The notes under the pieces were generated by a model that saw nothing but the letters and a program-made list of their open reading frames with translations, was not told where the DNA came from and ran no database searches. A stretch of DNA of 64,000 nucleotides from Octopus vulgaris (Eukaryota), in contig OX597822.1 of the NCBI GenBank assembly GCA_951406725.2, forward strand, positions 58,466,001-58,530,000. Direction: 5' to 3'. The position numbers and the translations under genes were made by a program. Each line of letters starts with the position of its first letter. The stretch's first letter is position 1. Positions 1 to 64,000 of the stretch are shown here, piece after piece.

Positions 1-310
1 CATTAGATTTTCCGGCTTGATTCCTATGAGTGACCAACAAATTCTATGGATATTATTCAATCATCTCGTCCTTGGTTTACCCCTAGATATCCTACCAGTT
101 TGCTTAGTTCTGGTGGATTTGCTTTGCAATCATTTCCCTGCGACATTCTAATCTCATATCAAGAGTATTGGAGCCATGACCTCTCAAAACGGAGAAGTAG
201 TGCTTCGATCTGGAGAGACTCTATGATCTCTGAGGCCAAACACCCTGTCGAGTAACGTTACTCAGGAGATCCTTTGCAGGAACCCCACTTCGGCTACTAG
301 CATCCAAGAT
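1..310 (-). mobile_element. Degenerate RTE-like LINE ORF2 C-terminal fragment
   Basis: Minus-strand frames give broken motifs (IEALLLRFERS..., KQI..., G.P+.RW-like) resembling the post-RT region of RTE elements; stops and frameshifts present. Confidence 0.4.
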
Positions 311-335
311 CGTACTCTTTCGGCCACTCACTAAC

Positions 336-605
336 ACCGGTTGTCAAGTGGTGGTGGTGGTGGTGGTGGGAGCATAGACAGACACAAAGACGCACGCACT
401 CACACACGCACACACACACACATTTTTATATATACACATATACGACGAGCTTCTTTCAGTTTCCGTCTACCAAATCCACTCACAAGGCTTCGGTCGGCCC
501 GAGGCTAGAGTAGAGGACAGTAGCCGAAGATACCACGCAGTAGGACTGAACCCGGAACTATTTGGTTGAGAAGCAAGTTTCTTGCCACACAGCCACGCAT
601 GCGCC
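336..605 (-). mobile_element. tRNA-derived SINE family A (CORE-like), partial
   Basis: Reverse complement of ggcgc..gtggctgtgtgg..gttccgggttcagtcc head and tttggtagacggaaactgaaagaagc body shared with many copies in the window. Confidence 0.85.
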
Positions 606-804
606 TATATACATGTTTTAATTTATGTATGCGTGTGCTATATGATAAATATGAAACCTATTAATGTCTTTCAGTGTCTGAATGGAAGCATAAATGCCCG
701 GAACGATCATTATTTCTCTATTTATCTCTTATTATAAATCTAATATAAAACCACCAGTTCTCTCTAGCTTTTATAAGCACACGTCTATGTGATCGTGTGT
801 GTGT

Positions 805-846
<42 letters not shown>

Positions 847-1158
847 GAGGGGCATGGATGTGTGTGTGTGTGCGCGCGTATCTACATACATACATGTATA
901 CGCACATACGCGTATACACACAACAGTATAGCAAAGCGAAATTTCTGCTGTTGTTGTTGTTGTAACTGGTGTTGCGGTTCTGTTACTGACGTTGGCGATG
1001 TCCTTATTGCTGTTACCCTTTAAATACACTAATTATTAATTAATAATTATTGCCAGAAGCAAGGCAGACATCGAGGAAGTGTGCGGAGTCGGAAGTGGGA
1101 AGTGGAAAGTCACACGCGTCGTCCATGACAGTTTCAAGTTATAACGGGCGAATCGGGG

Positions 1159-1443
1159 TATGTATGTATGTATGTATGTATGTATGTATGTATGTATGTA
1201 TGTATGTATGTATGTATGTATGTATGTATGTATGTATGTATGTATGTATGTATGTATGTATGTATGTATTGTGTGTATGTATGTATTGTGTGTATGTATG
1301 TATGTATGTATGTATTGTGTGTATGTATGTATGTATGTATGTATGTATGTATGCATGTATGTATGTATGTATGTATGTATGTATGTATGTATGTATTGTG
1401 TGTATGTATGTATGTATGTATGTATGTATTGTATGTATGTATG

Positions 1444-1477
<34 letters not shown>

Positions 1478-1860
1478 TGTATGTATGTATGTATGTATGT
1501 ATGTATGTATTGTGTGTATGTATGTATTGTGTGTATGTATGTATGTATGTATGTATGTATGTATGTATGTATGTATGTATGTATGTGTGTATGTATTGTG
1601 TGTATGTGTGTGTGTGTATAGACGGACGGACGTTTGTATGTATATATGAAACTGAAAGAAATGTGTGTACGTATGTATGGATGGATGGATGGTGGATGGA
1701 TTGATGGATGGATGAATGGATGGACGGATGAATGGATGGATGGATGGATGGTGGATGAATGTGTGTATGTATATATGGATGTGTGTATGTATATCTGATG
1801 GACGGGTGGTTGGATGGATGGATGTTTGTATTTATGTATGGATGGATTCATGGATAAATG
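1159..1860. repeat. (TATG)n microsatellite grading into (TGGA)n
   Basis: Directly visible tandem tetranucleotide array. Confidence 0.97.
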
Positions 1861-1984
1861 TATGTAGGTAGGTATGTTTTATACATGTGTGCACGTGAGT
1901 ATTTTCTCATTGTTTCGTTTCCCCACGAAACTTTGTTATATAGAGCTGAGTCAAATTGTTATTGCACGCACGCACACACACACA

Positions 1985-2016
<32 letters not shown>

Positions 2017-2476
2017 TATATATACACACATACATACGTATATAGATGTATGTATATATGTACGCATATGTATACATGTAAGTATGTATGTATATGGGCT
2101 TTTATGTGTGTATATGTAAGTCTGTATGTTGTATATGTTATAATTGCATATAGGCGTGTATATATGTTATGATTGCATGTGTGTAGGCTAGTTGGCTAAA
2201 ATAGAATGTTCTAATTAATAAATGCTAAGTGACCGGTGATTGGCTCTGAATCAAGATATTTAATTGGTGATTTATGAAGCTCCCCCTTCGGAATACCGTT
2301 AAGCTAGTGTAATTGAGTATATTGTTAATTGCTATAACCTAATTTTGATATCATTCACAAAAATACATTGCCTATTGTATTCAAGCGAGCTAGGGAAATT
2401 CTACGTGTTTAATTTACCTACTAGAAATAGCAGCCAAAACTTCCTTCACATCATTTCATAATGAGATACCAAATCA

Positions 2477-2908
2477 GGATCTTTACCTTTTGACCTACAC
2501 ATTTAAAAAATATTTTTTTGTAACTAAACACTTTCAAACTTCGGACACTGGTAGAATGTGTCATATAGAATATCTTTTACTCTTAGCATTTTTGAGAAAA
2601 ACTTATATTTACGAAGTTATTTCACGTCAAAGTTGTCGTATTTCGGTAATTTCAACCAATCCAAGACGTGTATTCAGCTGAATAAAATTTACTGCCTTTG
2701 TTTATGAACAACAACTATCGGTGGTGTATTTTTCATTTGCCCCTGTTATTTATGACATTGTTCGTACGTTTGTACAGGTTTTAAGGTTTTAGGGCTAGCG
2801 TTAGGGTTTTAGGGTTAGAGTTAGGGTTTGTCATAAATAACAGTGACAAACGAAATATACACCGCCGGAAGTTCTTGTTGAAAAACAACGGCAGTCATTT
2901 TATTCAAC
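2477..2908. mobile_element. GGATC-ended fold-back MITE, right end truncated
   Basis: Starts GGATCTTTACCTTTTGACC as in the 13888 copy; central TTAGGG-like repeats at about 2800-2827. Confidence 0.8.
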
Positions 2909-3478
2909 TTCGGTGGTGGTGGTGATGATGATGCAGAATCATCATGCATTCAATTTTTTGTGAGTCTAGCGAGTTAATGGTAGGACTTAAGTTAGGACAT
3001 GTTTTTTTAGGACATGTTCTTGGCGTGACTGAAATCCCTACACTGTTTAACAACCGGTATTGGTGTATTTACGTCTCAAGCAGTTCAGCAAATGGGTCCA
3101 ATTGAATAAGTACCAGACTTTTAAAAAAAAATAAGAGCTGGGGTTGATTCGTTCGACGAGAATTCTACAAACGGTACTGAGGTATGGTCGCGTAGTTTAA
3201 CGGCTGAAATAAGTAAAAGATCAAGTATAAAGAATATATGACTAAAAGACTAAAGAAAAATTAAATTGGTGACAGCGAATTCCAGTGATCTGGAATCATT
3301 TGGAGGCTCTCTCTGATTACATTCACAAGCCCTTCTGGTTACCTACATTAAAACACTAATTTTGAGTGGCCGTACATGGATAAAAGGGAAAATATTAAGC
3401 TTAATTCGCTTTTGTATTTGGGTTGCAAGATTCTTGATGTGAGCTCGAAACAGATTTTGTTGTATCACAGGAGGGTCC

Positions 3479-3497
3479 TCTATTATATAAAATTCGT

Positions 3498-3534
<37 letters not shown>

Positions 3535-4561
3535 ATCTTCTAGGATATCGGGCATCCTCCATACGATTGCGCTCAAATTTGATATGTAGATACCGACGGT
3601 ATCAGGGCGTGTATAAGAATTGAAAAAATTACAAAAATCGATTCCAGGTGAGAATGCGATCGATAAAGCCGTTTTTGTCCAGCTTTTCTTCCGTCAACCT
3701 GTACATAACTGCATCTTCCATTTTTTTTTGTTTTTGTTCTGCTTAAAGGCACGTTTCTTTCCTGCCAAGCTTACTGTTTAAACCATGTTTGTGTTCTCCT
3801 AGTCAACAGCCTTATCATTACTGGTACTTTAAACTCTTCGGTTGCATATTTGTGTGAATAAAATCGTTTTTCTTTGGAATAGAAAAAAAGGTCTATCTTT
3901 ATTTCTTTTGCTGGTGTCTCAAATTTAGGTTAAATCAGTGTTTCTCAAAGGGGATGCCTATGGACAAGTTGTTTTGAGAAAATGTGGTTTAAATGTTTGA
4001 CAACTCAGCACAGTCCATTGGGCGGGGGGTCGTTTTGCTCGTTATGCAATAAACACACACGCCCCCCCCCCCCACACACATTGATCCTGTTTTAATGTTT
4101 AATTTTAATGTTTCTGGCCAAATAGTTATGGACTACGGCGCACGATCAAGAGATCGTTGGTTGGATATTTGGACCGAACAGTACACTGTTTCCTTGAATG
4201 ATGCTCTTTTTTTAAGGCGGCTAGCTGGCAGAATCGTTAGCACGCCGGTCGAAATGGCGCTAGGCATTTCGTCCATCTTTATGCCCTGAGATTAAATTCC
4301 ACCGAGGTACTGTTTGCCATTCATCCTTTCAGGGTCGATAAAATCGGTACCAGTTGATCACTGAGTCACTTTACTCAACATAACCCCCCCCCCACAGAAC
4401 TTACTGGCGTTGAGCCAAAATTTGAGACCAATATTATTAGACAATTCGATAACATTTAACGAATTAACTACTCGATTCTTTGATCAATCATTCGGACAAT
4501 CAATCACTTTGGTTTATCAAAGTCGGTTGTTTTGAAAAAATTAGGATATACAGGCAACTAG
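3479..4561 (+). mobile_element. Non-autonomous Helitron-like element (5' end clear, 3' end tentative)
   Basis: TCtattatataaa + (CTGT)n start like other Helitrons here; possible CTAG|T end at 4558-4561; SINE nested inside. Confidence 0.4.
4214..4430 (+). mobile_element. tRNA-derived SINE family B (Meta-SINE-like core)
   Basis: aaggcggc.agctggcagaa.cgttagcacgccgg head and tttgcc.ttcatcctttc.gggtcgataaa core. Confidence 0.8.
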
Positions 4562-4923
4562 TTTATATGCGAATCTAGTTGTGTGTATATTTGAAATCTA
4601 AAGGCTTCCTACTGACGAAAACTAGCCTCAATAAATATTTTTTTTACTGGAATGAGTTAGAAACCATGGTCTAGGAACTAAATTAGATGGTAAACGTTTT
4701 TAATTTTCAATCCTTTCGAGAATTTATCCATAATTAGTGGTTTGGGTTTTCTACTGCTCTTTCTAGCACAAGGCTTTCCTATTTGGAAGCCTCTTAATGT
4801 GTTTTAATGTACACGATATTTTATGTGAATAATATATAGTCTATTGACTATTTTTTTTGTGCTAGGCCACTGGTAATAATAATTTCTAAAATTCTTATTA
4901 CCCTAATATTATATATATATATA

Positions 4924-5297
4924 TTCTTTTACTTGTTTCAGTCATTTGACTGCGGCCATGCTGGAGCACCACCTTTAGTCGAACAAATCGACCTCAGGAC
5001 TTATTCTTTGTATGCTTAGTACTTATTCTATCGGTCTCTTTGCTGAACCACTAAGTTACGGAGACGTAAACACACCAACATCGGTTGTCATGGGATGGGA
5101 GGGGGGAGAAACACACATACATACAAATATATACGAATATACAACGTGCTTCTTTCATTTTCCCGCTACCAAATCCATTCACAAGTTTTGGTCGGTCCAA
5201 GGCTTATAGTAGAAGACACTTGTCGAAGGTGCCTCGCAATGGGACTGAACCCGGAACCATGTGGTTGGGAAGCAAGATTCTTACCACACAACCATGC
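4924..5297 (-). mobile_element. SINE family A, near full length
   Basis: Matches family A consensus from the tail (ttgtttcagtcatttgactgcggcc) to the tRNA-like head. Confidence 0.88.
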
Positions 5298-5305
5298 TTG
5301 CATTT

Positions 5306-5395
5306 ATGTAAGCCCCTAGTAGGACTGAAAAGCCACATCCACGCTGCTCACGATTGTGAGAACGATCAAGAAATGGCATCATTCGAAATCGTGTT
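5306..5395 (+). mobile_element. RTE LINE 3'-end remnant
   Basis: Encodes CKPLVGLKSHIHAAH, similar to the last zinc finger (LAGLKSHIRSQH) of the element at 16530; followed by atggc.tc.ttcga tail-like motif. Confidence 0.5.
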
Positions 5396-6439
5396 CAAAC
5401 CATCACGTATGTGTGTAGAGACCTGGTGATGGGAGTGGGACGGTAAGAGATAAATATTAGAAGCAGCAGCAAGTGAACAGATATAAACAACAGTATCAAA
5501 TATACATGAATCAGATGTTAATCAACTTAAAAGGGTTCTGTGTACATTGTCATTCCCCTGTCACCACCATGTTACCGCTTAAAGCAGACGATAACAAGGA
5601 GCGATAACTCAGCAACACTTACCGTCTGCTTTCTTAAGATAACTATCTCGTATTAATACGTAATGTTTCACTTGTATGAGATGGCCACTCGGTTAATGCA
5701 CTTTTAACTATATGTTTCCTTACATCCAGTTTTTTGTTTCATTTCCTCACAGTTTAGTTAACGTCACGGCTCTTACTGAAAATATATAATCAATCTCAAA
5801 CATACATCACGACTAACCATTAAAGTGTGGCACGGCTTTTAAAAACGTCTCGCATTCATAATAGGTATTGTTTTATTTCATTCCCCATCGACAACCCATT
5901 TAAAAAAATCTAATCTATTTTATTTGTTTATCATTTTAGTTTTGAAGTCATTTCATTATATTTATTATGTTATTTACAAATTGATTGACCTCTCTCAAGT
6001 TACATTATGTACTTGAATATTTGTCCGGGCCATTGGCCACTTGTAGATATCGAATGAAATCTGATACTATTCGCTGTTGCTATGAGAAATATTGAATTGG
6101 TTGATGAGATGTCTCGTCGTTGGCTAAATGCTGACGAAAGACGGTGTAAGAATGAAAGAAATATGGACGTATTGGTATATCTCGAGAGGGTCATTATGCG
6201 AAGAATTAATACACTCACTAGTTCACTTTCTATTCTTCTTTAGCATTCGTCAACTGGTTAGCTGTTTAACCAACTAACTAAGCGATTCTTTGATTAATAA
6301 TTCGGCTAATCAATCAATCAGTTGGGACGGGTTAGAGAAGTCGCGACTGGCAAATAATTTAATCGTTATGGAAACAATTTAACCTTTGTCTGAGATAATT
6401 TCAATAGCAACTGGTTATTTTGCTTTGATTAGTTCTGAA

Positions 6440-6562
6440 TATATTCAAGTCAAGAAAAAATTCCGAAAGGTTTCATCGTGAGCTGTTTAAGGAGAGTTAT
6501 CAGCATCAGATGGCAAGATAAGATTCCTGACACAGAAATGTTCCGGAGAGTAGACGTCCCCT
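6440..6562 (+). mobile_element. RTE (BovB-like) ORF2 fragment
   Basis: Frame from 6481 reads SCLRRVISIRWQDKIPDTEMFRR; WQDKIPDTE is a characteristic RTE-BovB post-RT motif. Confidence 0.7.
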
Positions 6563-6887
6563 ACTTAGATCCAGGAAACCCGGATAACTAGAACATTTTA
6601 CACGAATCGTTGACCTCCAGTGTTCTTATTATTTATTAATTATCTACTATATTATTTTCCCCTACTTCTGTCGTCCACTTTACAGCTAGATCTGAAGAAG
6701 GACAATATCTGAAACGTCAAACTTACTGTTTTCATACCTCTAAGGGTTACACTAATTTTGATGGTGAAACAGTTTTGACTTTTTGTATTTTGCATATTCT
6801 GCTTTCCCTCTCTCTCTCCCCTTTCTCTCTCTCTTGTTCTTTCCTCTCTCAACAGGTATGTGTGCGCACGCACGGTACGATCCTATG

Positions 6888-7303
6888 AAGGCGGCGAGCT
6901 GGCAGAAACGTTAGCACGCCGGGCGAAATGCTTAGCGGTATTTCGTCTGCGTTACGTTGTGAGTTCAAATTCCGCCGAGGTCGACTTTGCCTTTCATCCT
7001 TTCGGGGTCGATAAATTAAATACCACTTACGCACTGGGGTCAATGTAATCGACTTAATACCCATGTCTGTCCTTGTTTGTCCCCTCTGTGTTTAGCACCT
7101 TGTGGATAATAAAGAAATAGGTATTTTGTCTGTCGTTACGTTCTGAGTTCAAATTCCGCCGAGGTCGACTTTGCCTTTCATCCTTTGGGGGTCGATAAAT
7201 AAAGTACCAGTTTTGCACTGGGGTCGATATAATCGACCTAATACCTATGTCTGTCCTTGTTTGTCCCCTCTGTGTGTAGCCCCTTGTGGGTAATAAAGAA
7301 ATA
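6888..7303 (+). mobile_element. SINE family B, dimeric (body repeated in tandem)
   Basis: Full head, then body repeated from about 7121 via junction aaagaaatag|gtatttt; same architecture at 50747. Confidence 0.9.
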
Positions 7304-7331
7304 GGTACGTACGGAACCACGAATGTATGTA

Positions 7332-7552
7332 CGGAGTGGTGATGCTGAAAAGTTCCTGGCGTTAAGGGTGTCACGAAAGGCCTGGTTGGAGGCTCGACTT
7401 TCCGAGTTCTTTTATAGGGCTTAGAAAATCTGAAGGACCACTGTAATAAGTGTGCGATTGTGAGAGGGGAATATATTAAATAAAATCATAAATAACTGAT
7501 CTTCCTATATTTTCTTTTACACAAAATCAGGAACTTTTCAGCATTCCTATAT
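7332..7552 (+). mobile_element. Mariner deletion derivative (MITE)
   Basis: Inverted termini atgctgaaaagttcctg / caggaacttttcagcat, TA flanks; internal GLENLKDHCNKC..GEY remnant resembles a mariner transposase C-terminus. Confidence 0.75.
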
Positions 7553-8586
7553 GTATGTATATATGTATATATGTATTTATGCATGTATGTATGTATGTAT
7601 GTATGTATGTATGTATGTATGTATGTACGTACGTATGTATGCATGCATGCATGTATGTATGTATGTATGTATGTATGTATGTATGTATGTATGTATGTAT
7701 GTATGTATGTATGTATGTATGTTTATATGTATGTATGTATGTATTACGTACGTAAGTAGGTATGTATGTACGTACATAAGTACATGTGTGTGTACGCTTG
7801 TACATATCTATATACGTATGTAAAGCCTTATTAGTATTTTTCGGAATGGTGATATTCTCGTATTTTACTAGTAAACTAATGAATATATCCATTTACACAT
7901 GACACTCACATCATCCCTTCTTCGTGTACATTAACATATTTGTGGATATATAATGTAAACATTCGTACGCATGTAGGCTCTCCACACATGCGAAAATTAT
8001 TGGGGGCAGCTGACTGCAATTAAAGGATTGGGTATAAAATATCAAAGATCTAGTATGTAGAACATTCTAGACGATTCTGCCATTTACATATGACGTAGGT
8101 GTCTTTTGTTGTTGTTGTTGTTGTAAACAGACAGCACTTAATAGGCATCAGAATACCCTGTACTAGTTCTGTGCATCCCTGTCTTTATGTCTGCCTGTCT
8201 GTCTGTCAACCTCTCTCCTATTTTCTATCTATCGGTATGCATTCTGCATATCAATAATTCGATCAATCGATCTACCATACAATTTTCTCTCCTCTCTCTC
8301 AATTCCTCCCTCCCCTCTCTCTGTGGTACATGTATGTTTGTATGTATACATGCACATATAAATATATATATTTACATATAGATATATACATATGTATACA
8401 TATAACCATCCTCTATTCTTCAACTACCTCACAAGAAATTAAATGAACTTTCAACACAACTAAAATGTAAGACTTTCGAATCATTCCACTTTTTCTTTTC
8501 CGATTTCTACCTCTATCTTTCGCTCTATTCTCCTCTTTGTCTATCTCTGCCTTCTTAGTTCTGATTACGTCTACCATTTGCAACGA

Positions 8587-8897
8587 GGTAAATAGGTGTT
8601 AAACACCTATTTACCCCAACATTGGTACACAGAAACAGCTGTAAACCCACTCCTACCCTCACCTTGCTTAATTAATTAAATAATAGCTTTTTAGCACAAC
8701 AGACACACTTCTATTTGTGGCTTTTCCTCCATTTTCTTATCCTCTATATATATACATTTAACTACAGTTTAGCTCTTAAATTACCTGATGCCATACATCT
8801 TATATCAAGGACCATACTTACTGAGGTAATTACCAGAAGTGCCTCCGGATACTTCCATCCCTTAGAGGGCTTAACACCTCTAACTTATACCTTACAT

Positions 8898-8900
<3 letters not shown>
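8587..8900 (+). mobile_element. Penelope-like 3' fragment with half hammerhead
   Basis: Starts with a short palindrome (ggtaaataggtgtt/aacacctatttacc), has GAAA-CAGCTG-TA at 8632-8643, ends in (TA)n. Confidence 0.45.
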
Positions 8901-8967
<67 letters not shown>

Positions 8968-9424
8968 TATATATAAGGGTAAAAGGATAGAATAGTGGGA
9001 GAAGAGGAGGTAAAAGAATAAGAGAAAGGAAGACAGAAAACGAAAGAGTAAAAGGATAGAATAGTGGGAGAAAAAGAGAATTTTGACCTTCCGCAAGTTT
9101 CCAAATTTTATTTAATGTGCTTTGCGGGAGCAAATGTTTATCGAAGGCGTATCTTGTCGCGAAATGCTCGAAATACGGATTAGAAAAACAGCCGACAACT
9201 GATAAAGGGTCGTTCTTCTTATTGTTTGTCTTGTTTTTCGTTTGTTTCCTTCGTTGACCGCAAAAAAAGTTCAATTCTATGTCCTTGTACTTCGTATTTT
9301 TGTTTTGTTTACGTTTTGTGAAATCCTGTGCCCTTATATGCATATGTATATACGTATACATGTAAGTATGTAAGTATACGTATGAATATATGCATGCATA
9401 TATATATATATATATATATATATA

Positions 9425-9942
9425 CCGCAAATCTTCGAGTATAATCCGAATTTTTTCCCCAAAATTTGAAGGTCAAATCCCTAGTGCGTACTATATACGA
9501 GGTTGAAAATGAAAAAATATTTTCTAAGCAATGTCCGAGTCTCTATTTGCTGTCCGGCAATGTTTATTCAGACGCATTTTGTGGTGTCGGGCACGAAAAT
9601 ACCTTAAGCTAAGCCTGAAAGCAATGAAGTCATAAAAGAATCATCCATAACTTGCAGTAAGCAACATTTATTAAAATAAAAGTATTCAGAACATAGAATA
9701 ACATATAACAAAAACAATTTGCAAGTAAATTCCCATTCCCATATGACAGCTAAGAACATCACCATTATTGTATTACGCATGCGTGGAAGTGTTTGTTCGA
9801 CTAGGTGCTGCTGGCTTAATTACACATGACTCAAGCTAGAGGAGTGCGTATTATACACAAGGTTTAGGTTTTCAGATATACAGCCACCTAAGAATCCCCT
9901 GCGTATTATACTCAAGGGCGGACTATACTCGAGGATTTACGG
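9425..9942. mobile_element. Tc1/mariner-superfamily (Tc2/pogo-like) MITE
   Basis: TIRs ccgcaaatcttcgagtataatccg / cggactatactcgaggatttacgg with TA at 9423-9424 and 9943-9944. Confidence 0.85.
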
Positions 9943-10040
9943 TATTATTTATATTTTTATATGATTGAACGCCACGCATCCTTTTCCAAATAAGTTATAT
10001 ATATATATATATACACTCACACATATACGCGTATATATAC

Positions 10041-10114
<74 letters not shown>

Positions 10115-10209
10115 AATATGTATGTGCGTACATATATATCCATATATATACACACACACATACATACACATATACATATATATATATATATATACTTACT
10201 TACTTACTT

Positions 10210-10265
<56 letters not shown>

Positions 10266-11026
10266 CTATGCCCACCACCCAAAGACACACACTTACATAT
10301 ATACATACATATATATTTATAAACATTCCTGCATACACATACACTCAATGACACATACAGACACACTAACACGCACATTATATATATATATATACACACA
10401 CTCCTTCTTTACGTCTTCTATCTAATATGATATAATCTCGTGTCAATTCAATTTACATTCTTCTCGTGGAAGATGTCTGTCCAACCCATATCCTTTAGAG
10501 CATTTCAATCTAACGTTTGTAATTTCCGGTTTAAATGGATACTACTTCATTTCACCCTTCTTTTCTCATTTCTTTTTCTCTTCTCATTTTCTCTATTTCA
10601 TCTGTCCATCTAACTACTTATGACTGTGTGTATTTATGTGTGTGTGTGTGTGTTCGTGCTTGTGATTTTGTGTAATATATATCTATAAACGCACACATAC
10701 ACACACACACACACACATTAAACTCTCCCATACGAGCTCGCTCCCATTCACATATACACTCACACACGCCATTCCAACATACACTCACGTGCTTGCGCAC
10801 CCTAGTTCAGGCGATAGAATAAGTACTAGGCCTTAAAAACAAGTCCTGGAGTCGATTTGTTCGATTAAAACCCTTCACGGCGGTGTCCCACCATGGCTGG
10901 AGTCAAATGACTGAAACAAGTAAAAGATAAAAATTACATACATGCATACATACATACATACATACATACATACATACATACATACATACATACATACATA
11001 CATACATACATACATACATACATACA

Positions 11027-11057
<31 letters not shown>

Positions 11058-11060
11058 TAT

Positions 11061-11151
11061 GGCTGCCCCCTCGTTATCGAGTATAGCCATTGCACGAAGC
11101 TGTTACTGGTGCTGTGATCGAATGTGACTTTTTGGCCCAGCTAAGGATCTA
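11061..11151 (-). mobile_element. Severely 5'-truncated RTE 3' tail in a (CATA)n tract
   Basis: Reverse complement closely matches about 17000-17091; (CATA)n on both sides. Confidence 0.85.
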
Positions 11152-11206
11152 CATACATACATACATACATACATACATACATACATACATAAATACATAC
11201 ATACAT

Positions 11207-11473
11207 GAGAGTGCATGGACTAATGGTCAAGCTGTTGCGCTGATGATCGCTAGATAGTGGGTTCGATTCCCGGACCGGGCGGTGCGTTGTGTTCTTGAGC
11301 CCCAAAACTTCATTTCAGGTTGCTCGAGTCCTCTTTCGATCAAGGGTGAGTGTTGGCCTGCTCATCTAGCCAGCGGGATGGCATCATTTGATTGCTAAAA
11401 CGATGCAAAAAGCGCACTGTGTTCAGCGACGTCTAACAGCATCTGATAGTCTTGTCGCTCATGTGATCACGTG
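11207..11473 (+). mobile_element. tRNA-derived SINE family C
   Basis: B-box gggttcgattccc, CORE/V-like gtgttcttgagc..aaacttcatttca, ends gatcacgtgata; related heads at about 60216 and 62318. Confidence 0.6.
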
Positions 11474-11655
11474 ATATATGTGTGTGTGTGTGTAAGTATG
11501 TATGTATGTATGTATGTATGTATGTGTGTTTGCGTGTGTGTGTGTGCGTGTGCTACATTCATATATGTATATACATATGTATATATATGTATATACATAT
11601 GTATGTATATATATATATATGTATATACATATGTATATATATGTATATACATATG

Positions 11656-11736
<81 letters not shown>

Positions 11737-13699
11737 GTGTATACACATATATACATATATATACATATGTATACACACCCACGTGCTTATATACATACAT
11801 GCATATATTGCATATATTGCATATATATATATATATATGAATGAGGAACATTTTGTGTACGTTCAACTCCTTCTTCCTTCCTCCCATCCTTTCATTTCAA
11901 TCTAGCTATCACCTGTTCTCCACTACCACCACAAATCCGAGTCTCATTGTTTTACTATTCTACCTCTCTTCTCCCCAGTAAAACCTTTGTATTTGTTGTT
12001 ATTCTCTTTCCCTTCTCCTTCACTATCTATCTCTCTTCATTTTAAAAATATTTTTCTCCCTCTTTTACGCTCTTACCCTCTTTTTATTTGTCCCTCATTC
12101 TCCTCCTCTCTCTTTCCCTATCTCACATACCAACCCCCACGCATTTTTATTTCTCTGCCACTTACTTACTATCATCACCTCTTTAATCTCTCTGCTTCGT
12201 TTCCCCCTTTCCATCTTCTTTTAGACTCAGTAGTAAAACGACAGCTTTAGAAGAATTGATTCATGTAGAGGTGCTGACAGGAGGGCTGATATTAATTTCC
12301 ATGAATTATCCTCCAGATTATGTTTCTTTTCATCTTTAATGAAATGTCTTATTTCGGAAAATAATATTTGATTAATATTTAATTAATAAATCACAGTTTA
12401 TATCATGCTGATTATTTCTGAAAAGAATGAAATAGTGCTATACTTGATTAGCACCAACTAGAAATTGTGAATTCTCTGCATCAATCTCGCCAAATATTTT
12501 GAAGAAATGCAACTCACTTGTAATAACTGCCTTCACTGGGGAAACTACATGTAGTTCATATCAATTTAAGCAGAGAGAAAGTTTCGCGAAGGAGCTTCCA
12601 ATTCTGGTAATGGCTAAATGTAACTTTTTGTTCTTTATTTTAAAATTTATTGATTTAAAATTCTGTTGTGTCTGGGGAGAGTCATTTTCTTTTTGTGCCT
12701 TATAATTTAACACACTCACCGGTAAAATTTCCACTTATTTCTTGTTTTTATTTTCTTAAAATTTTCGTTGCGTCTTGCAATAGTTTTGACTCTGTCCGTT
12801 ATTTACACTGCGTTCCTTATTGTTTGTTTGTGCGCATGTGTGTGGCTCAGTATGTGTATGTGCCTATGCATGCATGCATGTACGTATGTATGTATGTGTG
12901 CATGTATGTATGCATGTGTGTATGTATATATGTGTGTGTATGCATATGTATATATGTATGTATGTGCGTGCATCTATATGTATGTATTCTGCATATTCAT
13001 GTGTTTGCATGTCTGTGTTTGTGTATTTTCTATGTATGTGTGTGTGTGTGAGCTGTGTTTGTATATGTATGCACCTATGTCTCCTTGTGTGTGCATGTCT
13101 GTGTGTGTGTATTTTGCAACTATGTACCATGTTTGTACGTATAGATGTGCATCTCTATATGTGTGGACCCGTGTCTCCATATGTGTCCTTGTGTGGAGTA
13201 AGTATGTGTGTATATATGGTCAAGTGTTTCAGTCTCCATTTGCGTATGTGTGCTTGTCTGTTCTTATGACCTTTCTACCTATGCGTCTGTATGTTGATCT
13301 GTTTATTCGTCAACAATACGTTGCCAATTTGAAGCAGTTAAATTCCCAAGAACTGCTTAAATATATCACTCCTCAACCTAACTAGGTTGATAGCTAGGTA
13401 GATGTATGTGGATGTGGATGTGCACAAACGTCCTCTCGGACCTCTCACATATGATCAAACTGAACATCGAGGTGTGATCGCTCGAAGAGAGAGAAAAGGC
13501 TGCACCACTAGTCAGTTGGTACTCATTTTCAGTGTAACATGAAATCATATTACACCCGGTCTAGGAATCGAACTCATTTCCTTATGATTGAGAGGGCAAC
13601 AATCTTACCATTAAGCCACATGCCTTCACCACACACACACAGACATAAAGATGTATGTATGTATATACCTATATATTAATCTTTATTTTTATGGCTTGT

Positions 13700-14515
13700 A
13701 ATAATATTTTCAAATTTTGGTACAAGGCCAGTAGTATCGGGTGAGGGGGTAATTAGGGGGTAAGTCGGTTTACATCGATCCCAGTGCTCAACTGTTACAT
13801 ATTTTATCGTCCTCGAAGAATGAAAAGCAAAGTCAACCTCGACGGAATTTGAACTGAGAACGTAAGGACGGACGAAATGCCGCCAAGGGATCTTTACCTT
13901 TTGACCTACAGATTTAAAAAATAATTTTTTGTAACTAAACACTTTCAATCTTCGGACACTGATAGAATGTGTCATATAAAACATCTTTTACTCTTAGCAT
14001 TTTTGAGAAAAACTTATATTTACGAAGTTATTTCACATTAAAGTTCTCATATTTCGGTAATTTCAACCAATCAATGACATGTATTCAGCTGAATAAAATT
14101 ACTGCTGTTGTTTGTCAACAAGAACCTCCGGCGGTGTATATTTCGTTTGTCACCATTATTTATGACAACCCTAACCCTAAAACCTTAAAACCAGTACAAA
14201 CGCACGAACGATGTCATAAATAACAGTGACAAACGAAAAATACACCGCCGATAGTTGTTGTTGACAAACAACGGCAGTAATTTTATTCAGCCGAATACAC
14301 GTCATTGATTGGTTGAAATTACCGAAATACTATAACTTTAACGTGAAATAACTTCGTAAATATAAGTTTTTCTAAAAAATGCTAAGAGTAAAACTTGATT
14401 TATATGACACATTCTACCAGTGTCCGAAGTTTGAAAGTGTTTAGTTACAAAAAATTATTTTTTAAATCTGTCGGACAAAAGGTAAAGATCCCCGCCAAGC
14501 ATTCTGCCAGCACGC
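13700..14515 (-). mobile_element. SINE family B interrupted by MITE
   Basis: Family B sequence resumes after the MITE (gaaatgccgccaag...cattctgccagcacg). Confidence 0.8.
13888..14491. mobile_element. Complete GGATC-ended fold-back MITE with 8-bp TSD (Merlin-like?)
   Basis: TIR GGATCTTTACCTTTTG / CAAAAGGTAAAGATCC; perfect TSD CCGCCAAG at 13880-13887 and 14492-14499; about 270-bp inverted arms; central CCCTAA motif. Confidence 0.92.
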
Positions 14516-14767
14516 CTTTTTATTATTTTTTGTGTATTTTAATAAAAACAAATTTTCCATTAAACTGAAAGGTTTACTCAATACTTTTAGCAGAGGGCAC
14601 ATTTTCCTTTCTCACGAATAATGATGTACGTGCGTTTATTATGTATGAATGTGTCTCCACATGTCTTTGTGTGTATGCGTGTGTATATATGGGCATGAGT
14701 TTCCGTCTCCTTGTGTGTGTGTAAGTGTGCGTGTGTACGTGTGCGTATGCGTGCTTATCTATCTATA

Positions 14768-14960
14768 CTACCTACCTACCTACCTACCTACCTACCTACC
14801 TACCTACCTACCTACCTACCTACCTACCTACCTACCTTCCTACCTACCTACCTACCTACCTACCTACTTACCTACCTACCTACCTACCTACCTACCTACC
14901 TACCTACCTACCTACCTGCCTACCTACCTTCAAACCTACCTACCGACTTACCTACCTACC
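14768..14960. repeat. (CCTA)n microsatellite (second array at 15973-16170)
   Basis: Directly visible. Confidence 0.95.
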
Positions 14961-15159
14961 TATGTATCTAGCTGTTTACCTACATATCTATTTACCTACC
15001 CATCTATTTACCTACTTAACTGCCTATTAGTAAATGTATCTATGTATGCATATATACTTTTAGCAGAGTGCATATTTTTCTTTCTCAAGAATAATGATGC
15101 ACGTGTGTCTGTTATGTATGGATGTGCATCTCCATATATGTCTTTGTTGTTTGTTTGTT

Positions 15160-15229
<70 letters not shown>

Positions 15230-15242
15230 GTGTGTGTATATA

Positions 15243-15963
15243 CAGTAATCCCTCGCCATATCGCGGTTCACCTATCGCGGTTTATTATTTAAGCTTACGT
15301 CGATTCCTCCGTGGTGTTGTTTAGCATTTATAATAAAATAAATATATACAAATTATAAAAATCTACTCCGCGGATTTTCACCTATCACGGGGTAGTTTTG
15401 GAACGTAACACCAGTGATAGTCAATTTCTTTATTAACCATGAGGTTGAAAAAAAGAGGGGACGATACAAGGACAGACAAAACAAACATTGGGGTCAGGGT
15501 ATCGAATGAGACGAAATGTATGAATAAACAAACAATTAAATGAGAATGAATGATTTGCAAAAAATGAAGCGGAGGACGCGGTCGACTCCACAAACCACAC
15601 TCACACTGAAGACTTTGCTTTCTCCTTTTTTATATTCTCGATTAAACAGGTTCTTTCACTCGCAACATACTTGCTATAGACTTCCATCTTTTACGAAACA
15701 CACTTTGCGACAGGCATTTCTTCTCCAGCCTTATTTTCCGTTTCATGTGGAAAACGGAAAAGACGATTAGCTCAAGACTGGAGATGATCATGCCTGTTGC
15801 AATTCCTTTCACTCTCGTCTTCCATTCTACCTCTTTCGCCATAGCAACTACCGAGAGAAAACAGGCTCGCTCCTCCCTATTCAGGGAGGTCGGCGGAACG
15901 ATCTTAATTACAGATTCGCTCGACAGTTGTACTCTTCTCGAATGCGACGTCGAGGGATTACTC
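15243..15963. mobile_element. Tigger/pogo-like MITE split by a Tx1/L1 fragment
   Basis: TA|CAGTAATCCCTCG ... CGAGGGATTACTC|TA termini (1 mismatch). Confidence 0.8.
15421..15950 (-). mobile_element. Tx1/L1-clade LINE 3' end (ORF2 C-terminus + 3' UTR)
   Basis: Minus frame ...AMAKEVEWKTRVKG...FHMKRKIRLEKKCLSQSVFRKRW, typical of Tx1/L1 ORF2 C-termini. Confidence 0.7.
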
Positions 15964-16351
15964 TATATGGTCCCTACCTACCTACCTACCTACCTGCCTA
16001 CCTACCTATCTACCTACCTACTTACCTACCTACTTACCTACCTACCTATCTCCCTCCCTACTTACCTACCTACCTACCTACCTACCTACCTACCTACCTA
16101 CCTACATACCTACCTACCTATCTACCTATCTACCTCCCTCCCTCCCTACCTACCTACTTACCTACCTACTTATGTATCTATCTGGTTGCCTACATATCTA
16201 TTTACCTATATAACTTCCAATTAGCAAATGTACCTATGTTTGTATATTCTGTAGTTATTGGGGTATCTCTACCTTCTACGTGTATCCCCAATGTATGCCG
16301 TGTTTTTGTCCTTAAAAGTACCTTCTATACACCTTTTTATATATATAAAAT

Positions 16352-16497
16352 CGCAGACGTGGTTGTGTGGCAGGAAGCTTGCTTCCCAACCAAATGTTCC
16401 AGGTTCCGCCCCACTGCATGACACTTCTATAGCTTTGGGCCGACTAAAGCCTTGTTAATGGATTTGGTAGACGGAAACTGAAAGAAACCCGTCGTAT
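16352..16497 (+). mobile_element. SINE family A 5' half
   Basis: Head and body up to aagaaacccgtcg, then an internal (TATG)n hosting the RTE insertion. Confidence 0.8.
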
Positions 16498-16529
16498 ACT
16501 TATGTATGTTTGTATGTATGTATGTATGT

Positions 16530-17045
16530 AAGGCTTCCTTAAGAGATGCTTGCATCTCTCCTGACACACGGGAAGGCATAGCTATTGATCGTAGCAGGTG
16601 GAGAAGGATTGTGCATGAGAGGACAGTCACGTTTGAGAAATCTCGAGTTGCACATGAGAAAGTAAGGAGGGATGTCAGGAAGGGCATCGATGTTACACTT
16701 CCAGAAGGGAAGGGTCTTCCTTTGATTCTGACATGCAATGTCTGTGCAAGACCCTGCCTCAGTAAAGCTGGACTCATGAGTCATCTTCGTAGTCATAAAA
16801 CGAGACAGATGAGTGACAACCTGGCCACTGGTGGTGGTGTAACACACCATACTAATCATATCTGTCGGGCATGTGGAAGAGAGTGTAATTCGGCAGGAGG
16901 ACTTAAACGACATGCAAAGGTACATGAAGCCCAGTTACAACTACAGCCGGCTATTACCAGTAAAGATCTTAGTTGCCAATTTTGTACAAGACATTGTGGA
17001 TCTTTAGCTGGGCTAAAAAGTCACATTCGATCACAGCACCAGTAA
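16530..17045 (+). CDS. 5'-truncated RTE-clade LINE ORF2 C-terminus with three C2H2 zinc fingers (retroelement remnant, not a host gene)
   Basis: DRSRWRRIVHE motif, then CNVC..H..H, CRAC..H..H, CQFC..H..H; no start other than microsatellite; short 3' tail to 17091 followed by (ATGT)n. Confidence 0.85.
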   Translation, partial: KASLRDACISPDTREGIAIDRSRWRRIVHERTVTFEKSRVAHEKVRRDVRKGIDVTLPEGKGLPLILTCNVCARPCLSKAGLMSHLRSHKTRQMSDNLATGGGVTHHTNHICRACGRECNSAGGLKRHAKVHEAQLQLQPAITSKDLSCQFCTRHCGSLAGLKSHIRSQHQ

Positions 17046-17199
17046 CAGTTAAGCTTCGTGCAATGGCCATACTCGAAAACGAGGGGCAGCCATGTATGTA
17101 TGTATGTATGTATGTATGTATGTATGTATGTATGTATGTATGTATATGTATATATTTTTTTTCTTTTACTCGTTTCAGCCATGCGGCTGGGGTCATGCT

Positions 17200-17600
17200 G
17201 GAGCACCACCGTGGTCATTCTGGTTTCCTCTGTCTGGGGCATTTCACATCGCCACTCATGTATGTGCCTTTGTTCCAGCTGTTTGCCCATTTGGTGTATA
17301 AGGGAGTTTCATTCCGCTGCCCTCGTCTGCATCTCATGTGAAACTGTTATTGGATCATCAGGCATTGTAGAGAGGAGGATGTCTAGTTCCTTTTTGAAGA
17401 CATCTGCTTCCACCTTATGCAGATTTCTTAATTTTTGCGTCAGGGCATTGAAAAGCTGTGGGCCTCTGAACCATAGACTATTGCAGTATCTGGTCCTGAA
17501 TTTAGATGGAGTGGATGGTACCTTTAGTGCAATACAATAACGGCCAGTTCTGGTATCTGTATAACACTCAATGCCGAAATTAGGTACTAGAACCTCTAGG
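17200..17600 (-). mobile_element. CR1/L2-group LINE 3' end
   Basis: Minus frame LEVLVPNFGI...RTRYCNSLWFRGPQLFNALTQKLRNL...FKKELDILLSTMPDDP. Confidence 0.75.
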
Positions 17601-17612
17601 TATGTAGATTAT

Positions 17613-17659
<47 letters not shown>

Positions 17660-17794
17660 AGATGTACTTGCATAGCAAGAGATTTGATCTGAGATCGTGT
17701 GCTGGAACGAAAACAATTGCAGCGTGGAAGGTGTTTGTAAGCCATTTAAGTAACACACGAAAGCCGTTCGATTCACTTCAACATTTAAGTTTAA

Positions 17795-17845
17795 TTTGTC
17801 AAAATATTTTCGTCGCTTTAAGACCGCGACCTGTTCACTGACAAA
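17795..17845 (-). ncRNA. Minimal type-I hammerhead ribozyme fold, G3-C8 variant core (mirror copy)
   Basis: Reverse complement: tttgtca-GTGAACA-g-gtcgc(ggtcttaaa)gcgac-GAAA-atat-TT-tgacaaa. Confidence 0.7.
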
Positions 17846-17867
17846 AATCCGTGCTGCATCTCGGATT

Positions 17868-17917
17868 TTTGTCAGTGAACAGGTCGCGGATTTTAGCGAC
17901 GAAAATATTTTGACAAA
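17868..17917 (+). ncRNA. Minimal type-I hammerhead ribozyme fold, G3-C8 variant core
   Basis: tttgtca-GTGAACA-g-gtcgc(ggatttta)gcgac-GAAA-atat-TT-tgacaaa. Confidence 0.7.
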
Positions 17918-18431
17918 TTAAACTTAAATGTTGAAGTGAATCGAACGGCTTTTGTGTGTTACTTAAATGGCTTACAAACACCTTCCACGCTGCAATTGTA
18001 TATATATATATATATATATATATAAAGTGTGAGATGCTTACAGCACCTAGGTTTCCCCAAGCAGTATGTGTGTGTGTATACAAACATTCATGTGTGCGTG
18101 CGCGCGCGTGTATGTGTGTGTGTAAATAAAAGTATAAAACAATTAAAGAATTAGAGAATATAAGGAATAGTAATTTAACCCGTGTATCGTAAATTCAAGG
18201 CAACAGGTAGTAAGTCTGATGTAAATTGGCATCGGTATTATTTTGGCAGCCTACTTTCGACAGGTCAATGTTTTTTCTGAGGTTTATGGAACTTTAAGCA
18301 TTGATAAAAGTACAATTTCTTACGTTTTGCGTTTTCAGTATTGCATCAAGTGATAAAGATACCGGTACGCACTGTAATTTATGTCTGTAGAATAACAATA
18401 TACCTACATACAGATATAGAAATCTCTCACG

Positions 18432-18481
<50 letters not shown>

Positions 18482-18557
18482 ATATGTATATATATATATA
18501 TACATATGTATATATATATATACATATGCATATATATATATACATATGCATATATAT

Positions 18558-18604
<47 letters not shown>

Positions 18605-18928
18605 TATATATATATTTATATATATATACACATATATATATGCATATATATACATGTATATATGTATGTATGTATTCACACATATACATAAATGCATATA
18701 TATATATGCACACACACACATATGTAATATATATATTTGTATGTATGCGTGCATGTATGTATGTATGTATGTATGTATGTATATGCATGTGTGCGTATGT
18801 ACGTATGTGCAGTCCGTCTGAATAGAAGCTATTTTAAGGATTTAGCGATTCTCTGGAGGAATGTTGGGATGTCTGCACCAATATATGAGAGATAGTGTAT
18901 TCCTGTGTCAGAGAGTTTTTTGTGTGTT

Positions 18929-19048
<120 letters not shown>

Positions 19049-19622
19049 GCGTGTTCGCATGTTTATATATGGCGTACACTTTTGCAGTATACTTCAGAAA
19101 ATTGTGCAGTTAGTATTTTAGTGCTCTGTTGGAATATATATTACATTCCTTCGGGTTGGGGGTTTAGGGATGTTATTTAGGATGACGATGGCGTCGGCGA
19201 TGGCGGTGGCAGTGGCGATGGCTGTGGTGGTGGTGGTGGTGGTTTTGGTGATGGTGGCGATGCTGACGGAAGCGGTAGTAATGGTGATTGCAGTGGTGCT
19301 GGTGATGACGGAAGTACTGTAGTTGCTATTGTTGTTGTGGTTGGTGTTGGTGGTGAAAGCGATGGTGGTGGTGGTGGTGGTGGTGGTGACGCATGTCTGT
19401 GAAGAAGACGTACTGCTCGAAGCTAAAATAAGTGGGGTGGGATGTTTATTGTCTGGTTAACTGCTTATTTAAGGTTACCTTTCAAAGGTTAAACCACACC
19501 GATAACTTTGAGTTTAATAGTGGGTAGAAGCTGACTGTAACAGAACGAGTGAGCAAGCAAGAAAGAGGAGAGATAGACAATCAGATTAACAGATACTGTG
19601 TGTGAGAGAGAGAGAGAGAGAC

Positions 19623-19659
<37 letters not shown>

Positions 19660-20094
19660 AAAGTGAAGGTGGAGGTGGAGATTACGACATTGAAGACGAG
19701 AGTCTGACTTTTAAAGGCAACCAAAAAAAAAACGAAAAAAATGAATACAAGGAGAGGTAAATGGGAGCAAAATATTTTATGGAATCGCTATCTTAATCAT
19801 CTGTCTCCATCCTTGTAACCTTCACTACACAATGCGTTCTCTTTTGTTTTCTTATTCTTTAAAGTGCAACAATGACGAAAGAACTCGTCTCGAAGAAACA
19901 AAAGATTATGTGGGGTTGAAATTTCAGCAAAATCTTCACAGTTTCATACCAAGCTGCAGGAAATCTCGGATTAAATTTTCTATTTGTCTGAGAACTTCCT
20001 TTGCAAGGTCATCTATTATATATTATATAAGTTGTTCTCGATTTAGGTTCCTCTCGTCTCTAGGATCCATTAAGGCGAAGAAGGTATATGCGAA

Positions 20095-20283
20095 TCCAGG
20101 TAAAAAAAAAAAAAGTCACAGGGAAAAAAGTGACGGTAATAAAGTCAAAGTGGTTTTGTTCGGGGAGGAGGTTTTGTCCAGATCCCATAAATTAATTGTG
20201 ACTTTATTACCGGCCACCATAAATTGTGACTTTTTTTCCTCGCCAAACTTGTGGCTATTACTGTAACTTTATTACCAGTCACC
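20095..20283. mobile_element. DNA-transposon terminal remnant with gtgactttattacc subterminal repeats (related copy 26305-26457)
   Basis: Repeated gtgacttt(attacc/tttcc) motifs in both orientations; shared gatcccataaattaattgtgac. Confidence 0.55.
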
Positions 20284-20449
20284 GGTATACTCTGAGTACT
20301 CTTTTTTGTCGCTGCACGTTTACGTCACTGTAATAGTGATTCGGCAAAAGAGAGCGATAGAATAAATACCTGGCTTTAAAGAAAATACGTTAGACTAAAC
20401 ACTTCAAACAAGTGAAAAAGGTAAAAGAGACAGGTATGTATGCTTGTTC

Positions 20450-20662
20450 TTTTATTCTTTTACTCGTTTCAGTCACTTGACTGTGGCCATGCTGGAGCAC
20501 CGCCTTAAAGGGTTTTTAGTCGAACAAATCAACCTCAGGACTTATTCTATATAAACCTATTGCTTATTCCATCATTTTTGCCGAACCGCTAAGTTGCGGG
20601 TATATTAACACACCAGCGTCGGTTGCAAGCGATGGCAGGGGAACACAAACACACACACACAT

Positions 20663-20698
<36 letters not shown>

Positions 20699-20740
20699 GA
20701 CGGGCTTCTTTCAGTTTCCGTCTACCAAATCCACTCACAC
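20450..20740 (-). mobile_element. SINE family A, head missing
   Basis: Family A tail and body with internal (CA)n. Confidence 0.8.
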
Positions 20741-20741
20741 G

Positions 20742-21045
20742 GCTTCTTCTTCATCGTCTTCTTCTTCGTCTTCTTTTTCTTTTTCTTCTTCTTCTCCTCC
20801 TCCTTCTTCTCCTTGTCCTTCTCCTCCTCCTCCTCCCTTCTTCTCCTTATTCTTGTCCTTCTTCTCCTCCTCTTCCCCTCTTTCTTCTTCTTCTTCTTCT
20901 CCTTGTCCTTCTCCTTGTCCTTCTTCTCCTCCTCCTCCCCTTCTCCTTCTTCTCCTCCTTCTTCTTCTTCTTCTTCTTCTCCTTCTTGTCCTTTTTCTTC
21001 TTCTCCTCCTCCTTTCTTCTTCTTGTCCTTCTTCCTCTCCTCCTT
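20742..21045. repeat. (CTT/CCT)n polypyrimidine low-complexity tract
   Basis: Directly visible. Confidence 0.9.
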
Positions 21046-21489
21046 GTATTTTGTCCCATTCACGGGCGATAGACATCGATGTCGTAAATATGATGAAACA
21101 TCGATGGGACAAGATGCGAATTATCTCACTTGTCTTTGACTCTCAGACGTTTTAACACCAGACGAATTAACGAGAATATATTCTCTTACGTCTACAAGCG
21201 CAGCTTATCCACGAACTAGCCTTGTGTATGTGCGTTCGATATTGTCTATATCCTTCTAGCTACTTCTAATTCATATTTGAATTTTTTCCGTGGTATGAAA
21301 CGTTGAGACATACCAGTAGATGGTTCTTAAACTATTTTTTATAAAGTAATAGACAGTGGGTTAACTTACATCGGGCCTCGTTTCAGGTGGACGTACAATG
21401 TCGACGAAGACAAACATTAAGGGCCATTAGGCCAAGACGCATTGTAATGGGTAGTGCCTGGGAGCAATTTTGAAAGGATATAGAATAAA

Positions 21490-21857
21490 CTAGCACTATG
21501 ACCTGGGATTGCCGGGTCATAGTGCTAGTGCATGCATATACAGCTGCGTGCGTGCGCACATACATGCGGGTACTGTCCAAATCTCCCACCACTAACATAC
21601 AGCTAGCTGGCATTCAATTGGCGTATCAAGTTTCGGGCATTTTGATTGGGTTTTGGATAGAAAATTCACAAAAAAGTCACTTCTATTGATTTTTTAATGG
21701 CTTTGCGGAGTGACTGGGCAAATGTAAAGATGTGCACGACCACCCTTGGACGGTTTTGAATGACCATAGAAAGTGCGAGCCCTCTAACTAAAAATTTGTG
21801 GATTTGTGTAAAGGACACACACACAGACAAACATTTTGCCGTTTATATATAGAGAGA
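21490..21857 (-). mobile_element. Non-autonomous Helitron
   Basis: Minus strand starts TCtctctatatataaa and ends hairpin + CTAG; inserted between A(21489) and T(21858). Confidence 0.85.
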
Positions 21858-21859
21858 TA

Positions 21860-22018
21860 GTCACAAAGAGGACGAAACATCGATGTCTGTCGCTCCTGAA
21901 TGGGACCAGATGCGAATTCTCTCACCTGTCTTTGACTTCCAAGATTTCTAACAGGCAAATTGATGAGAATATATTCTCTTACGCCTATAAGCGCAGCCTT
22001 GTGTACGTGTTCGATGCT
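21860..22018 (+). mobile_element. Penelope-like fragment with 3' half of a hammerhead (related copy 21050-21242)
   Basis: gtc(acaaagag)gac-GAAA-catcgatg-TC; downstream ~130 bp similar to 21105-21242. Confidence 0.5.
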
Positions 22019-22023
22019 GTATG

Positions 22024-22071
<48 letters not shown>

Positions 22072-22072
<1 letters not shown>

Positions 22073-23244
22073 CTTATTATAAAAGGCAGATTTTATCTGC
22101 CTCCCTTTGGGAGTTATACAAATCTACAATATAAGATTTCTTCAATTACAATTTACCTAGCATTTTTAAGAGTACAATGCATCGCGTCATGCCAGGTCCA
22201 GTTTTTAAAATTTAAACTCCAATTAAGCAAAATTTACAGAAAACTCACATTCTGGTGTGTGTGTCAAATGCTTTTCTTAGTCTGGTTTACACCACACGCA
22301 AACGCACACACACAGTGTGCGACGAATAAAATGAAAGTAAATGTAATATTTGTTTCTGTCTATCACGCTGATAGATACATGAGTAAAATGTATGGGAAGC
22401 TAACAGATAACAGTGAGTGAAAATGTTCTTGGAAGAGAGTAAATTAGCGACAGAGTGATTTGAGGAAGACTAAACTGAAAGTATGAAACAGTGTTTATGT
22501 ATAAACAGACGACACTTATATAAACCCTTTGGTTACCAAACCGCCCGAATTTACCTATTCATATTTAAATGAGAATATCAGAGTAAATCTCTTTAGTACA
22601 TTCGTGAAAACACGTATTATACTTCGTAAACACTTCAAATACAGTTTTGTACAAAAATCGAAGTGTAATTTTAATTCCGTGAATTATGGGACATTTTTTT
22701 CCGAAATTTGTTCCTATTGTGTTTTCAAAATTTTTAATTCTGACAAAAAATGGATACGAATTTCATTATATCAAGCAGCGAGTCAGAATTCGAAGGATTT
22801 TCTACTGAAGACCTTCATAAATCTAACTCTATGACTGAAAAAAAAAGCATCTTTATATAAGAGTGAAGTTGTGTGTCTGTCCCCTTCGATTTAGATTCGT
22901 AACTACTCTCACATTTTGCCGTGCAGTTTAACCAAAAGCGGGTATTTTATAGTCGTGATTCATATCGAGCCCTTCTGGGTATTAGCGCGCGTCTACGATG
23001 AGTCTACGATTTTAAAAAAAAATTACCATTATATTTTTCCATTTTAATGCATTTTTTCGCTTTTATATAAGGGAAGTAACTCTCTAAAAATATCTACGAT
23101 GTGTCAACGATTTTAAAAAAAATTTACCTTAATTTTTTTTCAATTTTTAATGCATTTTTTTGCTATTTTTTGGCTATAACTCTCTAAAAATGCTTATATA
23201 GTTATTTCCCTTACAACCCGAGCAACGCCGGGCGATACTGCTAG
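22072..23244 (+). mobile_element. Composite non-autonomous Helitron
   Basis: A|TC start, cccgagcaacgccggg hairpin, CTAG|T end; second internal TC start near 22850; near-identical to 37677-38929. Confidence 0.9.
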
Positions 23245-23362
23245 TATATATATAGGAGAGGAAAAATTATAATAAGGCAGAATGCTAAATTGAAAGTAAA
23301 TTATTATAATTGTTCCTCTTCTATCATTTCTCCACGTGCGGTTAACATAACCCCACCATTTA

Positions 23363-23419
<57 letters not shown>

Positions 23420-23508
23420 TATATACTCGCACGCAGCATCTTTCAGAGCTTATAGCTAGTTCAGTTCTTAACCAAATTGAAAACTGTTAACATTATTGAA
23501 GAGGACTG

Positions 23509-23928
23509 GGATATTTTCGGTTTGAACGGCAGTTTTTAAAAATAATTTCCACGTAACTAAACACTTTTAAACTTCGTATACTGGTAGAGTGTGTTTATAA
23601 AACATATTTTTCTCTTGGCTTTATTGAGAAAATTCTATGGTTAGTAAGTTTGTTGCTGTTTTTTCTTCAATTTCTGCAATTTCAACCAATCAAAGACGTC
23701 TATTGAGGTGAAAACATTCTGTGCCGTATGAAAATGTTCCTCGTTTAAGAAACAGATTGGGTTTATTTACATTTCTGAAGAAAAAAGATACCCTTCCCCC
23801 CACCCCTAACCCTAACCCTAACCCTAAAACAGATTGAAATGCAATAGATCGATACTTGGGTCATAATTATGGGTGACAATTTCATACGACACCGCTAGAA
23901 AAAACTGCCGTTCAAACCGAAAAGATCC
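23509..23928. mobile_element. GGATC-family MITE monomer (420 bp) with (CCCTAA)n
   Basis: TIR ggatattttcggtttgaacggcagtttt / aaaactgccgttcaaaccgaaaagatcc; TSD not preserved. Confidence 0.88.
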
Positions 23929-24517
23929 GTAAAAAAAATTAAGATTTGGTTCAGTAGAAAAAAGTTTACATCAAAATTTGTAGCAATGTTATAGAAAAGT
24001 AAGTAACGCCTCCAATCAAGTTTAGATCTAAATAACATTTTTTTAATTTTAAAGGCAAAATATACGTATTTATCTTAGCTTCAGTGATAAAAGAAAGCTG
24101 CTGCTCTTACACCTACCTCTGCTGCTGCTGTTGTGGCAGCTGGTGTTTAGTTACCTCAACAATTACTCGTACATATGTGAAGCCATAAATTTGCAGCAAT
24201 CGGTTAAGAACTTTCCCATCAGTTGCTGCTCATAGATATCGTGTTCTTATGGACTATATCATTATTATATGGTGTGAGATTTATGTCAAGCACCGTTTTC
24301 TTCCCTGTCTCACAGAATATCTGTCATTGTTTTTTTTTATAGCGTTGTAACACACTCTTCTCCACTTTCGGGTCATTCTCAGTTATCATTCCTTACCGCT
24401 TATAGCATTATACTGCAGGCATTTTCATAAACCTGGTTGTATATATAGTCACATATACACATACACACTGATGTAACATGCATTTATATATCTGTACACA
24501 CACACACACACACACAT

Positions 24518-24559
<42 letters not shown>

Positions 24560-24677
24560 GTCTTCGTCAATAAGCCATTCCATTCCATATAGTATATATA
24601 ATATAGCAGAGTAAATTAATTTATTTTATAGAAGGAGTTCTATATACTGTTTCATGTATCAGGAAGCTTTGTATGTA

Positions 24678-24723
<46 letters not shown>

Positions 24724-24835
24724 TATATATATATATATATATAACAATAATATATTACTCCCACTTCGTCTGATATATATATATAATATATATATATATA
24801 TAATATATATATCTTACCGTTTTACCAATATAGTC

Positions 24836-26030
24836 TTTTACTCTTCTGCTTGTTTCAGTCATTTGAATGCGGCCATCCTGGAGCACCGCCTTTAGTCGAG
24901 CAAATCGACCTCAGGACTTATTCTTTGTAAGCCTAGTACTTATTCTATCGGACTCTTGGATCTTTTCCCTTTGAACGGCACATGTCAACACAATTTCTAG
25001 TTAACTAAACACTTTTAAACTTCGTATACTGGTTGAATGTGTTTATAAAACATCATTTTTCTTGACTTTATTGAGAAAAGTCTTTAGTTTGTAAGATATT
25101 TCGTCTGAAATTTCGAACATTTCGGCAATTTTAACCAATCGCTGACCTCCATTTGTGTTGAAAACATTCCGTGCTGTATGAATATGTCCCTCGTTTAAGA
25201 AACAGATTGGATTTATTTACATTTGCGAAGAAAAAAGAAACCCTTCCCCCACCCCTAACCCTAACTCTAAAATAGATTGAAATGCAATAGATCGATACTA
25301 GGGTTATAATTATGGGTGACATTTTCATTTGACACCGCTAGAAAAAAATCGCATTTTCCGTAGCGGTGTCGTATGAAATTGTCACCCATAATTATAATCC
25401 TAGTATCGATCTATTGCATTTCAATCTATTTTAGATTTAGGGTTAGAGTTAGGGTTAGGGTTAGGGTTAGGGGAAGGGTATCTTTTTTTCTTCGCAAATG
25501 TAAATAAACCCAATCTGTTTCTTAAACGAGGGACATATTCATACAGCACGGAATGCTTTCACCCCAAATGAAGGTCAGCAATTGGTTAAAATTGCCGAAA
25601 TGCTTGAAATTAAAGTGGAAATGTATTACAACATATAGAATTTTCTCAATAAAGCCAAGAAAAAATGATGTTTTATAAACACATTCTACCAGTATACGAA
25701 GTTTAAAAGTGTTTAGTTAAGTAGAAATTGTGTTGACATGTGCCGTTCAAAAGGAAAAGATCCGGTCTCTTGTGCCGAACCGCTAAGTTACGGGGACGTA
25801 AACACAAGCATCGGTTGTCAAGCGATGTTGGGGGACAAACACACACACATATATATACATACATACGACCGTCTTCTTTCAGTTTCCGTCTACCAAATCC
25901 GCTCACAAGGCTTTGGTCGGCCCGAGGCTATAGTAGAAGACACCTGCCCAAGGTGCCACGCAGTGGGACTGAACTCGGAACCATGTGGTTGGTAAGCAAG
26001 CTACTTGCCACACCGCCACTCCTGCGCCTA
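24836..26030 (-). mobile_element. SINE family A interrupted by 806-bp MITE
   Basis: SINE sequence continuous across the insertion (tattctatcgg.ctctt | gtgccgaaccgctaag). Confidence 0.88.
24958..25763. mobile_element. 806-bp palindromic GGATC-family MITE with 8-bp TSD
   Basis: Inverted ~390-bp arms centred near 25350; TSD GGACTCTT (24950-24957) / GGTCTCTT (25764-25771); TTAGGG repeats. Confidence 0.92.
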
Positions 26031-26039
26031 TAGGCCATT

Positions 26040-26086
<47 letters not shown>

Positions 26087-26154
26087 ATTATATTATACAT
26101 GTTTAAATATAGGTATGCATAAATTATGCATATATATACACATATATGCACATA

Positions 26155-26268
26155 CATACACCCTTACATACATACACCCTTACATACATACACGCTTACA
26201 TACATACACGCTTACATACATACACGCTTACATACATACACCCTTACATACATACACCCTTACATACA
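26155..26268. repeat. 16-bp minisatellite (atacac[c/g]cttacatac), about 7 copies
   Basis: Directly visible; derived from (CATA)n. Confidence 0.85.
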
Positions 26269-27103
26269 TGCCACTAACTCTAAACACTGCGCACATATAT
26301 GTCCGGATCCCATAAATTAATTGTGACTCTTTTTCCTTTGACTTTATTACCGGCCACCATAAGTTAATTGCGACTTCTTTTCCTGACTTTTTTCCTAGTC
26401 AAAATTGTGACTTTATTACTCTGACTTTTTCCCCTGTGACTTTTATTACCAGTCATCTCACAAATACCCTGTTGATATCGGTGAAATTCCAATGGGGATA
26501 TTGGTGAAATTCCTTTAATCTAAGTTAGAAACTGGCTCTTTCTCTGTTGGCAAGAAATCTTGAAATAAAACTGAATAATATACATACATGGTGGAAGTCA
26601 ACTCATGACCGATTAAGACCACTTGCTAAACGTCCAGAGAGTTCAAGAATTTCTTGTACCTGAATCCGTTTTTGAGTGGAGAAAATGATGCACCGCACTG
26701 AATCCATTTTTTTGGTTCAGTGAGCTGGTGGCACCACAGAGGCCGAAACGATCAGAAAGCAACTGTACTTCAGGATTTTTTTCTATAACAGTTTATTTTC
26801 TAGAAAGAACTAGGGGTTCTTCACTCCCATACTTTGGAATAAAGGATCACCTATAGCTGGGACCCTCGGAGGCGCTATTACTCCGGGTCAGAGAAGACCT
26901 GGGAACAATAGAGGCTAAGAAGTGATTCCACTCTCCTCATACATACATACATACATACATACATACATACATACATACATACATACATACATACATACAT
27001 ACATACATACATACATTCATACATACATTCATACATACATTCATACATTCATACATACATACATACATACATACATTCATACATACATACATACATACAT
27101 ACA

Positions 27104-27134
<31 letters not shown>

Positions 27135-27281
27135 CCTTTTATACATATTTGTATGAGAAAGAATAGAACTAGTTATTGACCTTTGTTATGTAAAAATAAC
27201 TGTTCACAAGTATATGAAGATAGTGTAAACTTATACATATCTATGTATTTGTGTGTATGTGTATGCTTGTGTATGAATGTT

Positions 27282-27341
<60 letters not shown>

Positions 27342-27809
27342 TCTATCATTAAATCTCTGTAATGTTTGTAATAAGAGACATGTCAAGTATATGTTAATGT
27401 ATATTTTAAATTATCTAAGTAATAATGTATATACACTGTCTCTGTTTCTCGATTTTCTCTCTCCCTCTATCTTTCATTATCACTAGCTAAACACTAGCTA
27501 AACGTTTCGTGGCAATTATCGTCTTTGTATTTTTAACGAACAAACCACAGTAGCTGATTGATCTTATATACTTCAACAAACTTCAAAGAAAACAACAAAA
27601 TTAAGCTAACGAGTCAATGGGCATGGATTGAGCTATATCAAATATGTATGGATGCACTGAATGACGTAGGCGAAAAAGGGTCTAAACGAACTGACATTTT
27701 CCTCTTTTCGAGAGAAAGGAAATAATATTTTAGCGACATTATTTAGTAACTTACAAAGAAAAGAGGAGATAATTTCAATGGATCGTGTATTAAGTTAAAA
27801 AAAACTTTT

Positions 27810-28150
27810 CAGGCGTCGCTGTGTGATAAGGAAGCTTGCTTCTTAACCACACAGTTCCGGGTACAGTCCCACTGCATAGAACCTTGGGCATATACATATA
27901 CCTACATATATATATAAGGCTTTATATATTACCTTATGCGTGTGTCTTTATGTATGTGTTTGTCCCCCTCCAACACTTGACAACTGGTGTTGACGTGTTT
28001 ACGCCCCCTTAACTTAGCGGTTTGGCAGAAAAGAGACTGATAGAATAAGTACTAGACTTTAAAAAAAAATAAGTCTTGGGGTCAGTTTCTTCGGCTAAAA
28101 TCCTTCCAGGCCGTGCCCCAGTAATGTTGCAGTCAAATAACTGAAACAAG
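27810..28150 (+). mobile_element. SINE family A, diverged
   Basis: Head and tail motifs recognisable. Confidence 0.7.
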
Positions 28151-28180
28151 TAAAAAATATATGAGCAATGCAATAATCTT

Positions 28181-28573
28181 GCAGGAGTGGCTGTGTGGTA
28201 AGTAGCTTGCTTACCAACCACATGGTTCCGGGTTCAGTCCCACTGCGTAGCATCTTGGGCAAGTGTCTTCTACTATATAGCCTTGGGCCGACCAAAGACT
28301 TGTGAGGGGATTTGGTAGATGGAAACTGAAAGAAGCCCGTCGTATATATGTATATATATATATGTGTGTGTTTGTGTCTATGTTTGTCCCCCAACATCAC
28401 TTGACAACCGATGCTGGTGTGTTTACGTCCTGTAACTTAGCGATTCTGCAAGAGAGACCGATAATAAGTACTAGGCTTACAAAAAATAAGTCCTGGGGTC
28501 GATTTGCTTGACTAAAGGCGGTGCTCCAACATGGCCATAGTCAAATGACCGAAACAAGTAAAAGAGTAAAAGA
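28181..28573 (+). mobile_element. SINE family A, full length
   Basis: gcaggagtggctgtgtggta A-box, gggttcagtcc B-box, cttgggcaagtgtcttc CORE-like segment, gtaaaaga tail. Confidence 0.92.
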
Positions 28574-28872
28574 TATTAATGAGCTTTTCAGAAAAGAACT
28601 GACGGGAAGCGATGGCATTTTTCCTGGCATTTTACCTGGAGTATACAAGTCAATTCCATTTCTTACCCTACTTTTTTTTTTTTTGTTAAGAGCCCTTTGA
28701 CTCTGCTAGTAATAAATCGTCTAATGATCGTGTGAATAAAGGACTATTCACCGAACGAAATTCTTATTGAACTGTAGTAATAATACAGTGGCTGATTGAT
28801 GCAATTTTGGGTTCAAATTTTGGCACAAGGCCAACAAGTTCGGGAGGGTAGGCAGCTTGATTGGATGGATGG

Positions 28873-28938
<66 letters not shown>

Positions 28939-28959
28939 ACTTATATGTGACGCCACTAC

Positions 28960-29120
28960 ACACTTTTTTCACTCCTTGTTTCTGTGTTTCTTTCTGTAGA
29001 ATAGCGTAGGCTCGAAACTCTTAAGACTTTTTCAATTCCCGAGCGTTATACTAATACATCTGTTTGTTTTCTACACCATCTGTCTTCGTCTTTTGTTTGT
29101 TTTTTTCGTGAATTCTCCCA
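28960..29120 (+). mobile_element. Penelope-like 3' fragment with degenerate hammerhead
   Basis: tcttt-CTGTAGA-a-tagc(gtag)gctc-GAAA-ctc-tt-aaga, T-rich tail, (TA)n. Confidence 0.5.
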
Positions 29121-29175
29121 ATATATATATATATATAATCAAAAATTGTGAAGCATGACTGTCACCACTACTATA

Positions 29176-29220
29176 TGAACCTGAAGATTGCATAATTTAA
29201 TGCATGAAAGTACTAGTTCA
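29176..29220 (+). ncRNA. Minimal type-I hammerhead ribozyme, canonical core
   Basis: tgaac-CTGAAGA-t-tgcat(aattta)atgca-t-GAAA-gtac-TA-gttca; inside a (TA)n-flanked ~210-bp fragment (29138-29348) with AATAAA. Confidence 0.8.
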
Positions 29221-29344
29221 ATCAGAATGAACATTTAACATTCTATTATTTTATTTTATTTTATTTTATTATATTATATTATAGTATATCATTATAAGAT
29301 TGTAAATAAAACGTGAAAATCAAACAAGGTTGGAATTCCTTTTA

Positions 29345-29403
<59 letters not shown>

Positions 29404-30120
29404 TCGGGCCGGCCCGAGGAAGACACTTGCCCAAGGTGCCACGCAGTGGGAATGAACCCAGAACCATGTGGTTGGTAAGCAAGCTACTTACCACACAGCC
29501 ACTCCTGCACCTTAAGTATATATGATTGCATATTTGAGCATGTATTTCAAATACACACACACATACACATATACACGCACAAACACTCACATACACATAC
29601 ACGCACGCACACACACACACACATTCACATATACACACACACACACATTCACATACACACACACACACACTCACATCACCACATCACACCATATGCACGC
29701 GCGTACACTCACGCAGCCACTCCCTATCGACAAGGAGTACATTGTCTACAGCCTGAAGATGTGGAAGGTTAAACCTGTCATATTGCTTGCTTTGAAAACT
29801 ATTTTAGATAAATAACTGACCGACCACGATTGTCCGACAATAACCATATTGACCGTCTATCTGCCCCTATTTTGGTTTCCTTTTTTCTTTTCTTCCTTGG
29901 AAAGTCCTTAGAAAATCAGTGATGTGGACTGGGTTGAATTGATTAAAAAAGCCCTTTTTTTCCCAATTTCCTCTCAGCTTGTTGCACCCTCTACCCGCAG
30001 TTATTATTAACATCTTTACGTACGCATATACAAACAAAAATGTATGTATGAGTGTGTCTATATATACTTAAATACACTCGTTATTGTTATTAAACGTATA
30101 TATCATTGTTTTAATATGTA

Positions 30121-30190
<70 letters not shown>

Positions 30191-30329
30191 TGTGCGTGTG
30201 TATCTTCTACTATAACCTCGAATCGACAAAAGCCTTACAAGTGGATTTGGTTGACGGAAACTGAAAGAAACTCGTCGTATACACACACATGCACATACAC
30301 ACAAATACACACACACACTTCAGGCGATT

Positions 30330-30490
30330 TCTTTTCTTTCTTTGGACTTTTCCCTATCTCCCTTACGACAGAGAGCTATGCTCGAAACGTCAAACACTTT
30401 CTCTTTTTACTGACCGTAAAACTAATTCCCTGTGCACGTCCTCTTGTCTGTTTTTGTTAAAGTTATTATTCATTCATTTGAATTGACTAT
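30330..30490 (+). mobile_element. Penelope-like 3' fragment with degenerate hammerhead
   Basis: gagc(tat)gctc-GAAA-cg-TC at 30373-30391; 5' core decayed. Confidence 0.5.
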
Positions 30491-31074
30491 ATACACGCGC
30501 GCGCACACACACACTTCTCTCTGTGTGTATATATGCATGGCTTTCTTTTTCTCTTTTTAATTTAAAGTTAATGTTAACTGGCCGTCAGCTTCATAAGCAT
30601 AGTTGTGAAGAACAGCGTCCTTTAAATCTTAAGACATCATTGCAAACTTCAATTGCCGCAGATATCACGATCATTTGTAATATATAAATTAAGGAGTTGC
30701 ACTCCCTCCCCAAGAACGAGTTAAGCCATACTATGTTCCAAGCGTGTTGGTATGTATCCTGTTACCCCAATAATAATAGGTGTGAAGCTGAAAGTGTGTG
30801 TATCCATGACGGCATACACGATTTCTTCTCAGCCAAAATTCCCCGAGAAAGCATTGTTTAATATGAGGCTCTGGCAAAATACGGTTCTTCAAGGTGTTGC
30901 ACTTTACGAGCGAACCCGCAACTTCATGCTTGCAAAGCGAAACTCTTCAGCGAACAGCAATATTTACACCTATTTGTGGAGTATTTTCACTTCTGAGAGG
31001 ATTCATCGTATTTTCCAATGATTTGAATACAGCAAAAACTTACATTATATGCCATCTGAAGGCGAGTTTGAACT

Positions 31075-31143
<69 letters not shown>

Positions 31144-31674
31144 TGTATGTATGTATGTATGTATGTATGTATGTATGTGTATATATATATATATATGTGT
31201 GTGTATTATATGTATATATATATATATGTATATATATGTGTGTGTGTGTGTGTGTATATGTGTCTGTGTATATATATATATATATATATAACGGCGTACG
31301 TACATTATGCTCACACACACACACGCACACATATGTATATATATATATATATATATATCTGTATATGTATATGGTTTACAAAAACCCACGTGAGTTCATT
31401 CCCATTGCGTAACACCTTGAATTAGTGTCTTCTGCTATGGCTCCGAGATGACCAATACTTTGTGAGTAAATTTCAGAAATGGAAAATGTTTAGAAGCTCA
31501 TTGTATATGTATGCGCTTGTGTTCGCTCTGCTCCCAATTGACAACTGGTATTGGTTTGTTTGTGGTCCAGTAGCTTAGCGGCTCCTCAAAATAGACTGAT
31601 TGAATAGATACCAGACTAAAAAAATTTTTAAATATTGGGGTTCGATTTGTTCAACTTAAACGTTTCAATATAAG

Positions 31675-31910
31675 ATGGCGAGCTGGCAGAAACGTTAGCA
31701 CGCCGGGCGAAATGCTTAGCGGCAGTTCGTTTGCCGCTACGTTCTGAGTTCAAATTCCGCCGAGGTCGACTTTGCCTTTCATCCTTTCAAAGTCGATTAA
31801 ATAAGTACCAGTTCCGCGCTGGGGTCGATGTAATCGACTTAATCCGTTTGTCTGTCCTAGTTTGTCCCCTCTGTCCTAGTTTGTCCCCTTGTGGGCAGTA
31901 AAGAAATAAG
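31675..31910 (+). mobile_element. SINE family B monomer
   Basis: Family B head, core and aaagaaataag tail. Confidence 0.88.
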
Positions 31911-32837
31911 ATAAGAATTTCCCCAAAATTGGTATCTCGTTCTCACCATTACTCTCATTCACAAAACGTGGAATGTGTGTGTATGTGTGTGTGCGCATAT
32001 GTGTGCATGTATATGTATGTATGTGCTTGTGCATGTATATGTAAGTATGTATACACGGATCTTACGTATCTACGTATGCGCCTTAAGTAACTACTATATA
32101 TGTGGGCGTGTGTCTGCGTTCGTGTGTGTGTGTGAGGTTGAGTGTGTGTGCGCGTGTGCGCGTATCATTGTTAGCATTTCTGACCCCATTCTATTCTCTC
32201 CATCCCATGTTTCTACTCTCCATCCCGATTAACCACTCCCTCATCTCTCCCACCTCTCCACTCCCACTCCATCACATACCACATCTCCTACTTCTACTCC
32301 AATCCCTTTCTTCCTCTGATATCCTTTCTTTCTTCTTTCCCTGATATCCTTTCTTTCTTCTTTCCATCCCACATCTCTGCTCCCCTCATCATCACCCTCC
32401 TCTCACCGTCATCCTCCTCCTTCCTCCTCTTCATTCAGTTCATTCTGTTGTTGTTGTTGTTATAGTTGTTGGTCTTTGTTGCCGTGCACTAAGCTACGAG
32501 GGATCTTTTCACTTGACCGTTTGGTATGTTGTACTATAGTGAGTGTATGTGTGTGTCTGTATGAGTGTGTATGTGTGAGAGACAGAGAAGGGGAATGAGA
32601 GAAGGGGAGTGGGAACGTCTTATCCCATCCCTCCGCCTACGACTGCATCTAAAGAACTTGCCTACAAGTAGAATATACTCTGGAGTCACTTGTATTGGTG
32701 CACAAACGCACACACGCATACACATAATACATACATACATACATACATACATACATACATACATACATACATACATACATACATACATACATACATACAT
32801 ACATACGTACGTACATACATACATACATACATACATA

Positions 32838-33720
32838 CTATAAACCAGACTAGCAACATCTCCATCAATGTCCCCTATGTCTGATGAGGAATGTTACAGG
32901 TATCTAGGGGTGGATGAAAACCTCTTACAATGGCACCTGTAACAAAGGACGTGTCTGTAACGAATATTACAGTCGAATAAAGAAAATTTGGACCTCAGAA
33001 CTCTCTGCATTCAATAAAACAGTGGCTCGCAACGTGTTTGTAGTGCCAGTACCCATACCAACATTTGGGCTGCTTGATTTGATGCATGATGAGATCCGAG
33101 CTGTTGATGTGAAAACCCGAAAATACTAACAAGCACACATAATTTCGACAGAAACAGTGATGTATGCTGCCTCTATCTAAAACGAAAACAAGACGGCAGA
33201 GGCTTAACATCCGTACAATATGCCTTTGAATGTTGTATCATATCCCCTCGGCAACATTTTTTACCACCAAGTGTCGAAGTGCATCCCCTGACCGATTTTG
33301 CATACATGAGGCTGATAACATCATAAGATTTGGAAGGGAGCTCCTTGAGCAAAATTCCTTGTCTGATAACCTAGAATACATGCCCGAAGAAATCGCACGA
33401 CTCTACTGCAACGTATCATCAGACGAAAGGATGGGCTTATATTAGCATAAGACTACGCATGGATATGTTTGTAGAAAACTCCGAGATGATAGTAACATTG
33501 ATCATGAAAGCAGTTTATCATGGACCAATAGCCAGATTACTACTTCCCACTTTGAAGGGTATGCATTTGCAGTTCAGGAACAGCAAATATCAACCAAATA
33601 ACTGATACGTAAAAGGGATAGAGATACAGGAAAAGCAGTAAAATGTGACAACCTATGCAGACTTTGACCGAAGATATCACCCACATCATAAGCAGTTGTC
33701 CGAAAATGCCATCATAACCT
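32838..33720 (+). pseudogene. Degenerate R4/Dong-clade LINE (RT end to zinc knuckle)
   Basis: YRYLGVDE, EYYSRIKKIWTSELSAFNK, DVKTRK, FEGYAFAVQEQQI, EDITHIISSCPK across frameshifts. Confidence 0.8.
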
Positions 33721-34446
33721 GGTGTAGAAAGAACATCATATACGTATGCTTCTGAACGAAGCGTTAGTCGCGTACCGAACAATAATTAAAAAAAATAAGA
33801 AGACAAAAGAATAAATGATTATCTTATACAATTCACTAGCTTACATTTCTTTCCATAAGATGCGATAAACTCATAGCTGAGTACTTTATAGATTCATCAG
33901 AGCCATAGACCTTTACTTGCTTTTTAGACATTGGATTGTAACTATGCCCTGGGTGCCGCCATGAAAAGCATTGCCGAACGAATAAGTTTTCAGTACTCAT
34001 TCTGACCCTTTTGTCGAACTGCTACATTACAAGAACATAGTCAAAACAACACCAGTTGTTAAGTAATGTGGAGACAAACATAAAGATACACACAGAGCGT
34101 ACGCACACGCGCGCGTGCTCATAGATGTATGTACGTAAGTATATGACGGATTTCTACACAGTTTCTGTCTTAACAAATTCACTGGCAAGGCATGCGTTAG
34201 TCGGACTGGGGCTATAGAAAGCACTTGTCCAATGCGCTGTACAGTGGGACTGAACCTGAAACTACGTAGTGAAGCGATCTCGTTGACCACACAGGCATAC
34301 TCGTACTACATATTTTGTATGCATGTTTATTACACACTCACACATGTATGTATATATTTATATACACACACAAACACACACACATGTATGTATATATTTA
34401 TATACACACACATGTATACACATAAATTACATACACACACACATAT

Positions 34447-34560
34447 ACTTTTTATTAAAGCTGCAATATTATCACAAAAGTTAAATATTTATCGCAGCTG
34501 TCCGACAAACGGGAACGTGAGACTGAGTAATAGTTCTGTGATAATAAACTCGGGGAACTG
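34447..34560 (+). mobile_element. Degenerate copy of the U4C-hammerhead Penelope-like family
   Basis: agctgt-ccgacaa-acg(ggaa)cgt-gaga-ctgag-ta-atagtt, preceded by an inverted taaagctgcaa segment as at 37013. Confidence 0.55.
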
Positions 34561-35214
34561 AAAATTACAAAAAAGAAGATGAAATAATAGGAAAAAATAA
34601 AAGAAATAAATGATAAAATGATAAAAATGAAAATGAGGCGCAATGCCCATTCGACCCCCGACATCGAGTGGTTACATTTAGACAGTTTTTCTCTTTTCAT
34701 AAAATGAACATATTATTGACAGTCCTCTTTTCTTTTTTTTTCTTTTTTTTCTTCCTTTTTCACTCAATTTACATAAGAATTTTTCAGTTTTTCCTTTTTC
34801 CAAATTAAAAGTTCTTCACACAACCAAAACCATTTCATCATTTTTACATTTCCAACAAATCCATCCATGAATCTCTCATACTTTTCCTCGGGTATTATAC
34901 ACACTGTAACTTAACTCCTTCAGTCTCACCCGTTCTTTCCATCTCTCAATCTCCTTCTTATCCCTCTCATACGGTATCCAGACACCCTTATAATAATACA
35001 GTCCTTCTGTTGATTTTTTCTCTCTCTCCCTTGCATGTTTTTGTCTTCAATTCTTTCCTTACCTCACAAAAAACTAATTTCAGCGTACTGAGCATGTTGA
35101 CCAGTATTTTGAGCATATCGAGTATGGACAAATCATATTTCGAATGCTCTTGTCTACTGCAACTGGCAGCGTATTGGAACCATTCCAGTCCGTCTGAACC
35201 AAGTCGTGTTGATG

Positions 35215-35430
35215 CTGATGAAGGACCTGAGCAATGGACAACTTCAACTCCCTAACGTTGCTCGACACAGAGTTCAAGATTTTGGCAAAGGTGGTTACCA
35301 AGAGGTTGGCACATCATATTGGCAATAAAATCAGGACGAACAAACTGGTGGAATTCTCGGCAGATCTATCCACGACATACGATATATCGTGGAGCGGACT
35401 GGCACAAGATCTGACTCTGATAGATCTTAA
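35215..35430 (+). pseudogene. Tx1/L1 reverse transcriptase fragment
   Basis: DNFNSLTLLDTEFKILAKVVTKRL matches the RPISLLNxDYKILAKVL RT motif. Confidence 0.7.
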
Positions 35431-35630
35431 ATAGGCCTAAAGTGCACCGGGAAAAATCCTTAACATTATATCGTCCGTTTTTACGTTCTGAGTCCAAATT
35501 CTGCCAAGATCGACTTTGTCTGTCATCCTTTCGGGGTCGATAAAATAAGTAGCACTTAAGTACTGACGTCGATGTAATCGGCTAGCTCTCTTCTCCAAAA
35601 TGTCAGGACTTGTGCCTATAGTCGAAAGGT

Positions 35631-35682
<52 letters not shown>

Positions 35683-36705
35683 CGTTATTATTATCGCTTT
35701 TCCTTTTGCCAGACATGCTTTCGCTCCGCTCTTAATATTTTGGATTTTTTACGAGGCGAAATAACGTGGAAAAATGTTTTTTAAAGGCACACTTTTAAAG
35801 GCATAAGGAGATGAGTTCGTTTTCCTTAATCTTTTGTGAAGTTATGGTAGTGGTGGTGGAGGTGGTGGTGGTGGTAGTGGTGGTGGGGTTCGGTAGTGTT
35901 GGTGCTGGTGCTAGTAGTGGTGCTGGTTTTAATTTGCAAAACAGACATTTTCTTCCACTTGTAATATAACAATATTGCTATTTAGTATAGAAACGTTTAC
36001 CAAAAGACAAACGAAAACGAACACGTATTTTTACGGATAATAAACAGAAAAGAAAAACAAATCCAATTACACGGTAGAGTATAGGTTTCACAACAAGAAA
36101 GAAGAGAACATTCTTCCAAATGATTTTAACAACACAATTAACAATAAGAGCACAACGCCCATAACTCACATATACCGGCTGTAGACATGAATTACTTCGT
36201 GGAGAAAGAGCCTTCTTGACAGAGCTCTGTGAAAAAGTACATCCAAATCTTTGTCCCTTATCGAACAGCATGAAAAAGTAATTGTTAATAGCTCTGGCCG
36301 ATATGTGTCACAGCATCACGTCCAATGTCCGAAGCAGAGCGTACAGAACAATGTGCAGTTTTTCGAAGCTGAAGGCGAGGCGAAAAATCAGTCCATAACT
36401 GCTCAAAGGTTCGTGTCTCAATTCTTAAACCGAAAACCACAGAGCCATTCCTTAGCTGTGTTCCAACATAGATGCAGGGAAAAAAAAGACTATTAGAATG
36501 ATAGTGTTAGGTAAAAATCCTGGCTATCACATGTGTGGAAGTTTCTGTCACTTGCACGTCTAGAGAACAATAGGTTAAACGAAACCATGCTCAGGGTTGC
36601 AGTTTTTCTATTCATCTCACGAAAATTAACAGATACGTATTATATTCCTCATTCTTTTACGTGTTCCGGTTATTTATATTTTACGTGTTCTTTTACGTGT
36701 TCCAG

Positions 36706-36741
<36 letters not shown>

Positions 36742-36957
36742 CGACTCCAGTCCTCATTTTAATATTTTGACCCGCGTCAGTTGCCTCTTGTTGCCAAAAG
36801 GCAAAATCATGGTGTCGTAAATAACTCAAACACACAGACACACACACACGTATATTCATGAATGTGTGTATATATATTCATGAATGTGTCTATATTAAAA
36901 CAAACAGACTTTTCTCCTTGGTACGAAAATGATGTTAGGCGGGCGTGATAAACGAAG

Positions 36958-37014
<57 letters not shown>

Positions 37015-37384
37015 TTTATGAATAAAGCTGCAAAGACATCACAAAAACGGTTACTCAGAGTTTCACGTTCCCATTCGCCGGACAGTTTTGGTTGAGAATG
37101 GAACAAAAACAACATTATATGCTTAAAATATACAATACAGTGACAGATACTCATTTGAAATCGGTTTTGTTTCGTTGGTCCTTTCAACTAACGGTCTTTT
37201 CGATAACCGGTTATATGAAATTAAAATGATCTTAAATCGTAATTTTAATTTTAATTTTATATAACCGGTTATTGAAAAGATCGTTAGTTAAAAGAACCAA
37301 TGTAACAAAACCAATTTCAAAAGTGTATCTATCAATGTATTGTATAGTTATACATATAACCTTATTTTTGTTCCATTATCGACC

Positions 37385-37555
37385 AAAACTGTCCGATGAA
37401 CAGGAACGTGAAACTCTGNNNNNNNNNNNNNNNNNNNNNNNNNNNNNNNNNNNNNNNNNNNNNNNNNNNNNNNNNNNNNNNNNNNNNNNNNNNNNNNNNN
37501 NNNNNNNNNNNNNNNNNNCGATGAACAGGAACGTGAAACTCTGAGTAACAGTTTT
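37385..37555 (+). ncRNA. Hammerhead ribozyme fold (U4C core), interrupted by N-gap
   Basis: After merging the 25-nt overlap across the gap: aaaactgt-CCGATGA-ac(aggaac)gt-GAAA-ctctgag-TA-acagtttt. Confidence 0.6.
37419..37518. other. Assembly gap (100 N)
   Basis: Run of N; flanks share cgatgaacaggaacgtgaaactctg. Confidence 0.98.
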
Positions 37556-37676
37556 TGTGAGTCTTTGCAGCTTTATTAATAAAGCATATTGCTCTACCTC
37601 CGGTATTCAAGTACTATTTTTTCCCACCTTGTTTCACATTTATAAGCTTACTCTGGTGTGTATATGTATATATATA

Positions 37677-38929
37677 TCTCTTATTATAAAAGGCAGATTT
37701 TATCTGCCTCCCTTTGTCACTTATAGAAATCTACAATATAGGATTTCTTCAATTACAATTTACCTAGCATTTTTAAGAGTAGAATGCATCGGGTCATGCC
37801 AAGTCCAGTTTTAAAAAATTTAAACTCCAATTAAGCAAAATTTACAGAAAACTCACATTCTGGTGTGTATGTCAAATGCTTTTCTTAGTCTGGTTTACAG
37901 CACACGCAAACGCACGCACACAGTGTGCAACGAATAAAGTGAAACTAATTCACTGTGTGTGTGTTGACAGGTAGACAATAGAATGCGATGGCGATGGCGA
38001 TGGCGATGTAATATTTGTTTCTGTCTATCACGCTGATAGATACATGAGTAAAATGTATGGCAAGCTAAGAGATAAAGAGTGAGTGAAAATGTTCTTGGAA
38101 GAGAGTAAATAGCGACAGAGTGATTTGAGGAAGACTAAACTGAAAGTATGAAACAGTGTTTATGTATAAACAGACGACACTTATATATAGTTATGTATGC
38201 ATCCGTTTAACCCTTTCGTTACCAAACCGCCCGAATTTACCTATTCATATTTAAATGAGAATATCAGAGTAAATCTCTTTAGTACATTCGTGAAAACACG
38301 TATTATACTTCGTAAACACTTCAAATACAGTTTTGTACAAAAATCGAAGTGTAATTTTAATTCCGTGAATTATGGGAGATTTTTTTCGAAATTTGTTCCT
38401 ATTGTGTTTTCAAAATTTGTAATTCTGACAAAAAATGGATACGAATTTCATTATATCAAGCAGCGAGTCAGAATTCGAAGGATTTTCTACTGAAGACCTT
38501 CATAAATCTAACTCTATGACTGAAAAAAAAAAGCATCTTTATATAAGAGTGAAGTTGTGTGTCTGTCTCCTACGATTTAGATTCGTAACTACTCCCACAT
38601 TTTGCGGTGCAGTTTAACCAAAAGCGGGTATCTTATAGTCGTGATTCATATCGAGCCCTTCTGGGTATTAGCGCGCGTCTACGATGAGTCTACGATTAAA
38701 AAAAATTTACCATCATATTTTTCCATTTTAATGCATTTTTTTCGCTTTTATATAAGGGAAGTAACTCTCTAAAAATATCTACGATGTGTCAACGATTTAA
38801 AAAAAAATTTACCTTAATTGTTTTTCAATTTTTAATGCATTTTTTTGCTATTTTTTGGCTATAACTCTCTAAAAATGCTTATATAGTTATTTCCCTTACA
38901 AACCGAGCAACGCCGGACGATACTGCTAG
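37677..38929 (+). mobile_element. Composite non-autonomous Helitron (copy of 22072-23244)
   Basis: TC start, hairpin, CTAG end; high similarity to the first copy. Confidence 0.9.
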
Positions 38930-39751
38930 TATATATATAAAGCTGAAGTTGTCTGTGTGTGTGTGGCAGGTTTGGTAGCCTTCAACTAACACTATCTCCT
39001 CCGAGACCCTGCGGCGCAAGTTGACCAAAATTGAGAGTATGATAGAAGAAGGCTCGCTCTTCATTCCGTAGAAGAAAAAAAATTCAAATCGGACAATGTT
39101 AAGACCAAAAGTTATTTACATCAAAAAGGTGCTTTTTTTCTATGAAAATCCCTATTTTTTTCGATTTTTCTACTGCTGTGTCGCCATTTTTCGGTGCATT
39201 TCAACCAGAAAAAGTGCGATCTGCATGCTGTTACTATCTACGTTGTCCAAGTCAAACCTTCAATGCGTATGTTTTGATTTTACAGATTTTTTTTTTAGTT
39301 ATACGTGATGTAAAATAGTCGATTTTATTCATTTTACAGTTACAACCACGATTCATGTTGCTCACCCGTTTGGCTTCAAAATAACATTTTTTTTTTGTAA
39401 TCACAAACTGTTCTTACTAACGTTTTGGATTTTCCTGTACTTTTTCTTAATGAATACTGTTGCAGTATTAACTTCTTGATAGATTTTCAGTGCAGTTCGA
39501 AACTCGAGGTTCATTTTGCTTTAAATCTACGGGTAATTTTTTTCTCCATAATGTTAATTGAAGGAATATTAACCAACAATACCAGCAATTCAAGTCGGCA
39601 TTACACATTTGCAGCACATTCAGAGCAAACTCGAGCATCGCCACACTTTACTTTTATTCATAGAATGAAACTTTGTTAACGCGACATTAAAGTCTGCCGT
39701 TTTAAGCGCAACTAAAAAACAAACACGAGCAACGCTTGGCTATACTGCTAG
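38930..39751 (+). mobile_element. Second Helitron family member abutting the previous one
   Basis: tatatatataaagctgaagttgtctgtg start; cgagcaacgcttggctatactgCTAG|T end. Confidence 0.8.
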
Positions 39752-39861
39752 TATATATATATAAAATTCAAATTACGATGAACGTAAACAAACAAACGAA
39801 GTTTGCTTTAGAAACGTTGAGATGTCTTAGAAAGCTAAAGAACTGATTTTAAATTCTCATA

Positions 39862-39899
<38 letters not shown>

Positions 39900-40404
39900 T
39901 AATGTATATACGTGTTAATATATAAGTGTCTTGGCCTCGAAAGCAATATAGCGTCAGTACCAGAACACGAACTGGTAACATCCACATTTGGAATATCTAG
40001 TACTCCAGTGAACCAATGTCTTGATCACACGCGCGCGCGCATACACTCACACTCACCAATCTAATTATTAAATATAAATTTTGATTTTTTGACTGTAAAC
40101 ACTTCAGCTGTGATAGAGTTCACTTTGGAAATATTAAACCGTCCGTGTTCTCATTATCTCCGTGGAAAAACCTGTTCATACATGCGTTTTGGAGGCGAAT
40201 GCTCCTGATTATCTTCGACGACAGCTGTTGGATGACGGGCTCATACACTGCAGTAACAGACACGAGTTAGCTCTCCACAAAAATTTAAAAACAAAACACA
40301 CTAAATAAAACAAGCAGTAATAAGTGTTCTATGAGAAACCATTGACCAACGGTAAGCGATTTTCTCCGGCCCAAGAAATAATAGAGACTATAAACGATAC
40401 TTGA

Positions 40405-40514
40405 TGACGTCAGCCACTTACACAGGAAGTAGACTCGCAGGCGGAGAAATGAACTGTCATGCACGTGCCGAGTGTTGTCGACTTGTGTTGAACATAGAGC
40501 CTTCAATATGGCGG
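40405..40514. promoter_or_regulatory. Candidate promoter/enhancer: CRE, ETS, E-box and YY1 motifs
   Basis: TGACGTCA 40405, ACAGGAAGT 40422, CACGTG 40462, (C)AATATGGCGG 40505 in non-repetitive DNA. Confidence 0.35.
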
Positions 40515-40594
40515 TCTGAAGTGTCAGCCTCAGGATTATGGTATTATTGTATTGTTTTTCACACACCCACATACACACACATATACACATACAG

Positions 40595-40635
<41 letters not shown>

Positions 40636-40881
40636 CGCACGACACCTACATGCATTCATACACAAAGCTTTATACACACACATACACACATACACACATA
40701 TATATGTAACTAGTCAAAAAAAAAAATATATATAAATATGTATGTAATATACATGTGTGTATGTGTGCGTGTATATATATATATGTATATATATATATGT
40801 GTGTGTGTTTATATATATGTATATGTACATATATGTATGCATTTATATACATGTATATACAATATATGTGTATATGTATAA

Positions 40882-40931
<50 letters not shown>

Positions 40932-40944
40932 ATATATACATCCA

Positions 40945-40979
<35 letters not shown>

Positions 40980-42643
40980 ACATATATGTATTTATACATA
41001 TACATTTATACATACATATATATATGTATATATATATATATATATTTATACACATACATACATACATACATACAATGTACTGATCTGCAATAGAGTATTC
41101 AACAAAAATGTACTCCATCTGGTGAAAGATAAATATTCTTTTCTACTCTAGGCAAAAGGCTCGAAATTTTTGGAGAGGGAGCCAGTCGATTAGATCGACC
41201 ACAGTACGCAACTGGTACTTAATGTATCGACCCCGAAAGGATGAAAGGCAAAGTCGATCTCGGCGTGAGAGATAAATATTGTTTATTTAAAGGTCACAAT
41301 GCATGTATTAAAGCGCTACTCATAGGTAAATGTGTTGAGAAAACTCAAACACATATATGCTCTTATACTTACAGGTGCAGCCTTGAACGATTGCATACCC
41401 GTTAAACTCTGAGTAGCTTAGGAGCGAATTATTGGATTTATTCGAGTAAACTCTACTGCATTTATTGGAGTTGCGTTTTCTGTTTTCATTTCCAAATGTA
41501 AATGCGCGTGTGTGGTATGAGTATATCAACACACGCGCGCACAGATTTTCGTGTTAGGAAATGTGGTTGGCATAAACCACCTCTTGCGGCGTAGTTTTAA
41601 CTGAGGTAAGCAAGCGTCGCTGTTCGTATGGGAGATGAAAGACTCCGAGTGTGTCTAGTGTTTGCTGTAGGAAAAGATACCCCTTACAAACTGAAGTAAA
41701 TTCCTTGCCTCTTTTTCCTGTGTATCACATGTGATGCACAGGACATATTTCCGTGGCGTCCATGCGACTTGGGAGTTATGAAATGAAATCTTTATATTAC
41801 TCAGAACGTATGAAACACGGGCTGGCTAAAAGTCTGAAAACAACGTAGACACTTAGGACAAACTTATGAAAATGCTTTTGGCGGATAAATGGTTTAAAAT
41901 GATGTAAAAACTTATTTGAAAAAAAAAAGTAATATTCACGTGAAAAGCTGAAAGAAAAAGGAAGAAAAAACAATGTGTAACTGATGGAGCATCACGGGGA
42001 AAAACATGTCCATTACATCCGAGCATCTAAAAAGAATTGAAGACATAAAGGTGAAACGAGACCCAAGAATAGAAAAACCTGAAGATATTAATACTTTCTT
42101 CAAACGCTCAACTTGTAATTGTGTCTTGTCAGCTGCTCAAGAGTACATGTACCCAAATTATCTACTGCTATGATGAATATCATCCCTTAAAACAATATAT
42201 GCTTGCTAATTGTGGCGGTCTGAAGAGGTATATATCTGTACGCAATGCTAAAATCTTGTGATACAACAGGGTAATTAACTGAGAAGGGTGTTTAGAAAAG
42301 GAGAGTAGACCAATAACTCGTAATGTAAATGAACTGAAAACTGTGCTGTTGCGAAGCGAACGAAGAGTGAGAGATAAAATATTTATTCCAAATGTTGACA
42401 GCTGTTTCGTAATTTGTATCCATTTATATCACCGACGCTAGAGCGTCCTATTCTCATATACATGTAGATGCAACTATAGCTGGACACTCAGCGGCGAGAT
42501 CATCACGAGTTCTGCTTGATTCCTTGAATTTCTATTCCTGCTCTGTGTGTGTGTGCACGAACTATCTAGTTGAGTGGCACCTTCTTTACGATACACAGAT
42601 ACGTGTGTGTGTGTATATATATGTGTGTGTATATATGTATGTG

Positions 42644-42698
<55 letters not shown>

Positions 42699-42728
42699 TT
42701 GTATACATATGTAGGTGTATATGTGTGT

Positions 42729-42792
<64 letters not shown>

Positions 42793-42799
42793 GTATATA

Positions 42800-42846
<47 letters not shown>

Positions 42847-42851
42847 GTATA

Positions 42852-42957
<106 letters not shown>

Positions 42958-43720
42958 CTTGGAAACGGATGCGTGGCGTTCATTTAAATAATATGTGTGT
43001 GTGTGGTTGTATGTGTGCGTGTATATTTCCGTTTCTCTGTATAACCAGTGCATATATTGCACATAAAACAATCACAACATATGCACTTGTAAGAGCATCC
43101 ATTCCCACACAGGCACGCGCACACTTACACACACGCGCGCACAAATAGACACACATACACATCACACACACATACACAAATCCGTATACATTAAACAGTT
43201 GTTGCACCATTATATGCAACATACACTGGGACAGTAACACCCGATCAACACACATTTATATACGCAGCTCACGTGTAAGCGTGCGTCGTATCAGCTGTTG
43301 ACCTGACGTCACCAACTCTTTGCATGTGTGCATAAGTATGCGTCCATGTTGTTATTGTTGCTTAGCGGAAGTCAAGCCTGATTCAGTAAACCTATGATCT
43401 TGGCGTTCTTTCCATGACCATCCTTTTTTTTTTAATATTCAACCTTAATATACTAGGACTATTATCCAAATCGTATCCTGGGGTTTGGGTATTATTTGGC
43501 TACGTTTTTCCAAACTGGTCGGACGACTGCTGTGACTTCCTCATAATATCGTTTGTGTGTGTATGTGTGTGTGTGCGTGTGTGTGTATTTGTATGGGTGC
43601 GTGTTTACGTGCATGTGTGTATTTACGCATATTCATATACACATGCACGCACATCAACACACAATCGTGTGACTGCACTTGTGTATGAGCCTATGTATAG
43701 TTGAGAGTGTGTGTGTGTGA

Positions 43721-43765
<45 letters not shown>

Positions 43766-45099
43766 TGTACTTCTGTGAGTGCATATGCGTATGTGTTTGT
43801 GCGGGAACGATTAAGTTTATGCTGTGTTCGTTTGTTTTGTTGTTTTTTTAATGTTGATTCGTGACCCTAGAAAAAAAAAAGAAAAGGATCACGTGTGCAC
43901 GTGCCTTATGATAATTAGACACTCAACTATACTGACCCTACAACTACACACACATATTATGTTTGCACATACATAAGATGTCTCACATTCACACACACAT
44001 ATAAAGAGCCGCAAACATCCTGTGCTTAGCGTATAAGGGTGTACACGTACGTAGAAAAATAAACACTTTTGCAACGACATATAAACAATTACATATACAT
44101 ATACACCCGCATATTTAAACACATACACACCATGTATACACACCACACACACACACACACACACGCACACACATACACACACATATATACATACAGAAAA
44201 AATTTAGATTCAGATGAATATGGTACTTAAGTTGAAGAGACCAGAATTTAGTTTGGTATTATCCATACAATCACCTCTGGATATCATTGTTGCTGATTTT
44301 GATCATATATAGATACATGTAGACGCATATACGTATACACACATGTATACAGACAGACATGTATATATACACATACATGTCTATACACATTTACATACAC
44401 ATATATATACACATACATGTAGACACATATAGATACATATACACAGGTCTATCATCTCTAGTATTCCCAACGTTCCATTTTGTTCCCTCTCCCATATTCA
44501 ATTGTTTGCTTGTACGCAGGTTTCAAAAATCAAAAGCAACTTAGCATCACTGGCAAAGATGAAGGCAACCATGCTCAAAACTAAGACGATTTGAGCTGTC
44601 TTGCTGTCCGATGTACAGAAAAACTGTACAGGAGGAACTATAACTAAAGATTCAATCGCGCATGAACGACAACCTCCTTCCGTCATCTGTAACCGTGTTC
44701 ACTTCAATGTGAATTATATAACACTCCTCTGTAACCTTCTGCACATAGACATCATGCAACAAAGACAGCTCAAACCGAATCTGTACTGCGTTCAAGAAGA
44801 GAAACGTTGAAAACTTTCTTCAACAGAGACATGAAAATCTAGTGGGTATGAGACATTTTGGCGCCGCCAACTTGGCATCGCTGATTCAACGATGACTTAT
44901 TTCACATTAGACGATTTAATAGTTCTCTCGTTTCCATGTTTCTCACGTTTTCATGTTTCTATTGTTCTCTATCTCTCCCCCTCCTCTCTCTCTCGGTTTG
45001 TGTGTAACCATTTAGTTGTTTGTGTGTACGTGTATTGTCTCCTTTTCACCCTCTCTCTTTCTTTTCTATGTTGTTGTTTTTCTTCTTCTTCTTCTTCTT

Positions 45100-45172
<73 letters not shown>

Positions 45173-45175
<3 letters not shown>

Positions 45176-46130
45176 TTTCTTCTTTCAAATTTGCTTCCAT
45201 TTCTTGCCGAGCGTCTTCCCGACTCCTAGGGCAAAGAAACTCATAGTATACATTGGTAGGCCATTAAACCAAACTCAATAGTTCGTTCATTTTTTATATT
45301 TTTTTTAGGGTTATATTTAAAATACTTGGGCAGTAACAGCTCTCACAGCGACAATGCTCTTCTCAATACGTGTGATGTACCAGTTAAGACAATCTTTTGC
45401 ACTTCTTGCAAGGATGGTAAGCCAGGGATCATTCTCATATAATTTTCGGTTCCCTTCTTGATCATTCCTAGTGCTCCTACGATCACTGGTATTGTAACCG
45501 CCTTGAGATGCCACATTTTCTCAATTTCAATGAGCAGGTCTTTATATTTTCTGAGCTTGTCAAACTCTTTCGCCGAGATATTATGATCACAGGGGATGCT
45601 CATGTCGATCAATAAGCAAACTTTATTGTTTTTGTCTTTCACAACAATATCTGGTTTATTGGCTTTGATGGTTCGGTCTGTATGTACTGGAAAGTCCCAC
45701 AGAATCGTTACATTTTCTCCTTCAGTTACAGCTTCAGGGTGGTGATTATACCACTTGTCGGCAGTTTTGATATTGTAATGCCGACTTATTAGCCAGTGTA
45801 GATATTGGCCAACTCTGTCATGTCTTAATTTATACTCCACTGGTGCTAAGACTTTACATCCAGAGATTAGGTGGTCCACTGTTTCAATCATGTCATTGCA
45901 GAATCGGCATTTTGGGTCTGCTCCATTTTTCATTACATTGGCCTGGTAGTTCCGGGTTAATAGGCTTTGATCTTGAGCAGCCAGGATGAAACCTTCGCTC
46001 TCTGCTTTTAGCCCTGAGCTCCGTAGCCACTGATGGGTTTGCTTCTGGTCAACATCAGCTTGTTTGCTACGGGCCACATATTTGCCGTGCAGAGGTTTCT
46101 CCTCCCACCTATCAGCCAATTGCTCGTGCG
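45173..46130 (-). mobile_element. 5'-truncated R4/Dong-clade non-LTR retrotransposon in (TAA)n
   Basis: Intact ORF C-terminus plus 3' UTR; (TTA)n at 45129-45172 and 46131-46198. Confidence 0.92.
45343..46119 (-). CDS. R4/Dong ORF C-terminus: CCHC zinc knuckle + restriction-like endonuclease (truncated)
   Basis: LHGKY..., EGFILAAQDQSLLTRNY, CRFC..ETVDHLISGC, RHD, KPDIVV..IDMSIP, K..KY; 258 aa without stops. Confidence 0.92.
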   Translation of the reverse strand: MADRWEEKPLHGKYVARSKQADVDQKQTHQWLRSSGLKAESEGFILAAQDQSLLTRNYQANVMKNGADPKCRFCNDMIETVDHLISGCKVLAPVEYKLRHDRVGQYLHWLISRHYNIKTADKWYNHHPEAVTEGENVTILWDFPVHTDRTIKANKPDIVVKDKNNKVCLLIDMSIPCDHNISAKEFDKLRKYKDLLIEIEKMWHLKAVTIPVIVGALGMIKKGTENYMRMIPGLPSLQEVQKIVLTGTSHVLRRALSL

Positions 46131-46131
46131 C

Positions 46132-46197
<66 letters not shown>

Positions 46198-46203
<6 letters not shown>

Positions 46204-46543
46204 TCACTGCCTGGAATCGAACGCGGAATCTTGGGGTTAGTAGCCCGCGCTCTTAACCACTACGCCATATGCCCGTGGCTACTAACCCCAAGATTCCGAC
46301 TTCGATTCCAGGCAGTGACCTGAATAATGATGATGATGATGATGATGATGATAACAACAACAACAACATCAAAAAATACCTTAGGAATGAGAGCCCAGGT
46401 TCGAAATTTCCCCCAAGACACCTGATGAAGGGTGGAGGGTATAACAGCCGAAGCGTTGTGTTAACAAGAAACAAGATGAGGACAAATATTCGTCGAATGT
46501 AAATAATGTACATAATTCCTCATCTCTTAAATATAGAACTGTA
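46198..46543 (+). mobile_element. tRNA-headed SINE-like element carrying a hammerhead, with inverted 5' duplication
   Basis: Complete tRNA-like head on minus strand 46198-46274, partial head on plus 46277-46324, microsatellite linker, hammerhead 46418-46461, tail to gaactgta. Confidence 0.75.
46418..46461 (+). ncRNA. Minimal hammerhead ribozyme, two point defects
   Basis: acac-CTGATGA-a-gggtg(gagggtataa)cagcc-GAAG-cg-TT-gtgt (GAAA>GAAG; one stem II mismatch). Confidence 0.65.
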
Positions 46544-47429
46544 TAATGCTAAGTATACTAAAAGTAAACGAAAAATGATAGAATGATGCCGTCTGGAATG
46601 CCTTTGTCCTCGGATCTGCAGAATCAGGACCAATTATTATTTCAAGTCTCAAGACAGAGGATTAATAGAATTGTTAGGGTGTCGATCTAAATGCTTTGTA
46701 GTACTAGCTCTTAATATTTATTCAAATATTGTCGAAGCCAAATTTGCCTTTTGTCCTTCCAGGGTGGATAAAAGAACGTACCAGTCAAGTCCTGAGTTCG
46801 ATATTGTCAACTATACTCGTCCTCATGTTAAGATTTTATCAAGCCCCGAAGGCGGGACTGAGAAGTAAATTTGATTCTAGCAGGATTCGAAATTTAGAAC
46901 AGTTAGATACAGTAATGGATTCCCATTCAGGAGCTTTCAACTGTCCTACCTATGTACAACACTGCCCCGGGCTAACTAAAATTAAATACACATGAAATTA
47001 GACACTCCCACACAAATACATCGTCAAACATACCAACTGTCATATACATACATACATAACAGACAGCTTGCAACGTAAGAAGAAAAAAAAATAACAATAA
47101 CGAAAAACAAAACAATAACGAACAAACAAAAAACTCTGTCCTCCCTTTCAGCAAATAACCTGTTCCCTCAAAAGATTCAGTCACGGCGACCATTACAACT
47201 CCTCCCACTATAGCGCCCTCTATCGACAACAGAAGGCAGGTGCCAACACACATTTTACAATAAACATCCACAAAGCGATTTTTCCAATGTCTTCCCGTCT
47301 CACTCTCCCCTTCCCCTTATTCACTGATTCAAGCAAAATTCATTCATTCACTCTGTCCCTCTCTCTCCCCGCCACTCTCTTCTTCACATCACCTTTACTT
47401 TTTCATATAAAATTCTCTCTCTCTCGTTT

Positions 47430-47460
<31 letters not shown>

Positions 47461-47872
47461 ATATATTCATTTTATCTTTTCTTTCTCTCCTTTCGGTCCT
47501 GCTTCTCATACTCACCTCTCCATCACTCTTCAATAGATCATCATCCACTTCTTTTCCCGTTTGTCTTTCTTTTGTAAAAAAAAAAAAAAAGAAAAGGAAA
47601 AAGAAAAAATTCAGCATTCTTATTACCAAATGGCGGTTGGCCGTTGTCAGTGGTGAGTTGGCGAGGTCACGACCTGGTTTCAATTCCTGGCTGGAACTTA
47701 GGTTGCTGATACACATTTGAGAAAGACATACAATTCACATCTAATTAAGGCATGGCTAACCAGCGGCTCGCGTAAGTTGCATGGTATCTTTGGCAATTGC
47801 CGTCTGTTATGGCTCCGAGCTGTCACATGATTTGTGACTGAATTTGGTGAACAGAAACTGGGCAGATGCCTG

Positions 47873-48038
47873 TCGCATATGAGTGGCTGCGTGGTAAGAA
47901 GCTTCTTTCCTTCCTAACCACATAGTTCCGGGTTCAGTCCCACTGCGTGGCATCTTGGGCAAGTGTCTTCTACTACAGCCTCGGTCCGACCAAAGCCTTA
48001 TGAGAGGATTTGGTAGACGGAAACTGAAAGAAGCCTGT

Positions 48039-48082
<44 letters not shown>

Positions 48083-48300
48083 TATATATATATATATGTG
48101 AGTGTGTCTGTGTTTGTCCCCTGTCCATCGCTTGACAACCGATGCTGGTGTGTTTACGTCCTCATAACTTAGCGGTTCGGCAAAAGGGTTCGATAGAATA
48201 AGTACTAGGCTTACAAAGAATAAGTCCTGGGGTCGATTTGTTCGACTAAAGGCGGTGCTCCAGTACGGCCGCAGTCAAATGACTGAAACAAATAAAAGAA
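47873..48300 (+). mobile_element. SINE family A, full length
   Basis: Head, internal (TA)n, tail. Confidence 0.92.
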
Positions 48301-48827
48301 TATAAGGCCTGAAATTTGAGGGAGAGGGATAGTTAATTACATCGACCTCAGTGTTTCACCAGTACTTAATTTATCGACCCCGAAAGGATGAAAGGCAAAG
48401 TTGACCTCGGCGGAATATACATACACACACACATATGTGTGTGTACGTGCGTATGTGTGTCTGTGTGCGCGTGTATTTATATATATATAATTGTGATGAT
48501 AGGGTTATAATCCAAGCAATGTCTTCTTGAAACGCATCCGATTATTCAAGTGCTCCAAAGTTGTACGTAGATATTATATTTGTGTGAAGTATGCTTAAGG
48601 GTTGAGAAATACTGGAAAAAAAATTAATACTTGATATCATTTGAATATATGGTTGAAGAATTTCTAAAATGTGATATCTTACACATACATTTATCTTAAA
48701 TGTACAATTTTGTAACTCCTATTAACAAATGAAAGACGTGTAATGGTGAAATAATAATACCCAAGGTTGAGGACTAGCTTCACGCTTGAAACCTTTGAGT
48801 ACCATCGAATTTGAATCAGACTGTTTT

Positions 48828-48909
<82 letters not shown>

Positions 48910-49533
48910 CACACACACACACATACGCACACGCACACACACACAGTTAGATAGACTCTTCTGTGTATCATACTAAATGCAAATACTTCGTGAAAAAGCA
49001 AATAAATTTGTCCGGAAATATATTTTAAGGACGCGTATTGTGTTTAAAAACAACAAATATATCTGTAGTAGATGAAAATCATCTAGCAGCGGCGGTGGGA
49101 ATGCTACATGCATATTTCTGTCTCTTTGCGTTTTGTTAATTCAATGCATTCATTGTGAACCGCATGCTAAAACAAAAATACGTCGCTACTGCTATAGTAA
49201 AAAGTGACTGAAAAAACACTGATGTTACAATTAGCCGCCCGGTTGAAGAAAAATCTGTTATATGCATCAGATTAAATTAACCATATTATTTCGTACTTAA
49301 CACAATACATCGCCAAAAGGCAAATAAACTGCAATATTCATTCGGAGATAATATCTACTGAGGTTGTACTTGTGTTTTAAAAACACAAATATCCCAGCAA
49401 CAGACGTAAATCATCCAGCAAAGGGGGTGAAAATTCCAGATGCACATTTATGCCTCGTTGGGTTTGTCAGTAGCCTGTACTCTTTTCGTGAGGTATTTGC
49501 ATTAAGTATAATACACAAATGGTTATTTTAACC

Positions 49534-49826
49534 CAGTGGTTCCCAAACTTTTTCAGGCTGCCGCCCCTTGGCATCCAGGCCACATTCCTAGTGTCCCCTC
49601 TCCCTCCCCACCACGAATATGGACCACTTTCTGCAGCAAATTCAAAACAACTGTATTTCACAAATAAGATTTAAACCTAATGAACTTAATATATATATAT
49701 TTTTAGATCTATCACCCCATTTTACCCCTCCCCCTATTATCGTCCCAATTTTTATCAACGTACCCTCTGGATCTTTCCATCGTCCCCAAGGGGTGGGGGT
49801 AGTACTGCCCACTTTGGAGACCTCTG
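49534..49826. mobile_element. hAT (Charlie-like) MITE
   Basis: CAGTGGTTCCCAAA / TTTGGAGACCTCTG termini; perfect 8-bp TSD TTTTAACC. Confidence 0.9.
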
Positions 49827-49966
49827 TTTTAACCTTAGGTTGCTTCTGCAGTGTATAATGGATTTTTATTGAACAGAACAGATAATTGCAAAACCAGTGA
49901 TTTTTTCAATCACTATTTTCCTATATCAGTACCAACCGATTTGTCTTAGCCTGCAAGTTGTTAGTG

Positions 49967-50168
49967 CAGTGCTTTTCAAACTTTTTGCTGGAGCGGAACC
50001 CCAAGGAAGCATTCCACTGGCTCGAGGAACCTCTGTGCAATAATTTAATAGTCTTATGCACACATATCTGCACAGGAGAATTAAAAATTACTACCGATTT
50101 TAGCAGTTTTGGTAACTTCTTGCGGAACCCCTGGACTGTACTGGCGGAATCCTGGTTGAAAACCACTG
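49967..50168. mobile_element. hAT (Charlie-like) MITE
   Basis: CAGTGCTTTTCAA / TTGAAAACCACTG termini; perfect 8-bp TSD TGTTAGTG. Confidence 0.92.
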
Positions 50169-50612
50169 TGTTAGTGAGTATATAGTTCTGAAAAGAACTC
50201 AATGAGGCAGAAATGTGTATTTTGTATTTTCACTGCAGCTATTGGACGATTTCCATCTGCTACTGAAAAATTTGTGCTATGTCACACTACGTTCTTAAGA
50301 GATATTCTCTCCGGACGCACATCGCAGTTAATGTGCGTCTACGCGATGTATGTGCATCAAGTACTTTTTACTCAGATAAACCCCACCTCTCTCTCCGTAT
50401 AAATGTGTGTGTGTGCATGTGTGTGTCTATCTGTCTGCGTGTCTGTGTGTGCACGTGTGTAGTGTATATGTGTGCATGTATGTCTGTGTGTGCGTGTATA
50501 TACATGTATGTGTGTATGGAGAGAGAGATGATAATTAGATAGTTAGTTAACTAGATAGTTAATGAAATAGACATATTGGTAAGTAGATAGACAGACAGAC
50601 AGGCAGGCAGGT

Positions 50613-50670
<58 letters not shown>

Positions 50671-50684
50671 ACAGACAGACAGAC

Positions 50685-50746
<62 letters not shown>

Positions 50747-51156
50747 AAGGCGGCGAGCTGGCAGAAACGTTAGCACGCCGGGCGAAATGCTTAGCAGTAT
50801 TTCGTCTGCCGCTACCTTCCGAGTTCAAATTCCGCCGAGGTCGACTTTGCCTTTCATCCTTTCGATTAAATAAGTATCAGTTACGCACTGGGGTCGATAT
50901 AATCGACTTAATCCACTTGTCTGTCCTTGTTTGTCCCCTCTGTGTTTAGCTCCTTGTGGGTAGTAGAGAAATAGGTATTTCGTCTGCCGTTACGTTCTGA
51001 GTTCAAATTCCGCGGAGGTCGACTTTGCCTTTCATCCTTTCGGGGTCGATAAATAAAGTACCAGTTTTGCACTGGGGTCGATATAATCGACTTAATCCAC
51101 TTGTCTGTCCTTGTTTGTCGCCTCTGTGTGTAGCCCCTTGTGGGCAGTGAAGAAAT

Positions 51157-51159
<3 letters not shown>
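50747..51159 (+). mobile_element. SINE family B dimer within (AGAT)n
   Basis: Same dimer junction as 6888-7303. Confidence 0.9.
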
Positions 51160-51214
<55 letters not shown>

Positions 51215-51358
51215 GATAGATAGACAGAAAGATAGGCAGATAGATAGATAGATGAAGCTCCAGCGCAGATTCTTTGAAACACGTACGTCACTTCAATCTA
51301 GCAAAAGTGCACGTAACAGAAAATTTATTGAAAAGAGACACTGAAACCACTGCATCTG

Positions 51359-51445
<87 letters not shown>

Positions 51446-51842
51446 GTCTCTGTTTGCCTCTCTCACTGTCTGTCTGACTATCTCTTTCTCTCTCTCTCTA
51501 CCTCTATTATTTGTTTTCAAATTCTTATTGGGGGTGGAGTCGCTGCTTTCCTCAGCTAATTTTCCATTCATCCCAATTTTCTTTCACAACAAACAGACAA
51601 GTGTGGAGAATAGATGTGGGCGGGTGGCGAGTGGCACTATGGTCGGGAAGATTTTGTATTCAGAACTGGTAAACATTGATTTAACGAAAGTACTCGAATT
51701 TGGCAGCTTGCACTTTCGAGGTTTGCCATACTCCTAGCATTGAACAACAACAACAAACAACAACACTAATTCACATACAGCTGTGCAAAATGCCACCGCT
51801 TTAAAAACACTTTCATGTATATATGTATGTATGTGTGTGCGC

Positions 51843-51902
<60 letters not shown>

Positions 51903-51908
<6 letters not shown>

Positions 51909-52220
51909 TAAGAAGCTTGCTTCCCAACCACATGGTTCCGGGTTCACTTCCACTGCATAGCTTCTTGGGCAAGTAACGTTTACTATATAACCACGGGCCA
52001 ATCAAAGTCTTGTAAGTGGATTTCGTAGATGGAAACTAAAAGAAGCCCGTCGTATATATAAATATGTGTGTGTGTGTATGTGAGTGTGTGTGTGTGTGTG
52101 TGTTTATGTACCAGGTTTTAAAAAAAGTACTGTGATCGATTCCTTCGACTAAAAATTCTGCAAGGCGTTGCTCCAACATGACCGCACTCTAATGACCGAA
52201 ACAAGCAAGAGATAAAAGAT
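51903..52220 (+). mobile_element. SINE family A
   Basis: Family A motifs; internal deletion. Confidence 0.8.
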
Positions 52221-52254
52221 ATGTATGTATTCTTGTATTATTTTATTAGATTAT

Positions 52255-52482
52255 TTGTTTCAGTCATTAGACTGCGGCCATGCTGGGGCACCGCCTTGAC
52301 GATTTTTAATCGAATATATTGACCCCAGTACTTATTTAAAAAAAAACAAAAAAAAACTGGTGCTTATTCTATCGGTAACTTTTGCCGAACCGCTAAGTTA
52401 CGAGGACGTAAACACACAAGCATCGGTTGTCAAGCGATGGACAGGGGACAAACACAAATTTATACACACACATACGCGCGCG

Positions 52483-52573
<91 letters not shown>

Positions 52574-52735
52574 GACAGGTTTCTTTCAGTTTCCGTCTAA
52601 CAAATCCACTCACAAGGCTTTGGTCGGCCCGAAACTATAGTAGAAGACATTTGCCCAAGGGACCACTCAGTGGAACTGAACCCAGAACCATGTGGTTAGG
52701 AAGGAAGCTTCTTACCACACAGCCACTCATATGCG
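52255..52735 (-). mobile_element. SINE family A, near full length (another partial copy at 52790-53015)
   Basis: Family A motifs in reverse. Confidence 0.88.
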
Positions 52736-53106
52736 ATAGGCATCTGCCCAGTTTCTCTTCATCAAATTCAGTCACAAATCATGTGACAGCTCGGACGCAA
52801 ACACACCAACACCGGTTCTGAAGTATTGGTGGAGACATACACACACACACACGACGGACTTCTTTCATTTTCCGTCTACCAAATCCAATCATAAGGCTTT
52901 GGTCGGCCCGAGAAGATTCTTGTCCAAGGTACCACGCAGTGGGACTGAACCGGGAACCATGAGGTTGAGAAGAAAGCTTACTACAAAGCAATGTATAAAG
53001 CCATGCCTGCGCCTATATACATACATACGTGCGCGCGCGCACACACACACAAACATTCAATTACGAATTAAAAAGGAACGCTAGTGTTGTGAACTTCGAT
53101 CGCATA

Positions 53107-53612
53107 TCTATATATATAAAACTCTAGTTGTGTGAGTGTCTGTCCCCTTCGATTTAGATTCCTAACTCCTCCCACATTTTGCGGTGCAGTTTAACCAAAT
53201 TCGGGTATCTTATAGTCGTGATTCATATCGAGCCCGTCTGACTATTAGCGCGCGTCAACGATGAGTCTACGATTTTAAAAATAATTTAACATAATTTTTT
53301 ATTCCATTTTAATGCATAAAATGCATCGTATGTCGATGGCGGTGGAGTTGGCGTCCACGCTCACAGCTGCACCTGTTTGCTTCTCCCGCTTCCCTCCCTC
53401 GTGAAGCTGTGGGGAAGGGAGTGTAAAGAAATCAACGTCGTAATGCGTTGTGAAGGAAACCAGCGTTCTTTTAGAACAACGACTTCATGGCTTGAAGACA
53501 CCAAAACAAAAATGGCTAAGAAAGCCCGAATTTATAAGGGAAGTAACTCTCTAAAAATGCTTATATAGTTATTTCCCTTACAAATCCGAGCAACGCCGGG
53601 CGATACTGCTAG
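53107..53612 (+). mobile_element. Non-autonomous Helitron, unit 1 of tandem pair
   Basis: A|TC start; ccgagcaacgccgggcgatactgCTAG end. Confidence 0.9.
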
Positions 53613-54006
53613 TCTTTATATATAAAAGTGAAGTTGTGTGTCTGTCTCCTACAAATTAGATTCCTATCTACTCCCACATTTTGCGGTGCAGTGTAACCAA
53701 AAGCGGGTATCTTATAGTCGTGATTCATATCGAGCCCTTCTGGGTATTAGCGCGCGTCTACGATGAGTCTACGGTTAAAAAAAAAAATTTACTATCATTT
53801 TTTCCCATTTTTAATGCATTTTTTTGCTATTATATAAGGGAAGTAACTCTAAAAATGTATTATTAAATCTCAAAACGTAAAAAGCTACAGTAACCCCCCC
53901 CTTCGTGGTTAGCCATATTGAGATGGCTATTATACTTTACATCTCTAAAAATGCTTATATAGTTATTTCCCTTACAAATCCGAGCAACGCCGGGCGATAC
54001 TGCTAG
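53613..54006 (+). mobile_element. Non-autonomous Helitron, unit 2 of tandem pair
   Basis: TC directly after the previous CTAG; same hairpin and CTAG|T end. Confidence 0.9.
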
Positions 54007-54742
54007 TACTCTATATATGTGTTTTGCTTGTTTACCTCTTCACTACCAAGTAACGCTTTGAGGACGACTCCCTCGTAGCTATGGGTGTCTACACATGAAA
54101 GTCATGAACAGGCAAGACAACTCCCTCATCCCACCCGGGCCCATTCAGGAGTAATTTAAAAACAAAACGGAATTAAAAAGCATTGTTCAACGTGGCGTTC
54201 ACTTTTTAAAGCTGGTAATGTTTTGTGATTTGGAGGAGATTTAGTTACGAACGACTTCAAAAAATGTCCATTGTTTAGGGTTCCGGACAGTGGGATTGGG
54301 TGAGTGAAGCGAGTGAGAAGATACAGGTTTTAAAAAGTTCGATCAGAAAGGAAAGCTAATTGTGAATGAATACGCTTTGCATTTAATTTAATTCATATCT
54401 TGCTTATCTGTGAGTGAATGAAAGAAAGATTGAAGTTGAAGGGAATTGAAAAAAAAAATGCTGATACATTGAGAGACGGTCTGTCAGATAGACAGACAGA
54501 CAGAGAGATAGACAAACACGCAACAAGACAGGCAGAGAGAGGGGAGAGATGGGAGAGAGAAAGAGTGAGGTAAAGAGAGAGAGAGATTGGAAAGAAAGAG
54601 GTTAAGAGAAACAGCTGATTCTAAAAGTGGAATGCATCGATTCACAAAGATACACTCTTTGTCGTCGTCGTCGCCATTCAGCAAGACAGTGTATCATTGA
54701 GTATATACGTACGTCTATCTCTGTCACGAGACGTCTGTGTGT

Positions 54743-54843
<101 letters not shown>

Positions 54844-55050
54844 TTGAAGCTTGCCTCAGAACGCGTCACTTTTTAACGGAACTTTTTTTATTTTACGTCA
54901 AGAAAATTTGGCGGGCAGTGAATGTCGTCTGTTAAAACAATGTGTAAAATGTAACGCCATCAAGGTATTAGTAGTAAAATAATATTAATGCTTTCATTAT
55001 CGGATATACATTACTTTCATTATTTTGAAAATAAAAAATATATATATATA

Positions 55051-55213
55051 GGCGTAGGAGTGGCTATGTGGTAAGTAGCTTGCTTACAAATCACATAGTT
55101 CTGGGTTCAGTCCCACTGCGTGGCACATTGGGCAAGTGTCTTCTACTATAGCCTTGGGCCGACCAAAGCCTTGTGAGTGGATTTGGTAGACGGAAACTGA
55201 AAGAAGCCCGTCG

Positions 55214-55244
<31 letters not shown>

Positions 55245-55483
55245 GTATATGTATGTTTGTCTATATGTTTGTGTCTGTGTTTGTCCCCCCAATATCGCTT
55301 GACAACTGATGCTGGTGTGTTTACGTTCCCGTAACTTAGCGGTTCGGCTAAAGAGACAGATAGAATAAGTACTAGGCTTCCAAAGAATAAGTCCTGATGT
55401 CGATTTGCTCGACTGAAGGCGGTGCTCCAGCATGGCCGCAGTCAAATGCCTGGAACAAGTAAAAGAATAAAAGAGTAAAAGAG
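55051..55483 (+). mobile_element. SINE family A, full length
   Basis: ggcgtaggagtggc head to gtaaaaga tail. Confidence 0.92.
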
Positions 55484-55609
55484 TATGCACTTCATCCATG
55501 TAATTCATATATAAAAAAGATTTTTAAAGGAATAGGCATCCCTATACAAGTATGCCTTCTCCCGAGTTTGTTTCCTCATAACTTTCAGAAAAATACTTTT
55601 ACTCTTTCT

Positions 55610-55858
55610 TACTCGGTTGTCAAGCGATGTTGGGGTGGGGGGACAAACACAGATACACAAGCATATACACAGACATACATATGCATATATACACATATAT
55701 ACGACGGGCTTCTTTCAATTTCAGTCTACCAAATCCACTCACAAGGCTTTGGTCGACCCGCGGCTATAGTAGAAGACACTTGGCCAAGGTGCCATGCAGA
55801 AGGAATGAACCCGGAACCATGTGATTGGTAAGCAAGCTACTTACCACTCCTATGCCTA
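55610..55858 (-). mobile_element. SINE family A, 5' two-thirds
   Basis: Family A motifs in reverse. Confidence 0.85.
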
Positions 55859-56400
55859 TATGTATATAATATATGCTATAATGAAACACGCGCATGCGTA
55901 CATTTATATTAACCTTTTTGAAAAGGCTTAATTAATGCTAGTGTTGAGAGCGGAGTTTAAACAAATAAAATCAACGCTTAAATGAATAATTGTCAAGTTC
56001 AAGTCTTGTAACTGGGCGAAATGGGAGAACATGGCGACAGAGCGTCTAAGGTGAAGAAGATTAGTTCACCAGGAAGTCGAACACTTTGAGAAAGGAAGCA
56101 CTGAAAATCTTTGTAGGCGGCGAATTAGCAGAAGTGTTAGAACATCGGATAAAATATCTTGCAGTTTGTATTCTAGTTCTTTCTGTTTTGAGTGAAGATC
56201 TTACCGAGGACAATTTTACGAATTATCATTTTAGGGGTCGTTAAAATAAAGAGTTAGCCTGCAGTTTACAGTCGTAAAAAAGTGAAAGTAAATTGTAAAA
56301 TATATATATATATATAATAATAATAAATATTAGGGAATGAATCCAAAATTACAGGGAAAAATCAGATTTAGGGTTAAATCCAATTTTATAGTAAAATATT

Positions 56401-56580
56401 ATATAATATAATTCGAGACAAAACCACTATTTTAAAACCAAACAAGGAAAGACTTAATCAATACATAAAATTTTAATATAAATTAAATAAACCGCCACTA
56501 CAAATGTTTCATAATTAAAATTTTATGTATTGATTAAGTCTTTCCTTGTTTGGTTTTAAAATAGTGGTTTTGTCTCGAAT

Positions 56581-56590
<10 letters not shown>
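56401..56590. repeat. Perfect 77-bp inverted repeat in (TA)n (Penelope-like inverted end)
   Basis: Arms 56401-56477 and 56514-56590. Confidence 0.9.
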
Positions 56591-56664
<74 letters not shown>

Positions 56665-56704
56665 GCGATAGAAAGCGGAAGTACGTCAGTGACATCCCAT
56701 AATT

Positions 56705-56800
56705 CGACCTCCGCGGAATTTGAACTCAGAACGTAGCGGCAGACGAAATACTGCTAAGCATTTCGCCCGGCGTGCTAACGTTTCTGCCAGCTTGCCGCCT
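56705..56800 (-). mobile_element. SINE family B head
   Basis: Reverse of aaggcggcaagctggcagaaacgttagc. Confidence 0.85.
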
Positions 56801-57429
56801 TGGGTTTCCGACATGGATCTTGGTAACTTCTGTATCCTGTAAGTTGTCAACCATTCACTCAGTTTTGTTGATCCAAACGATAACAACATCAATGGATACA
56901 TTATAGAAGGAAGAAACTTAGGCATCAATGCGGGACTAGTGATTTGCTTACATCATATCTACATGAGCATATGTGGCAAAACAGTTTTAAACATGGTGAA
57001 AAACTATTCTGGAATCTCCTTGCATAAAACAACGACTGTTGTTTTCCTGTAACTGTATTGGTTTCATCATATATAACCAGGTTCTGATCCATCGAGGCCC
57101 TAAGCATTTTAAAGATTTTGGTGCCCCCATAAAAGATTATGTAATTCAAAATACAAACAATAACAAACCATAAAATAAATTTTGATTTTTCAAAATGAAA
57201 CAAAACAGTAAAAGAGGGAAAATAATGTTTATTTTTGTCTACTTCCACTTTATTTATATTTGAAAAGTTTCCTCCTACTTTTTTGAATTGCAAAGTCTTT
57301 GATCGGATCCTCAAAATTAATCTTAGGTAACACACCTGCATCTATACTTAGTAGAGATAAAGGCATCCTGAATATTATTTTAGCAAGTTTAAAGTGATTT
57401 AATGTTGTCTCAGTTTTAGACGCAGCAAA

Positions 57430-57630
57430 TGATTTTAGCTCAATAGAGGCAATTGACTGGTTAAAATTCGAAAAATTAAACTACGCTAAACTTACAAATT
57501 ACAATTTTCTCAAGAAAGCCAAGAGAAAAAAATGTTTTATTTTGTCACATTCTACCCGTATACGAAGTTTAAAAGTGTTTAAGTTAACTAGAAATTGTGT
57601 TGAAAACTGCCGTTCAAAAGGAAAAGATCC
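57430..57630. mobile_element. GGATC-family MITE end
   Basis: Ends ctgccgttcaaaaggaaaaGATCC. Confidence 0.8.
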
Positions 57631-58253
57631 AAAAATCGTGTTCCTATATCAAAAAAATAAATGTTGATGGGCACCAGATTTTTTGTTTTTAAAAATTTGA
57701 GCACCAAAAAATTTGTTCTTAAAAAGTAGAGCAAAGAAAAATTTTATTAAAAAGTGGGGCACCAGAAAAAAAGGTTGGGAAACACTGGTACGGAGGCTCC
57801 ACCGTTAGCTCGAAACGCTGAATTTTGAAATAGGATGAATGTAAAAGTGGAAATGGTTGTGGTAGCGATAGAAGTGATGGTAGTTTATGGTAGCAGTATC
57901 AGTAGTGACGGCTACCGTAGCGGTAGTAGTTGTGGTACAAGTGGCATTATGTGTATATCTACGTGTGTGTATGTGTGTGTGTGTGTGCGTGTGCACCACT
58001 TTCTGTAGCTAAAGAGCTGTTTACATTACGATCCTTGTATCAATGAAAATATGAAAGTACAAGGCTTTAACGAGTCCTTTTACGAACTGGGTATATATAC
58101 AATATGTATACAACAGTGTGTGTGTATGTGTATCGATATTTTTAAGAATAAGAAAACTGGAGTAAAGTTGGGTTGAAGCTTTAGAGCTTCCTTTGTTGAT
58201 GTTTCTAGGAGAAATTAGTATCCATATGTTTAAATTACGTGACTCTTCCTGTT

Positions 58254-58289
<36 letters not shown>

Positions 58290-58570
58290 ATTTATCTGTC
58301 TGTCTGTATGTATGTATGTATAAAGTTTAGCCGTCACTCGCAAGCGAGTATGACCCACTCACTTGTAACACGCATTTGCTAATTGTTTTGTGTCTTTATC
58401 AGTGCTTCTCAACTATTTTTTGCCTATGTACCGTAGTTGAGAATCACTGGTATGCATAGTCGCTAGCAGATATAGGCACCTTCTTGACTCTCTCTACCTT
58501 TGACTCGAAACAACGTGGATATGATAGCTGGCCGAAGCGAGGGCTGCAACAAGCACTAGATTGGTACCTG

Positions 58571-58801
58571 GGATCTTTTCGGTTTGAACGGCAGTTTTTT
58601 CTAGCGGTGTCATATGAAATTGTCAGCCATAATTATGACCCCAGTATCGATCTATTGCATTTCAATCTGTTTTAGGGTTAGGGTTATAGTTAGGGTTAGA
58701 GTTAGAGTTAGGGTTAGGGTTAGGGGTGGGGGAAGGGTATCTTTTTTCTTCAGAAATGTAAATAAACCCAATCTGTTTCTTAAACGAGGGACATATTCAT
58801 A
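58571..58801. mobile_element. GGATC-family MITE, partial, with TTAGGG array
   Basis: GGATCTTTTCGGTTTGAACGGC start; about 8 TTAGGG-like units at 58672-58724. Confidence 0.85.
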
Positions 58802-58805
58802 CTAT

Positions 58806-58893
58806 AACAAACTATAAACAACAGAAAAGTACACTATATCATCATCATCATCATCATATATATAGTGTACTTTTCTGTTGTTTATAGTTTGTT
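58806..58893. repeat. 34-bp perfect hairpin with (CAT)n loop
   Basis: Arms 58806-58839 and 58860-58893. Confidence 0.9.
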
Positions 58894-59457
58894 TTTATGG
58901 AAACTTACATGAAAGAAACAATACATTTAACTGAAGATCGCTGTAGAGTCCATATTAGAAAAATTAATTTCTACAAAGATTGGTGATAACGTTTAGTAAG
59001 TCGAAAGTTCAAGGTCACTGGAAACTTTATAAATCCATACTCGCACTCACATGCGTACATGTCTCTAATTTTTTAAACGTTTACCTTTTACTTCAGTCAT
59101 TAGACTGCAGCCATACTGGAACACCGCCTTGAAGGATTTTTAATCGAATGAGTCGTCCCCAGTACTTATTATTTTAAAAAACCTGGTACTTATTCTATCG
59201 GTCTCTTTCGCTGAACTGCTAAGTTACGGAGGGCGTAAATACACAAACGACAGATGTCAAGCGGTTGTGGGGTCAAACTCAGACACAAGAGAGACTGATA
59301 GAATAAGTACTAGGCTTACAAAGAATAAGTCCTGGGGTCGATTTGCGCGACTAAAGGCGGTGCTCCAACATGGCCGCAGTCAAATGACTGAAAGGAATAA
59401 AAGAATATATATATATATAGAGAGAGAAATGGTTAGCTAGATAATGTATATTATATA

Positions 59458-59868
59458 GGCGTAGGAGTGGCTGTGTGGTAAGTAGCTTGTTTACCAACAA
59501 CATGGTTCCGGGTTCAGTCCCACTGCGTGGCACCTTGGGCAAGTGTTTTCTACTATAGCCTCAGGTCGACCAATGCCTTGTGAGTTGATTTGGTAGACGG
59601 AAACTGAAAGAAGCCCATCGTATATATGTATATGTATATATATGTGTGTGTTTGTGTGTCTGTGTTTGTCCCCCCAACACCACTTGACAACCGATGCTGG
59701 TGTGTTTACGTCCCTGTAACTTAGCGGTTCGACAAAAGAGTCCGATAGAATAAGTACTGGGCTTACAAAAGAATAAGTCCCGGGGTCGAGTTGCTCGATT
59801 AAAGGCGGTGCTCCAGCATGGCCGCAGTCAAATGACTGAAACAAGTAAGAGAGTAAAAGAGTAAAGAG
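59458..59868 (+). mobile_element. SINE family A, full length (partial copies at 59085-59400)
   Basis: Head to tail match. Confidence 0.92.
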
Positions 59869-60333
59869 TATATACACTTATACATAGTGATGGTCACTTT
59901 TTTTTACAACGAAGGCCATCTCGATTTTGTAAAGAGTGTCCATGGGTCAGCATGTAGCTCTTCTGGCTAGTTTCACTTTTGCAAGTTTTGTTGCGAATAT
60001 GACAAACAAAACAGTTGTCTTTACTGTTGACATTAACATGGTCTCTGTGCGTCCTCTTATGACTTTGCATACCCGACTGCAAACGTACATACTTTGTCAT
60101 AAAATTGACATGAAACCCCTGTAGGTTACTAAGGAAGTACCTGTGCATGATCGGCTGGTAATTGTTCGTTATATACACACACGCATACACACGTGCATGT
60201 GTATGTGTGTGTGTTAGGTGCTTCATTTAGTGAGAAGACTGTTGGGGTCACGATCATAACGTCACGGGTTCGATTTGAGGACCGGGTGGCGCGTTGACTT
60301 TGGCTTTTGTCCACTCAGCTGAAAATAGGTACC

Positions 60334-60707
60334 GGATCTTTTCGGTTTGAACGGCAGTTTTTAACATAATTTCCACGTAACTAAAAAATGTTAAACTTCG
60401 TATACTGGTAGAATGTATTTATAAAACATCTTTTTCTCTTGGCTTTATTGAGAAAATTCTATAGTTTGTAAGATATTTGTTGTTGTTTTTTCTTCAATTT
60501 CTGCAATTTCAACCGATCAATGACATCTATTGAGGTGAAAACATTCTGTGCCGTATGAATATGTCCCTCGTTTAAGAAACAGATTGGGTTTATTTACATT
60601 TCTGAAGAAAAAAGATACTCTTCCCCCACCCCTAACCCTAACCCTAAAACAGATTGAAATGCAATAGATCGATACTAGGGTCATAATTATGGGTGACAAT
60701 TTCATAC
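60334..60707. mobile_element. GGATC-family MITE monomer lacking right TIR
   Basis: Near-identical to 23509-23890. Confidence 0.88.
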
Positions 60708-60829
60708 ACAATTTCATACACAAGAGCATATATGCATAGAGAGTGAATAAGGGGAGAGAGAGGGGGAAAAATGAATAACGGACGTTTACACACAGATATG
60801 ATTAACCTATAACTGACACACGCAGATAC

Positions 60830-61228
<399 letters not shown>

Positions 61229-62476
61229 ATATATATTTAACTTGACATGTATACGTTCGATACACACACATATATATATACTCACACCAATATAAATACG
61301 TCCACCCACACACATACGATAGCTACTGACCAATGAAAACCTTCCGGTGTTTCCGTTATTTATATTTTCTGTTAACAATGAATAAAATGTAGATAAATAG
61401 TAAAGAAAGAAAAAAGAAACATCTTCACATTCAAATGCAATCAGAATATTAAATTGAACAAACAATTTGAATTTCTTTCATGAAACGCACCTCTAACTGC
61501 TCGTCGTTTGCAGGATTCGAAAGACGAAATATTGTGTGACATCTGAAATGAACACTAATACCAATGGCAATTCATATTTTATCCTTCCGGAGCCGATAAA
61601 TTTATAACTATCAGTTAAGTCCTGGAACCGATAAAGGATACTTTTCCTCCTAGCAGCAGGCTTTATGAGATAAGATATATTGCTCATATCAAATTAATGC
61701 CGCACGACTAAATGAATACCGTATTTGCTGGAGTATACGCTTTTTTTAAAAAGCTTTAAATATATCAAAAACTTATCCTACGTCTAATGCAGCCATTTCT
61801 AACTTGAAAAGGAAAGTGAGAGTAGAAGAGGCAAGTTTTGTCTAGCGAATGTTTCAAAAAAAGATGGGTGAATGTAGCAAGGATGGCACGTATGAATGAC
61901 GAAGCCACCTTGAGCATAATCTTATGAACTCGGAAAAATTTAAAATAGAGAGTTACTTACTTGCAAATAAATGTGTTAACATGTTACATTATTGACTGAG
62001 GTTACCGTGGTCTTTTCCGTAGGCTTTTCTTTCCACGGATAAACCTTATCTGTTCCCCCTTTACACTTTACATTTAACATTCGTGATGCACGATCCCTAT
62101 TGATCGCTTTTTTTTTTACGATCCCTTTTAATCGAAAACCTATCCCCCCCTTTTCTCCCCCAAAAGAAAAGCTCTACTTTGTAATTTGTCCCCTCTGTGT
62201 TCAGCCCTGTGTGGCTAATAAAGAAACATTTTGAAGGGAAACCGAGCGCTGTAGACTAAGGAGCTGGACGTGTATAATTATTACCGTACTCTTTGAGTAT
62301 ACGCAAGATAAATTTGTGGAGGCCCAGTGGTTAGGGCAGCGGACTCGCGGTCGGAGGATCGCGGTTTCGATTCTCAGACCGGACGTTGTTTGTGTTTATT
62401 GGGCTAAACACAGAGGGGACAAGCAAGGACAGACAAACGGATTAAGTCGATTATATCGGCCCCAGTGCGTAACTGG

Positions 62477-62690
62477 GGATCTTTTCTAAAAGAAGGCCAG
62501 ATTTTTCTAGTTAACTAAATAATTTGAAACTTCGTATACTGGTAGAATGTGTCAAAAGAAAACATTAATTTCAATTAGTTTTTTGGAGAAAAATGTATTT
62601 TCTAACTTTTACGTAGTTTAATTCTTCGAATTTTAACCAATCGTATTCTCTATTTTGACCTCAATTCATTTACTGCCGTGTTATTCATCC
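62477..62690. mobile_element. Diverged GGATC-family MITE left end
   Basis: GGATCTTTTC start and shared aaacttcgtatactggtagaatgtgtc motif. Confidence 0.6.
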
Positions 62691-62789
62691 TTATCAGTCT
62701 TCTGTTATCTGTCTTCAAAGGCTTGTTTATTTCAATGTCATCCCTGACTTACGGACCGATTACCTGTGTGTGTGTGTTTTTGTTGTGTA

Positions 62790-62820
<31 letters not shown>

Positions 62821-63493
62821 GTGTTTGTTGTGTATGTGTGTGCGTGTGTGTGTTTGTTGTGTGTGTGTGTTATTGTTGTGTATGCGTGTGTGTGTTTTTT
62901 TGTTGTGTATGTGTGCGTGTGTGTGTGTGTCTTTACAAGACACGCACACATACACAACAAGCACACACACATACACAACAATAACACACATGCATACACA
63001 TATACGAAGGCTTCTACACGTTTCCCTCCCTCCATTAATTTCACTCATAAGGTACTAGTCACCCCGGAGCTATCGTAGAAGAAATCCTACCCCAAATGCG
63101 GCGTATTTATGAGCAAAGCGAACGTCTTAACTGCACAGCCTCCCCTGCTGCCTATGACATCTTTTGCAAAAAGAGGGCAGTAGATAGAGCGCCGAATGAA
63201 ATGTCTTGTGGAGTTTGTTCCGGCTCTTAATGCAGTGAGTTTAAACCGTACCTAAGTCAACGATGCCCCCTTCATCCTCCACTGGGGTCGACAAAATGAA
63301 GTAGCAATCAATCAAGTACTGTAATCAATAAAATCGACTAATCCCATTACCCCACAAATCTTCTTGCTTTGTGTTGAGGTAAGATATCACTAATATCCGA
63401 AGATCTTCACCAACTTTATAGGATTCTACTGTTTCACATTGTCCTGCAAGGCACACCTACAGTGTGTATAAAATTTACAATTAAATATACAAC

Positions 63494-63671
63494 AGTTAAT
63501 ACACTACAGCCTCACCAGTCAACAAACTACACTCACATAAGTCAACAAACTTTAGTCAACACATTACAATCACACCAGTGAATACACTACAGTTACAACT
63601 GCCAATACATTTTTGTCAACATGCTACAGTCGCACCAGTCAACAAACTTTAGTCACACTAGTCACTACAGT
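63494..63671. repeat. Degenerate ~23-bp minisatellite (cagtcaacaaactacagtcacac)
   Basis: About 7 imperfect units with 14-bp sub-repeats. Confidence 0.75.
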
Positions 63672-63922
63672 ACGAAATCACTACAGCAGTGGTTTTCAAC
63701 CATGTTTTTACCTTTGGATCTCTTTGATTTTCGTCCATAGCCATACGATGTATATAAAAAATAATCCTACTGTTTTATTTTATTAAATATTATTAGGAAT
63801 TCTTTTATTCTTCTATTCTTTTACTCGTTTCAGTCATTTGACTGCGGCTATGCTGGAGCACTGCCTTAAAAGGTTTTAATCGAAGAAACCGACACCAGGA
63901 CATATTCTTTGTAAAACTAGTA

Positions 63923-64000
63923 CAGTGGTTCCCAACCTTTTCCCTACCAAGGCCCCCTTTTATTTAAATGAGTTTTCTCACTGACCCCTTTTAATTAGCT
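63923..64000. mobile_element. hAT MITE left end inserted in a family A SINE (63815-63922)
   Basis: CAGTGGTTCCCAACCTTTT start; runs off the window. Confidence 0.7.

What the first reader, a model, noticed from the sequence alone, without database searches (positions are those of the whole stretch)
17713..17999. Mirror pair of hammerhead ribozymes with a compensatory G3-C8 catalytic core
Seen: each arm of a ~290-bp palindrome in (TA)n folds as a type-I hammerhead, with 7-bp stem I (tttgtca/tgacaaa), 5-bp stem II (gtcgc/gcgac), GAAA and a palindromic mini stem III (aaatattt). The core is GUGAACA instead of CUGANGA. The two copies differ in the stem II loop (ggatttta vs ggtcttaaa) but not in stems or core. 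Established: C3 and G8 form a Watson-Crick pair in the active hammerhead and a C3G/G8C swap can rescue activity; Penelope-like elements carry minimal, dimer-acting hammerheads in their pseudo-LTRs. Inference: a natural covariant ribozyme family that CUGANGA motif searches would miss, able to cleave transcripts from either strand.
Basis: partly seen in the sequence, partly recalled or inferred. Interest (0 to 1): 0.85.

Follow-up and report, generated by a model that had tools for sequence, protein, structure and literature searches.

The report
Swapped-core hammerhead in Penelope retrotransposon
Two head-to-head copies of the end repeat of a Penelope-like jumping gene each carry a small hammerhead-ribozyme motif whose central base pair is reversed (G-C instead of C-G) in thousands of genomic copies; it likely still cuts its own RNA weakly, which is untested, and the mirror layout is likely a by-product of how these elements insert.

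Summary
The motif is real; the 'two-strand cutter' reading is not supported. The palindrome plus a missed 56-nt tail (17657-17999) is a head-to-head pair of terminal repeats (pLTRs) of a Penelope-like element (PLE). About 7,850 motif copies exist, 90 of 100 listed with G3+C8. In other copies the same repeat runs into an RT + GIY-YIG reading frame with young, 99%-identical endonuclease copies. Homologous sister families in the same genome have C3-G8, U3-A8 or U3·G8 at the same columns, so the swap is a natural compensatory change. In a transcript of the whole mirror the hammerhead stems are predicted not to form (p 0.000, against 0.75-0.99 in one arm). 39 of 40 mirror pairs have exactly one tail, as two-site PLE priming predicts. 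Only 1 of 121 arms starts at the predicted cut. Cleavage is untested. I found no natural G3-C8 hammerhead in the papers I could search, but one key paper was unavailable. Two unchecked scan notes report similar motifs in other genomes. Verdict: new variant of a known kind.

The parts
17616..17656 (.). (AT)n target microsatellite, left flank
   Evidence: 51 of 77 family loci have (TA)5 on at least one side
17657..17712 (-). PLE 'tail': 56 nt present on one arm only; lies between the two preferred 3' ends of the family
   Evidence: 3' ends cluster at unit positions 143-152 (45 arms) and 202-208 (62 arms) of 121; homologous tail in sister families B and D
17657..17745 (-). First 29-30 codons of the element's RT-endonuclease reading frame (P0001), cut off by the insertion end
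   Evidence: the same sequence continues into the ORF in L278, L279, L307, L308; 41% identical over 22 aa to the N-terminus of the intact sister ORF
17657..17862 (-). Left arm: complete pLTR end unit (206 nt), from the inferred RNA 5' end to the tail; loop II of the intermediate subfamily
17795..17845 (-). Minimal type-I hammerhead, G3(17838)-C8(17833), extra G 17831, U17 17802; predicted cut 17802/17801
   Evidence: stems p 0.75/0.95 in the single arm
17849..17867 (.). Head-to-head junction of the two arms (5' ends meet); this junction recurs in many copies
17863..17999 (+). Right arm: 5'-trimmed pLTR unit without tail; loop II of the youngest subfamily
17868..17917 (+). Minimal type-I hammerhead, G3(17875)-C8(17880), extra G 17882, U17 17910; predicted cut 17910/17911
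   Evidence: stems p 0.83/0.995 in the single arm
17999..18024 (.). (TA)n target microsatellite, right flank

Best explanation
The locus is a head-to-head pair of terminal repeats of a Penelope-like retrotransposon, each holding a minimal type-I hammerhead whose 3-8 pair is G-C where sister families have C-G or U-A; the motif likely cleaves the element's own single-arm RNA slowly after U17, as a dimer or with help from the element's protein, while the mirror layout is likely a by-product of integration. SHOWN: family membership, linkage to an RT + GIY-YIG frame, fixed G3-C8/U17 across old and young subfamilies, covariation with homologous families, two discrete 3' ends, one tail per mirror pair, variable 9-14 bp target duplications. 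INFERRED steps: (1) the element RNA begins about 20 nt before stem I; (2) the RT-endonuclease nicks both strands of AT-rich DNA and primes at two internal RNA sites just inside the ORF; (3) priming on the 5' repeat copies only about 150 or 205 nt back to the RNA 5' end, giving thousands of short solo units; (4) the two cDNAs, one per target strand, join at their ends and give the mirror with one tail; arms from different subfamilies, as here, imply two RNA molecules per event; (5) only uncut RNA is copied, so cleavage is slow or late; (6) U17 would avoid a trapping G3-C17 pair.
For: 7,849 pattern hits against 6 control hits; 90 of the 100 listed are G3+C8 and none C3-G8 (counted by eye). 146 of 155 arms not selected for double changes are G3-C8, in old (43 of 45) and young (91 of 97) subfamilies; U17 in 160 of 161. 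The pLTR runs into the ORF in L278, L279, L280, L283 and L302, L303, L305, L307, L308, L311. The ORF has RT motifs, a CX3CX2C linker and a GIY-YIG region; its profile matches the Pfam-positive PLE set with probability 97%, E 3e-11. Of 474 hits with both positions 3 and 8 changed, about 61 of the 100 listed are C3-G8, almost all from a sister family. Homology to sisters outside the search motif: z 8.1, 6.6 and 4.6. Columns 3-8 pair in 18 of 18 aligned motifs: CG 6, GC 5, UA 4, UG 3. Related PLEs in metagenomes carry C3-G8 or U3-A8 in 2 of 8 loci and G3-C8 in none. 39 of 40 mirror pairs have one tail; 13 of 26 non-microsatellite loci show 9-14 bp duplications. PMC11167929: a C3G/G8C double mutant partly restores cleavage of a PLE hammerhead, which needs the protein; the PLE enzyme cuts and extends both strands from two RNA sites. 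PMC4209133: the extra nucleotide at 9/10.1, palindromic stem III and opposite-strand pairs are PLE-hammerhead traits.
Against: No cleavage was measured. Only 1 of 121 arms begins at the predicted cut, so the insertion record gives no sign of cutting. Purifying selection inside the family is only suggestive: 1 polymorphic site of 42 in core and stems against 17 of 160 elsewhere, Fisher p 0.077, and part of the core was fixed by my search pattern. Of 6 ORF-linked repeats with a readable core, 3 are intact G3-C8, 2 are G3·G8 and 1 is decayed. The active sister family D has C at position 9, which hints that catalysis is relaxed in this clan. D also has U17 with C3-G8, so U17 need not be compensatory. 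The 6-bp stem III duplex is very weak alone (-0.2 kcal/mol). No fully intact ORF of this family was seen among the places scored. The 18 aligned rows stand for only five related families.
Confidence: 0.6

Rival explanations
1. Same origin and same insertion mechanism, but the G3-C8 motif no longer cuts. The fold is kept only because stems and the stem III palindrome serve as a protein-binding or RNA-dimerising handle that brings two templates together.
For: 1 of 121 arms starts at the cut. PMC11167929 found cleavage dispensable for insertion in vitro and no RNA-seq ends at the cut. The sister family D tolerates C9. G3·G8 occurs in 4 of 155 arms and 2 of 6 ORF-linked cores.
Against: A Watson-Crick or wobble pair is kept at 3-8 in all five families. 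That pair is described as part of the active core (PMC3884650, PMC3088659). U4, G5, A6, A13 and A15.1-U16.1 are invariant in the 18 rows.
Confidence: 0.3
2. One reading: a mirror pair selected to cleave transcripts arriving from either strand.
For: Both arms keep intact stems and core.
Against: In the full mirror RNA both stems have p 0.000. The antisense arm is transcribed first from either side. About half of family loci are single arms. Arms decay like ordinary copies, and the mirror follows the known PLE insertion pattern (PMC8557442).
Confidence: 0.04
3. A MITE or other DNA-transposon foldback whose hammerhead look is accidental.
For: Long inverted repeat in TA-rich targets.
Against: Asymmetric tail, variable 9-14 bp duplications, direct continuity with an RT-GIY-YIG ORF, covariation with canonical motifs, 1 of 20,000 shuffles.
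Confidence: 0.02

Closest known systems
Minimal type-I hammerheads of metazoan Penelope-like elements (Cervera and de la Pena 2014, PMC4209133)
   Same: Located in pLTRs; no real helix III but palindromic 15.2/16.2; unpaired nucleotide between 9 and 10.1; G10.1-C11.1; mostly solo copies; pairs on opposite strands; a natural 3-8 covariant (U3-A8) already reported.
   Different: The 3-8 pair is G-C, not mentioned in the parts and supplement file I saw; 7-bp stem I; found in an octopus-type genome not named in the supplement file searched.
PAc, Poseidon element of Anolis (Frangieh et al. 2024, PMC11167929)
   Same: Hammerhead at the pLTR-ORF junction; two RT start sites define a tail inside the ORF start; AT-rich target; uncut RNA is the template; C3G/G8C partly active.
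   Different: There the swap is an engineered mutant, here it is the natural family state. The tail is about 57-60 nt rather than 30-40. The ORF starts about 55 nt after the hammerhead, and the protein has a CX3CX2C linker.
U3-A8 natural hammerheads (Perreault et al. 2011, PMC3088659)
   Same: Natural covariation of the 3-8 pair.
   Different: Their section on core variation lists U3-A8, not G3-C8; G3-C8 needs two transversions.
C-terminal-endonuclease PLEs with a Zn-finger-like linker, Neptune/Nematis type (PMC8557442)
   Same: RT, CX2-5CxxC linker, GIY-YIG; (TA)n targeting; inverted 5' copy; tail on one end.
   Different: Clade not placed: no reference proteins were available for a tree. The protein is only distantly related to the Pfam-positive PLE family in the same genome.

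Membership tests
Hammerhead ribozyme (type I, minimal) | Core CUGANGA...GAAA...NUH at a three-way junction | tested here: not met
   Literal consensus fails at 3 and 8 (G3, C8); U4, G5, A6, A9, G12, A13, A14, A15.1, U16.1 and H17 are all present.
Hammerhead ribozyme (type I, minimal) | Watson-Crick pair between positions 3 and 8 | tested here: met
   G-C in 146 of 155 arms; paired in 18 of 18 rows over five families.
Hammerhead ribozyme (type I, minimal) | Stems I and II form and covary | tested here: met
   p 0.75-0.99 in single arms. Stem II 93% of cells paired with two-sided changes. Stem I only 60% across families, partly an offset by a bulge in family B.
Hammerhead ribozyme (type I, minimal) | Palindromic stem III allowing dimer action | tested here: inconclusive
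   Palindrome present and A15.1-U16.1 invariant, but the duplex is -0.2 kcal/mol alone.
Hammerhead ribozyme (type I, minimal) | Site-specific self-cleavage after H17 | not testable with these tools
   Only contigs, no raw RNA reads, were available.
Hammerhead ribozyme (Rfam models) | Match to an Rfam hammerhead model | tested here: not met
   No hammerhead hit at E up to 10; two sister motifs with C3-G8 are missed as well, so the test has no power here.
Penelope-like element pLTR | Repeat continuous with an RT + GIY-YIG ORF | tested here: met
   Pfam alone does not call the family's own ORF pieces; 2 of 8 aligned relatives hit GIY-YIG weakly.
Penelope-like element pLTR | Tail at one end; inverted 5' copy; AT-rich or (TA)n target with variable duplication | tested here: met
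   39 of 40 pairs with one tail; 41 of 78 loci head-to-head, none tail-to-tail; 13 of 26 with 9-14 bp duplications.
Penelope-like element pLTR | Assignment to a named clade by RT phylogeny | not tested
   No named reference PLE proteins were available from the tools.
MITE / TIR DNA transposon | Symmetric terminal inverted repeats with fixed-length duplication | tested here: not met
   Asymmetric tail and variable duplication length.
Non-LTR retrozyme | Head-to-tail tandem units each with a hammerhead | tested here: not met
   Only 2 of 78 loci are same-strand pairs, plus one mixed three-part locus; definition from bioRxiv 10.64898/2026.07.22.740005.

The most novel reading that the evidence does not exclude
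A first-described natural G3-C8 hammerhead lineage that is active and has been kept through three successive subfamilies and at least two diverged host species, with U17 selected to avoid a G3-C17 trap. One PLE clan in one genome then uses C-G, U-A, U·G and G-C at the 3-8 pair. Its mixed-arm mirror insertions record that a single Penelope integration uses two RNA molecules, one primed from each target strand, possibly held together by the hammerhead's stem III palindrome.
Probability: 0.35. Interest if true: 0.75.

Novelty: new variant of a known kind. Interest (0 to 1): 0.58.

Why it matters
The C3G/G8C swap has been a laboratory control for the hammerhead's active-site pair; here it is the natural state of about 8,000 genomic copies and of a recently mobile element. 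With sister families carrying the other pairs, this is a ready-made natural series for asking whether PLE hammerheads are selected for catalysis or only for shape, which PMC8557442 and PMC11167929 leave open. It also means hammerhead censuses built on CUGANGA undercount, and PLE families called 'hammerhead-less' should be rescanned with a paired 3-8 descriptor. The one-tail mirror pairs and mixed arms give genomic support for a two-primer, two-template PLE insertion model that can be tested in the existing in vitro system.

Tried and rejected
Rfam: no hammerhead match, and none for canonical sisters either, so uninformative. Canonical-core search with the family's own stem III: 18 hits against 7 controls; 2 were family copies with C3-G8, compatible with chance double mutation. 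The active 781-aa PLE found through Pfam GIY-YIG is not the parent: no pLTR homology, U3-A8 hammerhead. Pattern searches for shared sequence beyond the unit's ends showed no ORF link; the 13 identical downstream flanks on C17 belong to a larger duplicated unit with no PLE frame. A G3·G8 'intermediate subfamily' was looked for and not found: the 4 such arms are scattered over subfamilies. RNA evidence: no RNA holder listed; contigs cannot show ends or strand. A spliced short first exon as the source of the unit's 5' G: a branch-point/pyrimidine/AG look-alike lies upstream, but no fitting donor was found; a start site with a cap-derived G is the alternative, neither is shown. PDB sequence search with the RT piece: 0 hits. 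Not held in the library: Lunse et al. 2017, Martick and Scott 2006, Przybilski and Hammann 2007. The look-up of encoding contigs was closed, so hammerheads next to P0002-P0007 were not seen. No RT tree was built.

Full report
Observation. The palindrome and both hammerhead-like motifs are present as described. A descriptor that asks only for a Watson-Crick 3-8 pair, stems I and II, GAAA and NUH hits just these two places in the window and 1 of 20,000 shuffled arms. Two corrections: there is an extra G between A9 and stem II, and a 56-nt tail (17657-17712) belongs to the element, so it spans 17657-17999 between two (TA)n runs.

The family. A pattern with positions 3, 7, 8 and the extra base left open gives 7,849 hits against 6 for the reversed control. 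Of the 100 listed, 90 have G3+C8 and none C3-G8 (my count by eye). I fetched 78 loci from that list; 77 gave alignments. 41 of 78 are head-to-head pairs, none tail-to-tail, and 34 are single arms. Of 121 arms, 61 begin within five bases of one 5' end, 107 end in one of two clusters about 60 nt apart, and 1 begins at the predicted cut. 39 of 40 two-arm mirrors have exactly one tail. 51 of 77 loci touch (TA)n, and 13 of the other 26 show 9-14 bp target duplications. Seven of these loci share breakpoints and lie in a larger duplicated unit, so they are not independent. Subfamilies differ in loop II and at spacer and tail sites. 1 of 42 core and stem positions is polymorphic (a U-A to U·G change) against 17 of 160 elsewhere; p 0.077, and part of the core was fixed by the search. 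Over all fetched loci, 146 of 155 arms not selected for double changes are G3-C8 and 160 of 161 have U17 (the set includes the 30 loci chosen for likeness to the window copy). Contigs of four public runs under four organism labels, one clearly diverged, show no alternative letter at 5% or more at the core positions.

Parent element. Pfam GIY-YIG led to an unrelated active PLE with a U3-A8 hammerhead. A search for hits changed at both 3 and 8 gave 474, about 61 of the 100 listed being C3-G8 (by eye). Most come from a sister family B, which proved to be the 3' repeat of a decayed PLE. Its endonuclease found an active family D with intact 1,312-aa frames, the same two 3' ends and mirror pairs. 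D's N-terminal region then found the window family's own repeat running straight into a reading frame. That frame has RT motifs, a CX3CX2C linker and a GIY-YIG region, with one stop and one frameshift in the copy read. It is 55% identical to D over 547 aa, and its profile matches the Pfam-positive PLE set at 97%, E 3e-11. Pfam alone does not call it. At least 35 of 150 scored endonuclease copies are 99% identical, so it moved recently. No fully intact frame was seen; the longest is 1,025 aa and lacks its start. The last 90 nt of the window's left arm are the first codons of this frame. Of 6 ORF-linked repeats with a readable core, 3 are intact G3-C8, 2 are G3·G8 and 1 is decayed.

Covariation. 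The family is homologous to B, D and C outside the search motif (z 8.1, 6.6, 4.6; 0, 0 and 1 of 1,000 shuffles). In 18 motifs from five families, columns 3 and 8 pair in all 18: C-G 6, G-C 5, U-A 4, U·G 3. Stem II is 93% paired and A15.1-U16.1 is invariant. Stem I is only 60% paired at fixed register. These rows are five lineages, not 18 events. Related PLEs in metagenomes show C3-G8 (L317) or U3-A8 (L312), each with the extra base, in 2 of 8 loci and G3-C8 in none. G3-C8 is therefore most simply the derived state (inference).

Mechanism. PMC11167929 (main text section read in full, plus passages) shows that a PLE enzyme cuts and extends both target strands, primes at two internal RNA sites that bound the tail, and uses uncut RNA. 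Its hammerhead needs the protein, dies with C3G or G8C and is partly rescued by the double change. This accounts for the two 3' ends, the single tail and the mirror (inference). The window's arms carry loop II from two different subfamilies, as do L157 and L042 among the unbiased loci and L018, L023, L025, L026 among the best hits, with different junctions or tail sides. That points to two RNA templates per insertion. Against this, arms agree at 205 of 227 diagnostic comparisons, and both window arms share an uncommon spacer variant, so conversion between arms is possible. Single arms fold stems I and II with p 0.75-0.99; in the whole mirror both are 0.000 on either strand. PMC3884650 (passages) attributes poor G17 activity to a 3-17 mispair and notes, as data not shown, that G3-C8 works better with G17 than with C17. 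The family's U17, against C17 in family B, would avoid that trap; family D also has U17, so this is only suggestive.

Known or new. PMC4209133 (parts 1-2 of 4; supplement file 2 searched, file 1 not searchable) describes minimal PLE hammerheads with the extra base, palindromic stem III, opposite-strand pairs and a U3-A8 variant. PMC3088659 (core-variation section and passages) reports U3-A8 in nature. PMC8557442 (passages) describes inverted copies, tails and (TA)n targeting and used a CUGANGA string. Searches for a natural G3-C8 hammerhead and for octopus hammerheads found none. PMC13282606 (passages) has no mention of ribozymes. I also saw passages of PMC6765202 and PMC6155905, part 1 of PMC2920678 and part 1 of 5 of bioRxiv 10.64898/2026.07.22.740005. 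Lunse et al. 2017, with its large set of PLE-linked variants (size recalled, not seen), was not available and could contain G3-C8 rows; unseen supplements bear on the novelty claim. Two earlier scan notes describe G3-C8 plus an extra base next to PLE RTs in other genomes; I did not test them. The host looks like an octopus: P0003, which matches family D's frame by inspection, carries such a source name.

Verdict. A real natural compensatory variant of the PLE minimal hammerhead, in an ordinary PLE mirror insertion. It works like a minimal dimer- or protein-dependent hammerhead with about 60% odds of retained activity; membership by cleavage is untested. New variant of a known kind; interest 0.58.

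Noticed in passing
L277:4822-4884 (minus strand); L255, L261, L271, L272, L274: The active sister family D, with intact 1,312-aa frames, has a hammerhead with C3-G8 but C at position 9, normally an invariant A; U17 in young copies and C17 in L255.
   Followed up: partly
L071, L075, L078, L093 (about 1500-1560): Older sister family C mostly shows U3·G8 (some copies U3-A8), a possible wobble state of the 3-8 pair.
   Followed up: partly
L281, L282, L288, L293, L295: A further sister family E has U3-A8, a very short stem I and a 4-nt stem III palindrome, directly upstream of a homologous ORF start.
   Followed up: partly
L129-L135: A young PLE with an intact 781-aa RT-GIY-YIG frame preceded by a separate overlapping frame of about 460 codons (possible frameshift), and a U3-A8 hammerhead near its 3' end.
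   Followed up: partly
L278:130-165; L280, L162, L163, L186, L190, L203: Upstream of the unit's 5' end lies a branch-point-like word, a pyrimidine tract and AG. Copies lacking this upstream often have a G one base before the unit where the element's own DNA has C or T (cap-derived G or exon end; undecided).
   Followed up: partly
L030, L031, L280, L303: C8-to-G occurs in 4 of 155 arms and 2 of 6 ORF-linked cores, more than other changes at that site, scattered over subfamilies; unexplained.
   Followed up: partly
L149, L150 (C17): One family copy sits in a unit of about 7-8 kb repeated at least 13 times on one chromosome; the unit holds LINE-like fragments.
   Followed up: partly
L136:4411-4473: A different PLE family has a canonical C3-G8 minimal hammerhead with an extra U after A9.
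   Followed up: no
window 6937-7307 and 50797-51157: Two-copy tandems of a 184-bp interspersed repeat, at two places in the window.
   Followed up: no
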